In this document: piece by piece, positions 1 to 64,000 of the stretch
Position numbering within the stretch: position 1 is the stretch's first letter
Layout: every line of letters begins with the position of its first letter
Assembly (NCBI GenBank): GCA_045636425.1
Contig: JAZTXM010000006.1
Span: 8,784-72,783 of the forward strand
Source: Clostridia bacterium
Lineage (GTDB): Bacteria > Bacillota > Clostridia > UMGS1883
Reading direction: 5' to 3'
Length of the DNA: 64,000 nt
Notes under the pieces: generated by a model
The model's database searches: none
Seen by the model: only the letters and a program-made list of their open reading frames with translations
Told to the model about the DNA's origin: nothing
Position numbers and translations under genes: made by a program

Positions 1-95
1 AAAAGGGTGAAATTCCAAAAAAAGCACAAATGCTGAATAAAAAACGCCTCTTTGTCAAAAATGAAATTAGTAATACTTAGAAAAGGAGGCGTCAC

Positions 96-767
96 ATGCC
101 GAAAAAACGCATATATGCCATAGCTTCTGCGACAATTTTGCTTTTTGCCATATGCCTGAACGTGCTTGCCGTATCAAAAAACGGCTCTCGCGGCGAAGAA
201 GTACGCAAAATTCAGACGAAGCTGAAAAACTGGGGATATTACAACGGAAGTGTAGACGGAGTTTACGGCTGGCAGACCGAAAGTGCAGTCCGAAGCTTCC
301 AAAAGAAAAACGGACTCAGCGTTGACGGAGTTGCAGGAACAAAAACCCTTAATGCAATGGGCATCTATTCTTCTTCAGCTTCTTCGGGGGGAGGAGGCTC
401 ATCTTCTTCGCCCAATGAGGCAAATATTGAGCTTTTAGCACGGGTAATTAACGGGGAAGCCAGAGGCGAGCCTTACGAGGGGCAGGTTGCCGTAGGTGCG
501 GTGGTGCTAAACAGGGTGGACCATCCCTCTTTTCCCAATTCCATTTCGGGTGTAGTATATCAGAAGGGGGCTTTTACCGCCGTAGATGACGGGCAGATAA
601 ATGCCGAGATGTACGCAAGCAGCCATCGTGCCGCACGTGATGCATTAAACGGCTGGGACCCTACAGGCGGAGCAATTTATTATTACAATCCCAGGACGGC
701 GACAAATCAGTGGATAAGAACAAGGGAAGTTATATGTACTATAGGTGAGCACGTGTTTTGTAATTAA
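96..767 (+). CDS. sleB: Spore cortex-lytic enzyme SleB-like (N-terminal peptidoglycan-binding domain, Ser/Gly linker, C-terminal Hydrolase_2 domain)
   Basis: Signal peptide; PG_binding_1-like motif (GVDGVYGWQTESAVRSFQKKNGLSVDGVAGTKT); SleB-type catalytic domain (ARVINGEARGEPYEGQVAVGAVVLNRV); RBS AGGAGG before ATG. Confidence 0.75.
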   Translation: MPKKRIYAIASATILLFAICLNVLAVSKNGSRGEEVRKIQTKLKNWGYYNGSVDGVYGWQTESAVRSFQKKNGLSVDGVAGTKTLNAMGIYSSSASSGGGGSSSSPNEANIELLARVINGEARGEPYEGQVAVGAVVLNRVDHPSFPNSISGVVYQKGAFTAVDDGQINAEMYASSHRAARDALNGWDPTGGAIYYYNPRTATNQWIRTREVICTIGEHVFCN

Positions 768-814
768 CTTGGGAGCGACGATAACCGGCACCATTTTTGA
801 GCCTTTTTGGATAC

Positions 815-862
815 TGAAAATCAAAAACGGTGTGTAAAAAGTTAAACTTTTTACACACCGTT
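815..862. terminator. Bidirectional rho-independent terminator between convergent sleB and yerC-like genes
   Basis: Perfect hairpin aaaaacggtgtgtaaaaag...ctttttacacaccgtttc flanked by A/T tracts on both sides. Confidence 0.7.
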
Positions 863-866
863 TCTT

Positions 867-1148
867 TTACATTTTCTCAATAACCGCCCTATATCCTCCG
901 TCGCCATAATTGAGGCAGCGGTTTACGCGTGAAATTGTTGTGGTAGATGCCCCCGTAGCACTCACAATTTCGTTGAAGGTTTTTCCCTCCAACAGCATCT
1001 TTGCCACCTCAAGCCTTTGCGACATGGTTTCAAGCTCTTTCATTGTGCAGATATCTTCGAAAAATAATCTGCACTCCTCCTCACTTTCAAGAGAAAGTAT
1101 TGCGTTATATAATTCTTTAAAGTCATTGGGTTTTGTCATATTCATCAA
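867..1148 (-). CDS. YerC/YecD family TrpR-like DNA-binding protein
   Basis: 93 aa; matches the YerC/YecD small HTH family (LFEDICTMKELETMSQRLEVAKMLLEGKTFNEI). Confidence 0.65.
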   Translation of the reverse strand: MMNMTKPNDFKELYNAILSLESEEECRLFFEDICTMKELETMSQRLEVAKMLLEGKTFNEIVSATGASTTTISRVNRCLNYGDGGYRAVIEKM

Positions 1149-1153
1149 TTCCT

Positions 1154-1969
1154 TTAATTTTCGATTAATTTGTTAAGGAAATGGCGTGTTTTCTCGTTTT
1201 TTGGTTTATCGAGAACCTCTTCGGGAGTTCCATCCTCAAGCACAACGCCGTCAGCCATAAATATAATGCGGTCTGAAACGCCTCTTGCAAATTCTATTTC
1301 GTGGGTTACGATAACCATGGTTACATCCTTTTGGGCAAGGTCGCGGATAACTCTGAGTATTTCACCCGTAAGCTCGGGGTCAAGGGCGCTGGTAGGCTCA
1401 TCAAAGAACAAAACCTTGGGATTAAGTGCCAATGCTCGTGCAATGGAAACACGCTGCTGCTGTCCGCCCGAAAGCTGACAGGGGTAGTGGTTTGCTCTGT
1501 CGGAAAGACCTACACGTTCTAAAAGTGCCTTTGCATTTTCTTCTATTTGGGCATTGATTTCTTTTTTCTTTTCTTTGTAATCGGGGCGTTCCTTTGCTAA
1601 AAGCTTTGGTGCCAGGGTTACGTTTTCAAGAGCTGTATATTGCGGGAACAGATTGAACGACTGGAACACCAGCCCGAAATGAAGCTGATTTGCTCTTATC
1701 TCCTTTGCAGTCAGCTTTTTTTGTGCACTGCCGTCAAAAATACATTCACCGTCCACAAAAATCTGACCGCCGTCGGCGTCTTCAAGGAAATTTATACAGC
1801 GGAGAAGCGTGGTTTTACCGCTGCCGGAAGAGCCGAGAATACTCATTACCTGTCCCTGCTCAAGAGAAAAGCTGACATCCTTTAGTACTTCAACCTTTCC
1901 GAAGCTTTTTGTTATATTTTTTACTTCAAGCATACTCATATCTGTCACCTCACCATCTGTAATAGTCAA
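1154..1969 (-). CDS. Polar amino acid ABC transporter ATP-binding protein
   Basis: Walker A GSSGSGKTT, ABC signature [15 protein letters not shown], Walker B LFFDEPTSALD. Confidence 0.85.
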   Translation of the reverse strand: MTITDGEVTDMSMLEVKNITKSFGKVEVLKDVSFSLEQGQVMSILGSSGSGKTTLLRCINFLEDADGGQIFVDGECIFDGSAQKKLTAKEIRANQLHFGLVFQSFNLFPQYTALENVTLAPKLLAKERPDYKEKKKEINAQIEENAKALLERVGLSDRANHYPCQLSGGQQQRVSIARALALNPKVLFFDEPTSALDPELTGEILRVIRDLAQKDVTMVIVTHEIEFARGVSDRIIFMADGVVLEDGTPEEVLDKPKNEKTRHFLNKLIEN

Positions 1970-2594
1970 GCTTCTTTTCTAAATAAGCAAACAGAAGCGT
2001 GAGAATTCCTACAAACGCAAGGTAGAAAACAGCCGTGTAGAAAAGCGGCCACATCAAGCCGTAGCCTGCAAAGTTCTGTGCTGCCTGAATAAGCTCCACT
2101 ATCATAATCGTACGGGCAAGAGCCGTATCCTTAACGAGAGTTATAACCTCGTTTGACATAGGTGCAAGTATACGCTTTATTACCTGCATAAGTATTATTT
2201 TAAAGAATACCTGCGTCTTGGTCATGCCGAGAACCTGGCCTGCTTCATACTGCCCCTTGGGGATGCTTTCGATTCCGCCTCTGTATATCTCGGAAAAGTA
2301 GCAGGCATAGTTTATTACAAAAGCCGCTATAACGGAGGAGAAGCGTGTAAATATGGGCTGCCCCAAAACAAAGCCCGGTACATAGAACAGTATAATAATC
2401 TGCAGCATCAGCGGAACACCGCGGATTATCCACACAAAAGTTCTTATAAGATAAGCCAAGGGCTTAAATTTTGCCATTGAGCCGAATGAAATTATCAAAC
2501 CTAAAGGAAGCGCTAACACGAGTGTTAGCGCAAAGATTAAGCAGGTTTTTTCAAGACCGGCAAGTAAACTTAAAGTAACGTTCCAAAAATCCAT
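1950..2594 (-). CDS. Amino acid ABC transporter permease
   Basis: Multi-TM protein in an operon with the ATPase and binding protein; EAA-like loop. Confidence 0.8.
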   Translation of the reverse strand: MDFWNVTLSLLAGLEKTCLIFALTLVLALPLGLIISFGSMAKFKPLAYLIRTFVWIIRGVPLMLQIIILFYVPGFVLGQPIFTRFSSVIAAFVINYACYFSEIYRGGIESIPKGQYEAGQVLGMTKTQVFFKIILMQVIKRILAPMSNEVITLVKDTALARTIMIVELIQAAQNFAGYGLMWPLFYTAVFYLAFVGILTLLFAYLEKKLDYYRW

Positions 2595-2619
2595 TATTAC
2601 TTTTTCCTTTATCTTTAGA

Positions 2620-3444
2620 TTAATCTATGTTTTCTGTCACCTGAATTGAGTTTTCGAAGCCATACTTCTTAGCAATTTCCATAAGCTTTCCATTCTCGGA
2701 AAGGGTCTTGATAGCTTCGTTTACCTTAGAAGTAAGCTCGCTTCCCTTCTTGAAGCCTACAGCGTAGATTTCGCTGTCAAGCTCTATCGCCTCTGCAATG
2801 GCAAGGTCCTTATAGTCGCCCTGACCGCAGATATTCTTTGCAAGGATAATATCAACAACTGCAAAATCAACTGCACCTGACTTAACTTCTGAGAAAGCAT
2901 TGATCTGTGCTGTTGTAGAGAAAATCTTGTCAGCATCTGTAACTGTGGATGCATAGGATGCACCTGCACTGCCACCCTCTACGCAAGCTGTCTTTCCCTT
3001 GAGGTCAGCTTCGGATGTGATTGCAGCGGCATTTTCTGCCTTTGTTACAACACACTGCTGATTAAGCATGTAACCGTATGAGAAGTCAACAAGGTCTGAA
3101 CGCTTTACGCTTGCACCGTTTACCTCGTCGGAGGAATTAGCTGTGAATCCGTTCCATACGCAGTCGATTGCACCGGAATTAAGTTCGTTGTATTTCTGAG
3201 CCCAGTCGATAACCTGGAAGTCAACATCCATACCGATGATTTTTCCGACTTCCTGAGCAAACTCGGTTTCAAAACCTGTCCATGTGCCGTCTGCTTCCTG
3301 TTCATTCATCTTTTCGAAAATAGTAACACCGCAAACAAGTGTGTCCTTTTCATTTGATGCGTTGTTTGCCTTTTCCGTGCCGCAGCCTGCAAACATTGAA
3401 AAAGCAAGCATAAGTGTAAGTACAATTGCAAGTAATTTTTTCAT
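2620..3444 (-). CDS. Amino acid ABC transporter substrate-binding lipoprotein
   Basis: Lipoprotein signal (LAFSMFAGCG) and SBP_bac_3-like body; first gene of the three-gene transporter operon. Confidence 0.8.
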   Translation of the reverse strand: MKKLLAIVLTLMLAFSMFAGCGTEKANNASNEKDTLVCGVTIFEKMNEQEADGTWTGFETEFAQEVGKIIGMDVDFQVIDWAQKYNELNSGAIDCVWNGFTANSSDEVNGASVKRSDLVDFSYGYMLNQQCVVTKAENAAAITSEADLKGKTACVEGGSAGASYASTVTDADKIFSTTAQINAFSEVKSGAVDFAVVDIILAKNICGQGDYKDLAIAEAIELDSEIYAVGFKKGSELTSKVNEAIKTLSENGKLMEIAKKYGFENSIQVTENID

Positions 3445-3516
3445 AGTAAAAATCTCCTTATTTATTTAATGTATTATCATATTACCACTTTAGTGCGATA
3501 AAGTCAAGAGGAAATT

Positions 3517-5013
3517 TTACATTTTCCCTCTTTTATAAAGACCGCTTAGATTTTTGTAAAACGCCCTGTCTATACCCGAAAGGGCTTCTTCGGTAATTCT
3601 GAAGCACCAGTTTCCCTCTGCCACTCCGGGGTGATTCATACAGGTATCGGAGCCGAAACCGCACAAATCCTGAATAGGAACTATAGTAAGGATTGCGCCG
3701 CTCCTCCACAAGGTGCGGATTACACTGCGTATGGAATCGCTGTGAAATCCTCCCTGCCCCCAATCTCCGTGAAAATCGCAGTAATCCATAGCGTAGGCAC
3801 GGCTTTTCTCATCGGATTCCCACAGCCAGCCTAAAAGTGTATTGTTATCATGGGTACCTGTATATCCCACTGTGTTTTTAGTGTAATTATGGGGAAGATG
3901 CACCGTGTCATCATCGGTTATAAAGGCGAACTGCATTACGCCCATTCCGGGAAAGCCTGCTTCTTTCACCAGATTTCGCACATCGTCATCAATATCTCCC
4001 AAATCCTCGGCAATAATATTTGCATCGGGATATTTTTCTTTAAGCTTGTTAAAAAATTCGATTCCGGGCCCTTTTTCCCATCTGCCCTCGGTAGCCTTTT
4101 CCCCGGCAGGGATAGACCAGTAGGCGGAAAATGCACGGAAGTGGTCTATTCTTACGGCATCATACATTTTAAGAGCACAGCCAAGTCTGTTTATCCACAA
4201 ATCGTAGCCTGTTTTTTCAAGATTATCCCAGTTGTAAAGAGGGTTTCCCCATTTTTGTCCGTCCTCGCAGAAATAATCGGGGGGCACTCCTGCACATCTT
4301 TTAAGGTTCATATCCTCATCCAACGAGAAAAATTCGGGGTTTGCCCACACATCGGCACTGTCGTGTGAGAGATAAATAGGCATATCTCCGATAATGGAGA
4401 TACCTTTTTCGTTTGCGTACTTTTTCATGCTTTCCCACTGTGAAAAGAATTCGTACTGCAAAAATTCGTAAAAAGAAATATCCTCGGAAAGCTCCGCCTT
4501 TGCCTTTTCCAGGGCATCACTGTTGCGAAGCTTAAGACCCTCATCCCACTCATACCAGGGGAGGAGAGAATTTTTTTCTTTAAGAGCACAGAAAAGAGCG
4601 TAGTTCTCCACCCACGGATTTTTACTGCAAAAATCCGCAATTTCGCCTTTCATTTCCTCCGAAAGGCGTGAATATGCCCTGCGGAAAATTTTCTCTCTGG
4701 TGTTTTTTAAAAACTCATAGTCCGTTACATATATATCGGAGGATTTACATTCCTCCACATCGCTTTTTGTTAAAAGCTTTTTCTCCATAAGTATTTCGGG
4801 GTCAATAAAATAGATATTCCCTGCAAAAGCACTCTTTCCGCTGTATGGGGAGTTATAGTCATCGCAGGGACCGCAGGGCAGTACCTGCCATGCCCCAAAT
4901 GAGCAGGAGGATAGAAAATCTATAAAATCGCTTGCTGCCTTTCCCAGTGTTCCTATGGCAAAAGGACCGGGGAGGGAGGAAATGTGCATCAATACACCGC
5001 CGCATCTTTTCAT
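3517..5013 (-). CDS. malQ: 4-alpha-glucanotransferase (amylomaltase, GH77)
   Basis: N-terminal GVLMHISSLPGPFAIGTLG typical of MalQ; 498 aa. Confidence 0.85.
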   Translation of the reverse strand: MKRCGGVLMHISSLPGPFAIGTLGKAASDFIDFLSSCSFGAWQVLPCGPCDDYNSPYSGKSAFAGNIYFIDPEILMEKKLLTKSDVEECKSSDIYVTDYEFLKNTREKIFRRAYSRLSEEMKGEIADFCSKNPWVENYALFCALKEKNSLLPWYEWDEGLKLRNSDALEKAKAELSEDISFYEFLQYEFFSQWESMKKYANEKGISIIGDMPIYLSHDSADVWANPEFFSLDEDMNLKRCAGVPPDYFCEDGQKWGNPLYNWDNLEKTGYDLWINRLGCALKMYDAVRIDHFRAFSAYWSIPAGEKATEGRWEKGPGIEFFNKLKEKYPDANIIAEDLGDIDDDVRNLVKEAGFPGMGVMQFAFITDDDTVHLPHNYTKNTVGYTGTHDNNTLLGWLWESDEKSRAYAMDYCDFHGDWGQGGFHSDSIRSVIRTLWRSGAILTIVPIQDLCGFGSDTCMNHPGVAEGNWCFRITEEALSGIDRAFYKNLSGLYKRGKM

Positions 5014-5014
5014 A

Positions 5015-5758
5015 TTAGAATACCTCCGTAATTTGCTGAATCAGATAATAAACAAGGGGGATAAACATAGAGGGAAGCATGTTGGCAAGCTTAAGCTTCG
5101 GCTTATACAGAAAGTTAAAGCCGATTCCCATAATAAGTATACTTCCCACAAAGGACATTTGTGCAATAACCGTTTCGGTAAGAAGCGGTGCAAGGAAAGA
5201 TGCACAAAGCGTTATAAGCCCCTGATAAAGTGCAATTGTAACACTTGAAAACATTACCCCTATTCCCAAGGTTGAGGCAAAGACCATTGCCATAATCATA
5301 TCTAAAAGGCTTTTGGTAATAAGAATGGTAGGATCGTGAAGAATCCCATCGTTAAGAGAGCCTAATATTGCCATCGAGCCTACACAGAACACCAAAGACG
5401 CCGTAATAAATCCCTCGGCAAAGGAGGATGAGTCCGAGGAGAATTTTTTCTGAAAAAAGCTTCCCATATCATCAAGCCCTTTTTCGATGTTAATAAGCTC
5501 CCCAAGCAGTGTGCCCAAAGCCAACGATATTACCATAAGTATTATGTAATCGGACTTCAAAACACCTTTTTCGCCTACACTGCAACAAGCGGTGATTATC
5601 CCCGTCAGCCCGATTGTCATTGTGGCAAGAGCCAGAGCCTGGGTAAGGCTGGTTTTGAGCCTTTCAGGGATTGCTTTTTTAAGAAGAAGCCCCAAAAGCG
5701 AGCCTATTATTACTAAAATAATATTTATCATTGTACCTGTTCCGGGCATATAAATCAT
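5015..5758 (-). CDS. DUF554 family membrane protein
   Basis: Polytopic membrane protein with an N-terminus (INIILVIIGSLLGLLLKKAIPERLK) typical of DUF554/YqgA. Confidence 0.55.
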   Translation of the reverse strand: MIYMPGTGTMINIILVIIGSLLGLLLKKAIPERLKTSLTQALALATMTIGLTGIITACCSVGEKGVLKSDYIILMVISLALGTLLGELINIEKGLDDMGSFFQKKFSSDSSSFAEGFITASLVFCVGSMAILGSLNDGILHDPTILITKSLLDMIMAMVFASTLGIGVMFSSVTIALYQGLITLCASFLAPLLTETVIAQMSFVGSILIMGIGFNFLYKPKLKLANMLPSMFIPLVYYLIQQITEVF

Positions 5759-5891
5759 TCCTTAAATAAAATATAATCCTATTCTATCAAATCCGCGAAG
5801 AATATACAATAACGTTTTCGGCTTTTTTTTAAATCTTCTCAAAGAGTGTAATTTTTGCTCGTTTACCGCCATATACTGCACTGACGAAAGG

Positions 5892-6767
5892 ATGAAGAAT
5901 ATGTACGTAAACGCATTTACACAGCACTTCCCCGTAAATCTTACGGAAACACTGCTCATTATGGGGACAAAGGACATGCAGGAGATACGTCTTTGTGCGG
6001 ACAAAAATGCGGCGGTAATAAAAAGCGGAAGGCTTATGGACACAGGAGTTCATATCAGCAAAGAAGCTCTTGACAAAATTATTCAGTCCATGTGCCGGGG
6101 AAGTATGTATGCCGTGCAGACAAGCCTTGTGCAGGGATTTCTCACTCTTTCGGGAGGTCATCGGGTAGGAGTATGCGGCAGGTGCGTAACTGAGGACGGA
6201 AAGGTTACACACCTTACTGATATTTCCGCCATTTGTATACGGGTGGCAAAGGAAGTTAAGGGTGCGGCAGATGAAATTATGGAGTACCTTGAATGTAACG
6301 GCCGGCTTTACAATACACTTATAATATCCCCTCCCGGATGCGGAAAAACCACATTGCTTCGGGACATTGCACGTAGAATAGGAGATAACCACAAGGTCTG
6401 CATTGCAGATGAAAGAAGCGAAATTGCCGCATGTAAAAAGGGAATTCCCTCCTATGACGTGGGAAAATACACCTGCGTTATGGACTGCGTGCCCAAGGCA
6501 GAGGGGATTTTAATGATGCTAAGAACAATGTCACCCGATGTTATTATTACAGATGAGACGGGAAGCCGCAGTGAGGGTGATGCCATACGCAGTCTTGTAA
6601 ACTGCGGAGCAAAAATAATAACCACAGCCCACGGCTACAGCGACAGAAGCTCCGAAAAATATGCCGACAGGGACATTTTTGAAAGAATTATAATATTAAG
6701 CGGACGAAAAGGACCGGGGACAGTGGAAAAAATTATAACGGACGGTAGGGTGATAAGACGTGCTTAA
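5892..6767 (+). CDS. spoIIIAA: Stage III sporulation protein AA (ATPase)
   Basis: Walker A PPGCGKTTLLRDIARRI; first gene of an 8-gene spoIIIA operon. Confidence 0.85.
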   Translation: MKNMYVNAFTQHFPVNLTETLLIMGTKDMQEIRLCADKNAAVIKSGRLMDTGVHISKEALDKIIQSMCRGSMYAVQTSLVQGFLTLSGGHRVGVCGRCVTEDGKVTHLTDISAICIRVAKEVKGAADEIMEYLECNGRLYNTLIISPPGCGKTTLLRDIARRIGDNHKVCIADERSEIAACKKGIPSYDVGKYTCVMDCVPKAEGILMMLRTMSPDVIITDETGSRSEGDAIRSLVNCGAKIITTAHGYSDRSSEKYADRDIFERIIILSGRKGPGTVEKIITDGRVIRRA

Positions 6768-7239
6768 ATTAATCGGAAGTGCTTTGGTTTTTCTTTGTGC
6801 TACATATATGGGAATGAGTAAATATCAGGAACTGTATAAGCGAAAAAGGGTGTTAACGTCAATAAGGGACGGAGGCATAAAAATCCGTGATAATTTAAGA
6901 TGCATGTGCATGCCTCTTTATGAATCTTTCCTGTCTTCGGGAGAGTTTTTTGAACTTGCCGCATCAAATATCCGAAGCGGCCTGCTCCCGATGGAGGCGG
7001 TAAAAGAGGCTTGCCGAGGTAACCGCTATTTAAGAGAAAGGGACAGGGAGTGCATACAAAGATTTGCCGAGGGGCTTAGTGCAGGGGACTGTAAGGGGCA
7101 GCTTGCCAACGTAGAAATGTTTATATCGGAAATGGACCAATGTGTTGAGCATGCAGAAAAGGAGCTTGGCACAAAGGGCACTCTTTTCATAAAAGGGAGT
7201 ATTCTTACCGCGGCAGCGGTAGTATTGCTGATGATATAA
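6760..7239 (+). CDS. spoIIIAB: Stage III sporulation protein AB
   Basis: Operon position; size; overlaps the spoIIIAA stop. Confidence 0.7.
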   Translation: MLKLIGSALVFLCATYMGMSKYQELYKRKRVLTSIRDGGIKIRDNLRCMCMPLYESFLSSGEFFELAASNIRSGLLPMEAVKEACRGNRYLRERDRECIQRFAEGLSAGDCKGQLANVEMFISEMDQCVEHAEKELGTKGTLFIKGSILTAAAVVLLMI

Positions 7240-7252
7240 AGGGGAAAAGCGT

Positions 7253-7447
7253 ATGGAAGTTCAGTTGATTTTTCAAATTGCGGGAATAGGCATTATTGTT
7301 GCCGTTATGAATATACTGCTTTCCAAAAGCGGCAGAGATGAACAGGCTCTTATGATAACCATAGCAGGGCTTGTGATAGTCCTGATGATGCTTGTAACAA
7401 AGATTGCACAGCTTTTTGAAACTGTAAAGACGGTGTTTGAGCTATGA
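7253..7447 (+). CDS. spoIIIAC: Stage III sporulation protein AC
   Basis: 64-aa two-TM protein, typical SpoIIIAC. Confidence 0.75.
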   Translation: MEVQLIFQIAGIGIIVAVMNILLSKSGRDEQALMITIAGLVIVLMMLVTKIAQLFETVKTVFEL

Positions 7448-7830
7448 ATATAACCGAGATAACGGGTGCGGCAATATGCATGTCGCTACTGGCACTCATA
7501 GTGAAAGGAATAAAAAGCGAAACGGGGCAGATGATTTCCATTGCGGCGGCTCTTGTCATTATGGCGGCGGTTATCCCCTATGCAGTCAGGATTGTTGACG
7601 CGGTAAAAGACCTTGCCGCCTACAGCTCCATGGGGGAAAAATATATAAAACCCATACTTAAAATTACGGGAATTGCATATATTACCCAGATAGGAAGTCA
7701 GCTTTGCGAGGAAAACGGGGAAAAGGCAATGAGTGCAAGGGTAGAAGGTGCAGGAAAGATTGCAATAGCCGCCGTAACCCTCCCTATAGCAAAGGAGGCA
7801 TTTTTAAAGATTATGGAAATACTGACATGA
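7444..7830 (+). CDS. spoIIIAD: Stage III sporulation protein AD
   Basis: 128-aa membrane protein; operon position. Confidence 0.75.
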   Translation: MNITEITGAAICMSLLALIVKGIKSETGQMISIAAALVIMAAVIPYAVRIVDAVKDLAAYSSMGEKYIKPILKITGIAYITQIGSQLCEENGEKAMSARVEGAGKIAIAAVTLPIAKEAFLKIMEILT

Positions 7831-8858
7831 CAAAAAACATACCAACGCCTACCCTTACCCCCTCCGCAGCGGAAAATATTGAAAAGCTTTTCGGGGATTT
7901 AAGCTTTGAAGAAATAGTAACGGACATTACAGACGGAAAATTCTCGTTTAAATCGGGAGGATTGATAAATACCCTTACAGGCCTTTTTTTCGGAGAGCTT
8001 AAAACGGCTTTCAGCTTAGTGGGAGGCATTGCCGCCTTGATTCTTCTATGCTCCTTTATCAATAATCTTCACCGTAGCTTCGGGAAAAATGCTTTAAGCG
8101 AAGCAACGGGCTTTGCCATTTTTCTGTATATAGCAACCGTTGCCGCAACAATATTTGAAAATGCAGGAAGCTTTGTGACCGAGACTCTTAAAGATATTAC
8201 TCTGCTGGTGCATAGTATTCTTCCGTCAATGTCACTTTTGTGCGTGTCGGGGGGAGAGCCTATGGCGGCAACGCTTTCGCACCCCGTTATATTTTTCATA
8301 TGTAGCTGCGTGGGAAGCCTTATTAAAAATATAATTACGCCGCTGGTGCTTCTGAGAGCCGTGTGCAGCCTCTTGTGCGCTGTTACGGGAAATGAGGCTT
8401 TAGAGGAATTTGCAGGGCTGTTTGCCAAGGTGCATAAAACCTTGCTTGCCTTCTCCATGTCATTATTTGCAGGAATTTTAGGGATAAGCTCCTTTGCCGC
8501 GGCGAGCTTTGACAATCTTGCCGCGAGAGGGGTGAAATTTGCCATAAGTGCTTCCGTCCCCGTTGTGGGAGGCTCTATTTCGGAGGCAATGAGCTCCGTG
8601 GCAGGAAGTGCCATGCTTCTTAAAAATGCAGTGGGACTAGGCGGTGTAATCCTCCTTTTCGGCATCTTCGCTCTGCCGCTTCTTAAATTATGGGCACTAT
8701 CCCTCTCCCTCAGGCTGACGGCGGCATTTACTGCCCCAATAAGCGAAAAACGGATTACGGGAGTGCTGAAAAAACTGGGAGAGTGTATAGATATGCTGTT
8801 TTCCTCCATTGCCTGTATGGGAACGATTATGATAATAGCAATAGCTTCGATATTGTAG
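7827..8858 (+). CDS. spoIIIAE: Stage III sporulation protein AE
   Basis: Start moved to ATG at 7827, which overlaps the spoIIIAD stop (ATGA). Polytopic membrane protein. Confidence 0.8.
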   Translation: MTKNIPTPTLTPSAAENIEKLFGDLSFEEIVTDITDGKFSFKSGGLINTLTGLFFGELKTAFSLVGGIAALILLCSFINNLHRSFGKNALSEATGFAIFLYIATVAATIFENAGSFVTETLKDITLLVHSILPSMSLLCVSGGEPMAATLSHPVIFFICSCVGSLIKNIITPLVLLRAVCSLLCAVTGNEALEEFAGLFAKVHKTLLAFSMSLFAGILGISSFAAASFDNLAARGVKFAISASVPVVGGSISEAMSSVAGSAMLLKNAVGLGGVILLFGIFALPLLKLWALSLSLRLTAAFTAPISEKRITGVLKKLGECIDMLFSSIACMGTIMIIAIASIL

Positions 8859-8865
8859 GTGCATT

Positions 8866-9309
8866 ATGCGTGAGTATATGAAAAACTTAGGGACAATAAT
8901 GATGATGATTGCCCTTTCAAATATGTTGATACCCGAGGGGGGTATAAAAAAGTTTGCCTCCCTGGCAACGGGCTTCATGCTGATAACTGTGGCAGTAGCC
9001 GTAGTACCGAAAAATGTATCGGAATTTTCCTTTTCCTCGCCTGCATATACCTTTGACGAAAAGAGAATGGAGGAGGCGGAAGAAAGGTACCGTCAGCAGG
9101 TTATTGAAAACCACAGGGAAAATATCGAAAAGCTGATTTCGGAAAATTTTGTGCATCCCTCAAAAGCACAGGTGGAAACCGACAGAGAGGGAAATATAAA
9201 AAAGATAACACTGTATGTACACGGTGATGAAAGCCGTGCAATCTCCTATATTGTAAACGAACTCAGCTTTCCCAGAGAAAGGATAAGTATTGTATATGAA
9301 AAAAATTGA
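8866..9309 (+). CDS. spoIIIAF: Stage III sporulation protein AF
   Basis: Operon position; N-terminal TM segments. Confidence 0.65.
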   Translation: MREYMKNLGTIMMMIALSNMLIPEGGIKKFASLATGFMLITVAVAVVPKNVSEFSFSSPAYTFDEKRMEEAEERYRQQVIENHRENIEKLISENFVHPSKAQVETDREGNIKKITLYVHGDESRAISYIVNELSFPRERISIVYEKN

Positions 9310-9718
9310 CAAAATTTTCGGGGATAAAAAGACAAATGCATTAATATATATAATATTAGCAGTGGGAATACTTATGCTTGCAGGCGGAAACGGTTTTTTA
9401 CACAGCGATACGGATAATAAAGCATTGCCTGGGGCGGTAAGCGAAAATGCCGCAGAGGAAAATCTCAGGCAGATTCTCTCGGAGATTGACGGCGTGGGAG
9501 AAGTCAGCGTAATGCTTTGCGAAAGTGAAGTTGCTCCAAAAGAGGAGCAAAGCGTTTTTTCCTCCTCGGACAAAGAGTATAAATCCGTTATAGACGGGGT
9601 ACTGGTAGTTGCCGAAGGCGGCAAGGATGCGGCAGTCCGTGAAAAAATTATCCGTGCGACAAAGGCCGCTTTGGGAGTGGATGCCCACAAAATTGAAGTG
9701 CTTGAAAGGATTGTGTAA
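9290..9718 (+). CDS. spoIIIAG: Stage III sporulation protein AG
   Basis: Operon position; single N-terminal TM segment. Confidence 0.65.
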   Translation: MYMKKIDKIFGDKKTNALIYIILAVGILMLAGGNGFLHSDTDNKALPGAVSENAAEENLRQILSEIDGVGEVSVMLCESEVAPKEEQSVFSSSDKEYKSVIDGVLVVAEGGKDAAVREKIIRATKAALGVDAHKIEVLERIV

Positions 9719-9721
9719 AAA

Positions 9722-10234
9722 ATGATGATGGTTGTTAAGAAAAAACAGCTTGTAGTTGCGGCTTTGGCTATTGTGATAGGAACGGCAGGATATCTTAATG
9801 CAGGGAAAAATCCTGTAAGTGAAACCTCGGGCGGCTATATGGGAGAAGCACAGCTTGTAGATTCCGACAGTATCAATGAAAGCAGTGAGGATTTTTTTGC
9901 CAGAGCCAGAATAGACCGTGAAGCGGGACGAAGCCGAAGCATAGAAACCTTTAACTCGATTATTATGAATGAAAACGCAGATGAAGCTGCAAAGGCGAGT
10001 GCCCAGCAGGGGGTTTTGCGGCTTGCTCAGAACACCGAAACGGAAAGTGCCATAGAAAATATTCTTCGGGTAAAAGGCTTTGAGGATGCGGTCTGCTATA
10101 TAAATAATGATATGGCAAACGTTGTGGTAAAAACACAGGTTCTGGACAGTACTGCCGCCGCAGTTATTTCCGAAGTTGTCACGGAGCAAAGCGGAATAGT
10201 TCAGGAAAAAATTAAAATTATGGAAATGAATTAG
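9722..10234 (+). CDS. spoIIIAH: Stage III sporulation protein AH
   Basis: Operon position; N-terminal TM segment; YscJ/FliF-like fold expected. Confidence 0.65.
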   Translation: MMMVVKKKQLVVAALAIVIGTAGYLNAGKNPVSETSGGYMGEAQLVDSDSINESSEDFFARARIDREAGRSRSIETFNSIIMNENADEAAKASAQQGVLRLAQNTETESAIENILRVKGFEDAVCYINNDMANVVVKTQVLDSTAAAVISEVVTEQSGIVQEKIKIMEMN

Positions 10235-10346
10235 GGGACCGGGCGGGACAAAATAAAGAAAAGACTTGATTATTTTTTACAATGGTGATAAAATAAGTAT
10301 ATCAATTCATTGTGTGCGTTTATGCATATGAAAGGAAGGATTATTT

Positions 10347-10721
10347 ATGGCTGAAAACATAGTAGCTACAGAAAATGGCAATATAAAAATTTCTCCCGAG
10401 GTTATAATGCGTATCAGTGCTATTGCCGCACGTGAGATTGAGGGTGTGGCAGGTCTTGGCGCTGCTATTGCAATCGGTGACCTTTTGGGAAAAAAAGCTC
10501 CTTCTAAGGGTGTTAAGGTAGAGATTACAGAGGAAGGCACAATCATTGATGTACATGTAACCGTGAAATTCGGTATAAAGATTAATGAAATTGCTCCCGA
10601 AATTCAGAAGGTAGTAAAAAATGCCGTTGAAGAATATGCGGGCATCGAAAACGTAATTGTAAATATTTACGTAGACGGCATTGAAAACGAAGCCCCCGAA
10701 GTAAAGAAAGTGAAGAAATAA
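10347..10721 (+). CDS. Asp23/Gls24 family envelope stress protein
   Basis: IKISPEVIMRISAIAAREIEGVAGLG motif; promoter TTGATT-N17-TAAAAT upstream. Confidence 0.8.
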   Translation: MAENIVATENGNIKISPEVIMRISAIAAREIEGVAGLGAAIAIGDLLGKKAPSKGVKVEITEEGTIIDVHVTVKFGIKINEIAPEIQKVVKNAVEEYAGIENVIVNIYVDGIENEAPEVKKVKK

Positions 10722-10723
10722 TT

Positions 10724-10981
10724 ATGATAAGTGAACACGTAAACCGCGGGGTTTGTTCAAGGAAGACCGTTGTTGACCTTGCCCCTGACGGGACGATAAA
10801 TGATATAAGAATCGTAGGAGGATGCAGCGGCAATACAAACGGTATCGCCATGCTCCTTAAAGGAATGAAAGCACAGGACGCAATTGAAAGGATGAAAGGT
10901 ATCGACTGTAACGGCAGAGGTACCAGTTGTCCCGATCAGGTTGCAAGGGCATTGAGCGAAGCAATAAAAAACCTCGGTTAA
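10724..10981 (+). CDS. TSCPD domain-containing small protein
   Basis: Literal TSCPD motif and conserved Cys pattern; terminator hairpin at 10963-10994. Confidence 0.5.
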   Translation: MISEHVNRGVCSRKTVVDLAPDGTINDIRIVGGCSGNTNGIAMLLKGMKAQDAIERMKGIDCNGRGTSCPDQVARALSEAIKNLG

Positions 10982-11011
10982 TCCGAGGTTTTTTTATTGC
11001 TTCGCTCTGTT

Positions 11012-11539
11012 TTATACTCCCAACACCAACACGCTATCCATTTTCACGTCAAATTCATTGTGGGGAAGTGAATCTAAATAAAATTCCTTTGCACACACGC
11101 CTAATTTAAAGGGGTTAATATCGCTTAAAAAGCGGTCATAATACCCCTTTCCGTAACCGAGACGATAGCCTTCTTTGTCAAAGGCAATCCCCGGAACTAT
11201 GACAAAATCAACTTTTTCTTTCGGAAATTCCACAGGATTCTTCGGCTCTAAAATCCCGAAAAAGCCTTCCTTTAGCTCATCAAAGGAACTAATTTTCACG
11301 CAAATCATATTGCCCTCTTTATCGGTGCAATAAGGAACGACCACTTCTTTTTCTTTCAAAAGCTCTTTAATTAAGGTGTGCGTGCCAACCTCTCCTTTTG
11401 CGGAAACGTAGCAGAAAACCACCCTTGCCCGGGAAAATTCGGGATATGCCTTTAAATCCTCAAGCTTTAAATCAACCAAATCAGCCGCTTTGCGACGGGA
11501 AAGAAACTCCCTTCGCAAAGCGGCTTTATCTTTAACCAT
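11012..11539 (-). CDS. 5-formyltetrahydrofolate cyclo-ligase
   Basis: FVIVPGIAFDKEGYRLGYGKGYYDRFL motif of the MTHFS family. Confidence 0.8.
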   Translation of the reverse strand: MVKDKAALRREFLSRRKAADLVDLKLEDLKAYPEFSRARVVFCYVSAKGEVGTHTLIKELLKEKEVVVPYCTDKEGNMICVKISSFDELKEGFFGILEPKNPVEFPKEKVDFVIVPGIAFDKEGYRLGYGKGYYDRFLSDINPFKLGVCAKEFYLDSLPHNEFDVKMDSVLVLGV

Positions 11540-12203
11540 TATATTTTTCCTCGGCGTTTTTACGGATAAGGGAAATCATTTCATCATAGAGAGGCTTTGC
11601 AAATACTGCACTTCCTGCAACGAGGACATTTACCCCTGCTTCGGCGGCAAGTGCGGCAGTTTCGGCATTTATTCCGCCGTCCATCTGAATATCGATATTC
11701 TTTCCATGCTCGTGAGAACGGATATTTCTTACCTTGTCCAAAACTTCGGGCATAAACTTCTGTCCGCCGAATCCCGGTACAACGCTCATTACAAGCACCA
11801 TGTCAAGCTTATGCAAAACGGGGAAAAGAACCTCCTCGCTTGTGGCAGGCTTAATTGCAACCGCCGCTTTTACGCCAAAGGAATGAATATAGTCGATAAG
11901 TGAGTCCATATCCTCCACACATTCAGCGTGGAAAGTAATAAGCTCTGCTCCTGCTTTCACAAACGGCTCTACGAACATCTTTGGGTCAGTTACCATCAAA
12001 TGACAATCGAAGAAAAGCCCGCTGTCCCCCCTGATAGCCTTTACAATATCGGGTCCCATTGAAAGATTGGGAACAAAGTGTCCGTCCATAATGTCAATAT
12101 GTGCCCAGTCGGCACCTGCCTTTTCTATTGCGATAACGTCATTTCGGAGTGAACCAAAATCGGATGCAAGTATTGAGGGTGCAATTTTAATCATCAGTAT
12201 CAA
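11532..12203 (-). CDS. rpe: Ribulose-phosphate 3-epimerase
   Basis: Full-length match to the Rpe family (HIDIMDGHFVPN, GGINAETA). Confidence 0.9.
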   Translation of the reverse strand: MILMIKIAPSILASDFGSLRNDVIAIEKAGADWAHIDIMDGHFVPNLSMGPDIVKAIRGDSGLFFDCHLMVTDPKMFVEPFVKAGAELITFHAECVEDMDSLIDYIHSFGVKAAVAIKPATSEEVLFPVLHKLDMVLVMSVVPGFGGQKFMPEVLDKVRNIRSHEHGKNIDIQMDGGINAETAALAAEAGVNVLVAGSAVFAKPLYDEMISLIRKNAEEKYNG

Positions 12204-13087
12204 TCCTTTCTCTGCCAGTCCTTTATATCCTTTAGTTTATTAAAAAGTGCCACATAATTTTCATATCTGCTCGGTGCAATGCTTCCACCCAGAACGGCTT
12301 CCTTTACACAGCACCCTTTCTCTCCCACATGGTTGCAGGTGCGGAATTTGCACTCTCCGTGCAGGGAGGAAATTTCGGGGAAATACTGCCATAGGTCGGC
12401 GGCTCTCAGCTCATCAGCATCAAGCCTTGAAAACCCCGGCGTATCAAATACAAGGGTGTCGGAGGCGGCAATAAGCTCCACATGGCGTGTGGTGTGCTTT
12501 CCCCTCTGAATCTTGCTTACATCGCCTGTTTTAAGGTCTATTCCCGTGATTCTCTTAAGGAGACTTGATTTTCCAACTCCCGACAGCCCTGCAAAAGCAA
12601 CGGTTTTTCCTTTTATTATCTCACGGATTTCATCTACCCCCTCGCCTGTTTTGGCACTGGCACAAATGCAGGGATAGTTTGCTCTTTGGTATACGGATAT
12701 AAACTGCTCCGCCTCATCACTGTCCGCAAGGTCTGTTTTGTTAAGGCATATTACGGCTTTAATATTCTTGCTCTCCGCAATTACCAAAAGCTTGTCAAGA
12801 AGCGAAAAATCGGGGAGTGGAGATTTTGCCGCAGAAACCAAAAGTAATATATCCACATTGGAAACTCCCGGTCTTATGAGAAAATTCTTTCTGGGAAAAA
12901 TTTTCACAATATGTCCCGTAGAATCGGGATTAAGGGAAATCTCAACCTTATCTCCCACGATGGGGGAAAGCTCATCTTTTCTGAATTTTCCCCGTGCGTG
13001 GCACTCTATCACTTCATCTTCTGTTTTGACGTAATAGAATCCGCCTATTCCTTTTATAATTGTTCCGCAAAGTTTTGTGTTTGTCAA
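12200..13087 (-). CDS. rsgA: Ribosome small subunit-dependent GTPase A
   Basis: Circularly permuted GTPase motifs (NKTDL...GLSGVGKSSL) and C-terminal zinc-finger cysteines. Confidence 0.85.
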   Translation of the reverse strand: MTNTKLCGTIIKGIGGFYYVKTEDEVIECHARGKFRKDELSPIVGDKVEISLNPDSTGHIVKIFPRKNFLIRPGVSNVDILLLVSAAKSPLPDFSLLDKLLVIAESKNIKAVICLNKTDLADSDEAEQFISVYQRANYPCICASAKTGEGVDEIREIIKGKTVAFAGLSGVGKSSLLKRITGIDLKTGDVSKIQRGKHTTRHVELIAASDTLVFDTPGFSRLDADELRAADLWQYFPEISSLHGECKFRTCNHVGEKGCCVKEAVLGGSIAPSRYENYVALFNKLKDIKDWQRKD

Positions 13088-15009
13088 TATTTTACCTCTT
13101 CCTGGCGGATATAAACTCCGTCATAATATATCAAGAGGCCGGAGGTTTTTTCTATCTGGAAAGAAATAGTTTCCGTGCCTGTAGATGTTGTAATATCGCT
13201 TTCATAAATGGGCACGCCGTCGCAGACCAGCTTCACCGTAACTGCCTTTCCCTTGGGAAGACTTGTAAGCTTTAAGGAAACCGTCTTAGGCTTGGGGTTT
13301 TTCTCGGGCTTTACGGGAGGTTTGTCGGTTTCATCATCAGCTTCTGCCTTTTCCCCCGTTGAAATATAAAGGTCAATCTGTGTTCCTGTGGGAACGGTTT
13401 CATATGCATCTATGCTTTGCCTGAAAACCTGTCCCTTGGGATATTTTTCGCTGGAGGCTTCCTTTACGGAGCCTACCTTAAGCCCTTTTTCTTCAATGGC
13501 AAGAAGTGCCTCTTCACGGGTTTTTCCTACTAAATCGGGGACAATTTTTTGTTCTGCCCCCCTGGATACGTAGAGGATAACCTCCTCGCCCTCTGCCATG
13601 GTCTTTCCGTCGGAGGGGAACTGCTTAAAGATTATTCCTTCGTCATAATCTTCGTTATCCTCTTCCTCAATGGTTACCTTAAGACCTTTGTCCTCAAGCT
13701 TTTCCTTTACGCTCTTGTAGTGCTTGTTTTTATAATTACTGAGAACAAGGGCCTCAGGACCTTTGCTGACAACGACCTTGATTTCTCTGGATTTTTTCAC
13801 ATTAAAGTTTCCTTCAGGGTCCTGACTTATTATTGTGCCCTTAGGCTCATCGGAGCATTTTTCGCTGCTTTGTACCAATGTAAATTCCACGCTGTCCGTA
13901 GACGCGTCGCTTACAGCAAGTAACGCATCGTCGTATTTCATTCCCACCACGTTGGGGATTTTAACCTCCTCACTCTGTGGGAAAAGCAGTTTTATTCCCA
14001 AAACCATAAGTGCTATTACAGCGGCAAGGCCTATAATAATGGTTATCATAAGACCTCTGTTTGCTTTCTTTTTCTGATTTTTTCCGCCCTGTCCCGGTAT
14101 ACGCCTTTTTTGTACGGGATTGCGTTTGGGAATATCCTCCATACCCTCGCTGTCATATGCATTAAGGTGTGAAATAGCAATTGAGGGATTCTGATATACC
14201 TTTACAAGGTCCTGAAGAATTTCCGTTGCATTATTATAGCGAAGACGCTGTTCCTTTTTCATACAGCGGACAATAATTGCCTCAATTCCTGCAGGAAGCT
14301 CGGGATTTACCTCACATGGGAGTGTTGCCTCCTCCTGCAAATGCTGGAGAACTACGCTGATGCTCTCTTCTCCGTCAAAGGGAAGCGACCCGGTGAACAT
14401 TTCATACATAACCACGCCCAGGGAATAAATGTCGCTTCTAAGGTCGGTATAACCGCCCCTTGCCTGCTCGGGAGAAAGATAATGTGCACTTCCGATTGCA
14501 TTTTTCCCTGCGTTTACCATGGTGGAATTATTTGCGGCTCTTGCTATGCCGAAATCGGCAACCTTAAGCTTTCCGCTTTCCGTAATGATAATATTCTGGG
14601 GCTTAATATCCCTGTGAACAACGTGCTTTGAGTGGGCGTGCTCCAATGCTCTGCATATTTGCATCGAAAAATTGGTAGCTTCTCTGACGGTGAGCTTTCC
14701 TCCGCGGGAGGTGATGTACTGCTTCAGAGTTTCTCCCTCCAAAAGCTCCATTACTATGTAATGAAGACCGTCCTCCTCACCGACATCGTAAATCTGAACG
14801 ATGTTCTGATGTGAAAGACTTGCCGCCGCCTGTGATTCTACATTAAATCTTCGTATGAATTCCTCGTTTTCCTTGAATTCTTCCCGAAGAACCTTTACTG
14901 CAACATATCTGTTAAGCATTTTATCCATCGCTTTATATACGATTGCCATACCGCCCATGCCGATTTGTTCAAGCAATTCGTATCTGGAACCAAGTACTTT
15001 AGACTGCAT
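13084..15009 (-). CDS. prkC: Ser/Thr protein kinase with PASTA repeats (PrkC/Stk1)
   Basis: Hanks kinase motifs (VAVK, HRDIKPQN, DFG), a TM segment and C-terminal PASTA domains. Confidence 0.9.
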   Translation of the reverse strand: MQSKVLGSRYELLEQIGMGGMAIVYKAMDKMLNRYVAVKVLREEFKENEEFIRRFNVESQAAASLSHQNIVQIYDVGEEDGLHYIVMELLEGETLKQYITSRGGKLTVREATNFSMQICRALEHAHSKHVVHRDIKPQNIIITESGKLKVADFGIARAANNSTMVNAGKNAIGSAHYLSPEQARGGYTDLRSDIYSLGVVMYEMFTGSLPFDGEESISVVLQHLQEEATLPCEVNPELPAGIEAIIVRCMKKEQRLRYNNATEILQDLVKVYQNPSIAISHLNAYDSEGMEDIPKRNPVQKRRIPGQGGKNQKKKANRGLMITIIIGLAAVIALMVLGIKLLFPQSEEVKIPNVVGMKYDDALLAVSDASTDSVEFTLVQSSEKCSDEPKGTIISQDPEGNFNVKKSREIKVVVSKGPEALVLSNYKNKHYKSVKEKLEDKGLKVTIEEEDNEDYDEGIIFKQFPSDGKTMAEGEEVILYVSRGAEQKIVPDLVGKTREEALLAIEEKGLKVGSVKEASSEKYPKGQVFRQSIDAYETVPTGTQIDLYISTGEKAEADDETDKPPVKPEKNPKPKTVSLKLTSLPKGKAVTVKLVCDGVPIYESDITTSTGTETISFQIEKTSGLLIYYDGVYIRQEEVKY

Positions 15010-15032
15010 AATATTTCCTCCGTAAATAAATG

Positions 15033-15764
15033 TCAGACTTGTGCTAAAATGACGGTAATGTTGTCACTTCCGCCTGCATCATTTGCCAGTTTTATCAGCG
15101 TCTTAACGCCGTCCTCAAGACTTTCTAATCGCGAAAGTGTGTTTTCAATGGTTTCATCGCTGAGCATATTTGTAAGTCCGTCACTGCACATGAGAAAACG
15201 GCTTTTCGGGGAAGCCTTCACGTGAAAAACATCGGCATTAACTTCGGGAGAAATTCCCAAAGCCTTTGTAATGACGTTTTTCTGTGGATGGCCTGCCGCC
15301 TGCTCACGGGTAATGGCACCTGTTTCAATCATATATTCCACCAGAGAATGGTCCTTAGTCAGAAGACGAAGCTTTCCGTCTTGGTTTAAGGAGTATATTC
15401 TTCCGTCACCGACGTGGGCCATGTACGCCACATCATTCTTAAATACCAAAACGTCGGCAGTAGTACCCATTCCTGCAAGATTGGCTTTCTTTTTAGAAAG
15501 CGAAAGAATATATTCGTTGGCTTTTTCAAGAGCTTCTCCCATCATCAGCATAATCTGCCCCGGAAGAAGAGCTTTTTTCAGGCTTTGGCTGAGGAAATCA
15601 AAAATAATTTCCCCTGCAATTTTGCTGGCAGTTTCGCCGCCGTTATGTCCGCCCATGCCGTCGGTAAGAATCAGCACGGTAAAGCCCTCTATATTTTCCG
15701 ATATGAAATAATCTTCGTTTATTTCACGAAGCATACCTCTGTCGCTAAGTGAATAAAACTGCAT
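15033..15764 (-). CDS. stp: PP2C-family Ser/Thr phosphatase (Stp/PrpC)
   Basis: DGMGGH and other PP2C metal-binding motifs; paired with prkC. Confidence 0.85.
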   Translation of the reverse strand: MQFYSLSDRGMLREINEDYFISENIEGFTVLILTDGMGGHNGGETASKIAGEIIFDFLSQSLKKALLPGQIMLMMGEALEKANEYILSLSKKKANLAGMGTTADVLVFKNDVAYMAHVGDGRIYSLNQDGKLRLLTKDHSLVEYMIETGAITREQAAGHPQKNVITKALGISPEVNADVFHVKASPKSRFLMCSDGLTNMLSDETIENTLSRLESLEDGVKTLIKLANDAGGSDNITVILAQV

Positions 15765-15787
15765 ATTACCACCTCCCCAAAAGGGTT

Positions 15788-16804
15788 TTACAATTCATTG
15801 TTTCTGAGCTGTCCGCAGGAGGCATTTATATCTGCACCTAATTCTCTGCGGATTGTTGCATTTATTCCAAGGCTTTCAAGAGCCTTTTTAAAATTCTGCG
15901 TTTCTTTCTCGCTTGTACGAATGTTGTCACGCTCCCTGACGGGATTTACGGGGATTAAATTCACGTGACAGTTTTTTCCCCGAAGAAGCCTTGCAAGGGT
16001 GCGTGCTTCCTCCGCATTGGAGTTTTTATCTTTAACCAACGCATACTCGAAAGTTATGCGCCTGTGGGTTTTATCAAAGTAATAGTCGCAGGCACTCATC
16101 AGACTTTCAAGGGAATACGCCTTTGCCACGGGCATCAGCGTCTTTCTCACGTCGTCTGTGGGGGCATGGAGGGAAATTGCTAAGTTTATGGGAATTTCCT
16201 CATCTGCAAGGGTGCGGATTTTATCCGCAAGTCCGCATGTAGAAAGGGTAATGTGCCTGTAGCCCATTCCGATGCCCGATTCATCATTTATGTTTTTCAA
16301 AAATGTAATTATATTGTCGTAATTATCAAGCGGCTCGCCTATTCCCATAATTACCACACTGTTTATTTTTACGCCAAGGTCCTTTTGTGCCCTTAAAATC
16401 TGCCCCTCTATTTCAAAGGGGGAAAGATTTCTCGTCAGTCCGTGGAGCGTGGAAGCACAAAAGCTGCATCCCATTCTGCACCCAACCTGGCTTGAAATGC
16501 AGATGCTTTTCCCGTGGTGATAGTCCATTACCACGGTTTCAATTATATTGCCGTCAGAAAGGCGGAGAAGATATTTTACCGTCCCGTCCAGCTTGCTTTC
16601 AAGCTTTTTGTGTATAGTGGGAAGAAAAATTTCAAATTCCTCGCAAAGCTTTTGTCTTAGCGTAAGGGGAATATTCGTCATTTCATCGGGAGCCTCAATT
16701 CCGCCGTGAATCCATTTATAAATCTGGTCAGCACGAAAGGGGCTTTGCCCGATGCTTTTTATATATTCTTTTAGCTGTGCTTTTGTCAAATCACCTAAAT
16801 TCAA
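15788..16804 (-). CDS. rlmN: 23S rRNA (adenine2503-C2)-methyltransferase, radical SAM
   Basis: CxxxCxxC radical SAM motif (CRMGCSFCAS) and RlmN-like ends. Confidence 0.9.
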   Translation of the reverse strand: MNLGDLTKAQLKEYIKSIGQSPFRADQIYKWIHGGIEAPDEMTNIPLTLRQKLCEEFEIFLPTIHKKLESKLDGTVKYLLRLSDGNIIETVVMDYHHGKSICISSQVGCRMGCSFCASTLHGLTRNLSPFEIEGQILRAQKDLGVKINSVVIMGIGEPLDNYDNIITFLKNINDESGIGMGYRHITLSTCGLADKIRTLADEEIPINLAISLHAPTDDVRKTLMPVAKAYSLESLMSACDYYFDKTHRRITFEYALVKDKNSNAEEARTLARLLRGKNCHVNLIPVNPVRERDNIRTSEKETQNFKKALESLGINATIRRELGADINASCGQLRNNEL

Positions 16805-16809
16805 GGCTT

Positions 16810-18066
16810 TTACTTCCTTTCAAAAACGGCGTAGAAAAAGCCGTCGGTACCGTCTGTATGAGGCATAAGCTGTTTTTGCTCTGTCAGGGAAAATTCAGAA
16901 AAGTTTTCCAAAATCCAGGCTACATTATCCTCGTTTTCGCTTTTATTTATTGTGCAGGTGGAGTACATAAGCCTTCCGCCCGGCTTTACATATTTTGCAG
17001 CATTGGAGAGTATATCACGCTGTATTTTTACAAGCTCATTATTTCCTAATTCCGATTTTGTCCATTTAATATCGCTCTTTCTGCGGATTACTCCCAATCC
17101 CGAACAGGGGACATCTGCCAATACAGCGTCAAAGCCGTCCATAAATTCGGGGCAGAAAACGGTAGCGTCGTTTAGCATAACGCGGGCATTTGTAACGCCA
17201 AGCCTCTTAAAGTTGTTTTCAATGAGTGCAAGCTTATGGCTATGTATATCGCAGGAAACAATTTCTCCCGTGTTATCCATAAGCTGTGCCATAAATGCAC
17301 TCTTACCGCCGGGGGCGCTGCATAAATCGAGCGCTCTCATGCCCTTTTTAAGCCCGAATGCCGAAATTGCTATTTGAGAAGCTCCGTCCTGAATTGCAAT
17401 GGCTCCGCTTTTAAATTCCTCTGTGTTTTCCGCACCACGGCTTCCCACGTATCGATAGGAAAAATCGCTGTCAGCCGTTTTTTCAAAATCCTCTCCGAGA
17501 GAGGTGCATTTGAGGGTGTTAAGCCTTACCGTTACGGGAGGAGTTTCATTCATTGCTTTAAAAAGCTCTGTGGTGTGTCCCTGGCTTTTCCATAAATCCA
17601 CCAACCACAAGGGCATGGAGTATTTTATGCTTATATATTCGCCGCTTTCGGTGTCGTCGGGCAGAAAATCCCCCGACGCAGCCGCTTTCCGAAGCACCGC
17701 ATTCACAAATCCGCCCGAGGCGCTGTGACCATACCTTCTTGCAAGGCGGACACATTCGTTTACCGTGGCACTTTCGGGGATTCTGTCAAGAAAACGAAGC
17801 TCAAAGATTCCCATTCTCAGAATGTTGAGAATCCATACGGAAAGCTTTTTTAACTTTATTGAAGATATGTTAGCTATAATATTATCCAGAAAAAGACGGT
17901 TTTTCATTGCCCCGAAAGCAATATTTGTTGCAAGGGCATTGTCTCTCGGCTCCATATTGGCAGATGCCAGTATGTCCCTGAGTGCAATATTAAGATATGC
18001 ACCGTCCTTTTCGCAGTGGTATAACGCTTTAAGTGCCGCCTCACGGGGCTTTGAAAGTGAACTCAT
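16810..18066 (-). CDS. rsmB: 16S rRNA (cytosine967-C5)-methyltransferase
   Basis: NusB-like N-terminus plus SAM-MTase domain (DLCSAPGGKS, PCSGLGV). Confidence 0.85.
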   Translation of the reverse strand: MSSLSKPREAALKALYHCEKDGAYLNIALRDILASANMEPRDNALATNIAFGAMKNRLFLDNIIANISSIKLKKLSVWILNILRMGIFELRFLDRIPESATVNECVRLARRYGHSASGGFVNAVLRKAAASGDFLPDDTESGEYISIKYSMPLWLVDLWKSQGHTTELFKAMNETPPVTVRLNTLKCTSLGEDFEKTADSDFSYRYVGSRGAENTEEFKSGAIAIQDGASQIAISAFGLKKGMRALDLCSAPGGKSAFMAQLMDNTGEIVSCDIHSHKLALIENNFKRLGVTNARVMLNDATVFCPEFMDGFDAVLADVPCSGLGVIRRKSDIKWTKSELGNNELVKIQRDILSNAAKYVKPGGRLMYSTCTINKSENEDNVAWILENFSEFSLTEQKQLMPHTDGTDGFFYAVFERK

Positions 18067-18770
18067 CAGTCATCATTCCTTCTGGAGCTTACGAGCATAA
18101 GAAGCCTCAGTAGCTGCATAATAGAAACAGCCGCCGCCGCAACGTATGTCATTGCCGCCGCTCCCAGCACCTTTTTCACTGCGGGAACTTCATCGCTTTC
18201 AAGATAGCCGCCGTTTGAAAGAGTAGCAATGGCTCTTCTTGATGCGTTAAACTCAACAGGGAGAGTAACAAGCTGAAAGAGAACTGCCAGTGAGAAAAAG
18301 GCAATTCCCGCATAAGCAAGAGCTCCGTATGACAGAAGAAGTCCTAAAATTACAAGATAAGGACCTGCCATAGAGCCGATATTTGCAACAGGGACAATAG
18401 CGTTGCGAAGCTGTATGGGTTTATAATTTGTAGCATGCTGAACGGCGTGGCCTGCTTCGTGTGCCGCAACTCCAACCGCCGCAACGGAGGTGGAGCTGTG
18501 TACGCTGTCGGAAAGCCTGATAACATTTGCCTTAGGGTCGTAATGGTCGGTAAGCTCACCGCGGACTCTTTCGATGCGGACATCGTAAAGCCCGTTGGAA
18601 TCTAAGATTCTTCTTGCCGCCTGCTCGCCCGTAATATTTCTGCCTGTATGCATGGAAGAAAACTTTTTGAAAGTGGAATTAACTCTCATTGACGCAATCA
18701 TTGAAAATATACCTGCAATGAGTACCAGTACAAGACCGGCATCCATATAATAGCCAAACCCGAATAACAT
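18066..18770 (-). CDS. Putative zinc metallopeptidase (membrane)
   Basis: HEAGHAVQH zinc-binding motif; TM helices. Confidence 0.6.
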   Translation of the reverse strand: MLFGFGYYMDAGLVLVLIAGIFSMIASMRVNSTFKKFSSMHTGRNITGEQAARRILDSNGLYDVRIERVRGELTDHYDPKANVIRLSDSVHSSTSVAAVGVAAHEAGHAVQHATNYKPIQLRNAIVPVANIGSMAGPYLVILGLLLSYGALAYAGIAFFSLAVLFQLVTLPVEFNASRRAIATLSNGGYLESDEVPAVKKVLGAAAMTYVAAAAVSIMQLLRLLMLVSSRRNDD

Positions 18771-18776
18771 ATAAAA

Positions 18777-19703
18777 TCACACTCCTAATTTTGTGCCTTT
18801 TTCGATTTTGTGTCCGCGGAGATAATCCTCGGCGGACATTTTCTTTTTGCCCTCTACCTTAATTTCTTTTATAATGACACTGCCCTTTTTGCAGGCAACC
18901 TTGATTCCGTCAGAATCTGCACTAAGAACCTCGCCCGCATTTCCTTCATCGTCGCATTTATACACAAAGTCAACGACAAATCTCTTTCCTCCGATAAAGC
19001 TGAAAGCCTTCGGCCAGGGATTAAGCCCCCTTACTTTATTGTAGATTTGTTCGTTAGTATTATTCCAGTCAATTTCTCCCTCTGCTTTTGAAAGCTGGGA
19101 GGCATATGTGGAAAGGGCATCGTCCTGCTTTTCGGGGGTAATTGTTCCCTCTTTTAAACCGTCCAGGGTTTTAAGAAGCACCTCTCCGCCCAGAACTGCC
19201 AGAGCATCGTGATACTCTCCTGCTGTGGTTTCTTCCCCTATGGGAAGCTCGCTTTTTATGAGCATATCGCCTGTATCAAGCCCCTTTTCCATGTACATGC
19301 TTGTGACGCCGCTAACCTTTTTGCCGTCAATTACAGCTCTTTGTATGGGAGCGGCACCGCGGTATTCGGGGAGAAGAGACCCGTGGATATTGATGCATCC
19401 GTATTTGGGATAATTAAGTATATATTCGGGAAGTATCTTTCCGTAAGCCACCACTACAATAATGTCGGGATTAAGCTCCTTAAGGAGAGGAAGAATGGCT
19501 TCATCTTTAAGTGTATCGGGCTGATACACGGGAATGTCCTTCTCCAAAGCAAATATTTTTACTTCGGGCATTGACATCTCGTATCCTCTGCCCTTGGGCT
19601 TATCGGGCTGAGTTATTACGCCGATGACATCTCGTTTATCATCAACAAGTGCTTTCAGCGAAATTTGTGCAAACTCGGGTGTTCCCATAAATAATATACG
19701 CAT
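18777..19703 (-). CDS. fmt: Methionyl-tRNA formyltransferase
   Basis: Start moved to internal ATG at 19703 (MRILFMGTPEFA), RBS GGAG upstream. The six-frame ORF extends 49 codons further. Confidence 0.9.
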   Translation of the reverse strand: MRILFMGTPEFAQISLKALVDDKRDVIGVITQPDKPKGRGYEMSMPEVKIFALEKDIPVYQPDTLKDEAILPLLKELNPDIIVVVAYGKILPEYILNYPKYGCINIHGSLLPEYRGAAPIQRAVIDGKKVSGVTSMYMEKGLDTGDMLIKSELPIGEETTAGEYHDALAVLGGEVLLKTLDGLKEGTITPEKQDDALSTYASQLSKAEGEIDWNNTNEQIYNKVRGLNPWPKAFSFIGGKRFVVDFVYKCDDEGNAGEVLSADSDGIKVACKKGSVIIKEIKVEGKKKMSAEDYLRGHKIEKGTKLGV

Positions 19704-19707
19704 AGAA

Positions 19708-20181
19708 TTACTCCTCATTTTGTTCCAATTCAAATACCTCGGAGGCTTTTTCAACATAAAGTGTGCCGTCAAGGTGGTCGCACTCGTGGCAAATGCACCT
19801 TGCATAAAGGTCCTCGCCCGTAAATTCAAATTCGTCTCCGAATCTGTCAAATGCCTTCACGGTAGCTTTCTGCGGTCTTGTAACCGTTCCTGCCTTACCG
19901 GGAACGCTGAGGCAGCCTTCCGTATCGGTAACACTGCCCTCGGTGTGGATAATGACGGGGTTTATAAGCTCAAGCATACCCTCGTCCTCGCCTAAATCTA
20001 TCACAACCGCTCTGCGAAGAATTCCCACCTGGGGTGCGGCAAGTCCCACTCCGTTTGAAAGAATGAGCGTTTCCTGCATATCGTCAAGAAGTGTGTGAAG
20101 CTTTTCGTCAAAATTTTCCACCTCACGGCATTTCTTTTTAAGGCAAGGGTCACCTATTTCTCTGATTTTTCTTATCGCCAT
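19708..20181 (-). CDS. def: Peptide deformylase
   Basis: GLAAPQVG, EGCLS and HECDH motifs. Confidence 0.9.
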   Translation of the reverse strand: MAIRKIREIGDPCLKKKCREVENFDEKLHTLLDDMQETLILSNGVGLAAPQVGILRRAVVIDLGEDEGMLELINPVIIHTEGSVTDTEGCLSVPGKAGTVTRPQKATVKAFDRFGDEFEFTGEDLYARCICHECDHLDGTLYVEKASEVFELEQNEE

Positions 20182-20193
20182 GTTAATTTCTCC

Positions 20194-22626
20194 TTACATC
20201 ATGCTGTACGGATTAATATCCGCAATTACCGATAAATCGGAATTTCGTTTTTTCGGGCTTTCGTGAAGAGTGTCCCGAAGAATACGGATAAAATCCTCAT
20301 CGGCTCGGCATTTAAGCCATAGCCTCATTCTGTATCTTCCCTGAATTTTGTTTACGGGGGCAGGCGAAGGGCCGTAGAACTTACAGTTGTCATAACCACG
20401 CAGGGCAACTCTCAGCTTCATTGCGATGCTGCCTATCGCCTTTTCCGCCTCCTCACGGTCGGAGGAAGATACCATTATATTTATAATATCACAAAACGGG
20501 GGATAAATAAACTCCCGTCTGTAGGAAATTTCATCCTCAAAGAACGCCTTGTAATCCTGTGATGCCGCAAGAAGAAGCGTGGGATTTTCAGGCTCATACG
20601 TCTGAATGACGCATCTGCCCTTTTTTTCGCCCCTGCCTGCTCTGCCGCATACCTGTGTTATCAGATTAAAGGTACGCTCCTGCGCCCTGAAATCATCAAC
20701 GTTAAGCGAGGCGTCCGCCGCCAATACACCCACCAGGGTTACATTTTCAAAATCAAGCCCCTTTGTAACCATTTGCGTGCCCAAGAGAATGTCGGTCTTT
20801 TCACCGTCAAACTGCTCCAAAAGCTTTTCGTGACCGCGTTTTCCGCTTGTGGTATCTGCATCCATTCTAAGGGTTTTTGCAGAGGGGAAGATGCTTTCAA
20901 TCTGCTCCTGCGCTTTTTGCGTGCCTCTGCCAAAATCACGAACACGGCTCCCCCCACATTTGGGGCAAATGCTTTTAACCTTTTCTCTGTAATCGCAGTA
21001 ATGGCACCTTAGAGAATCGCTGTTTTTGTGATACGTCAACGACACACTGCAATTGGGACAGGAAAACACATATCCGCATTCACGGCAGGAAACGAAGGTG
21101 GAATACCCACGTCTGTTAAGAAACAGAATCGTCTGCTCGCCGCTTTTGATATTTGAATCAATTTCTTTTGCAAGAAATCGGCTTAAAACAGTTTTATTTC
21201 CCTCTTTAAGCTCCTGACGCATATCGGAAATAAAAACTTCGGGAAGTGGCATTTTGTTATATCTTTCCGAAAGCTCTATTAAAGTATATTCGCCGCATTT
21301 TGCTTTATAATAGCTTTCAACAGCCGGAGTTGCACTACCCAAAATAAGCGGACAATCATGCTCTTTTGCAAGATATGCCGCAATATCGCGGGCATGATAA
21401 CGGGGAGAAGCTTCCGATTTATAGGATTGCTCATGTTCCTCGTCAATTATTATTGCTCCTAAATTATCACAGGGAGCAAAAATTGCACTTCTTGCACCGA
21501 TAATAAGCCTTGCCTCACCACGGCGGATTCTTCTCCATTCGTCCAGCCTCTCTCCCAAAGAAAGAGCGCTGTGAATAACAGCCACATTTTTGCCGAATCG
21601 GCTGAAAAAACGACTTGTCATCTGCGGAGTGAGAGCAATTTCGGGTACAAGAATTATAATTTGCTTGTTTTTTTCCAACGCCTTGGAAACTATGCTCATA
21701 TACACTTCGGTTTTACCGCTTCCCGTAACTCCGTGTATGAGAAAAGTTCCTCTTTTGCTATCTGTTATAGCCTTAGAGGCTTCCTGTTGCATCTTTGACA
21801 GCTTAAGGGGGGCAGGCTCGGAAGAAGCTTTTCCCTCCAAGGGATTCCGAAGAACCTCCGTCTCGCGAAAATCTATTAAATGCTTTACGTAAAGGGACTC
21901 CACGGCATTTCGTGCAGCACCTGAAACGCGTAATAAATCGGGAACGGAAAGCTCGCCAAGCTCGCTTAAAGCTCTAAGCACCGCCGCCTGACGGGGGGCG
22001 TTCTTTTCAAGCTTTTCAATATAATATGAAATGTTTTCCTCGCCGCAGTAAAAAGCTAATCGGATTGTCTTTTCATTTGCACGGCGTTTATCACGAAAGC
22101 TTTTTTCTAAGATGCCCTTTTTTATAAGTGCATTTACCGTGGCTCTGGCATTTTTACCCAAAAGACTTTTAATCTGCTCTATTTCCGCACTGCCGTCGGA
22201 TTGCTCTAAAAGCTGCAAAAGCTGTTCCTGCTTAACCCCTTTAACGGAGGAAAGCAAATCGGAATATTCGTGGGTAAGTGAAATCCATTCCTCAAATTTT
22301 GCATCCGTTCCGGGAGGAAGGCATAGCTGTGCCGCCTCGGAAAAGGTGCAAAAGTATCTTTCCCTCATGTGAAAGCATAGACCGATACTGCTTTTTGTCA
22401 GCACGGGAAGCTCATCTGTTAAGGATTTAATTTCCTTGAGTGCTTCAAAGCTGCTGACATCCTTAAGCTCGGTAACATAAGCCTCTTTCGGTAGATTCCC
22501 CGTGCCGAAAGGAATTTTAACACGGCATCCTACCGCGATTTTATCCTCCATGGTCTCGGGCACAAGGTAGTCAAAAGGCTTATCAATATTCAGGTTTTTT
22601 GTATTTACATAAACCTGAGCAATCAT
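20194..22626 (-). CDS. priA: Primosomal protein N' (replication restart helicase)
   Basis: 810 aa; DEEH helicase core with Walker A GVTGSGKT and a Cys4 zinc-binding region. Confidence 0.9.
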   Translation of the reverse strand: MIAQVYVNTKNLNIDKPFDYLVPETMEDKIAVGCRVKIPFGTGNLPKEAYVTELKDVSSFEALKEIKSLTDELPVLTKSSIGLCFHMRERYFCTFSEAAQLCLPPGTDAKFEEWISLTHEYSDLLSSVKGVKQEQLLQLLEQSDGSAEIEQIKSLLGKNARATVNALIKKGILEKSFRDKRRANEKTIRLAFYCGEENISYYIEKLEKNAPRQAAVLRALSELGELSVPDLLRVSGAARNAVESLYVKHLIDFRETEVLRNPLEGKASSEPAPLKLSKMQQEASKAITDSKRGTFLIHGVTGSGKTEVYMSIVSKALEKNKQIIILVPEIALTPQMTSRFFSRFGKNVAVIHSALSLGERLDEWRRIRRGEARLIIGARSAIFAPCDNLGAIIIDEEHEQSYKSEASPRYHARDIAAYLAKEHDCPLILGSATPAVESYYKAKCGEYTLIELSERYNKMPLPEVFISDMRQELKEGNKTVLSRFLAKEIDSNIKSGEQTILFLNRRGYSTFVSCRECGYVFSCPNCSVSLTYHKNSDSLRCHYCDYREKVKSICPKCGGSRVRDFGRGTQKAQEQIESIFPSAKTLRMDADTTSGKRGHEKLLEQFDGEKTDILLGTQMVTKGLDFENVTLVGVLAADASLNVDDFRAQERTFNLITQVCGRAGRGEKKGRCVIQTYEPENPTLLLAASQDYKAFFEDEISYRREFIYPPFCDIINIMVSSSDREEAEKAIGSIAMKLRVALRGYDNCKFYGPSPAPVNKIQGRYRMRLWLKCRADEDFIRILRDTLHESPKKRNSDLSVIADINPYSMM

Positions 22627-22628
22627 AA

Positions 22629-22877
22629 TTATTCTGCCTCGGAATCCAAAGATGCTTCATATTCGGCAATCGCTTCCGAAAAACGCTGCTCTGCAGATTT
22701 CTTTACGCATCTGATTTTACCGTTTGCAATTTCATTTATCGCGCGGGAAACCGTCTTGTCATTGCCTGAATCGGAAACGAGCTGACGGGCACGCTTCGCG
22801 GTAACAATTACAAGTGAATAACGGGAATCAAGTCCCTCCATAAGTTTTGAAATTTCGGGATACAACATATTTATCAT
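22629..22877 (-). CDS. rpoZ: DNA-directed RNA polymerase subunit omega
   Basis: [14 protein letters not shown] motif; true start may be the internal MLYPEI. Confidence 0.8.
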
Positions 22878-23494
22878 TACCTTTCTATATTTAAAAATTC
22901 TTTTTCAATATATTTGTAGTTTCGGCAAAGGAGACAATGCTCCGCCTTAACAATGGCGTCAAGGCGTGCCACCGCATCCTCCACCGTATCATTAATAAGC
23001 ACATAATTATATTTTTCAATATATTTAAATTCTGCCTTTGCTCTTTCAAGGCGGCTTAAAATTACATCCTCTGTTTCCGTGCCTCTGCCGCGGAGTCTTG
23101 CCTCCAAATCCTCTACCCGAGGGGGGAGAACAAATATAAATACCGCTTCGGGATAATGAGCACGAACCTGAAGTGCGCCCTGAACTTCAATCTCCAGTAT
23201 TACATCCTTGCCGCTTTCTATCATTTCCATAACGGCATCCTTAGGAGTGCCGTAATAATTTTCGCAAAAAACTGCATGTTCCAAAAATCCGTCTGCATCT
23301 ATTCTCTTTCTGAATTCCTCGTGGCTCAGAAAAAAGTAGTTTACACCGTCAATTTCGCCCTCGCGGGGATTGCGTGTGGTTGCAGATACGGAAAGGGTGC
23401 AATCATCGTGGGTGCGGAGATATTCCTTGCAGACAGTACCCTTGCCAACGCCGGAGGGACCGGAAATGACAAGGAGCAAGCCCTTTTTCTTCAT
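22877..23494 (-). CDS. gmk: Guanylate kinase
   Basis: P-loop GPSGVGKGT and guanylate kinase signature. Confidence 0.9.
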
Positions 23495-23500
23495 ATGTAA

Positions 23501-23776
23501 TCAATCCTTTCTGTCTTCATCATCAAACTCCGCATAGCTTCCGTGCCTCTGTGCGATCATATCGGGAGTCAGCGCGGAAAGTATAACGTGTTCGCTGTCG
23601 GTTACGATAACGCTTTTTGTTTTTCTGCCGTAGGTGGCATCGATAAGCATGCCTTTTTCCCTTGCCTCCTGGGCGATTCGCTTCACGGGAGCACTTTCGG
23701 GAAGAACAATGCTTACTATTCTTTCGTCGGAAACTAAATTTCCGAATCCGATATTAACTAATTTCATATTAAACAA
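23501..23776 (-). CDS. remA: RemA/YlzA (DUF370) family regulator
   Basis: 91 aa; conserved position between gmk and yicC. Confidence 0.75.
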
Positions 23777-23824
23777 TCCTTTTTTTGAGAATGCAAAATT
23801 ACGGTGCTGGTTTTCTCCACTTTT

Positions 23825-24703
23825 TTACTCAACGTTTTGTATCTGCTCACGCAACTTCTCAATCTCTGCCTTTACATCAATCACAATTCTTGCCACATCA
23901 AGGTCGTTGGATTTTGAGCCTATTGTATTGATTTCACGATTCATTTCCTGAATCAGAAAGTCTATCTTTCGTCCTACGCATCCGCCGCCACATAGCATCT
24001 CGGTAAACTGCTCCACGTGGCTTCTTAAGCGAACGGTTTCCTCATTCACATTTACCTTATCGGCAAAAATTGCAACCTCGGTAAGAAGCCTTGCTTCATC
24101 GTATGAGGCACTTCCCAGGATATCCTTCATTCTTTCTTCGATTCTTTGGCGGTACTCCGATACGATTTTGGGAGAACGCTCCTCAACCTTAGCTGTAGCA
24201 TCCAATATAAAAGCAAGGTGCTCTTTAAGGTCACACTCAAGCTTTGCGCCCTCGGCAATACGCATGGAATCAAATCCGCAAAGTGCTTCACAAAGAGCTT
24301 TAAGCACCGTTTCTTTAATCAGATTCTCGTCCTCGGGTGCTTTGTCCAAGGCAAAAATGTCGGGAATGCGAAGAAATGTCTCCGCCGTGGTATTGCTTGA
24401 AATCTGAAGCTCCGAAGAAAGGGTACGAAGACCCTGCAGGTATTCCTTTGCCAGTGCAGTGTTTACTTTAACGACGCTGTCATCCTCGCCGCTTGACTCT
24501 ACATTTACATATATGTCCACCTTGCCTCGGTTTATCTTCTCCTGTGCCGCCTTGCGGATAGCATCCTCCAGGAAGGTATATACCCTGGGCATTTTAATGG
24601 AAAAATCGCTGTATCTTGAATTAACCGATTTAATTTCAACGGTAAAGGTCTTATTTCCCATTTCTGCCTTTCCGCTTCCGTAGCCTGTCATGCTTTTTAT
24701 CAT
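23825..24703 (-). CDS. YicC/YloC family stress-induced protein
   Basis: Start moved to ATG at 24703 (MIKSMTGYG), RBS GGAG; YicC N- and C-terminal (DUF1732) domains. Confidence 0.8.
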   Translation of the reverse strand: MIKSMTGYGSGKAEMGNKTFTVEIKSVNSRYSDFSIKMPRVYTFLEDAIRKAAQEKINRGKVDIYVNVESSGEDDSVVKVNTALAKEYLQGLRTLSSELQISSNTTAETFLRIPDIFALDKAPEDENLIKETVLKALCEALCGFDSMRIAEGAKLECDLKEHLAFILDATAKVEERSPKIVSEYRQRIEERMKDILGSASYDEARLLTEVAIFADKVNVNEETVRLRSHVEQFTEMLCGGGCVGRKIDFLIQEMNREINTIGSKSNDLDVARIVIDVKAEIEKLREQIQNVE

Positions 24704-24911
24704 AAGAAAAATCTCCATTCTCTTAATAGGGTATAACACCCCATAATTATTAAACATTATATCATACTTAAGTAGAGTTAGTCAACTGTTTTAATTATAG
24801 ACGGGAAAATTGAAAATTTTTTACACTAAATTGAAAAGAAAGTAGGTTGTTTTTATTTTTTGTATATGATAAAATAAACAAATAATAATCTACCAAAAGG
24901 AGAAAGGTACA

Positions 24912-25868
24912 ATGATAAGACAACAGGCTTTTACAGGCAATAACAAAATGCTTAAGGGAGCTCTTCACTGCCACACCACACGCAGTGACGGAAATCAGAC
25001 GCCCGAAGAAGCAATGCATAAATATAAGGACGGCGGATATGACTTTGTGGCACTTACCGACCACAGAAAATATAACTTTGTCAATTACGCACCCGAAACG
25101 GGGCTTTTGCTTATTCCCGGTATGGAATATGATTCGTTTATTCATAAGGATGAATACGGCAGAATCTGCCACCACACTGTATGCCTCGGACCTCTTAAGG
25201 AGGACGGAAACGGATTCGAGCAGGACGATATAGGTCCCGAAAGACCATATGTTTCAGACAATGAAATGTACCAGGGGTATCTTGACGAAATCCATGCAAA
25301 GAACAATATCACAATTCACGCTCATCCCGAATGGAGCAATACGCCTCTTACCATGTTTAATTGCCTCAAGGGAAATTTTGCTATGGAAATCTATAACCAT
25401 GGCGGAGTGCTTGGTTACGAAATGGATGCGGACAACGGTCTTTACTGGGATCAGCTTTTAGCAGAAGGAAAGCGTGTCTGGGGTGTAGCGACAGATGATG
25501 CTCACGGAGAGAGGCATTTTGGCGGCGGATGGGTAATGGTGAATGCAGAGAAAAACGTAAATTCCGTGCTGGAAGCTCTTAGTGAAGGCAGATTTTATGC
25601 CTCCACGGGTCCTGAAATCTATGATTTTTACGTAGATGATGACAACATCGCTCACATTAAGTGTTCGCCCGTTAAAAAGATTCTTCTCCAGGGTTGCAAG
25701 CATCCTCACAGGCTGTTCCCGAAAGGCAAAGCAGCTTTGGAAGGACCTGTGACGGAGGCTGAGTTCAAGCTGGAAACCAAAACAGGGCTTTACGAATATT
25801 GCCGCTTTACAATAATAGACGAAAACGGCAAAAAAGCATGGACAAATCCCATATTTTTAAAAAAATAA
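24912..25868 (+). CDS. PHP-domain metal-dependent phosphoesterase
   Basis: HCHTTRSDG...ALTDH PHP motifs. Confidence 0.6.
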   Translation: MIRQQAFTGNNKMLKGALHCHTTRSDGNQTPEEAMHKYKDGGYDFVALTDHRKYNFVNYAPETGLLLIPGMEYDSFIHKDEYGRICHHTVCLGPLKEDGNGFEQDDIGPERPYVSDNEMYQGYLDEIHAKNNITIHAHPEWSNTPLTMFNCLKGNFAMEIYNHGGVLGYEMDADNGLYWDQLLAEGKRVWGVATDDAHGERHFGGGWVMVNAEKNVNSVLEALSEGRFYASTGPEIYDFYVDDDNIAHIKCSPVKKILLQGCKHPHRLFPKGKAALEGPVTEAEFKLETKTGLYEYCRFTIIDENGKKAWTNPIFLKK

Positions 25869-26006
25869 AAAAGACAACAGTGAGAAAAGGCTCTATAATA
25901 TCTATAGATTGCTCGCGCAACATAGATGTTATAGAGCCTTTAAGCTTTATTTAAGGTATAAATACTACTATAAAATAGTATTTATGCTATAATGGAGGTT
26001 TGTCAG

Positions 26007-28259
26007 ATGAAAAAAATGAAAGAGTGGATGAAGGACGGATACGCATGGCTAAAAAAATGGGCTGCCGTTCCTTTCGCAAAGTATAAAACGCTTAATAAAG
26101 GGGCAAAAAGAGCAGTTTGCCTTGTGCTGGCAATTTTAGTTGCGGCATCAGGCTTTGGTATATGGAAATGGCACAGTGCTTCCGAGGCTACCGTGGCAAA
26201 GGCAAGCGGCACCTCAATTGTCAGACAGGGCAGTCTTACCAACAGTATCACGGGAAGCGGTACAGTGGAGCCTATCGAACAGCGTGAAATTGTTCCCGAG
26301 GTAAACGGAAAGATTATCGAGTCGTATTTTAACGAGGGCGACAGCGTTAACGAGGGAGATGTTCTCTATCGCTTTGAAATGACTGCGGCGGAAAATGCGA
26401 TTGAAAGTGCTCAGAACAACGTGGAAAAAGCACAGACCACCCTTTCAAACAGGCAGAGCAATCTCGAAAAGGTACGTGAAAATATAGCAAATCTCACAAT
26501 TAAAGCCACCGTTTCAGGAAAAATCAGTGATATGTCCCTTCGTGTGGGAGAGGATGCATCGGGAAAAATCTGCACAATCACCAATTTCAAGGAACAGACT
26601 GCCACGATTCCTTTCAGCTCCGCACAGATAAAGAACATCAGCGTGGGCGACAATGTAGATGTGGCAATCGATAAATATATGATAAACACCACAGGTAAGG
26701 TAATACGCAAATATACTGCACCTGATACCCTCCCAAGCGGTGCGGTTGTGTACTATGTGGAAATAAGGCTTGATGATAAATATACCGTTGAAGAAAATGT
26801 AAATGTCACTGCTACTGTAAACAGCAAAAGCGGAAAGATAAGCTCCGCTTCCTACGGCAGTGTAAAATATGCCGATCCCGTGACGGTAAATGCCGACCAG
26901 CGAGGTGAGGTTTCAAGGATTAACTTTAAAAACGGCGACTGGGTGGACGAGGGTCAAATTATTGCCGTGCTTAAAAACAACGACCTTAACGACGAGCTCA
27001 GAACAGCTCAGCAAAACCTTAAGGAAGCACAGATGAACCTCACGGAATCCCTCAACAATCTTGAGGACAAAGAGGAAGAAGCAAACGAATACATAGTTAC
27101 ATCCCCCATAAACGGCGTTATCCTCACAAAGGATTATTTTGTGGGCGACACAATAAGCGGACAAAATCCCCCTGCCCTTATGGTAGTTGCGGATATGAGC
27201 AAGATGAAATTCACAATTTCAGCCGATGAGCTTGACATTGCAAAAATTCAGGTGGGCCAGAGCGTAACGGTAACGGCGGACGCACTTTCAAATCAAAGGC
27301 TGAGAGGCACAATTACTGCCGTGTCAAAGCTGGGAACCTCCTCAAATGGCGTTACCAACTATCCCATTGAGGTTACCATAGACGAGCCGGGAGAGCTTAT
27401 GCCCGGAATGAACGTAAGTGCACAGATTATAGTAGAGCAATCCTACAACAGCCTTTATCTCCCTGTTGAGGCGGTCGAATACTACGACGGCAAATATTAT
27501 GTTACAGTTGTGGGCGAGGTAGAAAATATGCCCGAACCTCAGATGCAGGGTGGATTTGGAGCAAGAGGGCAGGGCGGCTTCTCACAGGACAAAAAGACAA
27601 ATACTGATTCTGAAAACAAAGCTTCCGATGAGAAAAAGCAGGAGAGCAGTAACACTGAAGCAAAAAATCAAAATCCGCAAAACAGTGAAAAACCAAGCTT
27701 TGGCGGAGAAAGACCAAATTTCAGCGGTGAAAGACCTGCGGGAACGGGAAATTGGAGCAGACAGGAAAACGCCCCCCAAAACGAGGAAAGTGTGAAACCA
27801 CAAGCTGCTCCTGCACAAAATACGGAAAAACCCGCAGAGGGCAAGGAGGAAAAGCCTGCCGAAGAAAATAAGACAACGGCAAAAGAAAACGCAAAACCCT
27901 CCGGTGAGGAAAAATCGGGCAAGGAAAGCGGAGAAAAAACAAACAATTTTAACAGGGGCAATATGCAGATGCCTCAAAGGCAAAATCAGGAAGATCTCAA
28001 AATAAAATACTACGGAAAAGAAAAACGTGTCGAAGTAACAATCGGCATAAAAACAGACACCGCCTATGAAATTTTAAGCGGTGTAGAGTACGGTCAGGTT
28101 GTTAAAAACACAGTCCAGGTAACACAGTCAGGCTCCAGAACAGGTGCTTCTAACCGCGGCGGCATGGGCGGCTTCGGCGGAGGAATGATGGGCGGTATGC
28201 CGGCGGGAATGGGCGGAAACAACCGTGCCACCAACCGTAATTTCGGAGGCGGAAGATAA
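26007..28259 (+). CDS. HlyD/MacA-family efflux adaptor with a roughly 230-aa low-complexity C-terminal extension
   Basis: N-terminal TM anchor, coiled-coil and beta-barrel MFP core to about residue 520, then an E/K/N/Q/P-rich disordered region and a Gly/Met-rich tail. Start chosen at 26007 after RBS GGAGG. Confidence 0.7.
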   Translation: MKKMKEWMKDGYAWLKKWAAVPFAKYKTLNKGAKRAVCLVLAILVAASGFGIWKWHSASEATVAKASGTSIVRQGSLTNSITGSGTVEPIEQREIVPEVNGKIIESYFNEGDSVNEGDVLYRFEMTAAENAIESAQNNVEKAQTTLSNRQSNLEKVRENIANLTIKATVSGKISDMSLRVGEDASGKICTITNFKEQTATIPFSSAQIKNISVGDNVDVAIDKYMINTTGKVIRKYTAPDTLPSGAVVYYVEIRLDDKYTVEENVNVTATVNSKSGKISSASYGSVKYADPVTVNADQRGEVSRINFKNGDWVDEGQIIAVLKNNDLNDELRTAQQNLKEAQMNLTESLNNLEDKEEEANEYIVTSPINGVILTKDYFVGDTISGQNPPALMVVADMSKMKFTISADELDIAKIQVGQSVTVTADALSNQRLRGTITAVSKLGTSSNGVTNYPIEVTIDEPGELMPGMNVSAQIIVEQSYNSLYLPVEAVEYYDGKYYVTVVGEVENMPEPQMQGGFGARGQGGFSQDKKTNTDSENKASDEKKQESSNTEAKNQNPQNSEKPSFGGERPNFSGERPAGTGNWSRQENAPQNEESVKPQAAPAQNTEKPAEGKEEKPAEENKTTAKENAKPSGEEKSGKESGEKTNNFNRGNMQMPQRQNQEDLKIKYYGKEKRVEVTIGIKTDTAYEILSGVEYGQVVKNTVQVTQSGSRTGASNRGGMGGFGGGMMGGMPAGMGGNNRATNRNFGGGR

Positions 28260-28263
28260 GCCT

Positions 28264-28959
28264 ATGATAAGAATTAAGGACATGTATAAAATCTATAAAA
28301 TAGGCGACATTGAGGTGCGTGCATTAAACGGCGTATCCCTTAATGTCAGCCCCAGGGAATTTGTCTCTATCATAGGACCTTCGGGAAGCGGAAAATCAAC
28401 CCTTATGAACATGATAGGCTGCCTTGACGTAGCCACAAGCGGAGAATACTTTTTAGACGGAAGGGCAGTTGAGGCACTCAGTGAAAACGAGCTTGCCTCC
28501 ATCCGAAATGAAAAGATAGGCTTTATCTTTCAGGGCTTTAACCTGTTAAATAAACTAACGGCACTGGAAAACGTAGAGCTTCCCCTAATATATCGCGGAG
28601 TTGATTCGGCGCGTAGGCGTGAGCTTGCCGAGGAGGCACTTTTTCGGGTAGGGCTTGAGGAGCGTATGCATCATAAGCCGAAGGAGCTTTCGGGCGGACA
28701 GCAGCAGAGAGTTGCCATAGCACGTGCCCTTTCCTCAAAACCCCCGCTGATTCTCGCCGACGAGCCTACCGGTAATCTTGACTCTAAAAGCGGTATTGAA
28801 GTTATGAAAATGCTTAAGGAGATTCATGCCGAGGGAAATACAATTGTGCTGATAACTCACGACAGCGATGTTGCAAGGCAGGCGGAGCGTGTCGTAAGAA
28901 TTGCCGACGGCGTTATTACCAGCGATACTACAGTGACAGAGGATGTGAAATGTGAATGA
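28264..28959 (+). CDS. ABC transporter ATP-binding protein (MacB-type)
   Basis: Walker [10 protein letters not shown], signature [15 protein letters not shown]; start at ATG 28264. Confidence 0.85.
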
Positions 28960-30149
28960 ATCTATTTATGTCTTTTAAAATGGCACTCAGCAGTATTCTC
29001 AGCTCAAAGGTTCGTTCCTTTCTGACTATGCTGGGTATAATAATCGGCGTTGCGGCAGTTATTATTCTTGTAAACATGGTAACGGCGACAACACTTAACA
29101 TGCGTAATCAGCTTGAAAGCATGGGAACAAATCTTATCAACGTAAATATAAGGCGGGGCGGATGGGGAATGACCAGAAGCGTCAGCGTGGAGGAAATAGA
29201 GAAAATAGCCCAAAACAATCAGGACAGTATTAAATATATAACCCCCGTGGTAAGCTCCAACGCAACCGTTAAATACGGAAGCAGTAACGCTTCCACCTCG
29301 CTTAGCGGAGTAAATGAGCATTACGGAACAATCCGTAATCGAGGCATTGACAGCGGAAGATTTATTACCCCCGACGATGTGGATAACCGCAAATCCGTTG
29401 CAGTTATCGGTGCGTATGTGGCAAGCACGCTTTTCGGTGCACAAAACCCCGTGGGGCAACAGATAAAAATAAATAACGAGCTTTTCACCGTGGTGGGAAT
29501 ACTTACGGCGAAATCCTCAAATGTTTCTCAGGGGGGCGAGGATGACGTGGTAATCATTCCTTATTCCAGGGCAACCCGACTTATAAGGAATGCGAACATT
29601 ACCTCCTTTGCGGTTTCTGCAAAAAATGCCGACACAATGACTGCGGCAACGCAGGCGATTGAAGCATTTCTCTATCAGAAATTCAAATCTGAAAACTCCT
29701 ATACAGTTACAAACCAGGCGGCACAGATTGAAACCGTGGACGATGCACTTGGCTCCATGACACTTCTCATGGCAGGCATTGCAGGTATCTCTCTTATCGT
29801 AGGAGGTATCGGCATTATGAATATTATGCTTGTAACGGTAACGGAAAGAACACGCGAAATAGGTATCAGAAAAGCAATCGGAGCGAAAACAGGGTCTATC
29901 CTTATCCAGTTCCTTATCGAATCGGCAGTTGTAAGCTGCCTTGGAGGTATCCTTGGAATTGGACTTGGCATCGTGGGCAGTTATTTCACCAGTACAAGTA
30001 TGGGAATGCCGACGGTGCCTCTATCGGAGCAGACAACAGTAATTCTCGGCTCATTCATTTTCTCTGCGGCAATAGGAATATTCTTCGGGCTTTACCCTGC
30101 CAGAAAGGCGGCAAAGCTTAATCCTATTGAAGCCCTGAGATTCGAGTAG
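28956..30149 (+). CDS. ABC transporter permease (FtsX/MacB-type)
   Basis: N-terminal TM, a large extracytoplasmic domain and a C-terminal FtsX 3-TM bundle. Confidence 0.85.
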   Translation: MNLFMSFKMALSSILSSKVRSFLTMLGIIIGVAAVIILVNMVTATTLNMRNQLESMGTNLINVNIRRGGWGMTRSVSVEEIEKIAQNNQDSIKYITPVVSSNATVKYGSSNASTSLSGVNEHYGTIRNRGIDSGRFITPDDVDNRKSVAVIGAYVASTLFGAQNPVGQQIKINNELFTVVGILTAKSSNVSQGGEDDVVIIPYSRATRLIRNANITSFAVSAKNADTMTAATQAIEAFLYQKFKSENSYTVTNQAAQIETVDDALGSMTLLMAGIAGISLIVGGIGIMNIMLVTVTERTREIGIRKAIGAKTGSILIQFLIESAVVSCLGGILGIGLGIVGSYFTSTSMGMPTVPLSEQTTVILGSFIFSAAIGIFFGLYPARKAAKLNPIEALRFE

Positions 30150-30172
30150 TCGAAAGGAGAGAAAAAAACAGC

Positions 30173-32452
30173 ATGAAAATAAAAATAACAGCACTTATAA
30201 CAGCTTTAATGATGCTTGTAAATATCGGAGCATTTGCCGCATTTGAGGACATAAATGTCAACACAGGCGTGGGAAATGCCGTTAAACAGCTTGTGCAGTT
30301 GGGGATAATAAACGGCTATCCCGACGGCACATTCAGACCCGAGGACACTTTGACCCGCGGTCAGTTTGCAAAGATTGCCGTATGTATGCTGGGGGACGAA
30401 CAGCAGGCAGCTTCACGCAGTGCAAACGCCATTTTCAGCGATGTTCCCACAGAACATTGGGCAAGCGGATATATTAATTACATAGCAGAACGTCAGATAA
30501 TAAACGGTTATCCCGACGGCACCTTTGGAGCAGAGGACACCATTAATTACGCCCAGGCACTCACCATTCTTATAAGGCTTTTAGGGTATACGGGCGAGGA
30601 TGTTGCATACAAGTGGCCCGATGGCTATATTACCAAAGCACAGTCCCTCGGAATTACCAATGGAATATCCTTCGGAACATATGAAAACATCACACGCGGC
30701 AATGCGGCATATGTAATATATAACACCCTCCTTGCCGATAAAAAGGAGGGCTCATCCCTTTCGCTTTTAAGCTCCTCCTCCGTAAAGGATGTTGTAATTT
30801 ACGCTGATAACAGCATCAATGCAGGGCTTGCAATAGGAAATATTGAAACAACAAACGGAGTATATAAGCTTGCCGATAACTCAAATATCACCTCCGAGGT
30901 TTACGGAAGATTAGGTACATTGTATCTGGACGGCGAAAAGAGGGCAACGGCGTTTGTTCCCGAAAACGAAAATGTGAGAAGCGTTACCCTTTCAAGTGCC
31001 GCCGTAAGCGGTGACGGCAGAAGGGTGGAAATCGGCTTTACGGAAAATGGAACAGCAAAGGCTGAAAGCCTTCCTGCAAATGCACCCCTTTATTACGAGG
31101 GTAAAGCTTCTACGCTTTCGCAGGGTGCGGCAAAGCTTGAGGCAGGAAGTGAAGCACTCCTTCTTTACGCAGATGACGGAAGCTTTGCAAGAATGTATTT
31201 AAAGGAAAGCACTCTTTCGGGACCGAGAACGGTTACCTCAGGCTATTCTCAGATTTATTCTTTCTTTAGCATTGTAAACAGCGGCACGATGAAAGTAATC
31301 CGTGACGGACGAAACGCGACGCTTTCCGAAATTCAGGCATATGATGTCGTATATTATATGGCAGGCAATAACACCCTCTATGCCTACACCGATAAGGCAA
31401 GCGGTGTTTATGAGGAAGCATATCCCCTTAAGTCAAACGTAACAAGCGTTAAAGTAGGCGGTAAGGAATATTCCCTCTCCACTCAAACGGCAATCGGAAA
31501 AATGAATACCTCCGAGGGTGCATTTGAACTGGGAGAGCGTGTAACCTTACTCTTTGGCAGAGACGGCGAAGTTGTGGACGTTGTAAACCTTGCGGCAGTG
31601 GGAAGCCTTGATTTGGTCGTTCTGACAAAAAGCTACAAGGAAATATCACAGGAAACCGAGACGCTGGGAAAAAGCACGAACTATGTCACAGTAGTACTTC
31701 CCGACGGAGGCGAGGTTACCTACGAAGCAGACCGTGACTATAGTGACTATGTGGGAAATGTGATGAAAGTTAAATATGAAAACAACGTAGCAAAGCTTAC
31801 CGTAGTATCGCACACGAATATATACGGAGATTTTGATTCCTCAATACCCTCTTTGGGAGAATATTGGCTTTCAGAAAATTGTGCGATTCTTGAGCTTGTG
31901 GAAAATACCGCCAGCGGTGCAACTGTAAAAAAGATTGAGCTGCGTGACATTGTTACCGACAGCCTTACTAAGAATCAGGTGCTTCATGCAGAAACAAGCG
32001 GAGCACTCAGGGATATCACATTCCTTTACGTGACCGATGTTACAAAAACAGATGCAGATTTCGGCGTGGTAACGGAGGTCAACAAAAACAAGTATACAGT
32101 TTTAATTGATGACAGGACCACCCAAATCGAAACGGCAGTGAAGCTTGAACGCGGCTGCGCAGTGGAAATTCAGCAGACAAGCGACGGACAGATTGCAAAA
32201 AGGCTTACAAATGTAGGCTCGGCATCAAAGATAGAGGGCTACAGCGGAAGCAGAATCCGTGTAAACGGAAAGAACTATATCCTAAGTGATTATGTGAAAG
32301 TTTACGGAGGAACCTACGCAAATGAGTACACATCTATGTCGGTGTCGGAGCTTACAAACAGTGAAAATATTCAGAATATTACGCTGTATTCCGACAGGTC
32401 GCTTTCAAGCGGAGGCATCGTCAGAGTGATTGTGGTTAAGACAAAAAATTAA
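30173..32452 (+). CDS. SLH-domain cell-surface protein (759 aa)
   Basis: Signal peptide plus three N-terminal S-layer-homology repeats (GYPDGTFRPEDTLTRGQFAKI and similar). Confidence 0.8.
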   Translation: MKIKITALITALMMLVNIGAFAAFEDINVNTGVGNAVKQLVQLGIINGYPDGTFRPEDTLTRGQFAKIAVCMLGDEQQAASRSANAIFSDVPTEHWASGYINYIAERQIINGYPDGTFGAEDTINYAQALTILIRLLGYTGEDVAYKWPDGYITKAQSLGITNGISFGTYENITRGNAAYVIYNTLLADKKEGSSLSLLSSSSVKDVVIYADNSINAGLAIGNIETTNGVYKLADNSNITSEVYGRLGTLYLDGEKRATAFVPENENVRSVTLSSAAVSGDGRRVEIGFTENGTAKAESLPANAPLYYEGKASTLSQGAAKLEAGSEALLLYADDGSFARMYLKESTLSGPRTVTSGYSQIYSFFSIVNSGTMKVIRDGRNATLSEIQAYDVVYYMAGNNTLYAYTDKASGVYEEAYPLKSNVTSVKVGGKEYSLSTQTAIGKMNTSEGAFELGERVTLLFGRDGEVVDVVNLAAVGSLDLVVLTKSYKEISQETETLGKSTNYVTVVLPDGGEVTYEADRDYSDYVGNVMKVKYENNVAKLTVVSHTNIYGDFDSSIPSLGEYWLSENCAILELVENTASGATVKKIELRDIVTDSLTKNQVLHAETSGALRDITFLYVTDVTKTDADFGVVTEVNKNKYTVLIDDRTTQIETAVKLERGCAVEIQQTSDGQIAKRLTNVGSASKIEGYSGSRIRVNGKNYILSDYVKVYGGTYANEYTSMSVSELTNSENIQNITLYSDRSLSSGGIVRVIVVKTKN

Positions 32453-32461
32453 ACAGGTAAC

Positions 32462-32508
32462 AAAAAGAACAGACACCCACAAACGTGGATGCCTGTTCTT
32501 TTTGGCGC
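32462..32508. terminator. Hairpin plus T-tract terminator after the SLH gene. It is the first of three similar bidirectional hairpins in the repeat array
   Basis: gaacagacaccc...ggatgcctgttc hairpin followed by TTTTT; A-tract on the 5' side. Confidence 0.6.
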
Positions 32509-33190
32509 GCCCCCTGGGATTCTACCCGTTTGCGGTGCCCGACATATGTCTGCGGCGATAAATCACCTTGCCATCTGTCGACCGCTGCACAACCCTATGC
32601 CTTCCCTTCATCCGCCACCGGCGGCGGTCAGGCTCGGTTCCCCCTCCCCACGGGTCGGGGCTTCGAATCCCTTTTATCAAGCAAAAAAACAAAAGATACC
32701 CACTTCGTAGGTATCTTTCGCTTTTTTTGGCGTGCCCCGGGATTCTACCCGTTTGCGGTGCCCGACATATGTCTGCGGCGATAAATCGCCTTGCCCCCTG
32801 TCGACCGCTGCACAACCTGCACCCTCGCTTCATCCGCCATCGGCGGCGCTCGGGCTCGGTTCCCCCTCCCCACGGGTCGGGTTTTCGAATCCCTTTTAAT
32901 TCAAGCAAAAAGAAACAGACACCCACTGACGTGAATGTCTGTTCTTTTTGGCGTGCTTGGAGGGATTCGAACCCCCGACCCTTTGGTTCGTAGCCAAATA
33001 CTCTATCCAACTGAGCTACAAGCACACATTATTCAATTTTACGTTTGTTCGAATCCGGGATTCTACCCGTTTGCGGTGCCCGACATCTGTCAGCGGTGAT
33101 AAATCACCTTGTCATCTGTCGACCGCTGCACACCCCTGCGCCTTCCCTTCGTCCGCCACAGGCGGCGGTCAGGCTCGGTTCCCCCGCCCC
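32503..33190. repeat. Tandem array of about 215-225-bp repeat units: R1 32503-32690, R2 32727-32900 and a partial R3 33056-33190, interleaved with hairpin terminators and the tRNA-Arg gene
   Basis: R1, R2 and R3 are roughly 85-90% identical over about 160 bp (gggattctacccgtttgcggtgcccgacatatgtctgcggcgataaatcacc...). On the minus strand R1 and R2 end ...CGGGTAGAATCCCGGGGCACGCCA, which resembles the tRNA T-arm, acceptor and CCA. Confidence 0.8.
32941..33017 (-). tRNA. tRNA-Arg (anticodon ACG), CCA encoded
   Basis: Manual cloverleaf: acceptor GUGCUUG/CAAGCAC, D-arm GCUCAGUUGGAUAGAGU, anticodon loop CUACGAA, T-arm GGGGGUUCGAAUCCCUC. Closely resembles E. coli tRNA-Arg(ACG). Confidence 0.85.
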
Positions 33191-33234
33191 TTTGGTTCGT
33201 AGCCAAATACTCTATGGGGCTGAGCTACAAGCAC
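33187..33234 (-). pseudogene. 5' fragment of tRNA-Arg (acceptor 5' strand through anticodon arm, diverged D-loop) fused to repeat unit R3
   Basis: Minus-strand GTGCTTGTAGCTCAGCCCCATAGAGTATTTGGCTACGAACCAAAGGGG matches the first roughly 45 nt of the intact tRNA but lacks the T-arm and 3' acceptor. Confidence 0.55.
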
Positions 33235-33389
33235 ATATTATTAAACAAATCTTTTCAAACGCATTGACTATAATAACACATAAATCCGAAAAAAGCAAGA
33301 CTTATTTTGCAAAATTTTCAAATTTTATTACACTTTGCTCTATTTCAATTGACAAAAGGTTTCTTCTAATGATATACTAACTTATTATA

Positions 33390-34709
33390 ATGGAAAGAAT
33401 TTTTTCTCAGAAAGAGGTAATGACAATGAAGGACTACAAAATCGGCACCAAATGTATTCAGGCAGGCTACACTCCAAAAAACGGTGAACCTCGTCAGATT
33501 CCCATTTATCAGAGTACTACTTTTAAATATGATACAAGTGAAGAAATGGGTAAGCTTTTTGACCTTGAGGCATCGGGCTATTTCTACAGCCGACTTCAGA
33601 ATCCCACCAACGATTGTGTTGCGGCACGTATTGCGGCTCTTGAGGGCGGCAGTGCGGCAATGCTTACATCAAGCGGTCAGGCAGCATCATTTTACAGCGT
33701 ATTCAATATCGCTTCCTGCGGTGACCATGTAGTTTCTTCTTCTGCAATTTACGGAGGTACGTTTAACCTCTTTGCTGTTACCATGAAGCGTATGGGTATC
33801 GAATTTACTTTTGTAGCTCCCGATTGCACAGATGAGGAGCTTGAGGCGGCTTTCCGTCCTAATACAAAAGCAGTGTTCGGCGAAACTATTGCAAACCCTG
33901 CCCTTGATGTACTTGATATCGAGCGTTTTGCCAATGCGGCACACGCACACGGAGTTCCGCTTATTATAGACAACACCTTTGCCACTCCAATAAACTGCCG
34001 TCCCATCGAGTGGGGTGCGGATATTGTAACCCATTCCACAACTAAGTATATGGACGGACATGCAAGCGGTGTGGGCGGATGTATTGTAGACAGCGGAAAG
34101 TTCGACTGGACAAAATACCCCGATAAATTCCCCGGACTCTGCACTCCCGACGACAGCTATCACGGCGTAACATATACCGAGAGATTCGGACTTGAAGGAG
34201 CATATATAACAAAAGCTACTGCACAGCTCATGCGTGACCTCGGCTCTATCCAGGCTCCGCAGAATGCATATCTTATCAATCTCGGTCTTGAGAGCTTGCA
34301 GGTAAGAATGGCTCGCCACTGCGAAAATGCACAGGCAGTTGCCGAATATGTGAAAAACCATGAAAAAATTGCTTGGGTGCGTTACTGCGGACTTGAGGGT
34401 GACAAGAACTACGAGCTTGGACAAAAATATCTTCCGGGTGGCTCCTGCGGTGTAATCTCCTTTGGCGTTAAGGGCGGAAGACTGGCGGCAGAAAAATTCA
34501 TGAAGAATCTTAAGCTTGCTTCTATCGAAACACATGTAGCAGATTCTAAAACCTGCTGTCTGCACCCTGCAAATGCAACTCACCGTCAGATGAATGATGA
34601 CGAGCTTCGTGCGGCAGGTGTAGCTCCCGACCTTATCCGTTTCTCCTGCGGTCTTGAGGAAAAGGAAGATATCATCGCAGATATTGCACAGGCACTTGAA
34701 ACTATATAA
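33390..34709 (+). CDS. metY: O-acetylhomoserine aminocarboxypropyltransferase (sulfhydrylase), PLP-dependent
   Basis: Cys/Met metabolism PLP family with a PLP-lysine region (HSTTKYMDGH). Confidence 0.85.
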   Translation: MERIFSQKEVMTMKDYKIGTKCIQAGYTPKNGEPRQIPIYQSTTFKYDTSEEMGKLFDLEASGYFYSRLQNPTNDCVAARIAALEGGSAAMLTSSGQAASFYSVFNIASCGDHVVSSSAIYGGTFNLFAVTMKRMGIEFTFVAPDCTDEELEAAFRPNTKAVFGETIANPALDVLDIERFANAAHAHGVPLIIDNTFATPINCRPIEWGADIVTHSTTKYMDGHASGVGGCIVDSGKFDWTKYPDKFPGLCTPDDSYHGVTYTERFGLEGAYITKATAQLMRDLGSIQAPQNAYLINLGLESLQVRMARHCENAQAVAEYVKNHEKIAWVRYCGLEGDKNYELGQKYLPGGSCGVISFGVKGGRLAAEKFMKNLKLASIETHVADSKTCCLHPANATHRQMNDDELRAAGVAPDLIRFSCGLEEKEDIIADIAQALETI

Positions 34710-34728
34710 ACCCAAGGAGGGATAGAAT

Positions 34729-35646
34729 ATGCCCATTAAAATTCCCGACAAACTTCCTGCGGCAAAAATCCTTGCCGATGAGAATATATTTGTAATGCCG
34801 CAAAAGCGTGCGGCAACACAGGATATCAGACCGCTGAGAATAGGTATACTGAATCTGATGCCCACCAAAATTGAGACGGAAACCCAGCTTGCACGGCTTC
34901 TGGGAAATACGCCGCTTCAGGTAGAGGTTGAGCTTATTCAGGTCAGCACCCATAAAGCGAAAAACGTTTCGGCAGAGCATATGCTGGCTTTCTATAAAAC
35001 CTTTGACGAGATCAAGGATCAAAAGTTTGACGGCTTCGTAATCACGGGTGCTCCCGTTGAAAAATTAGAATTTGAAGAAGTGGACTATTGGGAGGAGCTT
35101 TGCACCATTATGGAGTGGACGAAAACCAATGTTCATTCTACCTTCCATATTTGCTGGGGTGCACAGGCGGCACTTTACTATCATTTCGGAATAAAAAAAT
35201 ACCCTCTTGAGGAAAAGCTTTCTGGAGTATATAAGCATCGTGTGGTTTATAAAAACCCCATGCTTATGCGTGGCTTTGATGATGAATTTATGGTACCTCA
35301 TTCAAGGCATACCACCGTTCGTATTGAGGATATTGAGAAATGCAAAGCCATTAAAATCCTTTCCGTCTCCGATAAGGCAGGGCTTTATGCCGCGGCAACG
35401 GCTAAGGGAAAGCAGATCTTCATCACAGGCCATAGTGAGTATGATCGTGATACTTTAAAAAAAGAATATCTGCGTGACGAGGCGGCAGGTATGAACCCCA
35501 AAGTTCCCGAAAATTATTTCCCCGACGATGATCCTACGAAGGACCCCATCGTAACATGGAGAGGCCATGCAAACCTTATTTATTCCAACTGGCTTAACTA
35601 TTTTGTATATCAGAGTACACCCTTTGATATATCCGAAATCAAATAA
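34729..35646 (+). CDS. metA: Homoserine O-acyltransferase (MetA family)
   Basis: [11 protein letters not shown]...[11 protein letters not shown]-terminus typical of MetA; catalytic Cys region [11 protein letters not shown]. Confidence 0.85.
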
Positions 35647-35710
35647 ATGAAACACTGCTGCACTTGACAAAAAGGAAATATGTGCTATAATGTATGCGTA
35701 AGATTATGTC

Positions 35711-37027
35711 TTGCGCATACATTTATTTTTTAAAGGAGTGATTGTCCTAATGGACGGGAGTAGTATACCGATATTTGTACTGCTACTAATCGTGCTGATT
35801 ATGTTATCGGCATATTTCAGCGCATCGGAGACGGCGTTTTCGTCGTACAATCGTGTGAGGATGAAGAGCGAGGCAGAGGATAAAAAAGGAAAGAAAGCCC
35901 GCCGTGTTCTTTTTCTCAGCGAAAATTATGAGAAGCTTATCTCAACCATACTTATCGGCAATAACATTGTAAACATAGTTGCAACCTCTATTGCAACGTT
36001 GCTTTTCACGCATCTTTTGCCGAATAATGAGGCAGTGGCAGCCACTGCTTCAACCGTTGTGATGACCCTTGCGGTTCTTACCTTTGGCGAAATCACGCCC
36101 AAGACCATTGCAAAGCGTACAGCGGACGGCTTTAGTAAAAAGGTTGTAGGAAGCCTCAGCTTTCTTACTATGCTGTTCACCCCTCTTACTGCGATTTTCA
36201 ACCTGTGGCAAAAGTTCGTTATGAGCTTTGTCAAGGGAACGGATGATGATAATGTCACAGAAGATGAAATTATCACGGTTGTTGAAGAAGCGGCAGAAGA
36301 CGGCGAAATTGACGAACAGGAAAGCGAATTAATAAAGAACGTAATCAAGTTCAGTGACCTTGATGTTAATGATATTCTAACACCTCGTGTGGACGTTGCC
36401 GCCGTGGATATTTCATGGGACAGGGAGCGTATCTCTAAGGTGTTTGCGGAAACGGAGTTTTCCCGTCTTCCCATTTATGAAGAAAATATCGATAATATTG
36501 TGGGCATACTGTATCAGAAGGATTTTTCAAACCATGCAGATATAGATGTGTCCAAGCTTGTAAAGCCCGTTAAATTTATTTTCTCCTCGATGAAAATCTC
36601 AAGGCTTCTTAAGCTTTTCCAGGAAAGTAAATGCCACATGGTTGTCGTAAATGATGAGTACGGTGGTACGGAAGGTATCGTTACCTTAGAGGACGTTATA
36701 GAATCCCTTGTAGGCGAAATCTATGACGAGCATGACGAAGTGGTTGAAGATATTGTGAAGCTTTCCGAGGACAGGTTCCGTGTGCTCGGAAGTACAAGCA
36801 TTGATAAATTTATGGAATTTTTCGCTCTTGAACAGGAGGAAGGCGAGGACGATTCGGATATTACCACCGTAAGCGGCTTTGCAGCACATAATCTGGAAAA
36901 AATTCCCGACCAGGGCGATCGTTTTGAATACGAAAATTTAAAAATTGTTATTACCAAGACAGACAGCAATCGTGTGCTTGAATCTGTGGTAACGGTTTTC
37001 CCCAAGGAGCCGGAGCCTGAGGAGTGA
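35711..37027 (+). CDS. Hemolysin-family/CNNM transporter (DUF21 + CBS pair + CorC_HlyC)
   Basis: N-terminal 4-TM DUF21, tandem CBS domains and a C-terminal CorC/HlyC domain. Confidence 0.75.
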   Translation: MRIHLFFKGVIVLMDGSSIPIFVLLLIVLIMLSAYFSASETAFSSYNRVRMKSEAEDKKGKKARRVLFLSENYEKLISTILIGNNIVNIVATSIATLLFTHLLPNNEAVAATASTVVMTLAVLTFGEITPKTIAKRTADGFSKKVVGSLSFLTMLFTPLTAIFNLWQKFVMSFVKGTDDDNVTEDEIITVVEEAAEDGEIDEQESELIKNVIKFSDLDVNDILTPRVDVAAVDISWDRERISKVFAETEFSRLPIYEENIDNIVGILYQKDFSNHADIDVSKLVKPVKFIFSSMKISRLLKLFQESKCHMVVVNDEYGGTEGIVTLEDVIESLVGEIYDEHDEVVEDIVKLSEDRFRVLGSTSIDKFMEFFALEQEEGEDDSDITTVSGFAAHNLEKIPDQGDRFEYENLKIVITKTDSNRVLESVVTVFPKEPEPEE

Positions 37028-37064
37028 TAGTATTAAAAGGTTTTTTAGATTTATATTCGATGTA

Positions 37065-37856
37065 ATGTCCTCCTCTAAAAAGGACAGCATCGGCGCATAT
37101 ACTGCTAATGCGGCATTTTTCATCACTGTTTCATTTATCCCATTTATAATGCTGCTTATAAGTATACTTAGATTTTTGCCTTTGGGTGAAATTCAGATGA
37201 TTGAGCATATTGCATCGATTTTTCCTGCTGCGGCAAGGGATATCGCATCTACGATAATAGCAGAATCCTACGATAAGGGCGGCAGTGCCTTAATTTCCAT
37301 TGCGGCAGTGACAACTCTGTGGGCGGCTTCCGTAGGAATCCATTCCCTTTCCAAGGGGATAGACCGCATCTATAATTCGGACAAGCCCAATAGCATTATT
37401 AAACTCCGCCTTAAAAGCATGGTTTATACTCTTGCAGTATTTGCGGTAATGATTTTTTGGTTAGGATTGCTTGTTTTTGGAGATACTGTTAGCAGAGAGA
37501 TAATAAGGGACTTTCCAAGGCTTTCCCCGATAGTAAGGATTCTCTCGAATATGGACGGACTTTGGGCGTTTTTGGTACTTACGCTGTTCTTCCTTGCAAT
37601 GTATACCGTGATTCCTTCTAAAAAAGTGCGTTTTATAGCACAGATTCCTGGAGCGTTAATCAGCGGGGTGGGCTGTCTGGGAATTTCGAGGTTTTTCACC
37701 CAATATTACACAAGCGTTTTAGGGTTTTCCCCGGTTTACGGCGGACTTACAATTTTGGTTTTCTTCATGCTGTGGCTGTTCTTCTGCCTGTACGCTCTTT
37801 TTATAGGTGCAGAAGTAAACAAATGTATGGGTGAAAGATTAGAAGCTGAAATTTAA
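37065..37856 (+). CDS. YihY/BrkB family membrane protein
   Basis: Six TM helices; YihY-like N-terminus. Confidence 0.65.
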   Translation: MSSSKKDSIGAYTANAAFFITVSFIPFIMLLISILRFLPLGEIQMIEHIASIFPAAARDIASTIIAESYDKGGSALISIAAVTTLWAASVGIHSLSKGIDRIYNSDKPNSIIKLRLKSMVYTLAVFAVMIFWLGLLVFGDTVSREIIRDFPRLSPIVRILSNMDGLWAFLVLTLFFLAMYTVIPSKKVRFIAQIPGALISGVGCLGISRFFTQYYTSVLGFSPVYGGLTILVFFMLWLFFCLYALFIGAEVNKCMGERLEAEI

Positions 37857-37937
37857 AAAAGTAAAAAATAACTCTTTGACAAAAAATCTCAAAAGTGGTA
37901 TAATAATTGTAGAAGTTTAGGAAATCGGAGGCGTGCC

Positions 37938-38432
37938 ATGTACAAGATTGGTGACAGCGTTGTGTATCCTATGCATGGCGCAGGGGTCATAGAGGATATT
38001 GAACAAAAGGAAATTTTAGGTAAAATGCAGTCGTATTATGTCATGCGTATGCCTGTTGGTGATATGAAGGTTATGGTTCCCATGGATAATGCCGCGGAAA
38101 TCGGAATGCGTGACGTTATCTGTAAATCTCAGGCGGAAAAGGTTCTTGAAAGCTTCCGCACCTCTGAGACCGATGTTATACAAAACTGGAGCAAGCGTTT
38201 CCGTGACAATATGGGCAGGATAAAGAGCGGAGATATTTTCGAGGTCTCGGGTGTTGTTAAGAGCCTTATGATGCGTGACCGCCAGAAAGGGCTTAGCACC
38301 GGGGAGCGGAAAATGCTCTCTAACGCAAAGCAGATTCTGATTAGTGAAATTGTGGTGGCAACGGGTGTTGCTCATGACGAAATAGAATCAAAGCTCGCCA
38401 ATATGATTGACGAAGAAATCGGACAGGGATAA
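37938..38432 (+). CDS. carD: CarD/CdnL family transcriptional regulator
   Basis: MYKIGDSVVYPMHGAGVIEDIE matches the CarD_CdnL_TRCF N-terminal domain. Confidence 0.8.
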   Translation: MYKIGDSVVYPMHGAGVIEDIEQKEILGKMQSYYVMRMPVGDMKVMVPMDNAAEIGMRDVICKSQAEKVLESFRTSETDVIQNWSKRFRDNMGRIKSGDIFEVSGVVKSLMMRDRQKGLSTGERKMLSNAKQILISEIVVATGVAHDEIESKLANMIDEEIGQG

Positions 38433-38490
38433 TAGCAGGGGATGTAAAAACGAGTTTTTACATCCCCTTTGAACATAAGGAGGAAATACC

Positions 38491-39660
38491 ATGTATCATA
38501 ATAAAACCGCTTCGGCAGTCATAGTAGCTGCAGGCTCGGGCACACGAATGGGCAGGGACAAGCTTCTCATTGACTTGTGTGGAAAAACCACCATTGTCCG
38601 CAGTGTCGAGGCTTTTAAAAACACAGGTTTTTTTGATGAAATTATACTTGTGGCAAGCGAAAAAAACATGGAATCCATAAGCTCCGAAATGGAAAACCAA
38701 TCCCTTTCGGACGATGTACGTATAATTCTCGGAGGCAGTAGCCGCGGCGAAAGCTCATTTCTTGGTATAAATGCCGCAAAAGGTGAATATGTCCTTATTC
38801 ATGACGCTGCTCGCCCCCTCGTTTCAGCTCAAACCATTGAGGACACCCTCTCTGCTTGTATTAAGAGCGGTGCCGCGGCGGCAGGGGTAAAATCCAAGGA
38901 TACAATTAAACAGGTTTCCCCGGATAATACCATTTCCGCGACAGTTCCCAGGGAATCGGCAGTGCTGATTCAGACCCCCCAGGGCTTTAAACGTGCAGAC
39001 ATTCTGTCTGCATATAGTGAGTACGGCTTTAACGAAACCGACGACTGTTCCCTTATGGAAAAAATGGGGGCAAGCATAGCCATAGTGGAGGGGAGCTACG
39101 AAAATTTGAAGCTTACCACGGCGGAGGATGTTGTAACCGCAGAGGGAATCCTCAAAAAACGCGGCGAAGGAAGGAGTGTTGTTCCCATGCGTGTCGGAAC
39201 AGGCTTTGATACACATAGACTGGTTGAAAACCGTGACCTTATAATAGGCGGAGTAAAAATCCCCTACGAAAAGGGGCTCTTAGGGCATAGCGATGCCGAT
39301 GTACTTATTCATGCAGTGATTGATGCACTCTTTGGAGCGGCGGCATTGGGGGATATCGGAACGCATTTCCCCGATACCGATGATAAGTATAAGGGCGTAT
39401 CAAGCATGCTTCTTTTGGAAGAAGCGGCGCGGCTTATTCGCGAAGAAGGCTATGAAATAGGGAATATAGATGCCACCATCATCGTACAAAAACCAAAAAT
39501 GGCACCCCATATCCCAATCATGTGCCGCAATATTGCCGATGCCGTAAAAACCGATGCTTCACGCATCAGCATTAAGGCGAAAACCAACGAACAAATGGGC
39601 TTCGCCGGCAGAGGCGAAGGAATCGAAGCCCGAGCCGTAGCATTATTATACCGCAACTAA
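38491..39660 (+). CDS. ispDF: Bifunctional IspD/IspF (MEP cytidylyltransferase / MEcPP synthase fusion)
   Basis: N-terminal [13 protein letters not shown] (IspD) and C-terminal GFDTHRL...[30 protein letters not shown] (IspF) in one 389-aa ORF. Confidence 0.8.
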
Positions 39661-39668
39661 AATAATTG

Positions 39669-39697
39669 TTGACATTTAACCCACATGGATATATAAT
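39669..39697 (+). promoter_or_regulatory. Consensus sigma-A promoter (TTGACA-17-TATAAT) driving a short sRNA (module A)
   Basis: Perfect -35 and -10 hexamers with a 17-nt spacer. Confidence 0.65.
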
Positions 39698-39703
39698 GAA
39701 TAT

Positions 39704-39775
39704 AGAAAAAGGCAAAACCTCAAACGGTTATGCCAAAGAATAGTTGCAAATTTTAAAGAGTAACCGTCTTTGCCG
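39704..39775 (+). ncRNA. Putative antisense sRNA A, about 72 nt, of a type I toxin-antitoxin-like module
   Basis: Lies between the consensus promoter and an intrinsic terminator (9-bp stem gagtaaccg/cggttactc + TGCTTTT). Overlaps the 3' end of the convergent small hydrophobic ORF. About 85% identical to the paralog at 45688-45779. Confidence 0.5.
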
Positions 39776-39833
39776 AGGCGGTTACTCTGCTTTTATCGCA
39801 AATGTTATTAACAACACAATTGTTAGAAAGAAT
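39762..39833 (-). CDS. Type I toxin-like small hydrophobic peptide, paralog A (IQYILRIFFLTIVLLITFAIKAE). Its start position is ATT rather than ATG, so it is possibly inactivated
   Basis: Homologous to ORF 45629-45697 in sequence and context. Own RBS AGGAGG 8 nt upstream. Promoter TTGAAA-17-TATAAT on the minus strand at 39908-39936. Confidence 0.35.
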
Positions 39834-40024
39834 ATTCTTAATATGTATTGAATAACTACCACCTCCTCTCGGAGCGTGGCATAACCGCCGGTGAAAAACA
39901 CCGTTAAGAAGTTTTGCCTTCCTAAACATTATATCGTATTTTCCCCGGCGTTTCAAGAAAAATTTTGAATTAACATAAAACATCCCCCTTTTGGATAATA
40001 TATCTCTAAAAGGGGGCTTTTTCT

Positions 40025-41131
40025 ATGAAAAAAATTATAAAAATAACCGCCGTGACCGCCTTGTGCCTCATGGGCATATTTGTGGCTTTCACCATAATCT
40101 ACGGAATGCTTTCGGGCATAAACACTCGTGAAAACACCCCCGAAAAAACCGATTCCTCCCCAGACCTTTCCGTAGTTCGCCGTGACAGCGGAGCATTTAT
40201 AATGGCACCACGACTCAGGGAGGATATGTTAGAGGGTGCCCTACAGAGCGTAGTGGGAATATCTTCTGCCGATGCCTCGCCAAGTCAGGAGGGCGATACA
40301 TGGTACATGGGCAGCGGAGTTCTTGTCAGCACAGACGGGTATATAATCACCAATCACCACGTAATCGGGGCTCGCCCTAAAAGGATTGTGGTCACCCTCC
40401 ACAACGGAGATGTCACCGAAGGAACTACCGTCTGGAGCGAAAGCTCTCTCGATTTAGCAATAGTAAAAATCGACGGGGAGGGGTATACCTGCTCAAAATT
40501 AGGCGATGCCAAAAATCTTCGCGTGGGTGAAAGCGTGGTAGCAATCGGCAATCCTCTGAGCCTGCAATTTCAGCGGACAGTAACGGCAGGCATCGTCAGT
40601 GCTTTGGGACGGAGCATCAGCATAGAAAACGAGGACGGCACCTCCTCCTATATGGAGGATTTGATTCAGACAGATGCCTCCATAAACCCCGGTAACAGCG
40701 GAGGCCCACTCCTTAATGACGACGGCGAAGTCGTGGGCATTAATACCGTCAAGGTTTCCTCAGCGGAGGGAATGGGATTTGCCGTTCCCGTAAACGTGTG
40801 CGTTCCCATTATGAAAAGGCTTCGCAGCACAGGAAGCTTCCGCACCCCCTACCTGGGGCTTTACGCCTATACTCCCACAGCCGCCCGATATTTAGAAGAG
40901 AATGAAAACATAAAACAAGGACTTTTTGTGGCAAAGTTAGATGCAAAAGGACCTGCCTTCGATGCAGGAATACGCTACGGCGATATAATCACGGCAATTG
41001 AAGGGGTCGAGGTTGATTCCATGCTTACCCTCCGTGAAGAATTGTATAAAAAACAAAGCGGGGACAGAATCACCCTCGAAATCGTCCGCGACGGAAACAT
41101 GCGCAAAATCTCCGTCCTCCTCTCCGATTGA
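40025..41131 (+). CDS. htrA: Trypsin-like serine protease with a C-terminal PDZ domain (HtrA/DegP family)
   Basis: Catalytic triad motifs (TNHHV, D, GNSGGPL) and a PDZ domain; N-terminal TM anchor. Confidence 0.8.
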   Translation: MKKIIKITAVTALCLMGIFVAFTIIYGMLSGINTRENTPEKTDSSPDLSVVRRDSGAFIMAPRLREDMLEGALQSVVGISSADASPSQEGDTWYMGSGVLVSTDGYIITNHHVIGARPKRIVVTLHNGDVTEGTTVWSESSLDLAIVKIDGEGYTCSKLGDAKNLRVGESVVAIGNPLSLQFQRTVTAGIVSALGRSISIENEDGTSSYMEDLIQTDASINPGNSGGPLLNDDGEVVGINTVKVSSAEGMGFAVPVNVCVPIMKRLRSTGSFRTPYLGLYAYTPTAARYLEENENIKQGLFVAKLDAKGPAFDAGIRYGDIITAIEGVEVDSMLTLREELYKKQSGDRITLEIVRDGNMRKISVLLSD

Positions 41132-41160
41132 TATCACTCCTCCCCACAGACTGTCGCCGC

Positions 41161-41189
41161 CCTTGACAAAATCAAAATAACATTATATA
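41161..41189 (+). promoter_or_regulatory. Consensus promoter TTGACA-17-TATAAT for the RelE-like cassette
   Basis: Perfect hexamers and spacer. Confidence 0.6.
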
Positions 41190-41225
41190 ATAATAGTATA
41201 AAGATTTTTTCTTGGAGGATATGCT

Positions 41226-41486
41226 GTGGTTATCAGATATTCAAAAAACGCATTGCGATTTCTAAGCAAGTTGGATAAAAACTCTGTAACGCGTATAAGA
41301 AATGCTGTAGATGGATTGCTTCATATTCCGCCTGAGGGCGATATAAAGCTTCTCAAGGGATATGATGATGCTCGCAAAAGGTTGCGTGTAGGTTCATGGC
41401 GTATAATTTTCAAGTATGTAGCGGAAAATAAGCTTGAAATATTATATATTATAGATATAGGTAATCGTGGGGACATATATAAGTGA
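41226..41486 (+). CDS. Type II toxin, RelE/StbE (ParE superfamily) family; GTG start
   Basis: Aligns with E. coli RelE across its length (ALRFLSKL...KLLKG...RLRVGSWRIIFKY...LEILYIIDIGNRGDIYK). RBS GGAGGA 7 nt before GTG. Confidence 0.7.
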   Translation: MVIRYSKNALRFLSKLDKNSVTRIRNAVDGLLHIPPEGDIKLLKGYDDARKRLRVGSWRIIFKYVAENKLEILYIIDIGNRGDIYK

Positions 41487-41498
41487 GGAGGAGATACA

Positions 41499-41720
41499 AT
41501 GTCTGAAATTGTTGCTAATGCAGCTCGAATGATGGAAATGTTGCCTGATTCTGAAAAAAGCTTTGCATTTGAGTTTATAAAAAAGCTTGTCCTTGCGTGG
41601 GATCCTGATTTTACAAAAGTCACTGCGGAAGAAGCAAAGCAAATAGAGGCAGCGGAACAAAGCGGTTTTGTTGATGAGAAGGATATAGACTGGAACAACC
41701 TGTCAAAAATGTTTGACTAA
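41499..41720 (+). CDS. Small acidic protein (73 aa), candidate cognate antitoxin encoded downstream of the toxin
   Basis: Follows relE-like 12 nt later with RBS GGAGGAG; no recognisable HTH or RHH; terminated by a perfect palindromic hairpin at 41722-41757. Confidence 0.35.
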   Translation: MSEIVANAARMMEMLPDSEKSFAFEFIKKLVLAWDPDFTKVTAEEAKQIEAAEQSGFVDEKDIDWNNLSKMFD

Positions 41721-42005
41721 CAAAACAAGGTGGGATTGCGATGCAATCCCACCTTGTTTGTTTCTTAAAAAGTCAACCCCCAATATTAAAAATCCGACTT
41801 TCTTCCTATTATATATAACAACAAACCCCGTGGGGTTTGCACCATCACTCTGCATTTCGCACTCCAATTGCGGCAGGACAGCAGGACCCGTCCCCACAGA
41901 CTGTCGCCGCCCCCCTGTTTTGTAACATAACCATCACAAAACTCTATTTATGTGTTACTTATGTTACAAAACATTACAGTTTCATTACATCTGCAAAAAA
42001 CCTAT

Positions 42006-42034
42006 TGACGTCTCACAAAATGGGTGCTATAATC
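42006..42034 (+). promoter_or_regulatory. Strong promoter TTGACG-17-TATAAT for the major S-layer gene
   Basis: Near-consensus hexamers; about 60-nt leader; strong RBS TAGGAGGA. Confidence 0.6.
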
Positions 42035-42098
42035 GCAATAGAGTAAAGGGGAAATTCCCCGCTCGAAAAAAATTTTAATTTTATAGGAGGAAGAGATT

Positions 42099-45000
42099 AT
42101 GAGAAATCTCAAGAAGACACTCGCAGTTGTTCTTGCATTTGCTATGATTCTCAGCATGGGTCTTACATCCATGGCTGCGTATTCAGACGTAGAAGCAGGA
42201 ACAAAAGTTTCCGAGGCTGTTGGTATCCTTTCTAACCTTAACATTCTTACAGGTTTTGAAGATGGTACATTCAAGCCCGACGAAACTGTTACAAGAGCTC
42301 AGATGGCTGCTATCATCTGCCGTACACTCGGTTACGAAGATCAGGCACAGTCAAGCATGGGCACAACAGTATTTAACGACGTTGCCGCTGATCACTGGGC
42401 ATCAGGCTACATCAACGTAGCTCAGGCACAGCAGATCATCAACGGTTACGGTGATGGTAACTACGGTCCCGAGGATCAGGTTACTTACGAGCAGGCAGTT
42501 AAGATGATCGTTTCCGCTCTTGGTTACGACCTTGCTGCACAGTCAAAGGGTGGTTACCCCACAGGTTACCTTGCAATCGCTTCTGCTGAGGGCATCACAA
42601 AGAGTGCTAACGGTAAGGTAGGCGACGCTGCTGCAAGAGGAACAATCGCAATTCTCGTTTACAACTCTCTCGAAGTTCGCCTTATGGACCAGGCTTCTTG
42701 GTCTACAGGTTCTGACGGAGACAAGTATGAGAAGACAGACGACACAATCCTTTCTAAGTACCTTGAGGTGTTAAAGGTTGAAGGTGTTGTTACAAAGACT
42801 CCTTTTGCTACCTATGAATCTAAGGGCTTTGACGCTGACATGGTTCCCGAAATGACAATTGATGGTAAGGAATTCTACTACAATAAAGGTGTAGAAGAAA
42901 CTAAATCATATTCAGATACAGTTGATTGCAGCCTTGTTGATGCTGACTCACTCCTTGGTAAGTACGTTGTTGCTTACATTGGTGCTGACGAAGACGACAA
43001 TACAGGTAATGTAATGGTTTACGCTGTTTCTGAAAAGCAGAATAAGAACGTTGTTACAACAGTAGCAAGCACACAGCTTGTAGATTCTACTGATACAAAG
43101 TATTTTAATAACGCTAAGCAGGTTTGCTACAGGGAAGTAGGTTCAACAAGAGTTATTGAACTCGACCTCGAACAGACTGCAGCAGAATTCAAAGTATATG
43201 AAAACTTTGGTACAAGCACATTTACAAACGCTTCTACAACAGCTAACCTTGCTACAATTCTCCAGGAGGGTGGCATGGCTCAGTTCATCAGCAATGACAA
43301 TGATGATGCTATCGAATATGTAATCATCACTGCATTTGATGAAGAAGGCGTTATCGAAAACGTAACTAATGAAGATGGCGTTATTATGTTCGACCTCTTC
43401 TACGGTGACCTTGCTGATATCGATACAGAAGACGAAGATGAGCTCACAGTTGTTTACAAAGACGGTGCTCTTGCAACAGCTGCTGATCTTGCTGCAAACG
43501 ATACAGTTTCTACTGTAAACGTTCACAAGACTGTTAAGGTTCTCTACGCTTCTTCTGCAACAGTTACAGGTGCTGTTGAGTCTCATGATGACGAAGTTGT
43601 AACAATCGGTGGTACTGACTACAAAGTTGGCCTTCAGTACAGCGGAGATGCAAGCCTTCTTAAGGATAAGGAAGGTATCTTCTTCCTTAACGTTGGCGGT
43701 ATCATCGCTCACGACGAAGCAGATTCAACAGCTTCAGGCAACTACGGTGTAGTTCTTGCTGTTGATTACGAAGATGGTATTACAGATGGTTATGTAATGC
43801 AGGTTGTTCTTCAGGACGGTACGGTAGCTGAGTATGAAGTTTCTTCTAAGGTTGCTTATACAAAGGCTGACGGTTCTGCTCTTGCAGTAGGTGATGGTCT
43901 TAGCAAGGATGACGTTGCAGCAGCTGCTGTAGCTTCAGGTATCACAGGTGCTACTGTAACAGCAAATGCTTCAGGCTTCACAACTAAGAACCTTACTTCT
44001 ACGAACGCTCAGGCTGCTGTATACAAGTTTACAGTTAAGAACGGCGAAATCACAAAGATTAAGGAAGTTGAATCTTCTACAGAAGTTAAAGAATATACAA
44101 GCAGCGATGTTAAGAAATATGATGCTGAGTCTATGAGCTATGGTTCATATGAATTCGACGAAAGCTCTATCGTATTCGCAATTGACCATGCAAAGGGTGC
44201 TACTCAGGTTACAGACGATGATATCGCTGTAGGTGGCGTATCTTCTTTCATCGCTGATGAAGATGATAGCCTTGCACTTATTCTCTTCACAGAGAAGAAT
44301 AAGGACGTTGTAACATTCGCAATTGGCTTTGGTCTTACAGCAAGTATCCCCGAAGAGTCTGCTGCAATCATCGTATCAGCAGTTAAGAATGTTACTTATG
44401 ATGATGACGAAGCTATTCAGGTAACAGGTATCCAGGCAGGCGAAGAAGTAACTTACATCATCTATGATGAAAACAGTGGTTACACATCAAATCCTGAAAA
44501 CATCGAAAAGGGTGACGTAATCCTTGTTTCTGCTGCAACAGCTGAAGGTGTAGTAGAAGACTGCAAGATCCTTCTTGACATTTCTGCTAAGACAGCAGCA
44601 GCAGGCATCGCTGCTGATGAAAGTGCTAACACATTTGCTCTTCTCGGCGGATTCTACAACGACGATGCTGCTGCAACATCTTCTAAGTTCTTCATTGATA
44701 AGGATGTTACAATCCCCACAACTCCTTCTGCTACAACTTGGGCAGCATCCGGAGACGGTATCACAATGAAGACATCTGCTAACTACACACTTGTAGATTA
44801 CACAGATGGTGAAAAGAACCCTGTTATCGAGAAGAAGAATCCCGGAACTTCACTCTTCAGCAAGAGATATCCTGCTTACGTATTCGTAAGAGTATATGAC
44901 GATGTTCTTACAGAAGTTGTTGTTTACCGTTATGATGAAGATAAAGTTCTTTCTGCACAGGGTACAGGATTCAAGGTTGCAGATCCTGTAATCAAGTTTA

Positions 45001-45206
45001 ATGATGACAAAACAAAGGCTACAATCACATGTGCTACAGAGGGTGCTACAATTATGTACAAACTCAACAGCGGTGAATTTGCAAAATATACAGAGGAAAT
45101 TACTGTAACAGCAGGTGATGTTGTTCAGGCTTATGCTACAAAGACAGCTTGTACAACAAGCGATACTGCTTCGGAAACAGTTCCTACTCCTGCTCCCGCA
45201 GCTTAA
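42099..45206 (+). CDS. Major S-layer protein candidate (1035 aa), N-terminal SLH triplet
   Basis: Signal peptide; three SLH repeats; a large Thr/Ala/Val/Asp-rich beta-rich body. Codon usage is strongly biased toward T/C-ending codons, a highly-expressed-gene signature distinct from its neighbours. Confidence 0.8.
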   Translation: MRNLKKTLAVVLAFAMILSMGLTSMAAYSDVEAGTKVSEAVGILSNLNILTGFEDGTFKPDETVTRAQMAAIICRTLGYEDQAQSSMGTTVFNDVAADHWASGYINVAQAQQIINGYGDGNYGPEDQVTYEQAVKMIVSALGYDLAAQSKGGYPTGYLAIASAEGITKSANGKVGDAAARGTIAILVYNSLEVRLMDQASWSTGSDGDKYEKTDDTILSKYLEVLKVEGVVTKTPFATYESKGFDADMVPEMTIDGKEFYYNKGVEETKSYSDTVDCSLVDADSLLGKYVVAYIGADEDDNTGNVMVYAVSEKQNKNVVTTVASTQLVDSTDTKYFNNAKQVCYREVGSTRVIELDLEQTAAEFKVYENFGTSTFTNASTTANLATILQEGGMAQFISNDNDDAIEYVIITAFDEEGVIENVTNEDGVIMFDLFYGDLADIDTEDEDELTVVYKDGALATAADLAANDTVSTVNVHKTVKVLYASSATVTGAVESHDDEVVTIGGTDYKVGLQYSGDASLLKDKEGIFFLNVGGIIAHDEADSTASGNYGVVLAVDYEDGITDGYVMQVVLQDGTVAEYEVSSKVAYTKADGSALAVGDGLSKDDVAAAAVASGITGATVTANASGFTTKNLTSTNAQAAVYKFTVKNGEITKIKEVESSTEVKEYTSSDVKKYDAESMSYGSYEFDESSIVFAIDHAKGATQVTDDDIAVGGVSSFIADEDDSLALILFTEKNKDVVTFAIGFGLTASIPEESAAIIVSAVKNVTYDDDEAIQVTGIQAGEEVTYIIYDENSGYTSNPENIEKGDVILVSAATAEGVVEDCKILLDISAKTAAAGIAADESANTFALLGGFYNDDAAATSSKFFIDKDVTIPTTPSATTWAASGDGITMKTSANYTLVDYTDGEKNPVIEKKNPGTSLFSKRYPAYVFVRVYDDVLTEVVVYRYDEDKVLSAQGTGFKVADPVIKFNDDKTKATITCATEGATIMYKLNSGEFAKYTEEITVTAGDVVQAYATKTACTTSDTASETVPTPAPAA

Positions 45207-45259
45207 TCTTTGACTCTTATAAAATTAATAGTCAATTAAAAAAGGACAGTCCCGAAAGG

Positions 45260-45446
45260 GGCTGTTCTTTTTTGTCCGCTTGACAACAAGCATCAAAAGT
45301 GGTAAAATATGCCCATAATCTTTATTGGAGGGGATAAAATGACAAAGCGTATTACATGTGTACTGATGATGTTCATCCTTGTGTCACAAGGATGCTTTGC
45401 ACAGGACGTGTTTTTTGGAAAAGCCAGAACAGAGGAATATATTCCG
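45260..45446. repeat. 187-bp direct repeat, copy 1, identical to 46798-46983. It contains a promoter, RBS and the first 36 codons of the transglutaminase-like gene
   Basis: Both copies can be aligned in the raw sequence. Confidence 0.85.
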
Positions 45447-45493
45447 GTGATAATGGGGACGGGTGATAATGGGGACGTACATTTTTTGTCAAC
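45447..45493. repeat. Solo copy of the element end: two copies of the 13-mer GTGA(T/C)AATGGGGAC followed by GTACATTTTTTGTCAAC
   Basis: Nearly identical to 45839-45885 and to the inner part of the inverted right end at 46675-46793. Confidence 0.75.
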
Positions 45494-45514
45494 TTTTCCC
45501 AAAACAAAAAGCCA

Positions 45515-45543
45515 ACCGAAGTTGACTTTTCTTTCGCAATACT
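45515..45543 (+). promoter_or_regulatory. Consensus promoter TTGACT-17-TATAAT for the type I toxin-like mRNA (module B)
   Basis: Perfect -10 hexamer, 5/6 match in -35, 17-nt spacer. Confidence 0.6.
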
Positions 45544-45628
45544 ATATAATAGAACACAAGGTAAGACCTAAAACAGTGTAACAGCTGGGCGGTTATGCCA
45601 TCATCTTCTTTTAAGGAGGTGATAGCTT

Positions 45629-45697
45629 ATGGATAGTGAATACATAATATCTTTTATGTTAATTCTGTTACTTTTAGTAATTTCCATAAAAAAATAA
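45629..45697 (+). CDS. Type I toxin-like small hydrophobic peptide (22 aa): MDSEYIISFMLILLLLVISIKK
   Basis: RBS AAGGAGG 9 nt upstream of ATG; a single predicted TM helix with a C-terminal KK; stop codon inside the stem of a bidirectional terminator; convergent antisense promoter downstream. Confidence 0.5.
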   Translation: MDSEYIISFMLILLLLVISIKK

Positions 45698-45779
45698 CGC
45701 CAGCCGACCAAAGCAATAGCGTTATTTTTTAAATAATTCTGATGTTTTGGCATAACCGTTTGAGGTCTTGCCTTTTTCT
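45688..45779 (-). ncRNA. Putative antisense sRNA B, about 90 nt, convergent with the toxin-like ORF and overlapping it 3'-to-3'
   Basis: Minus-strand promoter TTGACT (45809-45814)-17-TATAAT (45786-45791). Ends at the shared hairpin (aataacgc/gcgttatt) plus U-tract. About 85% identical to sRNA A. Confidence 0.5.
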
Positions 45780-45880
45780 ATTTACATTATATAACCACAT
45801 AGGGAAAAAGTCAACCCCTAATATAGAAAATCCATCTAGGTGACAATGGGGACGGGTGACAATGGGGACGTACATTTTTG

Positions 45881-46618
45881 TCAACTTTTGTATATTATTC
45901 CTCGCGATATCCCGGTCACCCGTTCCAGTTGTCGTATTGAATACTCTTTCTTCATTTTATTTAACATCGCATTTCGCTCTTTCTTTTCCATGGTACAGAT
46001 GTTTTTAGGCTCAATTTTGTACTTTTTTATTATCCTTCTTCTTATTTCATCATCTGTCAGCTTTACTTTTCCATCTACATTAAAATCGCTCTCTTCGTCT
46101 TGTTTGTGAAACTCAACAAATTCTTCTTTGCTTATCATTCCCAAGATAAAATCCTTGTCAGTTATTCTGGATTCATCAAAAATGTACTCATTATAACTCG
46201 ACCATTCATAGTCCTTCAATTCATCTACTATTCCTGCCTTTTTAGGATTTTGATGTATATATCGGACTAAGCATAAAAAATATTCATCTACATCAACAGC
46301 CTTACTTTTATATCTGTTTGCAATTAATGCTCCGCTTCTTCCATACTTTATATTGTACCAGCGAGCATATTTTGTCAAAACCCTTTTCATTATCAGCGAT
46401 ATTTCACCGGCAGTTTTTTCTTTTAACAAAATATGTACGTGGTTACTCATCAGACAAAACGCATATATTTCGTATTCCATTTCGATTTTGATGCTGTTTA
46501 ATATCTCTATCAACTTTTCATAATCCACCGATTCTTCAAAAATATGCTGCCTGTTTACTCCTCTAAAAACAATGTGGTATATCCCACTTTGACTGATCAC
46601 TCTCGCTGCCCTTGCCAT
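45881..46618 (-). CDS. IS200/IS605-type Y1 transposase-like protein (245 aa) with a C-terminal HTH extension
   Basis: HuH motif (SNHVHILL) and catalytic Tyr region (RYIHQNP) of the Transposase_17/Y1_Tnp family; C-terminal SIRQLERVTGISRGIIYKS helix-turn-helix. Confidence 0.75.
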   Translation of the reverse strand: MARAARVISQSGIYHIVFRGVNRQHIFEESVDYEKLIEILNSIKIEMEYEIYAFCLMSNHVHILLKEKTAGEISLIMKRVLTKYARWYNIKYGRSGALIANRYKSKAVDVDEYFLCLVRYIHQNPKKAGIVDELKDYEWSSYNEYIFDESRITDKDFILGMISKEEFVEFHKQDEESDFNVDGKVKLTDDEIRRRIIKKYKIEPKNICTMEKKERNAMLNKMKKEYSIRQLERVTGISRGIIYKS

Positions 46619-46674
46619 TTTCTCATCTCCTTTCTATGAATTGTATCACGCTTAATCATATTAGTCAAGGAAAA

Positions 46675-46793
46675 GTTGACAAAAAATGTACGTCCCCATT
46701 GTCATCCCCATTGTCAGTCCCCATTGTCACCGTCCCCATTGTCACCCATTGTCACCCATTGTCACCAATGTCACTCCGTCCCCATTGTCACTC
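46675..46793. repeat. Right inverted end: about 8 tandem copies of the CCCCATTGTCA(C) 12-13-mer
   Basis: Direct reading of the sequence; inverted relative to the left-end 13-mers. Confidence 0.85.
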
Positions 46794-46875
46794 AACTGCT
46801 GTTCTTTTTTGTCCGCTTGACAGCAGAGTAAGAATGTAGTAAAATATATCCATAATCCTTATTGGAGGGGATAAA

Positions 46876-48285
46876 ATGACAAAGCGTATTACATGTGTAC
46901 TGATGATGTTCATCCTTGTGTCACAAGGATGCTTTGCACAGGACGTGTTTTTTGGAAAAGCCAGAACAGAGGAATATATTCCGATTAGCGGTTCGCTTTT
47001 TGAAAATTCCGAGGGTATAGCCTGCGAGGAAGATGAGCCGTCCATAAGCTTTTTTAACAATTTATCTTTCGAGGAATATATTCTTCAGGCGGTGACTGAA
47101 CGTGAGACTTTCCCCACGGAGATTCCGGGACTAGGTCAGTACAATCTTACAACAGAAGAATTTTTGAAATTATACAGAGATGTTGCGATGAGGAATCCCG
47201 AGGCATTTATAACACCGTCGTGTACGTACTACTACAATAGCAGTGGAATAGTTACAAGTGTAGTGCCTGAATATGTGCTTGAAAACAAAGCCGAGATGGA
47301 ATCTGCAATCTTTCAAATGAATGAGGCAATAAAGGAATATACAGACCTTGCTGCAAAGTATGATACAGAGCTTGAAAAATTGCTCGTAATCCATGATAAA
47401 ATGGTTGCCGAATGTGACTATGATGTGAATGTGCTGAATGAAGCAACTGAGAGTTTGGCAGAGCGTAGTGTATACCATGCCTTTGGTGCTTTGTGTAAAA
47501 GTAAAAAGAAGGCAGTGTGCCAGGGGTATTCACAGGCACTTTATATGATTGCCAATAAAATCGGTATAGAGATTGATTTTTGCCGCTCCGCAGAGAGAAA
47601 GCATATGTGGAACTATGTGAAGCTTGATGGCAAGTGGTACCACATGGATATGACCAATGACGACCCGTTAATCAAAGATGAAAACGGACTTGTTTCAGCA
47701 AGAAAAGACCCTCGTGCGAAGCATAGTTACTTCCTTGTGTCGGATAGCGGCCTTGAAAAGAGTATACATGGAACGGATTACGGCAATATCTTCGGCGAAA
47801 GATATACTTGTGACGATAAGCGGTACGAATCAGACCATTTGTTTAATATGAATCTGGTATTTACCGCTCAAAAAGATGAGAATGGATATTACACCGTTGA
47901 GATTGAAAACATAGTGGGACCATTGGGAACAGGTATTGCCATTCCGCTTAGAAGCAAAACCTTGTATACAGGCCCTGTGGTGACTTATCCGTTTGTAACA
48001 GAGACTCCCGTGGGTGTTACATCAAGCGGTCAATTAGTGACAAAACCGTGTCTTTACCTGGCGCAGTATGCGACAAAGGATATCCCCCCTGCAATTCCTT
48101 TTATAAAAATGGAGGATGGGATAAAGTCTTTCCCTGTGCAGGATGATTTCACAAAGGACAGCTATTATATGATAGGAATAGCAAGGGATGTGGAAAGTAA
48201 CCCCGTTTCGGAATTTTCTTCATTCCTCTTTGGAGAGGGGACGCTTTGCCCGCACTCAATCAACAAAAATTGGGTTTTGCGATAA
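46876..48285 (+). CDS. Secreted transglutaminase-like (cysteine protease fold) domain protein
   Basis: Signal peptide; Cys-His-Asp core (CQGYSQALY...HMWNYV...DMTNDDP). Confidence 0.6.
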   Translation: MTKRITCVLMMFILVSQGCFAQDVFFGKARTEEYIPISGSLFENSEGIACEEDEPSISFFNNLSFEEYILQAVTERETFPTEIPGLGQYNLTTEEFLKLYRDVAMRNPEAFITPSCTYYYNSSGIVTSVVPEYVLENKAEMESAIFQMNEAIKEYTDLAAKYDTELEKLLVIHDKMVAECDYDVNVLNEATESLAERSVYHAFGALCKSKKKAVCQGYSQALYMIANKIGIEIDFCRSAERKHMWNYVKLDGKWYHMDMTNDDPLIKDENGLVSARKDPRAKHSYFLVSDSGLEKSIHGTDYGNIFGERYTCDDKRYESDHLFNMNLVFTAQKDENGYYTVEIENIVGPLGTGIAIPLRSKTLYTGPVVTYPFVTETPVGVTSSGQLVTKPCLYLAQYATKDIPPAIPFIKMEDGIKSFPVQDDFTKDSYYMIGIARDVESNPVSEFSSFLFGEGTLCPHSINKNWVLR

Positions 48286-48435
48286 CGAGTCTTTTCGCCG
48301 AGAAATTTAATAGTTATAAAAGAGACACATTGGGGACAGTCCCCAATGTGTCTCTTTTTAGCTTAATTCATGGGCTTTTTATGTAAAAATAGAAAATTAT
48401 ACTTGACTTTTGCCCCGTAGGGTGGTACATTATTG

Positions 48436-48462
48436 TTAGCACTCAAAAAGGTTGAGTGCTAA
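48436..48462 (+). promoter_or_regulatory. CIRCE operator (TTAGCACTC-N9-GAGTGCTAA), HrcA binding site
   Basis: Perfect consensus inverted repeat immediately upstream of hrcA. Confidence 0.9.
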
Positions 48463-48485
48463 CAATAGAAAACGGAGGTGAGCAT

Positions 48486-49547
48486 ATGGAGCTTTCAAAC
48501 AGAAAAAAAGCTATTCTTCAGGCGATTATCGAGGATTATATTCAGACGGCAGAGCCCGTAGGCTCACGAAATATTGCAAAAAATCACGACCTTGGGCTAT
48601 CGGCGGCAACCATTCGTAACGAAATGGCGGATTTGGAGGAAATGGGCTATCTTGATAAGCCCCATACCTCTGCCGGAAGAATCCCATCGGAAATGGGCTA
48701 CAGATTCTATGTAGACAGTCTGATGCACCGCTACAGCCTTACCATGGAGGAAATTTCGAGCCTGCAAAGCAGTATGGACAGAAAGTATAGTCAGCTTGAA
48801 AATGTGATTTCTGAAATTTCCGACATTATTTCAAAAACCACAAACTACCCTGCCATCGTGGAGCTTCCTGCGGAAAACTCCTGTAGGCTCAAAAGTGTGA
48901 AAATGATGCTTATCGAGCAGGGAAGCGTGCTTATCGTCGTGGTGACCGATGCGGGCGTTGTCCGTAATCGTCATATGAAGGTTGGCGCAAATATCGACTA
49001 TGAGGTTGTGGATTCCATATCGGAATTTTTGTCAGGACAGCTTACGGGGCTTTGTGCGGAGGATTTCACCCCTGCCCGCCTCATGCTTATATATGAAGCG
49101 ATGGCGTCCTACGGTGACTTTTTAAAAACCGTTATCGAGTTTGTCCTTGAATGTTTGGGCAATTCAAAAAGCAGAGTTTATATCGGCGGAGCTTCCAATA
49201 TTCTTAATAATCCTGAATTTGAAAATATAGACCGTGCAAGGGAGTTTCTCACTTTCATTGACAGGAAAGAAAATGTGTCCCGTATGCTTAGCCTTACGGA
49301 AAGTGGGAATGATGAACATATCAGCATCAAAATCGGAAGCGAAAATCAGGCGCCCGAAATGCGTGACACGAGCCTGGTTGTTGCCAACTATAACGTCGGC
49401 GGTAAGCTTTACGGAAAAATCGGCATTATAGGCCCCAAGCGTATGAACTACGCCAGAGTGGTTTCATCGCTGGAGCTTATTAACAGGCAGCTCAGCGAAA
49501 TATTGGGCAGAATGATCTACGGAAAGGACGATACAGATGGCAACTAA
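48486..49547 (+). CDS. hrcA: Heat-inducible transcription repressor HrcA
   Basis: Start moved to ATG at 48486, downstream of CIRCE, RBS GGAGGTG; full-length HrcA similarity. Confidence 0.9.
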   Translation: MELSNRKKAILQAIIEDYIQTAEPVGSRNIAKNHDLGLSAATIRNEMADLEEMGYLDKPHTSAGRIPSEMGYRFYVDSLMHRYSLTMEEISSLQSSMDRKYSQLENVISEISDIISKTTNYPAIVELPAENSCRLKSVKMMLIEQGSVLIVVVTDAGVVRNRHMKVGANIDYEVVDSISEFLSGQLTGLCAEDFTPARLMLIYEAMASYGDFLKTVIEFVLECLGNSKSRVYIGGASNILNNPEFENIDRAREFLTFIDRKENVSRMLSLTESGNDEHISIKIGSENQAPEMRDTSLVVANYNVGGKLYGKIGIIGPKRMNYARVVSSLELINRQLSEILGRMIYGKDDTDGN

Positions 49548-50064
49548 GAAAAAGACAGAAGAAGCACAGGAAATCAAGGAGCAGGAAGTAACTGAAAGTG
49601 AAGAAGTAACCGAAGAAGCTCCTTTGGAAGAAGAAAACGAATTTGAAAAAAAGTACAACGATGTAAATGAAAAATATCTTCGCACACTTGCCGAATATGA
49701 TAACTATCGCAAGCGTACCATTAAAGAGAAGGAAAGCATTTACCCCGAAGCAAAGGCGGTGGTGATAGAAAAATTCCTACCCGTGCTTGACAATTTTCAG
49801 CGTGCGATTGAAAGTGCGGAGAATAAGGACGCTTTTTACGACGGCGTAGTAATGCTGAAAAAACAAATGGATGAAGTTCTTTCTGCTCTCGGCGTGGAAG
49901 AAATTAAAGCCGTGGGTGAGGAATTTAATCCCGAAGTTCACAATGCCGTAATGCATGTGGAGGACGAGGAAGCGGGCGAAAATATTATCGTGGAAGAATT
50001 TCAAAAAGGATATAAAATCGGCGACCGTGTAATAAGACACAGCATGGTAAAAGTAGCAAATTAA
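49537..50064 (+). CDS. grpE: Nucleotide exchange factor GrpE
   Basis: GrpE family; operon position. Confidence 0.9.
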   Translation: MATKKKTEEAQEIKEQEVTESEEVTEEAPLEEENEFEKKYNDVNEKYLRTLAEYDNYRKRTIKEKESIYPEAKAVVIEKFLPVLDNFQRAIESAENKDAFYDGVVMLKKQMDEVLSALGVEEIKAVGEEFNPEVHNAVMHVEDEEAGENIIVEEFQKGYKIGDRVIRHSMVKVAN

Positions 50065-50106
50065 CATAGCTTATAAATTTTTTAATATATTTGGAGGTAT
50101 ACAATC

Positions 50107-51927
50107 ATGGCAAAAATTATTGGTATTGACTTGGGTACAACAAACTCATGTGTAGCAGTTATGGAGGGTGGCGAGCCTGTAGTAATTGCAAACGCAGAAG
50201 GTGCGAGAACTACACCTTCCGTTGTAGCTTTCACAAAAACAGGTGAAAGACTTGTAGGTCAGGTAGCAAAGAGACAGGCGGTTACAAACCCTGACAGAAC
50301 AGTTATCTCTGTTAAGAGAGAAATGGGTACTAATTTCAAAGTAAACATTGACGATAAGAGCTATACTCCCCCCGAAATCAGTGCAATGGTGCTTGCAAAG
50401 CTCAAGGCTGATGCAGAAAGCTACCTTGGCGAAACTGTTTCACAGGCAGTAATCACAGTTCCTGCATATTTCTCCGATGCACAGCGTCAGGCTACAAAGG
50501 ATGCAGGTAAAATTGCAGGACTTGAAGTTCTTCGTATTATAAACGAGCCTACAGCAGCAGCATTCGCTTATGGTATGGATAAGGAAAATGACCAGAAAAT
50601 CATGGTTTATGACCTTGGCGGCGGTACATTCGACGTATCAATCCTCGATATCGGTGACGGCGTATTCCAGGTTCTTGCAACAAACGGTGATACACGCCTC
50701 GGCGGTGACGATTTTGACGAAGCTATCATTAAATATCTTGTAGATGAATTCAAGAAGGACAGCGGAATCGACCTTTCCACCGACCGTATGGCTATGCAGA
50801 GACTTAAGGAAGCGGCAGAAAAGGCAAAGATTGAGCTTTCAGGCGTTACCACAAGTAACACCAATCTTCCTTTCATCACAGCAGATGCAACAGGTCCCAA
50901 GCATCTTGATATCACTCTTACTCGTGCTAAGTTCAACGAGCTTACCGCAGAGTTAGTAGAGCGTACCATTATCCCCACAAAGAAAGCACTTCAGGATGCA
51001 GGTCTTTCAACAGGCGAAATCGATAAGGTTCTTATGGTCGGCGGCTCCAGCCGTATTCCTGCGGTTAACGAAGCAGTACAGAAGCTTATCGGCAAAGACC
51101 CCCACAAGGGAATCAACCCCGACGAATGTGTTGCACTCGGTGCGGCTATTCAGGCGGGCGTTCTCGGCGGTGATGTTACCGATATCGTTCTTCTTGACGT
51201 AACTCCCCTTTCTCTCGGTATTGAAACCATGGGCGGTGTTTGCACAAGACTTATCGAAAGAAATACAACAATCCCTGCAAGAAAGAGCCAGATTTTCTCC
51301 ACTGCGGCAGATAATCAGACCAGCGTAGACGTTCACGTTCTCCAGGGTGAGAGAGAAATGGCGGCAGATAATAAAACTCTCGGAAACTTCGTTCTTTCAG
51401 GCATTGCACCTGCACCCCGCGGAGTTCCGCAGATTGAAGTTACCTTTGATATTGATGCCAACGGTATCGTAAACGTAAGTGCAAAAGACCTTGGAACAGG
51501 TCAGGAGCAGAAGATTACAATCACAGCTTCCTCCAACCTTTCCGACGAAGATATTGACAAGGCTGTAAAAGAAGCTGAACAGTATGCAGAAGAGGATAAG
51601 AAGCGTAAAGAAGCTATCGAAATCCGCAATAATGCAGATCAGCTTGTATATCAGAGTGAAAAAACTCTTACGGAGCTTGGCGACAAGGTTGAGCAGGCTG
51701 ACAAGGATGCTGTTCAGACTGAGGTTGACAAGGTTAAGGAAGCACTCAAGGGTACTGACAACGAGCAGATTAAAGCGGCTACAGAGGCACTTCAGCAGAA
51801 GTTCTACGAAATCAGCACCAAGCTTTACCAGCAGGCTAACCCTCAGGCTGAGCCCGGTGCAAATGCACAGCCCGGCGGGGAAAATGTGTATGATGCAGAT
51901 TTCACAGACACAACAGACAATAATTAA
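50107..51927 (+). CDS. dnaK: Molecular chaperone DnaK (Hsp70)
   Basis: [18 protein letters not shown] and other Hsp70 signatures. Confidence 0.95.
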
Positions 51928-51990
51928 TTGAACGAAAAGACAGGGACGGCGGCTCTCGCCGCCCCTGTAGTCCTTTGAGGTGGTAAGTAA

Positions 51991-53127
51991 ATGGAAAATA
52001 AGAGAGATTATTATGAAGTCCTCGGCGTACAAAAGGGTGCTTCGGACGATGAAATAAAAAAAGCATACAGAAGGCTTGCCAAGCAGTATCATCCCGACCT
52101 TAACAAGGACAATCCCGATGCCGCTGATAAATTCAAGGAAGCCTCCGAGGCTTACGATGTTTTAAGCGATAGCGAGAAGAGAAGCCGTTACGACCAGTTC
52201 GGCCATGCAGGGGTAGACCCCAATGCAGGCTTTGGCGGTGGCGGTTACGGCGGTGGTTTTGGCGGCTTTGATGTAGGTGATATTTTTGAAAGCTTTTTCG
52301 GCGGTGGTTTTGGCGGCGGCAGAGCAAGGAGAAACGGACCGGCGAAGGGCAGAGATATACAGCAGGCAATCGAGCTTACTTTTGAAGAAGCGGCATTCGG
52401 TTGCAAGAAGAAAATTACCATTATCCGCGGTGAAAAGTGTACAGAGTGCAGCGGAAGCGGTGCAAAGAAAGGAACTTCTCCCGAAAAGTGTTCAAGGTGT
52501 AACGGTACGGGACAGGTGCGAAGTGTTCAGAACACGCCTTTCGGTCAGTTTGCAAGCACTTCTGCATGTAATCAGTGCGGCGGTAAAGGAAGCACGATAA
52601 AAGACCCGTGTCCCATATGTAATGGAAGCGGACAGACACGCGAGCGTCGTGTGATAGAGGTTGACGTTCCCAAGGGCATTGACCACGGGCAGACCTTTGC
52701 AGTGTACGGCGAGGGTGAAGCAGGCACAAGAGGCGGTGGAAACGGAGACCTTCTCATAACAGTTTACGTAAAGGAAAGCAGTGTATTCCGCCGTGACGGA
52801 TTTAACGTTTACGTTGATGTTCCCATCACCTTTGTTCAGGCAACCCTGGGCTGCGAGATTGAAATTCCCACCATTGACGGTAAGGTATTGCAGAAGATTC
52901 CCGAGGGAACACAGCCGGGAACAAAATTCCGTCTTAAAGGCAGAGGAATCCCTGCCACACGCGGAGCTTCACGAGGCGATCAGTATGTACGCATAATCGT
53001 GGAGATTCCAAAGAATCTTTCTGCAAAACAGAGGGAAATCCTTCAAAAGTTTGCAGATGAAAGCAACGAAAAAAACTATAACCAGCGTAAAAAATTCACT
53101 GAAAAGCTTAAGGAATACTTTAAGTAA
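51991..53127 (+). CDS. dnaJ: Molecular chaperone DnaJ
   Basis: J-domain HPD, G/F-rich region and four CxxCxGxG zinc-finger repeats. Confidence 0.95.
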
Positions 53128-53141
53128 GGAGGGAAATTCTT

Positions 53142-54110
53142 ATGGATTGGCTTGCGGTAAGCATATATACAACCCCCGAGGGAATAGACCCTCTTTGCGG
53201 ACGACTTTACAATCTGGGAATTACAGGAGTAGAAATTCAGGACAAGGATGATTTTGAGGATTTCCTTGAAAACAATAAGCAGTACTGGGACTATGTGGAT
53301 GAGGAGCTTCGCGAGAAAATGAACGGCGAAACCCGCGTGAAAATATATGTCAGCGACAATGAAAACGGACATAAGCTTCTTAGCGGTGTGCGTGACGACC
53401 TTGTGTCCTTTAAAAGCCTTGATAGTGAGAATGTCTTCGGCTCGCTCAGAGTGGAAATCGACACCATGCACGAGGAGGACTGGGAAAATAACTGGAAGCA
53501 GTACTTTAAACCTATTTATGTAGGCGACAGGCTTGTAATCAAGCCCGAATGGGAAACCATAGCTGACGGAGAGGGAAAGATTGTATTCAATATTGACCCC
53601 GGTATGACGTTTGGAAGCGGTCAGCATGAAACCACACGCCTTTGCGTGGAAACACTGGATAAGACCGTGAAAAAAGGTGATAAGGTTCTTGACCTTGGCT
53701 GTGGCAGCGGTATTCTTTCGATTATCGCCCTTATGATTGGTGCAGGCGAAGCGAGAGCCGTCGACATTGACCCCAACTGCAAAAAAATAGCCTATTCAAA
53801 TGCCGCTCTTAACGGCATCGGGGAGGATGTGTACACCGTTCTTGACGGAAACATCCTCATTGATGAGGAATTTAAGAGCAGTACAGAAAAAAGCGGTCCC
53901 TACGACATTGTAGTTGCAAATATTGTGGCGGATGTTATTATCCCGCTTGCGAGCGATGTAAAACGTTATCTTAAAGACGGCGGCACATTCATTGCAAGCG
54001 GTATTATAGAGATGCGTATTGATGAGGTAAAAGCCGCAATCGAAGAAAACGGATTTACCATCGAGGAAATAAAGAAAGAGAATGACTGGTACTGCATAGT
54101 GTCAAGATAG
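53142..54110 (+). CDS. prmA: Ribosomal protein L11 methyltransferase
   Basis: PrmA family; SAM motif LDLGCGSGIL. Confidence 0.85.
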   Translation: MDWLAVSIYTTPEGIDPLCGRLYNLGITGVEIQDKDDFEDFLENNKQYWDYVDEELREKMNGETRVKIYVSDNENGHKLLSGVRDDLVSFKSLDSENVFGSLRVEIDTMHEEDWENNWKQYFKPIYVGDRLVIKPEWETIADGEGKIVFNIDPGMTFGSGQHETTRLCVETLDKTVKKGDKVLDLGCGSGILSIIALMIGAGEARAVDIDPNCKKIAYSNAALNGIGEDVYTVLDGNILIDEEFKSSTEKSGPYDIVVANIVADVIIPLASDVKRYLKDGGTFIASGIIEMRIDEVKAAIEENGFTIEEIKKENDWYCIVSR

Positions 54111-54123
54111 GAGATATAAGCAT

Positions 54124-54852
54124 ATGCCTAACTTCTACATAACAAAAAATGATATAACAGGTGATACGGCGGTAATTACAGGCGAAGAAGCACAGCATAT
54201 AAGCCGTGTGCTCCGTATGAAAAAAGGCGATGGGGTAACTCTTTGCGACGGAGAAGGGAATTTTTATGAGGCGGTTTTGACGGATTTTTCAGACAAAAGT
54301 GTTACAGCCGACATACTTTCTTCACGCAGGGCAGAAACGGAGCCCAAAGTGCAGATAACGATTTTCCAGGGCGTTCCCAAGAATCCCAAGCTTGAAACCA
54401 TCGTTCAGAAAGCCACGGAAATCGGAGTGGTGCGGATTGTGCCTGTAGACACTGTGCGTGCGGTGGCAAAGCTTGATAAAAGTGCCAAGGTGGACAGACT
54501 CCGCAAAATTGCAAAGGAAGCGGCAAAGCAAAGTAAACGCGGAATAATCCCTTATGTAAATGATGCCGTGAGCTTTAAGGAAGCGGTAAAAATGGCGTCC
54601 GAGGCAGACCTTGCATTGATTCCCTATGAGGAAGAAAGAGAAGTCTCGCTGAAAAAGGCACTTTCGGGGAAAAATCCCAAAACCATAGCCGTTATGATTG
54701 GCCCCGAGGGTGGCTTTGAGAAAGACGAAATTAATCTTGCAAAGGAAAGCGGCGTTATAAGCGTCACCTTAGGGAAAAGGATTTTGCGTACGGAAACTGC
54801 ACCTCTTGCAGTAAGTGCGGCAATACTTTACGAGCTTGGTGAAATGGAATAA
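54124..54852 (+). CDS. rsmE: 16S rRNA (uracil1498-N3)-methyltransferase
   Basis: RsmE (SPOUT) family. Confidence 0.8.
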   Translation: MPNFYITKNDITGDTAVITGEEAQHISRVLRMKKGDGVTLCDGEGNFYEAVLTDFSDKSVTADILSSRRAETEPKVQITIFQGVPKNPKLETIVQKATEIGVVRIVPVDTVRAVAKLDKSAKVDRLRKIAKEAAKQSKRGIIPYVNDAVSFKEAVKMASEADLALIPYEEEREVSLKKALSGKNPKTIAVMIGPEGGFEKDEINLAKESGVISVTLGKRILRTETAPLAVSAAILYELGEME

Positions 54853-54865
54853 AGGAGAGATTGAA

Positions 54866-56062
54866 ATGGCAATTTTTAATAAAGCGGATATCATGCTTCC
54901 CAAGGAAGCGGACCTTACAAAGTGGAGCGTGGTGGCGTGCGACCAGTACACATCACAGCCCGAATACTGGGAAAAGGCACAAGAACTTGTAGGAAACAGC
55001 CCCAGTACGCTTAACCTTGTGTACCCCGAAGCATTTCTCACGCAAGGGGACGGCAGAATTGCTGAAATTAATAAAACCATGAAAAGCTACTTGGAAAGCG
55101 GTATTTTCAAGACCTATGAAAACGCTTTTATATATATTGAAAGAACTCTTTCTGGCGGCAGAGTGAGAAAGGGAATAATAGGTGCGGTTGACCTTGAAGC
55201 ATATGATTTTCACAAGGGGGTTAAATGCCCTATCAGAGCTACCGAGGGTACGGTTCTTGAAAGAATTCCCCCAAGAGTAAAAATCCGTCAGGATGCACCA
55301 TTGGAGCTTCCTCATGTAATGCTCCTCATCGATGATGCGAAAAAATCAATCATAGAGAACGTGAAAAAGGGCGAAAAGCTCTATGATTTTGAGCTTATGG
55401 CAAACGGCGGTCACCTTGCAGGCTGGCTTGTTGACGATGCCAATGAGTTTGAGGCAAAGCTTGAAGCTTTTGCTCAGAATGCGGCAGACGGCCTTGTTTT
55501 TGCAGTTGGTGACGGAAACCATTCCCTTGCAACGGCAAAAACATGTTGGGAAAATATTAAAGGCACACTTACAAAAGAAGAACAGGAAACACATCCTGCA
55601 CGCTTCTGCCTGGTAGAAATTGAAAATATCCATGACGAGGTTCTGGAGTTTGAGCCTATACATAGGGTTGCTTTCGGGATTGAAGACGAAAAGCTCTTTA
55701 TCGACACTCTTATAAAAGAGCTTGATTGCACCGAGGAACAAAGCGGCGGACAGGAGATTGTTCTTGTAAAAGGGGAAAGCAGAAAGACCCTTTATATGAA
55801 TAACACCTCAAGCCCCATCAGCGTGGGAACGCTTCAGAAGTATTTAGATACCCTTTCATATGAGGTTGACTATATTCACGGTGATGATGTAGTTGCCTCC
55901 CTCAGTGCAAAGGACGGTGCTGTGGGCTTTCTTCTTCCCAAGCCCGAAAAGAGCAGCCTTTTTGAAACCGTTATCAAGGACGGGGCACTTCCCAGAAAGA
56001 CATTTTCCATGGGTGAGGCAAACGAAAAGCGTTACTACATGGAAGCAAAAAAGATTAAGTGA
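54866..56062 (+). CDS. DUF1015 family protein
   Basis: Start moved to ATG 54866 (RBS GGAGAG); conserved DUF1015 N-terminus. Confidence 0.55.
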   Translation: MAIFNKADIMLPKEADLTKWSVVACDQYTSQPEYWEKAQELVGNSPSTLNLVYPEAFLTQGDGRIAEINKTMKSYLESGIFKTYENAFIYIERTLSGGRVRKGIIGAVDLEAYDFHKGVKCPIRATEGTVLERIPPRVKIRQDAPLELPHVMLLIDDAKKSIIENVKKGEKLYDFELMANGGHLAGWLVDDANEFEAKLEAFAQNAADGLVFAVGDGNHSLATAKTCWENIKGTLTKEEQETHPARFCLVEIENIHDEVLEFEPIHRVAFGIEDEKLFIDTLIKELDCTEEQSGGQEIVLVKGESRKTLYMNNTSSPISVGTLQKYLDTLSYEVDYIHGDDVVASLSAKDGAVGFLLPKPEKSSLFETVIKDGALPRKTFSMGEANEKRYYMEAKKIK

Positions 56063-56334
56063 TTACGTTGTTGAAAAACGGCACCGACCGCAAAAACACT
56101 GAAAAAATTTCCAAAATTATTACGAAATTTACATAGAAAAAGGTATAAAATGCGTTCTTGCTGATAAAATGTAACATGAATCAAAAAACAAGAAACCCCT
56201 ATATATTGGGTTTCTTGTTTTTTTACGACACAAGTTTTTAAGAAAATGTTACAAAGTTATAACAAAAACCGCAAAAAAGCTTGACAAACGTCGTATTGTT
56301 AAGTATAATGATTCACGGTAAAGGACGTGATAAA

Positions 56335-57129
56335 ATGTTTATCAGCAAAAAGATAAAAAGGGCTGTGGCTGCCACAAGTGCGGCTATGGCGATTTTAATG
56401 AATACAGTTACCTCAATTGCGGCTCCCTTCACTTATGGCAGTGCCGATGATATCCGTGCAAAGGCACTTGGCGAATATCTTTCCTCAAGCGGCATAATCC
56501 TTGCAGGTACAGATTATCATTCAAGCTCCAAGAATGAAGCTGCGGCAGTTTCAACCAAACAGGTAACTGAAACCACACAGGTTTCTTACAACACAATTAA
56601 GAGAGTAAACACCTCTCTCCCCGCAGGATACACTAATGTTATCCGTGAAGGTGTAGAGGGCGAAAAAAGCGTTACTTATAAGGTAAAGTATCAGGGTGGC
56701 AAGGAAGTTTCAAGGGAGATAGTTTCCGAAACACTGCTCAAAGCACCTGTTGACAAAATCGTTGAATATGGCGATACTGATGCTAAGGTAAGCACTGCCT
56801 CCGATAACACTTCTTTCAGCTATAAGTATGTTATCGAATGTAAGGCAACGGCATATGACCTTTCCGCAGAAGAAAATGGCGGATACGCAGGGCAGAGTGC
56901 GACAGGCGTTCCCCTTGATAAGGGCGTAATCGCAGTAGACCCCAGAGTTATTCCTCTCGGTTCAAGAGTTTACATTGAAGCGCTTGACGGAAGCTGGTCT
57001 TACGGCTATGCGGTTGCGGCAGATACAGGCGGTGCAATCAAAGGAAAGCGTGTTGACCTTTGCTACAGAACTCAGAAGGAATGTATTCAGTTCGGTGTAA
57101 GACCTTGCAGAGTATATGTTCTGAGCTAA
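56335..57129 (+). CDS. Secreted G5-domain + 3D-domain protein (cell-wall-associated)
   Basis: Signal peptide; G5-like middle; C-terminal 3D domain (DLCY and other conserved Asp residues). Promoter TTGACA-17-TATAAT at 56281-56309. Confidence 0.6.
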   Translation: MFISKKIKRAVAATSAAMAILMNTVTSIAAPFTYGSADDIRAKALGEYLSSSGIILAGTDYHSSSKNEAAAVSTKQVTETTQVSYNTIKRVNTSLPAGYTNVIREGVEGEKSVTYKVKYQGGKEVSREIVSETLLKAPVDKIVEYGDTDAKVSTASDNTSFSYKYVIECKATAYDLSAEENGGYAGQSATGVPLDKGVIAVDPRVIPLGSRVYIEALDGSWSYGYAVAADTGGAIKGKRVDLCYRTQKECIQFGVRPCRVYVLS

Positions 57130-57143
57130 TCTAATCATAAATT

Positions 57144-57186
57144 TCAAATCACCTCATACACATAAAGTGTATGAGGTGATTTTTTA
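57144..57186 (+). terminator. Intrinsic terminator whose 3' arm contains the RBS of the downstream SpoVB-like gene
   Basis: aatcacctcataca...gtatgaggtgatt hairpin + TTTTTT, immediately followed by the ATG at 57186. Confidence 0.65.
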
Positions 57187-58709
57187 TGGACAGTGCGTCA
57201 AAGCTTTTGAAAAATACGCTCTTAATTGCTTCGGGCAGTATAATTTTGCGTCTGTGTGCACTTTTTTTCCAGGCATATCTGGCGGCACAGGCAGGGGCAG
57301 GACAGCTTGGATTTTACGGCATTATTTCCTCGGTGGGGGTTGTTTTTGCAACCATTGCCATTTCAGGGGCGCGTTTTGCCGTTACAAGACTTGCCTCCCA
57401 GCAATGCAGTATGGGAAATTTATACCCTCATTCTCTGATGAGAAGTGCCTTTTTGTATGGACTTTTGTTCGGTGCGTTATCCGGCGGAGTAATGTACTTT
57501 GGCTCGGATGCCTTGTCACGCTATTGGGTCATGGAATCCTCTGCCGCTCTGCCGCTTCGTATAATATCCGCATCGATGCCCTTTATTTCTGTCGGTGCAG
57601 TTATTGAAGGCTACTTCACTGCGAAACAGAAGGTTTTCAGACTTGTAACGGCTGAAATCTCCTCACAGCTTATAAGGATATTCTTTGTTATAATTTGTTT
57701 TGGAAAACTTGACAAAGAAAATGTCATGAGTATTTTATCAGCAGGCTCTTTTATTGGGGAGGTTTCACTTTCTCTTATCTTACTTATCCTTTATTTTTTT
57801 GAAAGCTTCGGTAAAAAAGAAAAGTGCAAAAGCAGAAAAAACCTTTCCGCTCTTGCAAAAACGGCACTTCCCCTTGCTGTAAGTGCGTATATGCGAACGG
57901 GGCTTAGCTCGCTCGGGCAGATTATTATTCCGAGGGGGCTCAGGAAGTCGGGAATGGGGGCAGATGCGGCGTTTGTTACCTATGGTATAATAGGGCAGAT
58001 GGCGTTCCCCGTAATAATGTTCCCCGCGGCACTTTTAAATGCGTTGGGAGATATTCTTGTGCCTCGCCTGACGGGGGCACAGACAACCGGTAAAAAAATA
58101 GGCATAGCACATATTGTAAACCGTGCACTCAGAATAGGTATTATTTTCAGCTTCGGGGTAATGGGGCTGATGTTTTTCTATTCGGACAGCCTGGGACAAT
58201 GTTTTTACAAAAGTGCAGAGGCAGGAAAGTACATACGCATTTTTGCCCCCCTTATTCCTATTATATATATTGACTGTGTAACCGACGGGTGCCTCAAGGG
58301 ACTCGGGCAGCAGGTTCATTCTATGGTATATAACGTGCTGGAGGGTATAATCAATGTCACGCTTTTGTTTTTGCTTCTTCCCACCATGGCAATTAGGGGA
58401 TATATTGCAGTAATGTACATAAAAGAAGCCTTTAATGCCGTGCTTAGCCTGAGGAGGCTCAGTATGGTGACATGCGTGGATAAGAACATAGCTGTTTTTA
58501 TCAGTGTTACAGCGGCGGCATATTTATCCTACGTGTTTTCGGGCATTGTGGCACCCGGGGGGACTCTTTGGATAGCACTTTCTCTGTACGCTCTGTTTTA
58601 TATTGTTCTTCTCTATGTGCTTAACACCGTCACCCGTGAGGACTTGAAATGGGTGGTCTCACTTGTGAGAAATGAAGAAAAACCTAAAAAAACTGCTTCT
58701 CGGTGTTGA
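57186..58709 (+). CDS. SpoVB-type polysaccharide/peptidoglycan-precursor flippase (MOP superfamily)
   Basis: 507 aa; 14 predicted TM helices; SpoVB-like N-terminus. Confidence 0.65.
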   Translation: MDSASKLLKNTLLIASGSIILRLCALFFQAYLAAQAGAGQLGFYGIISSVGVVFATIAISGARFAVTRLASQQCSMGNLYPHSLMRSAFLYGLLFGALSGGVMYFGSDALSRYWVMESSAALPLRIISASMPFISVGAVIEGYFTAKQKVFRLVTAEISSQLIRIFFVIICFGKLDKENVMSILSAGSFIGEVSLSLILLILYFFESFGKKEKCKSRKNLSALAKTALPLAVSAYMRTGLSSLGQIIIPRGLRKSGMGADAAFVTYGIIGQMAFPVIMFPAALLNALGDILVPRLTGAQTTGKKIGIAHIVNRALRIGIIFSFGVMGLMFFYSDSLGQCFYKSAEAGKYIRIFAPLIPIIYIDCVTDGCLKGLGQQVHSMVYNVLEGIINVTLLFLLLPTMAIRGYIAVMYIKEAFNAVLSLRRLSMVTCVDKNIAVFISVTAAAYLSYVFSGIVAPGGTLWIALSLYALFYIVLLYVLNTVTREDLKWVVSLVRNEEKPKKTASRC

Positions 58710-58776
58710 CAAAAGCAAAGCATATTGATAAAATTAAAAGATAGTGAATTGCATAGTGCAGAAAAGAGGCGGCAAA

Positions 58777-59784
58777 ATGAAAAATTTAATTTTACCCAAG
58801 GAATATTGTGCAAAATTAACACTCAGAGAAACTCAGCGTGCAATTAAAATAATAAAGGATAATTTCCAGAAGAAGCTGGCAAAGGAGCTTAACCTTGACC
58901 GCGTAACGGCTCCCGTTATCGTTACCAAGGCAAGCGGTATTAATGACGACCTTAACGGCGTTGAACGCAAGGTCGAGTTTGATACCAAGGAATGCGGCGA
59001 AACGGTTGAGATAGTTCAGTCCCTTGCAAAGTGGAAGAGAATGGCTCTTTACCGCTACGGCTACAACCCCGGTGAAGGCATATATACAGACATGAATGCC
59101 GTACGCCGTGACGATAAGGTTGACAATGTACATTCCCTTTTTGTTGACCAGTGGGATTGGGAAAAGGTAATCGACAGAGAGGAAAGAAATGTGGAGTTTC
59201 TGAAAGAAACCGTAAGGAAAATCGTCAGAGCGGCGGCAGACACCCAGGATATTCTCTGCGAAGAGTTCCCTTTCCTTGAAAAGACCATCGAAAGGGAAGT
59301 GTTCTTCATCACTGCCCAGGAGCTTGAGGATATGTATCCCGGATTTACCGATAAGGAAAAAGAGGATGCAATTGTAAAAGAGCATAAAACCGTTTTCCTG
59401 ATGCAGATAGGAAAGAACCTTAAAAGCGGCAAGCCTCATGACGGCAGAGCGCCCGACTATGATGACTGGTCATTAAACGGCGATATTCTTATCTGGAACA
59501 ACGTTTTGGGAAGAAGCCTTGAAATTTCCTCTATGGGAATACGTGTAGATAAAAATTCTTTAAGAGCACAGCTTGAGGAGAGGAATTCTCTTGACAGAAT
59601 GAAATATGATTATCACAAAATGATTGATGACGAAACCTTGCCCCTTACAATAGGCGGTGGTATCGGTCAGTCAAGACTTTGCATGCAGATGCTCGGTCGT
59701 GCCCATATCGGTGAGGTGCAGGTAGCCGTATGGCCTGAGGAAATGAGAGAAGAATGCAGTGAAAACGGAATCTTCTTATTGTAA
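58777..59784 (+). CDS. asnA: Aspartate--ammonia ligase (asparagine synthetase A)
   Basis: Full-length AsnA similarity; start moved to ATG 58777. Terminator hairpin at 59798-59836. Confidence 0.85.
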   Translation: MKNLILPKEYCAKLTLRETQRAIKIIKDNFQKKLAKELNLDRVTAPVIVTKASGINDDLNGVERKVEFDTKECGETVEIVQSLAKWKRMALYRYGYNPGEGIYTDMNAVRRDDKVDNVHSLFVDQWDWEKVIDREERNVEFLKETVRKIVRAAADTQDILCEEFPFLEKTIEREVFFITAQELEDMYPGFTDKEKEDAIVKEHKTVFLMQIGKNLKSGKPHDGRAPDYDDWSLNGDILIWNNVLGRSLEISSMGIRVDKNSLRAQLEERNSLDRMKYDYHKMIDDETLPLTIGGGIGQSRLCMQMLGRAHIGEVQVAVWPEEMREECSENGIFLL

Positions 59785-60055
59785 TAAATTCGAAGTGAAG
59801 GAGGAAATCCTAAGGGATTTCTTCCTTTTTTGTAGGGAAGCGTTGACAAAATCAACAAAAAATCAGAAATAAAACACGCTCCTTTGTGCAAAATGACGAA
59901 AGAAAAAATAAATTATTGTATAATCTACGGATATATAAAAGCTGTAATTTATAGTAAAATTATATTACGGAGATATTCTTCGGAGTATAATATAACAAAC
60001 GAAGTAAAAAAGGCGGGTTTCATCGCCGGCACTTCGTAGAAAGGCGGTTACAGCA

Positions 60056-62095
60056 ATGAATGTATTTAGTGGAGAAAACATCAGAAACGTAGTAGTATTA
60101 GGACACGGCGGAGCAGGAAAGACATCGCTTGTTGAGGCGATTTTACATAAAGCCGGTGCATCTGACAGATTCGGTAAGATTGCAGACGGAACAACTGTAA
60201 GTGACTACGACGCAGAAGAAATCAAGAGAAAAATTTCAGTTAATCTTTCCATGGCACCCTGCGTGTGGCATACTCCCAAAATAGCAGATTCAAAGCTGAA
60301 CCTTATAGATACTCCCGGTTACTTTGATTTTGCAGGGGAAGCTATGGGCGGTATCCGTGCAGCGGAAAGTGCCCTTATCGTGATAAATGCTAAAAACGGA
60401 GTGCAGGTAGGTACGGAAAAGGCATGGAAATATGCTACCGACCGCGGTATGGCACGAATGATGTTTATTAACTTTATGGACGATGAAAATGCGGACTTTG
60501 ATAAAGTGGTAGATCAGATTCATGATAAATTCGGAGCAAGTGCGGCTGTTTTCAGAATTCCCATTAAGGAAGGCAAGGAAATGCGTGGTTATGTCAATAT
60601 CGTAAGCGGTAAGGCATATTCCGTTGTGAACGATGTTGAAACAGAAATCCCGATTCCCGATAATATGAAGCAGTCCTATGATAAATATCACGATGCTTTG
60701 GTTGAAGCCGTGGCACTTACGAGTGATGAGCTTTTGGAAAGATATTTTGCAGGCGATGTTATCACCGACGAGGAAATGCGTGCCGTTCTTAAGGGCAGTG
60801 TTAAGCAGGGACAGGTAGTTCCCGTATACGGCGGTTTCTGCGTAGATAAAACGTTTGCGGTACGCTCTCTTATGGATGCTATGCTTAAGTATCTTCCTTC
60901 CCCCATTGAAGCGGAGACAAATCCCGTGTGTGACGCATCTGCACCCCTTAGTGCAATTGTATTTAAGACGCTGGCTGATTCCTACGGAAAGATTTCTCTT
61001 ATCCGCGTGCTTTCCGGCACTCTTAAGGCGGACTCCACGGCATATAATGCTACAAAGGATGTTAATGAAAGAATCGGTAAGCTTTACGTAATCCGCGGTA
61101 AAAAGCAGATTGAAGTTCCCGAGCTTAAAGCAGGCGATATCGGTGCGGCTACAAAGCTTTCATATACGCTTACGGGAGATACCCTTGCAAAGCAGGGCGG
61201 AGAAAAGCTTGATGGTATCGAATTTGCAGAGCCTGTTATAAAAATGGCAATTGTTCCCCAGGCAAAGGGTGACGAAGAAAAGATAAGTGCAGGGCTTAAC
61301 AAGCTTCACGAGGAAGACCCCACATTCTCAGTTCTTAATAATCAGGAAACAAAAGAACTTACGATTTCGGGAACGGGTGAGCTTCATCTTGATGTTATCA
61401 CAAGTAAGCTTAAGAGCAAATTCGGCGTTGCCGTTAATCTTCAGGCTCCCAAGATTGCATACCGTGAAACCATCAGAAAGAACGTAAAGGTTCAGGGCAG
61501 ACATAAGAAGCAGTCGGGCGGTCATGGTCAGTTTGGTGATGTATGGATTGAATTCAGCCATCATGACGGAAACGAGCTTATCTTTGAAGAAAAGATTGTA
61601 GGCGGTGCAGTTCCAAAGAACTATTTCCCCGCTGTTGAAAAAGGACTTCAGGAATCTATCGCAAAGGGCGTTCTGGCAGGCTATCCCGTAGTGGGGCTTA
61701 AGGCTGTTTTGGTTGATGGCTCGTATCACCCCGTTGATTCCTCGGAAATGGCGTTCAAGGTAGCGGCAGGTATTGCTTATAAGGACGGTCTTACCCAGGC
61801 AAGTCCGGTGCTTTTGGAGCCTATCGGTCATCTTGAGGTTAAAATGCCCGAGGACCTTATGGGCGATATTATAGGCGATATCAACAAACGCCGCGGCAGA
61901 ATCCTTGGTATGAATCCCATTGGTGACGGACTTGGCGAGGTTATTGCAGAAGTCCCCGAATCTGAAATGGTTAAATATGCTACAGACCTTCGCTCTATGA
62001 CAAGGGCAAGAGGCTCCTTTACCTTCCAGTTTGAAAGATATGAGGAGGTTCCCGAAAATATAGCACAGAAGGTAATTGAAAACGCAAAAGCTTAA
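60056..62095 (+). CDS. Elongation factor G family translational GTPase (EF-G paralog)
   Basis: G1-G4 motifs (GHGGAGKTS, DTPGY, NFMD) and EF-G domains II-V; 679 aa. Confidence 0.8.
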   Translation: MNVFSGENIRNVVVLGHGGAGKTSLVEAILHKAGASDRFGKIADGTTVSDYDAEEIKRKISVNLSMAPCVWHTPKIADSKLNLIDTPGYFDFAGEAMGGIRAAESALIVINAKNGVQVGTEKAWKYATDRGMARMMFINFMDDENADFDKVVDQIHDKFGASAAVFRIPIKEGKEMRGYVNIVSGKAYSVVNDVETEIPIPDNMKQSYDKYHDALVEAVALTSDELLERYFAGDVITDEEMRAVLKGSVKQGQVVPVYGGFCVDKTFAVRSLMDAMLKYLPSPIEAETNPVCDASAPLSAIVFKTLADSYGKISLIRVLSGTLKADSTAYNATKDVNERIGKLYVIRGKKQIEVPELKAGDIGAATKLSYTLTGDTLAKQGGEKLDGIEFAEPVIKMAIVPQAKGDEEKISAGLNKLHEEDPTFSVLNNQETKELTISGTGELHLDVITSKLKSKFGVAVNLQAPKIAYRETIRKNVKVQGRHKKQSGGHGQFGDVWIEFSHHDGNELIFEEKIVGGAVPKNYFPAVEKGLQESIAKGVLAGYPVVGLKAVLVDGSYHPVDSSEMAFKVAAGIAYKDGLTQASPVLLEPIGHLEVKMPEDLMGDIIGDINKRRGRILGMNPIGDGLGEVIAEVPESEMVKYATDLRSMTRARGSFTFQFERYEEVPENIAQKVIENAKA

Positions 62096-62188
62096 CTAAA
62101 AGGGGGTGTTTTACACCCCCTTTCCGGCAAAATTTTTAGAATATAAAAATTCTGCATATAATTAAAAACAGAAAGTGAGGTTATTAGT

Positions 62189-62482
62189 ATGAAAAAAATT
62201 CTGTTAATAAGTATGATTGTATTGTCGCTTCTTCTTTCCGCTTGCGGAAACAGTAGCCAAAGCACAAATATTACCGCAGAAAGAGCAAAGGAGATTGCCC
62301 TTGAGAAAGTTCCCGGTGCAAAAACAGAGGATATCCGCAAATTCAAGAAAGACCGTGACGATGGAAGATATGTGTATGAGGGAGAAATTTTGTACAACAA
62401 AACAGAGTACGATTTTGAAATTGATGCACAAAGCGGTGAAATTATAAGCTGGGACCAGGAAAGAGAAAAATTGTTTGATTGA
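62189..62482 (+). CDS. PepSY-domain lipoprotein
   Basis: Lipobox LLSAC; PepSY fold motif; terminator hairpin at 62487-62535. Confidence 0.6.
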   Translation: MKKILLISMIVLSLLLSACGNSSQSTNITAERAKEIALEKVPGAKTEDIRKFKKDRDDGRYVYEGEILYNKTEYDFEIDAQSGEIISWDQEREKLFD

Positions 62483-62712
62483 CCATTAAAAATGCCATAG
62501 TGCAGCAAGGAAATACTGCACTATGGCATTTTTTTCTTTATATCGACCAAAAACGATAAAAAAATACTGATTTTAAGCGTATTTTCACGCAAAAATGCTT
62601 GCATTTATGATGAATAGTGGTATAATAAATAAGATGATAGTGCTGAAAGTAGGCTCTGTCGAAAAATAGGGTTATAATTTTTAAGATATATTTTTATAAG
62701 GTGGTTTTAATT

Positions 62713-63894
62713 ATGAACAAAAAGACAATTGAAGACATTCAGGTACAGGGAAAAAAGGTCCTCGTTCGTTGCGACTTTAACGTTCCCCTTGACAAAGAAG
62801 GAAACATCACAGACGAAAACAGAATTGTAGGCGCTATGCCCACAATCAAATATCTTGCAGATAACGGTGCAAAGGTTATTCTTTGCTCTCATATGGGTAA
62901 GCCCAAGGGTGAGCCCAAGCCCGAATTCTCTCTCGCTCCCGTAGCAAAGAGACTTTCTGAGAAACTCGGCAAGGAAGTAGTTTTTGCAGCAGATGCTAAC
63001 GTTGTTGGCGAAAACGCAAAGAAGGCAGTAGCAGAAATGAAGGACGGAGATATCGTACTTCTTGAAAACACCCGTTACAGAGCAGAGGAAACAAAGAACG
63101 TTGAAACATTCAGCAAGGAACTTGCTTCATTGGCAGAAATCTTTGTTAACGATGCTTTCGGTACAGCACACAGAGCACACTGCTCCACAGTTGGTGTTAC
63201 AGAGTATCTTCCCGCAGTTTGCGGTTACCTCATTCAGAAGGAAATTGAGTTCCTCGGCAATGCAGTAAATAACCCCGTTCGTCCCCTTGTTGCAATTCTT
63301 GGCGGAAGCAAGGTTTCAAGCAAAATCAGCGTAATTGAAAACCTTCTTGACAAGGTTGACAAGCTCATCATCGGTGGCGGTATGGCTTATACATTCATGG
63401 CTGCTAAGGGCTATGAAGTAGGTGACAGCCTTCTTGAAAAGGATTATATCGACTACGCTAAGGAAATGATGGCAAAAGCCGGAGATAAGCTTCTTCTTCC
63501 CATCGACACAGTTGTTGCAAAGGATTTTGACAACGATGCAGAGAGCAAGGTTGTAAACGAAGGTTGTATTGAAGAGGGCTGGCAGGGTCTTGATATCGGA
63601 CCTAAGACAATCGAGCTTTTCTCCGATGCAGTTAAGAGTGCAAAGACAGTTGTTTGGAACGGACCCATGGGCGTATTTGAAATGAGCAACTTTGCTAAGG
63701 GTACAAATGCAATCGCACAGGTTCTTGCTGAAATTGATGCTACAACAGTTATCGGCGGCGGCGACAGCGTTGCAGCAGTTAACCAGGCAGGCCTCGGTGC
63801 TAAGATGAGCCATATTTCAACAGGCGGCGGCGCAAGCCTTGAATTCCTTGAAGGTAAGGAGCTTCCCGGCATAGTTGCACTCCAGGACAGATAA
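62713..63894 (+). CDS. pgk: Phosphoglycerate kinase
   Basis: Start at ATG 62713 after RBS AAGGTGG; strong full-length Pgk similarity. Confidence 0.95.
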
Positions 63895-64000
63895 GGAAGC
63901 GGGATGTTAAAAATGCCCAGACCATTCGTTGGCAACGGATTATGGCCCAAAAAGGCTATGATATTTACAACGATATGGTTTTTGGTTGAAATCCGTTATA

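Follow-up and report, generated by a model that had tools for sequence, protein, structure and literature searches.

What are the tandem repeat units that surround a tRNA-Arg gene in this Clostridia bacterium, and why do two of them end like a tRNA? The original prediction, made for a window of 64,000 nt (the whole stretch of DNA analysed here), left two answers side by side: a family of tRNA-like small RNAs, or the stacked scars of repeated integration at the tRNA gene. Judging by sequence comparison, the units R1, R2 and R3 represent one strongly structured, non-coding element of 116 bases, so far undescribed, which occurs in Clostridia of the gut and rumen and in phages of these bacteria. 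We hold, with moderate confidence, that they represent a non-coding mobile element whose 116-nt core is carried in gene-less tRNA cassettes.

A repeat array around an intact tRNA-Arg gene

The locus lies on the minus strand, where the order is a putative promoter, a copy of tRNA-Arg positions 1-53 together with R3, a 29-nt spacer, the intact tRNA-Arg(ACG), a terminator, R2, a terminator, R1 and a terminator. The tandem array and the intact gene are real and stand in the predicted order (Tandem Repeats Finder, ARAGORN, Rfam), and both the 29-nt spacer before the tRNA and the 5' half of tRNA-Arg (33234-33183) are present. The features are the following, with their basis in brackets.

33270..33298, minus strand: putative promoter of the tRNA-Arg operon (read from the sequence)
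33183..33234, minus strand: 5' copy of tRNA-Arg, positions 1 to ~53, fused to the R3 core (sequence)
33066..33182, minus strand: R3 core, copy 3 of the 116-nt structured element (covariance model, 120.4 bits, E 4e-21)
33026..33065, minus strand: joint of TAGAATCCC and GGATTCGAAC, then an AT-rich leader up to the intact tRNA (sequence)
32949..33025, minus strand: intact tRNA-Arg(ACG) (ARAGORN; Rfam tRNA, 67.3 bits)
32905..32948, minus strand: terminator T1, 3' of the tRNA, of the cassette type, ..TTCAC GTCA GTGGGT.. (scanner, fold)
32864..32893, minus strand: R2 left arm, made of GGGATTCGAAAACCCGACCC, the turn GT and the forward copy GGGGAGGG(GG) (sequence)
32748..32863, minus strand: R2 core, copy 2 of the 116-nt structured element (covariance model, 120.7 bits, E 4e-21)
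32728..32747, minus strand: R2 3' end, TAGAATCCCGGGGCACGCCA, a decayed tRNA-Arg copy (sequence)
32683..32727, minus strand: terminator T2 and spacer (fold)
32642..32671, minus strand: R1 left arm, made of GGGATTCGAAGCCCCGACCC, GT and GGGGAGGG(GG) (sequence)
32525..32641, minus strand: R1 core, copy 1 of the 116-nt structured element (covariance model, 123.4 bits, E 1e-21)
32503..32524, minus strand: R1 3' end, TAGAATCCCAGGGGGCGCGCCA, a copy of the tRNA-Arg 3' end more decayed than that of R2 (sequence)
32460..32502, minus strand: terminator T3 (fold)

Tandem Repeats Finder gives a period of 223 with 1.9-2.2 copies and 81-88% matches over 32461-32956, and a 16-mer of the body occurs three times, against 0.21 occurrences expected. 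The covariance model detects three core copies in the 64-kb window (120-123 bits, E ~1e-21) and no other match. The bodies had been described as 85-90% identical. Full R1 and R2 units share 84.6% of their positions and the cores 79.5-88.6% in pairwise alignments, the comparisons with R3 falling slightly below the described range.

One tRNA-Arg(ACG) is found in the window by both ARAGORN and Rfam (32949-33025, minus strand). The Rfam tRNA model RF00005 has a gathering threshold of 29 bits; the intact gene scores 67.3 bits and the 5' part fused to R3 19.9 bits, below threshold, while R1 and R2 give no RF00005 match even at E<=10. The fused 5' part contains the acceptor 5' strand, the D arm, the anticodon arm, the variable loop and the T-stem 5' strand, and its D loop has TTGGA changed to CCCCA. 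A 5'-tRNA/R3 chimera with the identical D-loop change is also present in three other loci (L015, L001 and L007).

The operon is probably transcribed from a promoter at 33270..33298, composed of a -35 element TTGCTT (33298-33293), a 17-nt spacer and an extended -10 element TGtTATTAT (33278-33270). A consensus scanner did not call it because the -35 element matches at just 3/6 positions. The arrangement TTGC(A/T)T ... TGTTAT.AT recurs upstream of the orthologous loci L001, L002, L007, L011 and L015. Since R3 lies between promoter and tRNA, its core is predicted to be made within the pre-tRNA leader.

On the minus strand, T1, T2 and T3 fold at -24 to -31 kcal/mol with an A-run and a U-run at their sides, and the plus-strand folds are weaker (T1, -25.5 kcal/mol; T2, -24.2 versus -12.6 on the plus strand; T3, -31.0 versus -23.0). 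A simple terminator scanner made a single call, the terminator after the tRNA (32944-32913). Each unit had been credited with a bidirectional terminator of its own. This is correct for R1 and R2, with the strand difference just given, but R3 has none. T3 also closes the convergent SLH-protein gene, a plus-strand gene with SLH domains that ends at 32452.

The 116-nt core and its conserved structure

The core belongs to a family of 50+ copies in MAGs of Clostridia and Oscillospiraceae, in metagenomes and in phage contigs. The covariance model yields 39 strong matches in 30 sources, and 56 matches in 42 sources. Most homologues were gathered with exact-match patterns in the conserved 3' part of the core, and for that reason the sample is biased towards the conserved 3' motif. 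Searches of the window and 33 related loci against Rfam 15 (4227 models), in gathering and permissive modes (E<=1-10), returned only tRNA, and no family overlaps the core. In the literature, word and sequence-string searches found no description of the element. The body is indeed unlike known RNAs, as had been stated, and no tmRNA is reported in the window by ARAGORN or Rfam, nor was any Y-RNA-like match obtained.

On the tRNA-sense strand, the core folds into three covarying helices, P1, P2 and P3. P2 is capped by a GCCGCC-NGUG-GGCGG hairpin and P3 is closed by GCGGUC...G-GGC-ACCGC; the joining sequences are highly conserved, and the core terminates in ...GGGCACCGCAAACGG. RNAalifold predicts 24 pairs, 14 of them with compensatory changes, and double changes are seen in 15/24 pairs among more than 35 distinct homologues. 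Paired cells amount to 96.7%, against 79.4% in shuffles; none of the 500 shuffles reached the observed pairing score, and slid controls were 31-55% paired. The tRNA-sense strand is the more stable one in 34/35 copies, and the fold tolerates G-T pairs. Folded as a single sequence, R2 does not surpass its shuffles in stability (z = -1.2), and the case for structure therefore relies on covariation. Overall, a conserved structure of the core is supported, and more strongly than the original prediction had expected.

Several more specific assignments were abandoned. In many long variants, P3 contains an asymmetric loop resembling a kink-turn; judged by a C stem, a 3-nt bulge, tandem G.A/A.G and an NC stem, the strict consensus is present in just 4/37 distinct copies (24/37 when relaxed), and the claim was dropped. 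An alternative GUGC/GCAC pairing was rejected on account of two uncompensated 5'-side variants. A group I or group II intron in the tRNA gene was also discarded: there is no Rfam intron match, and R3 has the T-loop TTCGA replaced and the acceptor 3' strand missing. Introns of both groups are far larger than 116 nt.

The structure nevertheless invites a reading of the units as small-RNA genes. The core would then work as an RNA that binds protein, regulates or catalyses and is expressed together with tRNA-Arg, mobility would be secondary, and the tRNA flanks would be handles selected for RNase P, RNase Z, the CCA enzyme or an RNase III-cut closing helix, releasing or stabilising the RNA. The strong covariation and the riboswitch- or ribozyme-like conservation of unpaired nucleotides are in keeping with this, as are the strand preference of the fold, to which the terminators are tuned as well, and the position of R3, which four related genomes retain, downstream of a conserved promoter and ahead of the tRNA. 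A predicted centroid fold closes the whole unit by GGGAUUC/GAAUCCC, but this helix is unconserved in L009, L010 and L013. Several phages carry the core in sense orientation within their packaging module, but some phage copies are antisense to the operon, and nested and tandem copies exist. Moreover, the flanks vary with the neighbouring tRNA and are absent from phage copies, the acceptor strands of R1 and R2 are partnerless and decaying, both units stand behind strong terminators with no recognisable promoter found, and the R2 fold taken singly does not exceed its shuffles. We consider the small-RNA reading doubtful, though worth keeping in mind.

tRNA-derived flanks and insertion of the core

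The tRNA-like ends are not intrinsic to the element; they are pieces borrowed from the neighbouring tRNA gene rather than parts of an RNA evolved to mimic a tRNA. The T-arm, acceptor and CCA resemblance described for the 3' ends of R1 and R2 is genuine, but mimicry is not the explanation: their GCCA ends, ATCCCGGGGCACGCCA and ATCCCAGGGGGCGCGCCA, are degenerate copies of the tRNA-Arg 3' end ATCCCTCCAAGCACGCCA and have no 5' acceptor partner. In R2, TAGAATCCCGGGGCACGCCA corresponds to the 3' half of the T loop, the T stem, the acceptor and CCA of tRNA-Arg, in decayed form. At their start, both units also have the tRNA T arm copied in reverse complement (GGGATTCGAAGCCCCGACCC), which had been missed. 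The R1 left arm matches the reverse complement of the T arm at 19/20 positions, and GGGATTCGAAAACCCGACCC of R2 is the reverse complement of tRNA-Arg positions ~45-63. The core is flanked by forward tRNA copies (positions 44-53 and 59-76), with the inverted copy (45-63) upstream. Between R3 and the intact gene, TAGAATCCC, a T-loop remnant with the T-stem 3' strand, abuts GGATTCGAAC, an inverted T-arm piece that is the usual unit start; the GAATCCC-(0-12 nt)-GGATTCGAAC joint is also found in L008, L012, L013, L015, L007, L010 and L016.

At other loci the same core is joined to other tRNAs, namely tRNA-Ser ends (L009, L014, L027), tRNA-Glu (L016) and tRNA-Met (L017, L026, L053), and phage copies carry no tRNA sequence. 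Ser and Met units have analogous inverted-plus-forward copies of the local tRNA, taken from the anticodon arm in Met units. At Arg and Ser loci, R-type and S-type units alike have a tRNA-derived part that begins at ..|ATCCC; in Met units its start lies in the anticodon loop. A family of tRNA-like small RNAs, the first of the two answers proposed at the outset, is not supported, given ends that copy whichever tRNA is adjacent (Arg, Ser, Glu or Met), are missing in phage and some other copies and have decayed in R1 and R2. The units also differ from tmRNA and YrlA/Y RNA: they share with these a hairpin resembling a T arm next to a structured body, which in R1 and R2 is accompanied by a GCCA end, but the tRNA-like parts here are copied from the adjacent gene, vary with that gene and are dispensable in other copies.

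The core itself behaves as an insertion adjoining GG, as judged from filled and empty sites, and is probably a mobile element mobilised by an enzyme encoded elsewhere. In L034, the same 21-bp tRNA-derived site is filled once and empty twice, and REP-like hairpins on phage contigs of the L043 type are both filled and empty. Two copies abut head to tail in L041, and in L055 one core is nested inside another, at GCGG^. A tRNA-Met gene has its D loop occupied by the core in L017, and behind the same promoter in L026 this gene is intact. Among copies of tRNA genes, insertions were found in D, anticodon and T arms. The viral contig UViG_3300032167_004945 of IMG/VR (L045, L047, L058) carries at least three copies and the viral contig L059 three, and the copies on these contigs occur in both orientations relative to phage genes. 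Locus L002, syntenic with the window, is without R3 and has a single unit.

Could the units be inert debris, that is, leftover attR arms of a largely deleted prophage or island with incidental structure? The tRNA 3' fragments stand in direct repeat, and these tRNA loci are hot spots of integration, where L012 carries an island at the anticodon loop and L053 one with a large serine recombinase at the 3' end. However, the covariation lies far beyond that of shuffled and slid controls, cores are also present in phage structural modules and other non-tRNA contexts, and the cassette boundaries are precise and recurrent in many species. This explanation, already disfavoured, is barely credible.

The 5' flank of the core always ends ..GG and the element ends ..CGG, which resembles the paired transposon-adjacent and transposon-encoded motifs of the IS200/IS605 family. 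The core might be a non-autonomous element of this type (PATE) whose movement, as single-stranded DNA, would depend on a Y1 transposase encoded at another place, and it may carry a guide-RNA scaffold for a TnpB that is likewise encoded elsewhere. As in PATEs and guide-RNA scaffolds, hairpins specific to one strand lie near its two ends, it has neither terminal inverted repeats nor a clear target duplication, and it inserts beside a short motif like its own 3' end; tandem and gene-less copies are known for the IS200/IS605 family (PMC10055086). In contrast to them, the core has no partner found: no tnpB, iscB or tnpA lies between or beside the ends of any copy, and no Y1-like ORF was detected in the window or the loci, where tblastn with an IS608 TnpA query, a weak test, gave nothing below E 0.4. 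In addition, the core has no match to the Rfam IS605-orfB or HEARO models, its two hairpins are dissimilar and its 3' junction is often not scarless. Taken together, we find a PATE origin very improbable.

The first base 3' of simple insertions often differs from that of the empty site. This one-base difference fits no textbook mechanism and counts against our main reading. A classical MITE was rejected: the core is without terminal inverted repeats, the 12-nt inverted pieces of the full unit are T-arm copies, and GG at both ends is ambiguous as a target duplication. With bacterial intergenic repeats and MITE-like elements (ERIC, Correia, RUP/BOX, REPIN) the core shares a size of 100-200 nt, a non-coding and multi-copy nature, RNA folding, intergenic positions, often near terminators or palindromes, nested and tandem copies, and a mobilising enzyme that is not in the element. 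Unlike these, it lacks terminal inverted repeats and clear target duplication and sits in the arms of tRNA copies. Its three covarying helices and conserved unpaired joints also bring it closer to a riboswitch or ribozyme than to a simple hairpin.

A proposed stacking of gene-less cassettes at tRNA genes

Homology between loci extends beyond the core. Compared between Arg and Ser loci, CCA-terminator-spacer-GGATTCGAA segments reach an identity of 71-78%, against <60% at most in shuffles, and terminators directly after real tRNAs are among them. T1 is 73-78% identical to the terminator-spacer segments at tRNA-Ser loci, and the T2 segment is 93% identical to that of L012 and 73-75% to those of tRNA-Ser loci. 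The whole 220-bp unit, terminator included, is common to tRNA-Arg and tRNA-Ser loci, which suggests that cassettes without genes have been stacked onto the 3' end of the tRNA. An unrelated body, 'S', fills the same slot, and its tRNA part again starts at ATCCC.

The second answer of the original prediction, stacked att scars, captured part of this. The architecture is there, with direct repeats of the tRNA 3' part from a fixed position in the T loop, an intact tRNA at one end, and a tRNA 3' end and terminator delivered by a unit common to different target loci, but no known large element has the units as its junctions. Neither were the units found solely as attL/attR ends of such an element, nor was covariation absent. 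No site-specific recombinase was found in the units, among the five genes nearest the array (all housekeeping by Pfam) or recurrently near cores. All-against-all comparison of the ORFs around 40 loci revealed no recurrent recombinase, transposase or RT; the ORFs that recur belong to synteny groups (metY/metA, the SLH gene, ABC transporter genes) or are phage structural genes. BLAST against phage and plasmid collections matched only the tRNA-Arg part.

Stacked partial tRNAs left by successive integrations are documented for other elements (10.1101/2020.12.28.424599). A close parallel is tandem accretion at tRNA genes, as in tycheposon islands and cis-mobilisable elements without integrase. There, too, an intact tRNA stands at one end, direct tRNA 3' repeats start from a fixed loop point (10.1101/2020.12.28.424599), newer units would displace older, decaying ones, and content varies between related genomes. 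The units of the present array differ in being ~220 bp long and gene-less, with no integrase found nearby, and in carrying a terminator, a conserved structured core and an inverted tRNA-arm copy.

Our proposal of a mobile core within tRNA cassettes builds on the observations that the family exists and is structured, that its members behave as insertions, that the flanks are of local origin and that the cassette is homologous across tRNA loci. From these we infer how the units recombine, that an enzyme encoded elsewhere mobilises them, that they are transcribed and that the RNA may have a function. The core would enter DNA able to form hairpins, next to GG; in the present array the landing place would be a T arm within redundant copies of the 3' region of tRNA-Arg. 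The resulting unit would read terminator, spacer, inverted T-arm copy, short forward copy of tRNA positions 44-53, core and tRNA 3' end (T loop to CCA). Downstream of the tRNA, such cassettes would accumulate through recombination at one set point of the T loop (..GA|ATCCC..), each arrival supplying a new tRNA 3' end and terminator and pushing outward the older copies, which would decay. Unequal or short-homology recombination may then reshape the array. The chimera of 5'-half tRNA and R3 could be a deletion between the GGGnnGGGGG of the tRNA copy and that of a downstream cassette; L013 has the order tRNA-cassette-tRNA-cassette, from which one deletion would give this chimera.

Members of the tRNA-linked (TAGAA) subfamily are few in each genome, and all those found adjoin tRNA genes or fragments of them; exact-pattern scans detected none in viral contigs. 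With so few, tRNA-bound copies, tandem duplication and gene conversion, instead of repeated integration, could have produced part of the array.

Plain double-stranded att x att recombination was rejected as an account of everything: it fails on the forward piece of the local tRNA (44-53) upstream of the core and on the inverted arm copy. A snap-back or hairpin-replication origin of the inverted copy was also set aside, as it would predict an inverted core copy, contrary to observation. On another scheme, the tRNA-arm copies and the 3' part would form, in folded single-stranded DNA, a duplex mimicking a T-arm or anticodon-arm site with the core looped out, and a tyrosine recombinase would swap one strand with the tRNA gene. 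Because the reaction would be irreversible, cassettes would accumulate in series. The scheme could explain the inverted-plus-forward copies of local tRNA arms in Arg, Ser and Met units, the strand-specific fold that tolerates G-T pairs, the fixed ..GA|ATCCC.. joint, and both the delivery of a tRNA 3' end with terminator and the stacking. XerCD carries out such a one-strand exchange between the folded attP of CTX phage and dif. Two inverted target-site copies ~100 nt apart that could fold into a site mimic, and serial irreversible stacking at one locus, would be common to the cassettes and CTX-type systems (IMEX); unlike there, the cassette target would be a tRNA arm and not dif, and no phage genome is attached. 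However, no source of single-stranded DNA and no recombinase were identified, the core alone enters phage hairpins without arm copies, arm pairing is degenerate in several units, and the conserved unpaired sequences are not needed by such a model. As it stands, we judge folded single-stranded DNA quite unlikely to account for the array.

A broader idea, which we also regard as unlikely, is that the core may be a new mobile nucleic acid, directed by its own fold, and not by an encoded protein or terminal repeats, into GG-adjacent hairpin loops. Among the places so entered would be the D, anticodon, variable and T arms of tRNA sequences. An RNA form may enter RNA loops, for instance through reverse splicing or by being ligated where a loop has been cleaved, and be copied back to DNA; or folded single-stranded DNA may mimic a tRNA-arm site and borrow a host recombinase. 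Either way, the cassettes at tRNA genes would be a domesticated or site-specific version.

If the reading of a mobile core in gene-less tRNA cassettes is true, a widespread, strongly conserved structured element of Clostridia from gut and rumen and of their phages is missing from RNA family catalogues. Cassettes without genes would rebuild the 3' end and terminator of essential tRNA genes at every arrival, which would reduce to its minimum the island-building process that much larger elements are known for. It would also be a warning that tRNA-like ends beside tRNA genes can be derived from the target, and six-frame ORFs, tRNA pseudogene calls and assembly breaks at such loci would be by-products. 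Finally, the core would offer a tractable case of how a 116-nt sequence spreads without protein or terminal repeats, a question that it shares with ERIC and similar classic repeats of bacteria.

The array beside tRNA-Arg(ACG)

On the minus strand, a putative promoter precedes a partial tRNA-Arg copy joined to the repeat R3, the intact tRNA-Arg(ACG) and two further repeats, R2 and R1. Each repeat holds one 116-nt structured element, hereafter the core; the surrounding stretch of about 220 bp, with tRNA-derived flanks and a terminator, is the unit or cassette. Both promoter elements were read by eye and are kept in orthologues; the promoter scanner made no call for the tRNA-Arg operon.

Features of the tRNA-Arg(ACG) locus
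33298-33293, minus strand: putative promoter, -35 element TTGCTT
33278-33270, minus strand: putative promoter, extended -10 element TGtTATTAT
33234-33183, minus strand: tRNA-Arg copy, positions 1 to about 53, joined to R3
33182-33066, minus strand: R3 core
Between R3 core and intact tRNA-Arg, minus strand: TAGAATCCC-GGATTCGAAC, then an AT-rich leader
33025-32949, minus strand: intact tRNA-Arg(ACG)
Between intact tRNA-Arg and R2, minus strand: terminator T1
32893-32728, minus strand: unit R2, followed by terminator T2
32671-32503, minus strand: unit R1, followed by terminator T3

The predicted tandem array with an intact tRNA-Arg holds in its period (223, Tandem Repeats Finder), order and terminators, except that R3 has no terminator. 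The three cores are 80-89% identical. Fold energies of T1, T2 and T3 lie between -24 and -31 kcal/mol for the minus strand and are weaker for the plus strand; T3 lies against the end of an SLH-domain gene that runs convergently towards it. Closest to the array are housekeeping genes: those for the SLH protein and a MacB/FtsX-type transporter, a Cys/Met-metabolism PLP-dependent enzyme that is probably MetY, a probable MetA of the homoserine O-succinyltransferase family, and a CNNM/CBS protein. Mechanical ORFs of 99-167 aa span the tRNA and repeats (32522-33025, minus; 32568-32993 and 32485-32784, plus). As the original prediction held, ORFs across the array are repeat artefacts, judged so from their overlap with the tRNA gene and terminators.

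A structured core family

The R bodies have no Rfam 15 match, the tRNA itself being the sole hit, and matches in phage and plasmid collections are restricted to the tRNA part. Searching with an exact 22-mer of the body gave 16 loci in Clostridia/Oscillospiraceae MAGs; a gapped pattern yielded roughly 13 true members from metagenomes and roughly 15 from viral contigs (loci are given L numbers here). Because homologues were mostly collected via exact patterns in the conserved 3' region, the breadth and variability of the family are underestimated; the covariance model also detects variants, such as ..GTACCACAAACGGA in L036. In the window it finds exactly three copies (E about 1e-21).

Alignment of 35 distinct copies delimits a core of 116 nt, from GG(N3)CG... 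to ...GGGCACCGCAAACGG(N). The RNAalifold prediction has three helices: P1, P2 with the hairpin GCCGCC-NGUG-GGCGG at its end, and P3, closed by GCGGUC/G-GGC-ACCGC; 14 of the 24 pairs show compensatory double changes. When 37 distinct copies are aligned on the model, 96.7% of cells pair versus 79.4% in column shuffles, 15 pairs show double changes, none of 500 shuffles reaches the observed pairing score, and slid registers pair at 31-55% only. Hence, of the predicted tRNA-like small RNAs, the conserved structure stands on covariation; the "tRNA-like" label does not, the ends being target-derived (see below). In 34 of 35 copies the tRNA-sense strand is the more stable of the two (by a mean of 3.8 kcal/mol), so the structure is read on that strand, as RNA or single-stranded DNA. 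Many P3 stems contain a loop resembling a kink-turn, but a kink-turn is not claimed, since the strict consensus occurs in only 4 of 37 copies. Overall, the core family is large, undescribed and structured, with no description in Rfam or the searchable literature.

A variant, core-B (GAGCGA-GGGAA-GCGCCGCC..GGCGGAUGAAGCGACCCGAGCGAGUGGCAGCGGUCGG..), has a rearranged 5' half and scores only 37 bits with the model. It lies at L017 1-75 (minus) and L055 about 10110-10200 (minus), where a standard core splits it. One R copy, at L012 2918-3109 (plus), carries about 90 extra nt between P1/P2 and P3 (GGGTAGCGAAGCGGCGGCGAGGAAGTGAATGACAATCCGG...), which may be an insertion or expansion.

Insertion sites and borrowed tRNA ends

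Cores were found near tRNA-Ser, tRNA-Glu and tRNA-Met genes, and also at non-tRNA sites. At tRNA-Ser loci (L009, L014, L027, L006, L022), a hairpin from the tRNA-Ser variable arm and T stem lies upstream of the core, which is followed by TAGAATCCC-TCCTTCTCCGCCA, the tRNA-Ser end. At the tRNA-Glu locus L016, the core sits within the T loop of a second tRNA-Glu copy. At tRNA-Met loci (L026, L018, L053), a reverse-complement copy of the complete anticodon arm stands first, then the anticodon-stem 5' strand and the core, and after the core comes tRNA-Met sequence that starts in the anticodon or variable loop and runs through CCA. No tRNA sequence of any kind accompanies the phage copies or several of the chromosomal ones. 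Since the ends vary with the neighbouring tRNA and are absent from phage copies, the T-arm, acceptor and CCA look of R1 and R2, first taken for mimicry, is borrowed from the neighbouring gene and not evolved by the RNA. Their GCCA ends are decayed copies of the tRNA-Arg 3' end lacking an acceptor partner; their 5' start is a reverse-complement T-arm copy (19 of 20 bases in R1), which a brief forward copy, GGGGAGGGGG, connects to the body.

In its various contexts the core acts as a discrete insertion. In L034, one of three copies of a 21-bp tRNA-derived site is interrupted by the core exactly after GGG, and a common REP-like hairpin of one phage lineage, AGCTCCCC-TGTA-GGGG^AGCT, is present both split by the core and, a few bases away, intact. 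Cores abut head to tail in L041, L050 and L059, and one is nested in another variant copy, at GCGG^, in L055 and L056. In L017, the promoter and leader that serve an intact tRNA-Met in L026 precede a tRNA-Met copy with a core in the D loop after G18G19, and a second core-like insertion stands after CCCGGAGG. A phage genome may contain two to four copies or more, spread over unrelated intergenic regions; they mostly share the orientation of the genes, but those of one phage are antisense. GG invariably forms the 5' flank or first bases, ..CGG closes the 3' end, and the first base 3' of the core is often unlike the empty site. No protein gene recurs beside cores, and a rough search found no Y1 transposase.

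Short GC-rich palindromes (AGCTCCCCTGTAGGGGAGCT, GTCAGCGAAGCTGAC, CCTCCCCTTGAGGGGAGG) are dense in phage and chromosomal intergenic regions (L043, L045, L047, L052, L058 and the L021/L034 flanks); they are preferred landing sites outside tRNA sequences. CCGTTTG or CGTTTGC, complementary to the core 3' tail GCAAACGG, stands just 3' of several non-tRNA copies and could form an alternative hairpin or hint at target pairing; in L034 the complement of the tail is already in the empty site.

Examples of downstream CCGTTTG/CGTTTGC
L036 7799-7840, plus strand
L034 2008-1990, minus strand
L024 1799-1825, plus strand

The phage-associated RNA motifs GP20-b (L036 3891-3953, plus) and Gut-1 (L033 1523-1600, plus) share contigs with cores. 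L036 and L055 each have a core between the large terminase gene and a downstream gene at the usual portal position; in L036 that downstream gene has no Pfam match. In L059, two cores are upstream of an ORF that we take to encode a small terminase subunit.

Cassettes, arm copies and the R3 chimera

The 220-bp unit is the cassette, not the core alone. The CCA-terminator-spacer-GGATTCGAA segment is 71-78% identical between tRNA-Arg and tRNA-Ser loci (shuffle maximum below 60%), a similarity that extends to terminators directly after the real tRNA genes. In L012, L015 and L010 the slot is taken by an unrelated second body, S, whose tRNA-derived part starts at exactly ATCCC, as in R units. The S unit reads GGATTCGAACCCTGAGAGGGCAGCGAGCG ... 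GCAGGCAAGATGCGTAGCATCTGT/ATCCC-acceptor-CCA plus terminator; it is GC-rich, its internal hairpins differ among loci, and its body matches neither the core model nor Rfam. In L014, nine extra bases lie between the core's own TAGAATCCC and ATCCC, so tRNA joint and core end are separable. L007 has no downstream cassette, and the terminator after its tRNA differs.

Positions of the S body
L012 2686-2832, plus strand
L015 about 4786-4640, minus strand
L010 about 1-130 and 305-420, plus strand

Cassettes would recombine with the tRNA gene at a fixed T-loop point, each arrival supplying a new tRNA 3' end and terminator, and the displaced older end would then decay. The pattern is as expected under such T-loop recombination: R2 matches it, and R1 even more so. 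Of the suggested stacked recombination scars, construction by recombination at the tRNA site is retained; plain double-stranded att x att fails for the forward piece upstream of the core, which matches the local tRNA, and for the inverted arm copy before it, both present in Arg, Ser and Met units. The arm copies could pair to close the unit as RNA, as they do in the centroid fold. The attP of CTX phage is folded single-stranded DNA mimicking its target site, and by analogy folded single-stranded DNA could mimic a tRNA-arm site here. Arm pairing is degenerate in several units.

The window arrangement of tRNA 5' part, core, TAGAATCCC-GGATTCGAAC, leader and intact tRNA would arise exactly from the L013 array (tRNA, terminator, cassette, GGGATTCGAAC, leader, tRNA, terminator, cassette) by one deletion between the first tRNA's GGGnnGGGGG and the identical stretch before the core. 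The chimera, including a D-loop change, is common to the window, L015, L001 and L007 and absent from L002 despite the same promoter and flanking genes. This distribution points to a product of old recombination, or to the core having inserted directly into a duplicated copy, the case seen in L017, and led us to reject a split or permuted tRNA gene. Since the chimera lies between the promoter and the operon's only tRNA, the R3 core should be transcribed in the pre-tRNA leader. At 33221-33211 (minus), within the tRNA-Arg 5' copy joined to R3, CCCC(A/T) stands where the D loop should have GG (TTGGA); all four genomes share this run, which could pair with GGGG before the core, in place of the R1/R2 hairpin there.

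These tRNA loci also serve as hot spots for larger elements, as in L012 and L053. At L012 1-2640 (plus), an island encoding an AAA_14/DUF4143 ATPase and a weak rolling-circle replication protein match (Phage_CRI, E 1e-4) joins a tRNA-Arg fragment beginning in the anticodon loop (TACGAACCAAAGGG..CCA, about 2580), an att sublocation unlike that of cassettes at this tRNA. At L053 209-7720 (plus), a 7.5-kb island, bounded by tRNA-Met on one side and a 12-nt repeat of the tRNA 3' end (CCCCTGCACCCA) on the other, is inserted ahead of a pre-existing cassette; the island's large serine recombinase and small terminase subunit genes suggest a phage-satellite-like element.

For elements of much larger size, partial tRNAs stacked by one integration after another have been described (10.1101/2020.12.28.424599). 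In the way it works, the locus resembles a stack of integrative cassettes at a tRNA gene, but its units are only about 220 bp and gene-less, and the core behaves like small structured intergenic repeats. The element fits none of the tested definitions of tRNA, tmRNA, intron, classical MITE or TnpB/IscB scaffold. On membership of the IS200/IS605 PATE group the signs are mixed: the core has hairpins close to its two ends, GG at the 5' side and a ..CGG end, yet the base that follows it often departs from the empty site and the rough search gave no Y1 transposase. Both original alternatives are partly right. We give a modest probability to the core having a novel mode of movement, and rate the locus as tRNA-site cassettes that lack genes and carry a structured mobile core, the kinds of element being known and the core new.

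What the first reader, a model, noticed from the sequence alone, without database searches (positions are those of the whole stretch)
39669..39936. Second, inverted paralog of the type I TA-like module, with ATT replacing the toxin ATG
A region about 85% identical to module B lies 6 kb upstream in the opposite orientation. It has a plus-strand sRNA with a perfect TTGACA-17-TATAAT promoter (39669-39697) and its own terminator (9-bp stem + TGCTTTT). On the minus strand there is a toxin-like ORF with its own promoter (TTGAAA-17-TATAAT at 39908-39936) and RBS AGGAGG, encoding (I)QYILRIFFLTIVLLITFAIKAE. The position aligned to the module B ATG is ATT here. This could be a decayed (domesticated) toxin or a rare ATT initiation that throttles toxin translation. 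A paralog also gives internal comparative evidence: the peptide's hydrophobic core and C-terminal K are conserved while the UTRs drift, which argues the ORF is under selection rather than being noise.
Basis: partly seen in the sequence, partly recalled or inferred. Interest (0 to 1): 0.65.

Follow-up and report, generated by a model that had tools for sequence, protein, structure and literature searches.

The report
Toxin-antitoxin-like module with ATT start
This 300-base insert is one copy of a widespread, apparently undescribed small-RNA/mini-peptide "type I toxin-antitoxin-like" family of uncultured gut Clostridia, and its peptide gene, which starts with the rare codon ATT, looks conserved and still in use rather than dead.

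Summary
The features are real, but two details are wrong. The minus-strand promoter lies at 39956-39928, not 39908-39936. Modules A and B are about 85% identical only over 39669-39737, and about 60-64% overall.

About 116 are true modules, all from uncultured gut or rumen Clostridia. They share one anatomy:
- a near-perfect sigma-70-type promoter
- a ~90-nt sRNA with a 5' tail, invariant hairpin P1, linker and terminator
- a convergent 20-29-aa hydrophobic ORF whose Shine-Dalgarno is sequestered by an anti-SD
- the same P1 helix at the mRNA's 5' end

Rfam, Pfam, NCBIfam, PHROGs and the literature text search gave no match.

ATT is not decay. All four known members of this toxin subtype (window, L134-136, L053, L141; two loci, both orientations) keep ATT and a 23-codon frame. 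dN/dS is 0.06-0.31 while synonymous sites are about half changed. True decay in relatives appears as deletions. An ATG orthologue (MTYILRILFLTIVLLITFAIKVK) sits at the same site in a more distant relative.

Best reading: a functional module whose toxin is throttled by AUU initiation. Toxicity, transcripts and AUU use are all untested.

The parts
39669..39697 (+). sRNA promoter, TTGACA (39669-39674) - 17 nt - TATAAT (39692-39697)
   Evidence: It scores 12/12 against the consensus. In 103 of 124 family members this promoter is a perfect 12/12, and its distance to P1 is fixed at 12-14 nt.
39704..39797 (+). Predicted ~92-nt antisense sRNA. The transcription start (~39704) is inferred. It has a 5' tail AGAAAAA, then hairpin P1, linker, terminator T1 and a U-tract.
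   Evidence: The fold is -32.2 kcal/mol with z = -5.5. The same architecture appears in about 116 sRNAs from other genomes. The transcript ends are inferred, not measured.
39711..39734 (+). Hairpin P1 of the sRNA, GGCAAAACC-TCAAAC-GGTTATGCC. It is the ultra-conserved core of the family.
   Evidence: Folds are.
39757..39797 (+). Terminator T1 of the sRNA (stem-loop 39757-39788 plus GCTTTTATC). Its stem contains the toxin's last codons and stop on the other strand.
   Evidence: The tool finds 14 pairs, a 4-nt loop and a T-rich tail. The stems differ in sequence between family members but remain hairpins.
39928..39956 (-). Toxin mRNA promoter, TTGAAA (39956-39951) - 17 nt - TATAAT (39933-39928)
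   Evidence: It scores 11/12. Toxin promoters across the family are typically 10-11/12, weaker than the sRNA promoters.
39878..39918 (-). 5' UTR helix P1 of the toxin mRNA (GGCAAAACT ... GGTTATGCC). It encloses an inner hairpin, CGGTG-TTTTT-CACCG, at 39903-39889.
   Evidence: The element is conserved family-wide. RNAalifold predicts 8 pairs with only wobble-compatible changes. 98.6% of cells are paired, against 37-54% when the partners are slid.
39859..39879 (-). SD-sequestering hairpin: anti-SD CCACGCTCC, loop GAGA, SD GGAGGTGG
   Evidence: The SD is predicted paired with P = 0.99 here and a mean of 0.93 in 64 modules. The helix is 97.5% paired, with AU-to-GC double changes.
39782..39853 (-). 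Toxin-like ORF: ATT (39853-39851) plus 22 codons plus TAA (39784-39782), reading IQYILRIFFLTIVLLITFAIKAE. ATT lies 8 nt after GGAGG.
   Evidence: Sequence and translation are. ATT and the frame are kept in L134-136, L053 and L141. dN/dS is 0.06-0.31, and variable columns by codon position are 6/3/12.
39702..39734 (-). Predicted second terminator T2 for the toxin mRNA. It is the antisense of sRNA P1 (GGCATAACCGTTTGAGGTTTTGCC) plus the U-tract TTTTTCTAT. It is complementary to the toxin's own 5' P1.
   Evidence: An A-tract precedes P1 in 99% of sRNA genes but only 29% of toxin P1 copies. The TTTTTCTAT tail is nearly universal. A 5'-3' panhandle appears in the MFE, z = -9.1. Function is inferred.
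45522..45814 (.). Paralogous module B, inverted relative to A. Toxin promoter 45522-45550 (+); ORF 45629-45697 (+), MDSEYIISFMLILLLLVISIKK; sRNA promoter 45814-45786 (-); sRNA P1 45772-45749 (-).
   Evidence: It is a canonical ATG member of the commonest toxin subtype.

Best explanation
Module A (about 39664-39960) is an intact, roughly 300-bp cassette. It belongs to a large family of type I toxin-antitoxin-like modules in uncultured gut Clostridia, and I found no description of that family.

Inferred workings:
- The plus strand makes a ~92-nt sRNA from a perfect consensus promoter.
- The minus strand makes a ~220-nt mRNA for a 23-residue membrane-type peptide.
- The mRNA keeps itself translationally quiet in two ways: an anti-SD hairpin buries the Shine-Dalgarno, and in this subtype the start codon is AUU. 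In E. coli reporters AUU initiates at only 1-2% of AUG.
- The mRNA reads through the weak shared terminator T1 to a second terminator, T2, which is the antisense of the sRNA's 5' hairpin. The sRNA would then be fully complementary to the mRNA's 3' part, including the last codons.
- By analogy with TxpA/RatA and BsrG/SR4, this duplex would trigger degradation and/or block translation.
- The mRNA's 3' end can also pair with its own 5' hairpin, giving a hok-like fold-back.

Shown by sequence and comparison: the promoters, hairpins, ORF conservation, ATT conservation, and gain, loss and inversion of the cassette.

Inferred only: transcription, transcript ends, AUU initiation, peptide toxicity, sRNA-mediated repression and RNase involvement.
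For: Family membership and anatomy:
All true hits share the same layout.
- sRNA promoters are a perfect 12/12 in 103 of 124 members. Toxin promoters are mostly 10-11/12.

Coding:
- Family pN/pS is 0.12-0.62.
- Start codons are 58 ATG, 5 GTG and 2 ATT.

ATT retained under selection:
- The four ATT toxins are window IQYILRIFFLTIVLLITFAIKAE, L134-136 IQYIIRIF..., L053 IRYILRILFLMIV... and L141 IRYILKILFLIVVFLITFAVKAE.
- They occupy two loci and both orientations.
- Window vs L053 gives dN/dS 0.09, with P = 0.0045 by simulation. All deep pairs give 0.06-0.31 with pS 0.45-0.67. This is no looser than ATG relatives.
- An ATG orthologue, MTYILRILFLTIVLLITFAIKVK, sits at the same site in a relative with 70% IspDF identity.

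Decay looks different:
- L137/138 lost the 5' UTR and SD. L140 lost the toxin. L142 keeps only a 25-nt scar.

Structures:
- P1, the inner hairpin and the anti-SD:SD helix are 95.6% paired, against 37-54% in slid controls.
- The SD is predicted paired with mean P = 0.93.
- The A-tract asymmetry supports T2. The panhandle folds have z = -9.1 and -7.0.
- Window and L134 differ at 5 of ~215 transcribed positions, while the promoter spacers differ heavily.

AUU efficiency is 1-2% of AUG, and only infC and pcnB are confirmed AUU starts in E. coli (bioRxiv 10.1101/063800).
Against: - No transcript, ribosome or toxicity data exist for any member. Everything functional rests on analogy.
- The selection test uses only 23 codons and four sequences, two of them near-identical. 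The ORF's 3' third is also constrained by terminator T1.
- AUU efficiency was measured in E. coli, not in Clostridia.
- There is no detectable compensation for the weak start, since the SD and anti-SD match those of ATG relatives.
- The sRNA's invariant hairpin is not complementary to the toxin's RBS region, so its role is unexplained.
- The panhandle follows almost automatically from the inverted repeat.
- The frame is also open upstream to a GTG at 39901. An alternative start cannot be formally excluded, though that GTG has no SD and lies inside a hairpin.
Confidence: 0.55

Rival explanations
1. Dead toxin with an orphan antitoxin. ATG mutated to ATT, silencing the peptide gene, and only the sRNA (or nothing) is still under selection. 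The ORF looks intact because too little time has passed.
For: - ATT is a very poor initiator, at 1-2% of AUG in E. coli.
- 63 of 65 confidently called family ORFs start with ATG or GTG.
- The C-terminus is KAE rather than the usual KK or KVK.
- Toxin loss with sRNA retention does occur in this family (L140, L010, L013, L031).
Against: - ATT and the 23-codon frame persist in four members whose synonymous sites are 45-67% changed. dN/dS is 0.06-0.31, and changes concentrate at third codon positions.
- Those members sit at two loci and in both orientations.
- The promoter, P1, anti-SD/SD and terminators are all intact.
- The KAE/KAQ ending also occurs in ATG-started long-type toxins such as L073 and L124.
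- Observed decay events are deletions, not point mutations.
Confidence: 0.2
2. A real sRNA and small membrane peptide pair, but not a toxin-antitoxin. The peptide would have a non-toxic role, such as a membrane regulator, and the antisense RNA would simply tune it.
For: - No toxicity data exist.
- The peptides match no known toxin family.
- Very short hydrophobic peptides can be benign.
- An AUU start and a strongly sequestered SD would also suit a low-abundance regulator.
Against: The hallmarks fit type I TAs better than a housekeeping micro-protein:
- multiple divergent copies per genome and tandem arrays
- presence/absence polymorphism, inversion and deletion between close relatives
- association with REP/Y1-transposase elements and with IMG/VR contigs
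- an antisense promoter stronger than the peptide promoter
- a hydrophobic helix with a charged C-terminus
Confidence: 0.15
3. A cis-regulatory leader, attenuator or non-coding mobile repeat (MITE/REP-like) belonging to the neighbouring genes ispDF/htrA. On this reading the small ORF is noise.
For: - The module lies in the 364-nt gap upstream of htrA, and its plus strand has a promoter followed by a terminator.
- The cassette behaves as a discrete ~300-bp indel.
Against: - The same cassette occurs in over 100 unrelated contexts and in both orientations. At this very gap it is inverted in L141.
- Close relatives have an empty site with htrA intact (L131-133).
- The ORF shows codon-level selection.
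- No Rfam family matches.
Confidence: 0.04

Closest known systems
Fst / RNA I-RNA II (par locus of Enterococcus faecalis pAD1) and chromosomal Fst-like loci of Firmicutes
   Same: - Convergently transcribed toxin mRNA and small antisense RNA that meet at a shared bidirectional terminator.
- A small hydrophobic peptide.
- 5' mRNA structure that hides the ribosome-binding site.
- A repeated element present near the 5' ends of both RNAs.
   Different: - No Fst Pfam or NCBIfam match and no Rfam match.
- The peptide is 20-29 aa, whereas Fst is 33 aa (from my own knowledge).
- The repeated element here is inverted in the DNA. The two RNAs therefore carry the same hairpin rather than complementary direct repeats, and no 5'-5' pairing with the RBS region is predicted.
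TxpA/RatA and BsrG/SR4-type loci of Bacillus subtilis
   Same: - Gram-positive layout, with the antisense RNA on the 3' side overlapping the toxin mRNA and the end of the ORF (T1TAdb description, PMC8594479).
- SD sequestration.
- Expected RNase III-type decay of the duplex.
   Different: - B. subtilis type I toxins are 28-60 aa (PMC6563280) and unrelated in sequence.
- No Rfam hit.
- This family adds an invariant 5' hairpin on the sRNA and a predicted second terminator.
hok/Sok
   Same: - A predicted fold-back of the mRNA 3' end onto its 5' end, resembling the hok fbi/tac closure (established knowledge).
- A translationally inert full-length mRNA.
   Different: - hok/Sok is found in Gram-negative bacteria (bioRxiv 10.1101/2025.08.07.668861), with a ~50-aa Hok and a mok leader ORF (my own knowledge).
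- Sok lies 5' of the hok ORF.
- There is no sequence relation to this family.
Ibs/Sib
   Same: - Extremely short hydrophobic peptides (18-19 aa, my own knowledge).
- Multicopy.
[quoted passage not shown]
   Different: - Found in Gram-negative organisms.
- Sib covers the whole ORF, whereas here only the last codons are overlapped.
- No Rfam hit.
Clostridioides difficile type I TAs (CD2517.1-RCd8 and relatives)
   Same: - The same class in Clostridia.
- A hydrophobic N-terminal part with a lysine-rich C-terminus.
- Association with mobile elements (PMC6563280).
   Different: - Toxins are 34-59 aa with no similarity to these peptides.
- The review lists nothing from Oscillospiraceae- or Ruminococcus-type gut MAGs.
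AUU-initiated genes infC and pcnB of E. coli
   Same: A conserved AUU at the position of the start codon, behind a normal SD. AUU gives low, IF3-sensitive initiation (IF3 discrimination is established knowledge).
   Different: Those are housekeeping proteins with demonstrated AUU use. Here use is only inferred from conservation, and I found no report of an AUU-started type I toxin.

Membership tests
Type I toxin-antitoxin systems (class) | Small (<60 aa) hydrophobic or transmembrane peptide ORF with a charged C-terminus | tested here: met
   A 23-aa peptide, IQYILRIFFLTIVLLITFAIKAE. Relatives are 20-29 aa and end in KK, KVK, KVR or KAE. Coding selection gives pN/pS 0.12-0.62.
Type I toxin-antitoxin systems (class) | An antisense RNA gene whose transcript is complementary to the toxin mRNA | tested here: met
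   A convergent consensus promoter plus an intrinsic terminator. The overlap covers at least T1 and the last codons, and the whole sRNA if the mRNA ends at T2. Transcription itself was not observed.
Type I toxin-antitoxin systems (class) | The peptide is toxic when over-produced, and the RNA neutralises it | not testable with these tools
   No experimental data exist for any member. No cultured or annotated record carries the module.
Fst/RNAI-RNAII (par) | Toxin belongs to the Fst peptide family | tested here: not met
   Five family peptides gave no Pfam or NCBIfam hit at E up to 10.
Fst/RNAI-RNAII (par) | Convergent RNAs sharing a bidirectional terminator | tested here: met
   The T1 hairpin is shared by both strands. 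In B-type modules it is flanked by A- and T-runs. In module A the toxin-strand U-tract is weak.
Fst/RNAI-RNAII (par) | Direct repeats (DRa/DRb) that give complementary 5' regions, so the antitoxin pairs over the toxin RBS | tested here: not met
   The repeat is inverted in the DNA, which gives both RNAs an identical hairpin. The best sRNA 5' domain duplex with the toxin 5' region is only a P1 arm exchange, z = -1.6, with no RBS pairing.
Rfam antitoxin RNA families (Sok, Sib, RatA, RNAII/Fst, SprA1as, and others) | Match to the family covariance model at gathering score | tested here: not met
   The whole window at gathering threshold gave only a tRNA. Permissive scanning of 39600-40030 gave only chance-level hits.
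hok/Sok | Hok/Gef-family toxin, mok reading frame, and Sok antisense to the 5' leader | tested here: not met
   There is no Pfam hit, and the antisense RNA lies at the 3' side. Only the predicted 5'-3' fold-back resembles hok.
The family defined here (P1-hairpin sRNA plus mini-toxin modules of gut Clostridia) | Consensus promoter, then AGAAAAAGG-CAARACC-TCAAAC-GGTTATGCC hairpin, then terminator. Convergent ORF behind an anti-SD/SD hairpin, with a second P1 helix in the mRNA 5' UTR. | tested here: met
   Every element is present in module A at the family's spacing.
Genes with functional AUU initiation (infC-like) | AUU at canonical SD spacing, conserved across lineages, with downstream frame under purifying selection | tested here: met
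   ATT lies 8 nt after GGAGG. It is invariant in four members, with dN/dS 0.06-0.31.
Genes with functional AUU initiation (infC-like) | Demonstrated initiation at AUU (N-terminal sequencing, Ribo-seq or a reporter) | not testable with these tools
   No expression data are available.

The most novel reading that the evidence does not exclude
Gut Clostridia carry a large, unrecognised superfamily of type I TA cassettes. In it, the antitoxin's invariant 5' hairpin copies the toxin mRNA's own 5' hairpin. The sRNA therefore competes with the mRNA's 5' end for the mRNA's 3' tail, acting as a mimic of a hok-like fold-back rather than as a plain antisense RNA.

Concerted changes of the two hairpin copies at positions that are unpaired within the hairpin hint at this.

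Within this family, one toxin subtype would have fixed an AUU start. That would make toxin synthesis depend on IF3 fidelity or ribosome status, giving a built-in translational-stress sensor.
Probability: 0.15. Interest if true: 0.7.

Novelty: new member of a known kind. Interest (0 to 1): 0.5.

Why it matters
If right, this adds a widespread and easily recognisable type I TA-like family. It occurs in at least about 100 species-level genomes and is multicopy. Its hosts are the uncultured Oscillospiraceae/Ruminococcus-type Clostridia that dominate animal and human guts, where type I systems are essentially uncharted. Gene callers miss these 20-29-aa ORFs altogether; a search of 5.8 billion predicted proteins found nothing.

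The ATT subtype would be, as far as I could find, the first type I toxin with a conserved non-canonical AUU start. It offers a natural experiment on how far toxin translation can be throttled while the gene stays under selection.

The invariant hairpin provides an 18-nt probe for finding the family. The empty, filled, inverted and scarred versions of the ispDF-htrA gap document cassette turnover between close relatives.

Tried and rejected
Searches that found nothing:
- A metagenome scan for non-ATG starts of this subtype (GAGGTGGTNGTTATHNNNTACATA) gave 0 hits. The same pattern and a KAE-end pattern in viral contigs also gave 0.
- A second metagenome scan with the A-type UTR gave only 3 loci, all ATG.
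- A protein-database search with the extended ORF found no candidate (the first attempt was too short).
- Exact look-ups of the 39-aa GTG-extended ORF, IspDF and CarD were not on record.
- BLAST of the module against GenBank plasmids and phages found no match.
- Rfam, Pfam, NCBIfam and PHROGs gave nothing.
- A literature string search gave nothing.

Ideas tested and rejected:
- Trans-pairing of the sRNA 5' domain with the toxin RBS, as in SprA1as or Fst. RNAduplex finds only the P1 arm exchange, z about -1.6.
- Scoring T1 as a toxin-strand terminator by counting T after the stem. This was uninformative because the T-run is absorbed into the stem.
- A 3-nt deletion at the start of module A. I first inferred this against 24-aa relatives, but 23-aa ATG relatives exist (L008, L078, L109, L143).
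- The KAE C-terminus as a sign of decay. ATG long-type toxins share it.
- The upstream in-frame GTG (39901) or the GTG inside the SD as the true start. Neither has a usable SD or spacing, and the same open frame exists in ATG members.
- An htrA leader or riboswitch. This is contradicted by the empty site and the orientation flip.
Full report
**1. What is in the sequence**

The window holds two inverted copies of a small module. Repeat finding gives arms 39657-39737 and 45746-45826, 81 nt and 81% complementary. A 19-mer from the core occurs exactly twice, against 0 expected.

In module A the plus strand carries TTGACA-17-TATAAT at 39669-39697 (12/12). It also carries a 14-pair terminator at 39757-39788 followed by GCTTTTATCG.

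The minus strand carries TTGAAA-17-TATAAT at 39956..39928. Downstream come an SD (GAGAGGAGGTGG) and the frame ATT CAA TAC ... GAG TAA at 39853-39782, which reads IQYILRIFFLTIVLLITFAIKAE.

Module B has ATG at the aligned position and encodes MDSEYIISFMLILLLLVISIKK at 45629-45697.

Identity between A and B, by segment:

| Segment | Identity |
|---|---|
| sRNA promoter + 5' tail + hairpin (39669-39737) | 85.5% |
| ORF | 56% |
| Linker + terminator | about 50% |
| Whole module | 60-64% |

**2. It is one member of a large family**

I scanned one genome per species for the 18-mer ACCTCAAACGGTTATGCC. Four hits are chance matches inside genes of unrelated bacteria (Colwellia, Pseudoalteromonas, Succinivibrio, Arsenicibacter). 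The rest come from uncultured gut or rumen Clostridia MAGs, variously labelled Clostridia, Oscillospiraceae, Ruminococcus, Monoglobus/Ornithomonoglobus, Acutalibacteraceae, Ructibacterium and one Lachnospiraceae. Seven IMG/VR contigs matched a 17-mer.

Virtually every true hit has the same layout:
- a sigma-70-type promoter
- the sequence AUAGAAAAAGG-CAAGACC-UCAAAC-GGUUAUGCC, that is a 5' tail plus hairpin P1
- a 15-20-nt A/U-rich linker
- a terminator (T1)
- on the other strand, an SD and a 20-29-aa hydrophobic ORF whose stop codon lies in the T1 stem

Several toxin subtypes share the same RNA chassis: M.KYI.RI...KVK/KKVR, MDNEYIISFMIILLLLVISIKK, MEYVYIMIYIITLIVLIITIKK, MEYDILILALV..IKK, and longer MAILLMVKKLL...SIKAE forms.

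sRNA promoters are a perfect 12/12 in 103 of 124 cases. Toxin promoters are mostly 10-11/12. The ORFs evolve as coding sequence, with pN/pS of 0.12-0.62 in four subtypes. Many genomes hold several copies, some in tandem.

**3. The toxin mRNA leader**

The 5' UTR is conserved family-wide. It holds a helix with the same arms as the sRNA hairpin (GGYAAGACY ... GGUUAUGCC), which encloses an inner hairpin. An anti-SD follows and pairs with the SD.

RNAalifold recovers P1 with only wobble-compatible changes. On 27 leaders, the three helices I specified are 95.6% paired, against 37-54% when the partners are slid. The anti-SD:SD helix shows AU-to-GC double changes. The SD is predicted paired with mean probability 0.93 in 64 modules, and 0.99 in module A.

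**4. The ATT question**

Among modules with a confidently called ORF, starts are 58 ATG, 5 GTG and 2 ATT. The two ATT cases are module A and L053 (IRYILRILFLMIVLLITFAIKAE).

I fetched orthologous loci through IspDF homologues. That added two more ATT members:
- L134-136, with 90% IspDF identity, at the same site: IQYIIRIFFLTIVLLITFAIKAE.
- L141, a relative of the L053 species, at the same ispDF-htrA gap but in the opposite orientation: IRYILKILFLIVVFLITFAVKAE.

L053 itself sits at the position that corresponds to module B. All four known members of this subtype therefore use ATT. They occupy two loci and both orientations.

A more distant relative (IspDF 70%, L143-145) has an ATG version at the same site and in the same orientation: MTYILRILFLTIVLLITFAIKVK. 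This suggests that ATT and KAE are derived.

Selection tests:
- Window vs L053 shows 7.5 synonymous and 3.5 non-synonymous differences. That gives dN/dS 0.09, with P = 0.0045 under random substitution.
- All deep ATT-ATT pairs give 0.06-0.31, with raw pS of 0.45-0.67. Variable columns by codon position are 6/3/12.
- This is no looser than ATG relatives of the same subtype.
- Between window and L134, the transcribed core differs at 5 of ~215 positions while the promoter spacers differ heavily.

True decay in relatives takes the form of deletions:
- L137/138 lack the whole 5' UTR and SD.
- L140 lacks the toxin but keeps the sRNA.
- L142 retains only the first ~25 nt of the cassette.
- L131-133 have an empty site.

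The KAE ending is shared with ATG-started long toxins, so it is not a sign of decay.

I conclude that the ORF is still under peptide-level selection. AUU at canonical SD spacing is the most likely start. The in-frame GTGs upstream lack usable SD spacing and occur equally in ATG members. AUU initiates at 1-2% of AUG in E. coli reporters, and only infC and pcnB are confirmed AUU genes there (bioRxiv 10.1101/063800).

**5. How it probably works (inferred)**

The sRNA's 5' domain does not pair with the toxin RBS. The best duplex is only a P1 arm exchange, z about -1.6. Regulation therefore most likely goes through the cis-antisense overlap.

Read on the toxin strand, the sRNA hairpin and its conserved A-tract form a hairpin followed by UUUUUCUAU. 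The A-tract is present before 99% of sRNA P1 copies but only 29% of toxin P1 copies. This argues that the element doubles as a terminator (T2) for the toxin mRNA. In module A the toxin-strand U-tract after T1 is poor, so read-through to T2 is expected. The sRNA would then be fully complementary to the mRNA's 3' part.

A mRNA ending at T2 folds with its 3' end paired to its own 5' P1, z = -9.1 for A and -7.0 for B. This resembles the hok fold-back.

In some modules both P1 copies change together at positions that are unpaired within the hairpin:
- GGTTGTGCC in both 3' arms of L143-145.
- GGCAGGA in both 5' arms of L130.
- GGTAAGATT in both copies of L129.
- GGCAAAA in both copies of window A and L134.

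These cases hint at selection for this pairing or at gene conversion. The sample is small and biased by the probe.

**6. Comparison with known systems**

The layout is that of Gram-positive type I TAs, with the antisense RNA on the 3' side (PMC8594479). It is closest to Fst/par (convergent RNAs with a shared terminator) and to TxpA/RatA and BsrG/SR4.

The defining features of those families are not met:
- There is no Fst or other toxin-family hit.
- There is no Rfam antitoxin hit.
- The repeat is inverted rather than direct.

The Clostridia review lists only C. difficile toxins of 34-59 aa and a few Fst/TxpA-like sequences (PMC6563280). No paper in the library contains the motif or the peptide strings. 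The peptides are absent from a 5.8-billion-protein collection and from GenBank plasmids and phages.

I file this as a new family of a known kind, with one subtype showing an unusual conserved AUU start.

**7. Limits**

There are no expression or toxicity data. The selection test rests on 23 codons in four sequences. Transcript ends, RNase involvement and AUU use are inferences.

Noticed in passing
window 45296-46983: Module B lies inside a ~1.4-kb insertion. The insertion carries a 245-aa Y1/IS200-like transposase gene (45881-46618, minus strand; Pfam PF01797, E = 2.8e-16). That gene is flanked by inverted arrays of a 14-15-nt repeat, GTGACAATGGGGAC, at 45446-45486, 45839-45879 and 46667-46790, which looks like a REP/RAYT arrangement. 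The whole segment is bounded by a 151-nt direct duplication (45296-45446 = 46833-46983, 97%) of the promoter and 5' end of the transglutaminase-like gene 46876-48285. This leaves a 90-aa chimeric ORF at 45309-45581.
   Followed up: partly
L053:1-60, L140:2760-3700, L141:5450-5620: REP-like palindromes such as GTAGGGGCGTGCATTGCACGTCCG and GGGGACGTACATTTTT sit immediately outside the modules in related species. In L140 they separate two tandem B-type modules. This suggests the cassettes travel with, or insert next to, REP elements.
   Followed up: partly
window 41130-41910: The htrA-SLH gene gap holds a ParE/RelE-like ORF (41226-41486; Pfam ParE 21.3 bits, just under the cut-off of 23) and a 73-aa partner ORF (41499-41720). 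Direct repeats CCCCACAGACTGTCGCCGCCC flank the pair near 41145-41170 and 41886-41910. A copy of module B's outer flank follows (AAAGTCAACCCC..ATAT, 41769-41786 vs 45807-45824). In L140 the equivalent gap holds two type I-like modules, so this looks like a TA-swapping hot spot.
   Followed up: partly
L142:1265-1355; L131-133; L140:1370-1675; L137:2090-2400: The ispDF-htrA and carD-ispDF gaps show every state in close relatives: empty site, a 25-nt scar of the cassette's left end, a toxin-deleted remnant with the sRNA kept, and a toxin that has lost its 5' UTR and SD. These are useful for defining the cassette boundaries (about 39664-39963 in the window).
   Followed up: yes
L143-145 (about 2760-3010), L130, L129: The two P1 hairpin copies of one module (sRNA and toxin 5' UTR) change together at positions that are unpaired within the hairpin: GGTTGTGCC in both, GGCAGGA in both, and GGTAAGATT in both.
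   Followed up: partly
L123 (~4400-4560, minus strand): A P1 hairpin with its promoter but without a terminator or toxin lies ~110 nt upstream of a 437-aa gene whose C-terminal motifs resemble an M23 peptidase. This assignment is by eye, with no Pfam scan run. It is possibly a module remnant now acting as a leader.
   Followed up: no
window 32460-33250: A cluster of ~223-nt-spaced direct and inverted repeats (families D1, D3, D6, I3, I4) surrounds a tRNA-Arg(ACG) at 32949-33025 (minus strand). The repeat copies contain tRNA-like 3' halves and terminator-like hairpins, but ARAGORN and Rfam call only one tRNA.
   Followed up: partly
L001, L005, L006 (IMG/VR 3300027796) and L002, L004, L007: Complete modules also occur on contigs classified as viral in IMG/VR. 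I did not check whether these are prophages or misclassified.
   Followed up: no

Follow-up and report, generated by a model that had tools for sequence, protein, structure and literature searches.

A RelE-type toxin gene followed by a probable antitoxin of an unnamed helical family: a toxin-antitoxin lineage in which the gene order appears to have flipped

Introduction

A predicted RelE-type toxin gene whose small downstream neighbor resembles no named antitoxin, both framed by perfect 22-bp repeats, raises three questions: what the neighbor does, how the order of the two genes came about, and whether the pair entered its site as a unit. The locus lies between htrA and an S-layer-homology (SLH) gene in the 64,000-nucleotide stretch of Clostridia DNA that was analyzed here (the window). 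RelE toxins are well understood; in this case one is combined, in reversed order, with an unnamed partner family. That family (more than 1,000 proteins) is named in no public domain library and represented by no structure, very few toxin-antitoxin systems have been characterized in the Oscillospirales, and a name for the family would allow hundreds of entries now annotated as "hypothetical protein" to be tested as antitoxins. We hold it likely, with a probability of about 0.78, that we are dealing with a self-contained operon of the type II toxin-antitoxin kind, consisting of a promoter, a RelE-type toxin and an antitoxin, with a gene order that appears to have flipped within the lineage and with repeat blocks at its ends.

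Organization of the locus

The first-pass annotation of this DNA listed a promoter, a toxin ORF with a GTG start, a 73-aa ORF, a terminator, a boundary remnant and the 22-bp repeats, and each of them is present in the sequence. On the forward strand, an exact copy of the 22-mer TCCCCACAGACTGTCGCCGCCC (41141-41162) is followed by a promoter-like TTGACA-17 nt-TATAAT (41163-41191) that agrees with the sigma-70 consensus at 12/12 positions, by a ribosome-binding site read from the sequence (GGAGG, 41214-41218, 7 nt ahead of the GTG), and by the RelE-type toxin gene (41226-41486; 86 aa, GTG start), the product of which is basic (pI 9.99). A second GGAGG (41487-41491) abuts the toxin stop codon, 7 nt ahead of the ATG of the putative antitoxin gene (41499-41720; 73 aa, predicted all-helical), the product of which is acidic (pI 4.35). 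Because this second ribosome-binding site abuts the toxin stop codon, coupled translation is suggested; the intergenic gap is 12 nt, and there is one promoter and one terminator. The latter is an intrinsic terminator (41723-41759) with a 17-bp stem, a 3-nt loop and a T-rich tail, and behind it lies a remnant (41767-41890) of the boundary element of a type I-like (small hydrophobic-peptide) module, which contains a minus-strand hairpin (41821-41840) and is closed by the second exact copy of the repeat (41891-41912). The 94 nt between the htrA stop codon and the toxin start hold no ORF, so there is no upstream antitoxin gene, and the toxin-first order described at first reading is borne out. The GC content of the pair is 36-39%, compared with 48-50% in the neighboring genes.

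Several of these parts recur in relatives. In the 130 nt that precede the toxin start, 22 of the 58 homologous loci have a 12/12 promoter and 32 have one with at least 11/12 matches; inspection by eye near the promoter of the window yielded no convincing operator-like palindrome. A hairpin stands at the terminator position in related contigs as well, where its sequence is either unrelated to that of the window (L009 and L011) or a variant of it (L106-L114). Sequence like that of the boundary remnant also flanks small hydrophobic-peptide modules at other places in the window and in relatives: 41767-41795 and 45805-45833 share 90% identity, and 41767-41890 aligns with 5405-5650 and 6296-6560 of L009. 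Searched with Rfam at gathering thresholds, the whole window gave only a tRNA, and the type I-like modules matched no known RNA family.

The 86-aa toxin

On sequence and on its modeled structure, the 86-aa protein belongs to the RelE-type toxins, in the RelE (mRNA interferase) branch. The same call had been made from an alignment with E. coli RelE, and it was confirmed by a full-length match to PHROG 1213 ("RelE-like toxin"; E 8.6e-16), by structural matches to RelE, and by the toxin-family profile, which aligned end to end with RelE of E. coli and with aRelE of P. horikoshii (searched as a single sequence, the toxin matched RelE entries of the PDB weakly, E 0.5-0.9). The match to Pfam ParE_toxin (PF05016) scored 21.3 bits, slightly below the cut-off of 23, and PF05016 is recorded for most of the homologues, which carry the NCBI name "RelE/ParE family toxin". 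A HigB-like Pfam match was weak (E 2.6e-3, 18.6 bits against a cut-off of 27).

The AF2 model of the toxin (pLDDT 83.4, pTM 0.74) has the element order E-H-H-E-E-E and shows the RelE fold, i.e., two N-terminal helices on an antiparallel beta-sheet. Foldseek returned 18 PDB matches at E <= 1e-3, the best eight of which are all RelE (TM 0.64-0.71; top structures 1wmi, 9g12, 2khe, 4fxe, 3bpq and 3g5o) and rank above the matches to HigB2. RelE has the catalytic residues K52, K54, R61, R81 and Y87, which are missing from the ParE gyrase poisons. In the toxin family, K51, R52, R54, R59, R81 and Y85 are invariant (30 members), and in HMMER alignments they correspond to E. coli RelE K52, K54, R56, R61, R83 (or R81) and Y87. 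The toxin gene is under purifying selection (omega about 0.06).

The 73-aa partner protein

The 73-aa protein is probably the antitoxin of the 86-aa toxin. Its family comprises more than 1,000 proteins (over 1,100 homologues), all labeled "hypothetical", which span 386 GTDB species, mostly Oscillospirales, and share the conserved core AWDPDFTK; the gene is under purifying selection (omega about 0.10). Neither the protein nor its family profile found a meaningful match in Pfam, NCBIfam, PDB, PHROG or PADLOC; the best candidates, Imm52 (E 0.004) and PDC-M17B (E 0.013), were at chance level and were rejected. None of the 44 family members tested against PF10047 (DUF2281) matched at E <= 5.

The remark that the protein has no recognizable HTH or RHH was upheld, in that no Pfam or NCBIfam match was obtained, and profile searches against Pfam, NCBIfam and PDB detected no HTH, RHH, AbrB or Phd domain in it. 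Such a DNA-binding domain is common but not universal among the antitoxins of type II modules, PaaA2 being one without it. Since the 73-aa protein has no recognizable DNA-binding domain, autoregulation, if any, would need another mechanism. Rare proteins carry the 73-aa domain behind an XRE-type HTH domain, and other rare fusions place it behind an N-terminal domain that, by reading of the sequence, is RHH-like or HicB-like.

A novel antitoxin fold had been proposed for this protein. The part of that proposal which holds is that the family is unnamed; a new fold is not what the AF2 model suggests (pLDDT 81, pTM 0.41), in which helices at residues 3-13, 17-34, 43-55 and 65-71 do not form a compact body. 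The model looks more like a peptide that may fold on binding than like a new globular fold, and Foldseek found nothing similar to it in PDB or BFVD.

Pairing, distribution and toxin decay

The association of the two genes was followed in 80 species-level loci, found through the 73-aa protein. Wherever the toxin is intact, which is the case in 56 species loci, the 73-aa gene comes directly after it, with a spacer of 3-22 nt (58 extracted pairs). Nearly all homologous loci show GGAGG or a close variant in the spacer, which measures 9-22 nt in them. The adjacency is kept down to about 46% toxin identity (a distant member with about 50% identity retains the same arrangement), and with 1,061 and 1,100 proteins neither family is much larger than the other. 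The pair is common in gut Clostridia, the partner family being abundant in Oscillospirales of gut and rumen, and at least one genome has two copies of it (L068 and L076).

A search of 2.9 million viral contigs seeded with the toxin gave only 10 matches, 8 of which have a member of the 73-aa family directly downstream, and no match to the 73-aa protein was obtained by tblastn in collections of plasmid and phage records. A role in phage defense was set aside because of these few viral matches and because no PADLOC match was obtained.

The two genes decay unequally. In 19 of the 75 assessable species the toxin gene is broken or missing (nonsense mutation, frameshift, deletion or absence), whereas the 73-aa ORF is intact in 75/75, an asymmetry that is biased by the use of the 73-aa protein to find the loci, and in which some frameshifts may be assembly errors of MAGs. 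One cultured Lawsonibacter isolate is among these 19.

Gene order and antitoxin-first cousins

The two most distant toxins have a small acidic helical partner upstream instead. One of them belongs to a prophage-linked pair of the Bacillus cereus group and relatives, in which the toxin (PF05016) is 50% identical to that of the window and the partner (an 85-aa DUF2281-like protein, phrog_36841) is encoded upstream and is about 12 residues longer. In a profile-profile comparison with hhalign, the 73-aa family and this Bacillus partner family were similar over 56 columns (93.6% probability, E 2e-7); the same comparison with the partner encoded ahead of the most distant toxin (L102) showed no meaningful similarity. 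Because the 73-aa family is homologous to the partner upstream of cousin RelE toxins, the gene order appears, on these alignments, to have flipped within one toxin-antitoxin lineage, of which the locus would be a clean natural example.

Of the 31 members of the Bacillus partner family, 20 gave weak matches to DUF2281 (best E 5.9e-4, below the cut-off), so that any link of the 73-aa family to DUF2281 would run only through the Bacillus family and is sub-threshold. No sign that the Bacillus partner has been characterized was found, and it is listed as "hypothetical protein" in its sources. For a toxin-first VapC/DUF2281 module of a marine isolate, toxicity and rescue experiments have validated the DUF2281 protein as an antitoxin (PMC12654330), and a PIN/DUF2281 pair is described in Synechocystis (PMC4963859). 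In both cases the toxin is a PIN-domain RNase and not a RelE, and the 73-aa family itself lacks a DUF2281 match.

Flanking repeats and the question of insertion

The first-pass annotation took the 22-bp repeats as a sign that a cassette had inserted as a unit after htrA. Under this reading, promoter, toxin, antitoxin, terminator and boundary would have entered the htrA-SLH spacer by recombination at a 22-bp site, leaving attL/attR-like ends or a long target duplication. The copies are identical at 22/22 positions in this strain, which is more than expected for old debris and counts against reading them as such; in addition, direct repeats of about 55 nt flank the pair in one related contig (L111), another (L106) has a 19/22 downstream copy, other species carry the pair at a different locus (after queA), and the pair is poorer in GC than its neighbors. 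The repeats of this genome were examined within the 64 kb of the window, where the two copies stand by themselves: no further copy was found at up to 3 mismatches, and none appeared in 100 shuffles.

The distribution of the copies in relatives speaks against insertion. About ten related contigs retain the upstream copy, while a downstream one occurs only in the window, in L106 and in L111 (20/22, inside the direct repeat of about 55 nt), the downstream spacer being fully covered in nine related loci; it is absent from L009, L107, L108, L110, L112 and L011 despite the pair lying upstream of the SLH gene there, and L011, which has a different upstream gene, lacks both copies. Spacer lengths on both sides of the pair differ greatly among related contigs. 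In L009 and L106-L114 the 22-mer (21/22) closes a repeat-rich spacer of 250-600 nt, and behind it come 11 nt that are not in the window. The identity between the two copies extends to 27 nt at 93%, and the truly shared sequence amounts to about 19-24 nt, since the final 3 nt come from different local contexts: the terminal CCC of the upstream copy belongs to the conserved CCCTTGACA, which is the left edge of the sequence common to the window, L009 and L011, and that of the downstream copy is part of a C-run. The pair carries no recombinase, and the plasmid, phage and viral searches described above also weigh against mobility. No empty site, i.e., a junction with a single 22-mer and without the pair, was found, and a scan of metagenome contigs with the 19-mer core of the repeat gave three chance matches in unrelated contigs of 58-64% GC.

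A Y1_Tnp (IS200-like) gene lies 4 kb away (45881-46618, E 2.8e-16) and is flanked by inverted arrays of 16-nt GGTGACAATGGGGACG units. The 22-mer ends in the CGTCCCC/GGGGACG motif of these units, a motif common to the surrounding repeat units, and reads on the other strand as GGCGACAGTCTGTGGGGA(CGG), sharing the GGYGACA...TGGGGACGG pattern; the same spacers in related contigs contain GGGGACGG...CCGTCCCC hairpins. The Y1_Tnp gene with its inverted arrays may be akin to the REP/REPIN and RAYT systems; the 22-mer, which has 4 inserted nt and one substitution relative to the array unit, shares the motif only partly. We therefore regard entry of the pair as a cassette as unlikely, given that the downstream copy is found in three loci only, that the spacers are variable, and that the motif is common to the Y1-flanking units. 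The 22-bp copies would rather be the ends of local repeat blocks (repeat debris) than cassette ends or an insertion scar, and the upstream copy is probably the 3' remnant of a GGGGACG-type repeat or type-I-module boundary element of which related strains have a longer version. Where a genome abounds in REP-like repeats, insertion should not be deduced from short repeats on both flanks, even perfect ones.

The queA neighborhood

In 42 of the 80 species loci, queA was found by tblastn within 5 kb upstream of the pair; in 29 it is the immediately adjacent gene, and in 15 the pair is followed immediately by tgt. The position of the window pair between htrA and the SLH gene is a relocation, many other species having the pair directly after queA and the pair being poorer in GC than its neighbors here. 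Loci whose queA genes share about 60% identity have toxins that are about 78% and partners that are about 70% identical; evolution this slow is unusual for a toxin-antitoxin module and might indicate a function in addition to addiction. The link to the 3' flank of queA and the slow evolution raise the question of whether the module is a long-term resident or the site an insertion hotspot.

Residence is the basis of two further readings. According to one, which we consider improbable, the pair is an ancient, largely vertical queA-tgt resident across the Oscillospirales that changes more slowly than the housekeeping genes beside it, a domesticated RelE module coupled to queuosine tRNA modification or translation control, with a previously undescribed antitoxin family that lacks a DNA-binding domain, and not a selfish addiction cassette. 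The other, to which we give slightly less credence still, sees a pair that is passed on vertically, regulates translation as a housekeeping function in the Oscillospirales, is functionally tied to the queuosine genes queA and tgt, and no longer serves addiction or defense. The neighborhood and the slow evolution just described would suit domestication, as would the omega values of 0.06-0.10 and the GC3 of the pair, which tracks host GC3 (rho 0.75 and 0.67). That same GC3, however, at 0.41-0.44 is well under the host value of 0.59, and toxin and queA distances correlate poorly (rho 0.13). Furthermore, 25% of species have an inactivated toxin gene or none, so that it is dispensable, the pair retains its own strong promoter, it occurs twice in at least one genome (L068 and L076), and the window copy is not beside queA. 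The downstream neighbors are mostly species-unique (82 singletons among 93 neighbor-gene clusters, upstream and downstream ORFs pooled), which matches the expectation for an insertion hotspot.

Discussion

That the toxin is an orphan without a protein antitoxin and the 73-aa gene an unrelated one that is merely next in line, as had been suggested as an alternative, would agree with the failure of direct searches to match the 73-aa protein to any known antitoxin family, but it is very unlikely because the pair is kept in 56/56 loci with an intact toxin, across hundreds of species and down to about 46% toxin identity, with a short spacer that holds a ribosome-binding site, with families of similar size (1,061 and 1,100), and with a 73-aa protein that shares ancestry with the partner encoded ahead of cousin toxins.

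If the locus is a type II toxin-antitoxin operon, as we favor, a strong constitutive-type promoter would drive a bicistronic mRNA with the toxin gene first. By homology, the toxin would be an endonuclease that depends on the ribosome and cleaves mRNA in its A site, and the 73-aa protein would most likely wrap its helices round the toxin and block it, by analogy with RelB and RelE or with PaaA2 and ParE2. We infer toxicity, direct binding, neutralization and the mode of regulation from sequence; for neutralization, homology to proteins in the antitoxin position, the opposite charge of the two products, the fusions to DNA-binding domains and the decay of the toxin only may be taken as support. 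As to the surroundings, the pair usually sits just after queA and often before tgt; here, between htrA and the SLH gene, short repeats of the GGGGACG type and fragments of type I-like modules take up the spacers on both sides, and the upstream repeat block would have been almost wholly deleted in this strain.

Among known systems, RelBE (E. coli; aRelBE of P. horikoshii and M. jannaschii; RelBE1/2 of M. tuberculosis) resembles the pair in the fold and size of the toxin, in its basic residues and C-terminal Tyr at the RelE catalytic positions, and in having a small acidic antitoxin; it differs in gene order, which is reversed here, and in that the 73-aa partner shows neither similarity to RelB nor a ribbon-helix-helix. 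HigBA, MqsRA and BrnTA share with it the toxin-first order and a toxin of the RelE superfamily. HigA and MqsA carry HTH domains, of the XRE type in HigA, and BrnA an RHH domain, whereas neither HTH nor RHH was detected in the 73-aa protein. PaaA2 is a short helical antitoxin without a DNA-binding domain that folds on ParE2, a gyrase poison which lacks the RelE catalytic residues, and their operon is antitoxin-first with a separate regulator, PaaR2. The ParE2-PaaA2 system of E. coli O157 (PDB 5cw7/5czf) thus has a third gene, which the present locus does not; the toxins of both belong to the RelE/ParE fold superfamily, and PaaA2 may be the nearest analogue for the probable working mode of the 73-aa protein.

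Structure of the locus and the RelE-type toxin

The pair lies between htrA and a gene for an S-layer-homology (SLH) protein, and all sequence features placed by the first-pass annotation were recovered at their positions. The 22-bp direct repeat TCCCCACAGACTGTCGCCGCCC occurs as two exact copies (41141-41162 and 41891-41912), between which identity reaches 27 nt at 93%; a search allowing up to three mismatches revealed no further copy within the window, and 100 shuffles produced none. Enclosed by the repeats are a promoter (41163-41191, 12/12 consensus), an 86-aa ORF with a GTG start (41226-41486; preceded by GGAGG at a distance of 7 nt), a 73-aa ORF whose GGAGG abuts the toxin stop codon (41499-41720), a terminator with a 17-bp stem (41723-41759) and a stretch (41767-41890) similar to the sequences that flank small hydrophobic-peptide modules in relatives and at other places in the window. 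No ORF is present in the 94 nt that follow htrA. The 86-aa protein is basic (pI 9.99) and the 73-aa protein acidic (pI 4.35).

The 86-aa protein had been called a RelE-like toxin, and this was upheld: it matched PHROG 1213 'RelE-like toxin' over its full length (E 8.6e-16), its best PDB matches were RelE toxins (1wmi, 9g12, 2khe, 4fxe, 3bpq and 3g5o; TM 0.64-0.71), with ParE structures ranked below, and six residues at catalytic positions (K51, R52, R54, R59, R81 and Y85, aligned with RelE K52, K54, R56, R61, R83 (or R81) and Y87) are invariant across the family. The AlphaFold2 model used had a pLDDT of 83.4 and a pTM of 0.74. The Pfam ParE_toxin score (21.3 bits) is slightly below the cut-off of 23; most of the at least 1,061 homologues carry PF05016 and are named RelE/ParE family toxins at NCBI, and a profile of the family gives end-to-end alignments with E. 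coli RelE and P. horikoshii aRelE. Sequence model, fold and catalytic residues all place the toxin in the RelE branch, and homology predicts a ribosome-dependent mRNA endonuclease that is catalytically competent.

The 73-aa partner as a putative antitoxin

More than 1,100 homologues of the 73-aa protein were found, every one unnamed, and relatives are present in 386 GTDB species; judged from the record titles of 80 loci fetched, Oscillospirales MAGs make up most of these, alongside some isolates. Neither the protein nor its profile matched Pfam, NCBIfam, PHROG, PADLOC or PDB, and the predicted model of the protein alone (all-helical and non-compact; pLDDT 81, pTM 0.41) had no structural neighbours in PDB or BFVD. 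Comparison of sequences and loci suggests, with a probability of about 0.8, that this protein is an antitoxin and that the two genes form a toxin-antitoxin system.

The two genes occur as a pair: among the 80 species loci, the RelE-like gene stands directly upstream of the 73-aa gene in all 56 with an intact toxin, the spacer (58 pairs extracted) is 3-22 nt long and contains a GGAGG-type site, and the arrangement is unchanged in a family member at about 50% identity. On viral contigs seeded with the toxin, the 73-aa family follows directly downstream in 8 of 10. Both genes are under purifying selection (omega ~0.06 and ~0.10).

The two toxins most distantly related to this one (L101 and L102) instead have a small acidic helical gene upstream, the canonical position of an antitoxin gene. 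A Bacillus cereus protein matches the L101 partner at 100% identity; the partner's family occurs chiefly in Bacillus and related genera, and its members carry the labels 'hypothetical' or 'DUF2281 domain-containing'. Profile-profile comparison aligned this family with the 73-aa family (93.6% probability, E 2e-7) over 56 columns covering both helical halves, and we regard the two as homologous. Matches to DUF2281 occur in 20 of 31 members of the Bacillus family, all weak and below threshold. In a VapC system with the toxin gene first, the antitoxin role of a DUF2281 protein has been validated (PMC12654330), and in Synechocystis DUF2281 proteins are listed as PIN partners (PMC4963859).

Among 75 assessable species, the toxin gene is broken by nonsense mutations (loci L018, L023 and L045), frameshifts or deletions in 14 and missing in five more, including a cultured Lawsonibacter isolate, while none of the 75 shows damage to the 73-aa ORF, an asymmetry whose extent is inflated because the loci were found via the 73-aa protein. 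Decay of the toxin only is the pattern that a toxin-antitoxin relationship predicts.

In rare fusion proteins the 73-aa domain follows an XRE-type HTH domain (supported by Pfam hits), and in others the N-terminal domain appears, from our reading of the sequences, RHH-like or HicB-like; these are single metagenomic proteins (P0244, P0383 at L090 362-808, and P0389) and may include chimeric assemblies. Such fusions show the customary architecture, in which a toxin-neutralising domain comes after a DNA-binding domain. The GC-rich genome of the cultured isolate Lawsonibacter sp. LCP25S3_F5 carries an intact orphan homologue of 72 aa (L047 5001-5219), 28 nt past an unrelated 136-aa gene and with no toxin trace.

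The pair differs from canonical RelBE in gene order and in having no RHH domain, and from HigBA in the missing HTH domain. Its likely mechanism would be most similar to that of systems such as ParE2-PaaA2, where the antitoxin is short, helical and without a DNA-binding domain. Its nearest relatives are the uncharacterised Bacillus pairs, in which the gene order is reversed. That type II systems swap partners and vary in gene order is already well documented (PMC10440598), and the pair does not represent a new kind of system; the novelty lies in an unnamed, widespread family of putative antitoxins and in its distribution across Oscillospirales, which is linked to queA and slowly evolving.

Genomic home of the pair

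In 42 of the 80 species loci, tblastn placed the queuosine gene queA no more than 5 kb upstream of the pair; in 29, queA directly adjoins it. In 15, the gene directly downstream is tgt, also a queuosine gene, and the remaining neighbours are mostly species-unique. Where all four genes are present, identity is ~78% for the toxin, ~70% for the partner, ~60% for queA and ~71% for tgt. GC3 of the pair follows that of the host (rho 0.75 and 0.67) at a lower level (0.41-0.44 vs 0.59), and the pair has retained a promoter of its own, which in 22 of 58 loci matches at 12/12. A module long resident at the queA 3' flank would fit these data, as would a hotspot for insertion at that site.

The queA 3' flank is the usual home of the pair across Oscillospirales (L010-L089; e.g., L001 1566-4475 and L005 1635-4401). 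The DNA separating the pair from tgt is highly variable, tyrosine-recombinase genes lie a few kb downstream of the pair in L001 and L005, and the conserved queA-tgt-yajC cluster could harbour an integration hotspot at this flank.

In the window's lineage the pair instead lies between htrA and the SLH gene, with a GC content of 36-39% vs 48-50% in its neighbours, and has therefore moved. The downstream SLH protein (42099-45206, forward strand; 1,035 aa, GC3 low at 0.34) shares only 47-52% identity with its counterparts in close relatives in which the toxin-antitoxin and htrA genes reach 91-96%; we take it to be a fast-evolving surface protein.

Direct repeats and neighbouring repeat elements

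About ten related contigs with the pair at the SLH-proximal site were compared. The upstream 22-mer is retained (21/22) immediately 5' of the -35 element and is followed by 11 nt (ACATCCTCCCG) absent from the window; the htrA-to-toxin spacer, 94 nt in the window, measures 344, 612 or 649 nt elsewhere and in L009 contains a complete small-peptide module. A downstream copy occurs only in the window, L106 (19/22) and L111 (20/22, within a ~55-nt repeat).

A gene for a 245-aa Y1_Tnp (IS200-like) protein (45881-46618, reverse strand; Pfam E 2.8e-16), 4 kb from the pair, has on either side, in inverted orientation, tandem arrays of 16-nt units (GGTGACAATGGGGACG / CGTCCCCATTGTCACC; 45839-45879 and 46691-46800), with a third array nearby (45446-45486); the ensemble looks like a REP-associated tyrosine transposase with REP arrays. 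On the opposite strand the 22-mer has the pattern GGYGACA...TGGGGACGG in common with the array units. Given this motif and the polymorphism in relatives, the most plausible reading of the 22-mers is that they form the ends of polymorphic blocks of REP-like or module-boundary type, the upstream block being mostly deleted in the window strain.

The first-pass annotation had instead suggested that they are the ends of a cassette inserted as a unit, which does not agree with a downstream copy in three contigs only and with L011, where the upstream gene is another and both copies are absent; the repeats are probably not an insertion scar. A target duplication or att pair was rejected as their source, the copies being polymorphic and the final 3 bases of the 22/22 identity deriving from differing contexts. 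Scanning of metagenome contigs with the 19-mer core gave chance matches only.

In L011, a related species, a different perfect palindromic repeat, GACACATTGGGGACAGTCCCCAATGTGTC, is present in three copies in the spacers on the two sides of the pair (4270-4300, 4430-4460 and 5440-5475), which we class as a second REP-like family with the same GGGGAC core as the first.

The window also contains a module resembling type I toxin-antitoxin systems (~45500-45830, forward strand) with a hydrophobic peptide behind GGAGG (ORF ~45620-45688), and a mirror copy (39657-39990, peptide on the reverse strand) that apparently starts with ATT and may be decayed. No Rfam family matched these modules. A convergent consensus promoter (TTGACA-17-TATAAT, 39669-39697) is located within an 81-nt inverted repeat (39657-39737 vs 45746-45826, 81%). 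Similar modules are found at L009 ~5150-5400, at L011 ~5270-5400 and in L114, and every module has a GGAGG site ahead of its peptide, which is hydrophobic and 22-25 aa long (e.g., MDSEYIISFMLILLLLVISIKK in the window and MGNDYIIHFMIVLLLLVITIKK in L009).
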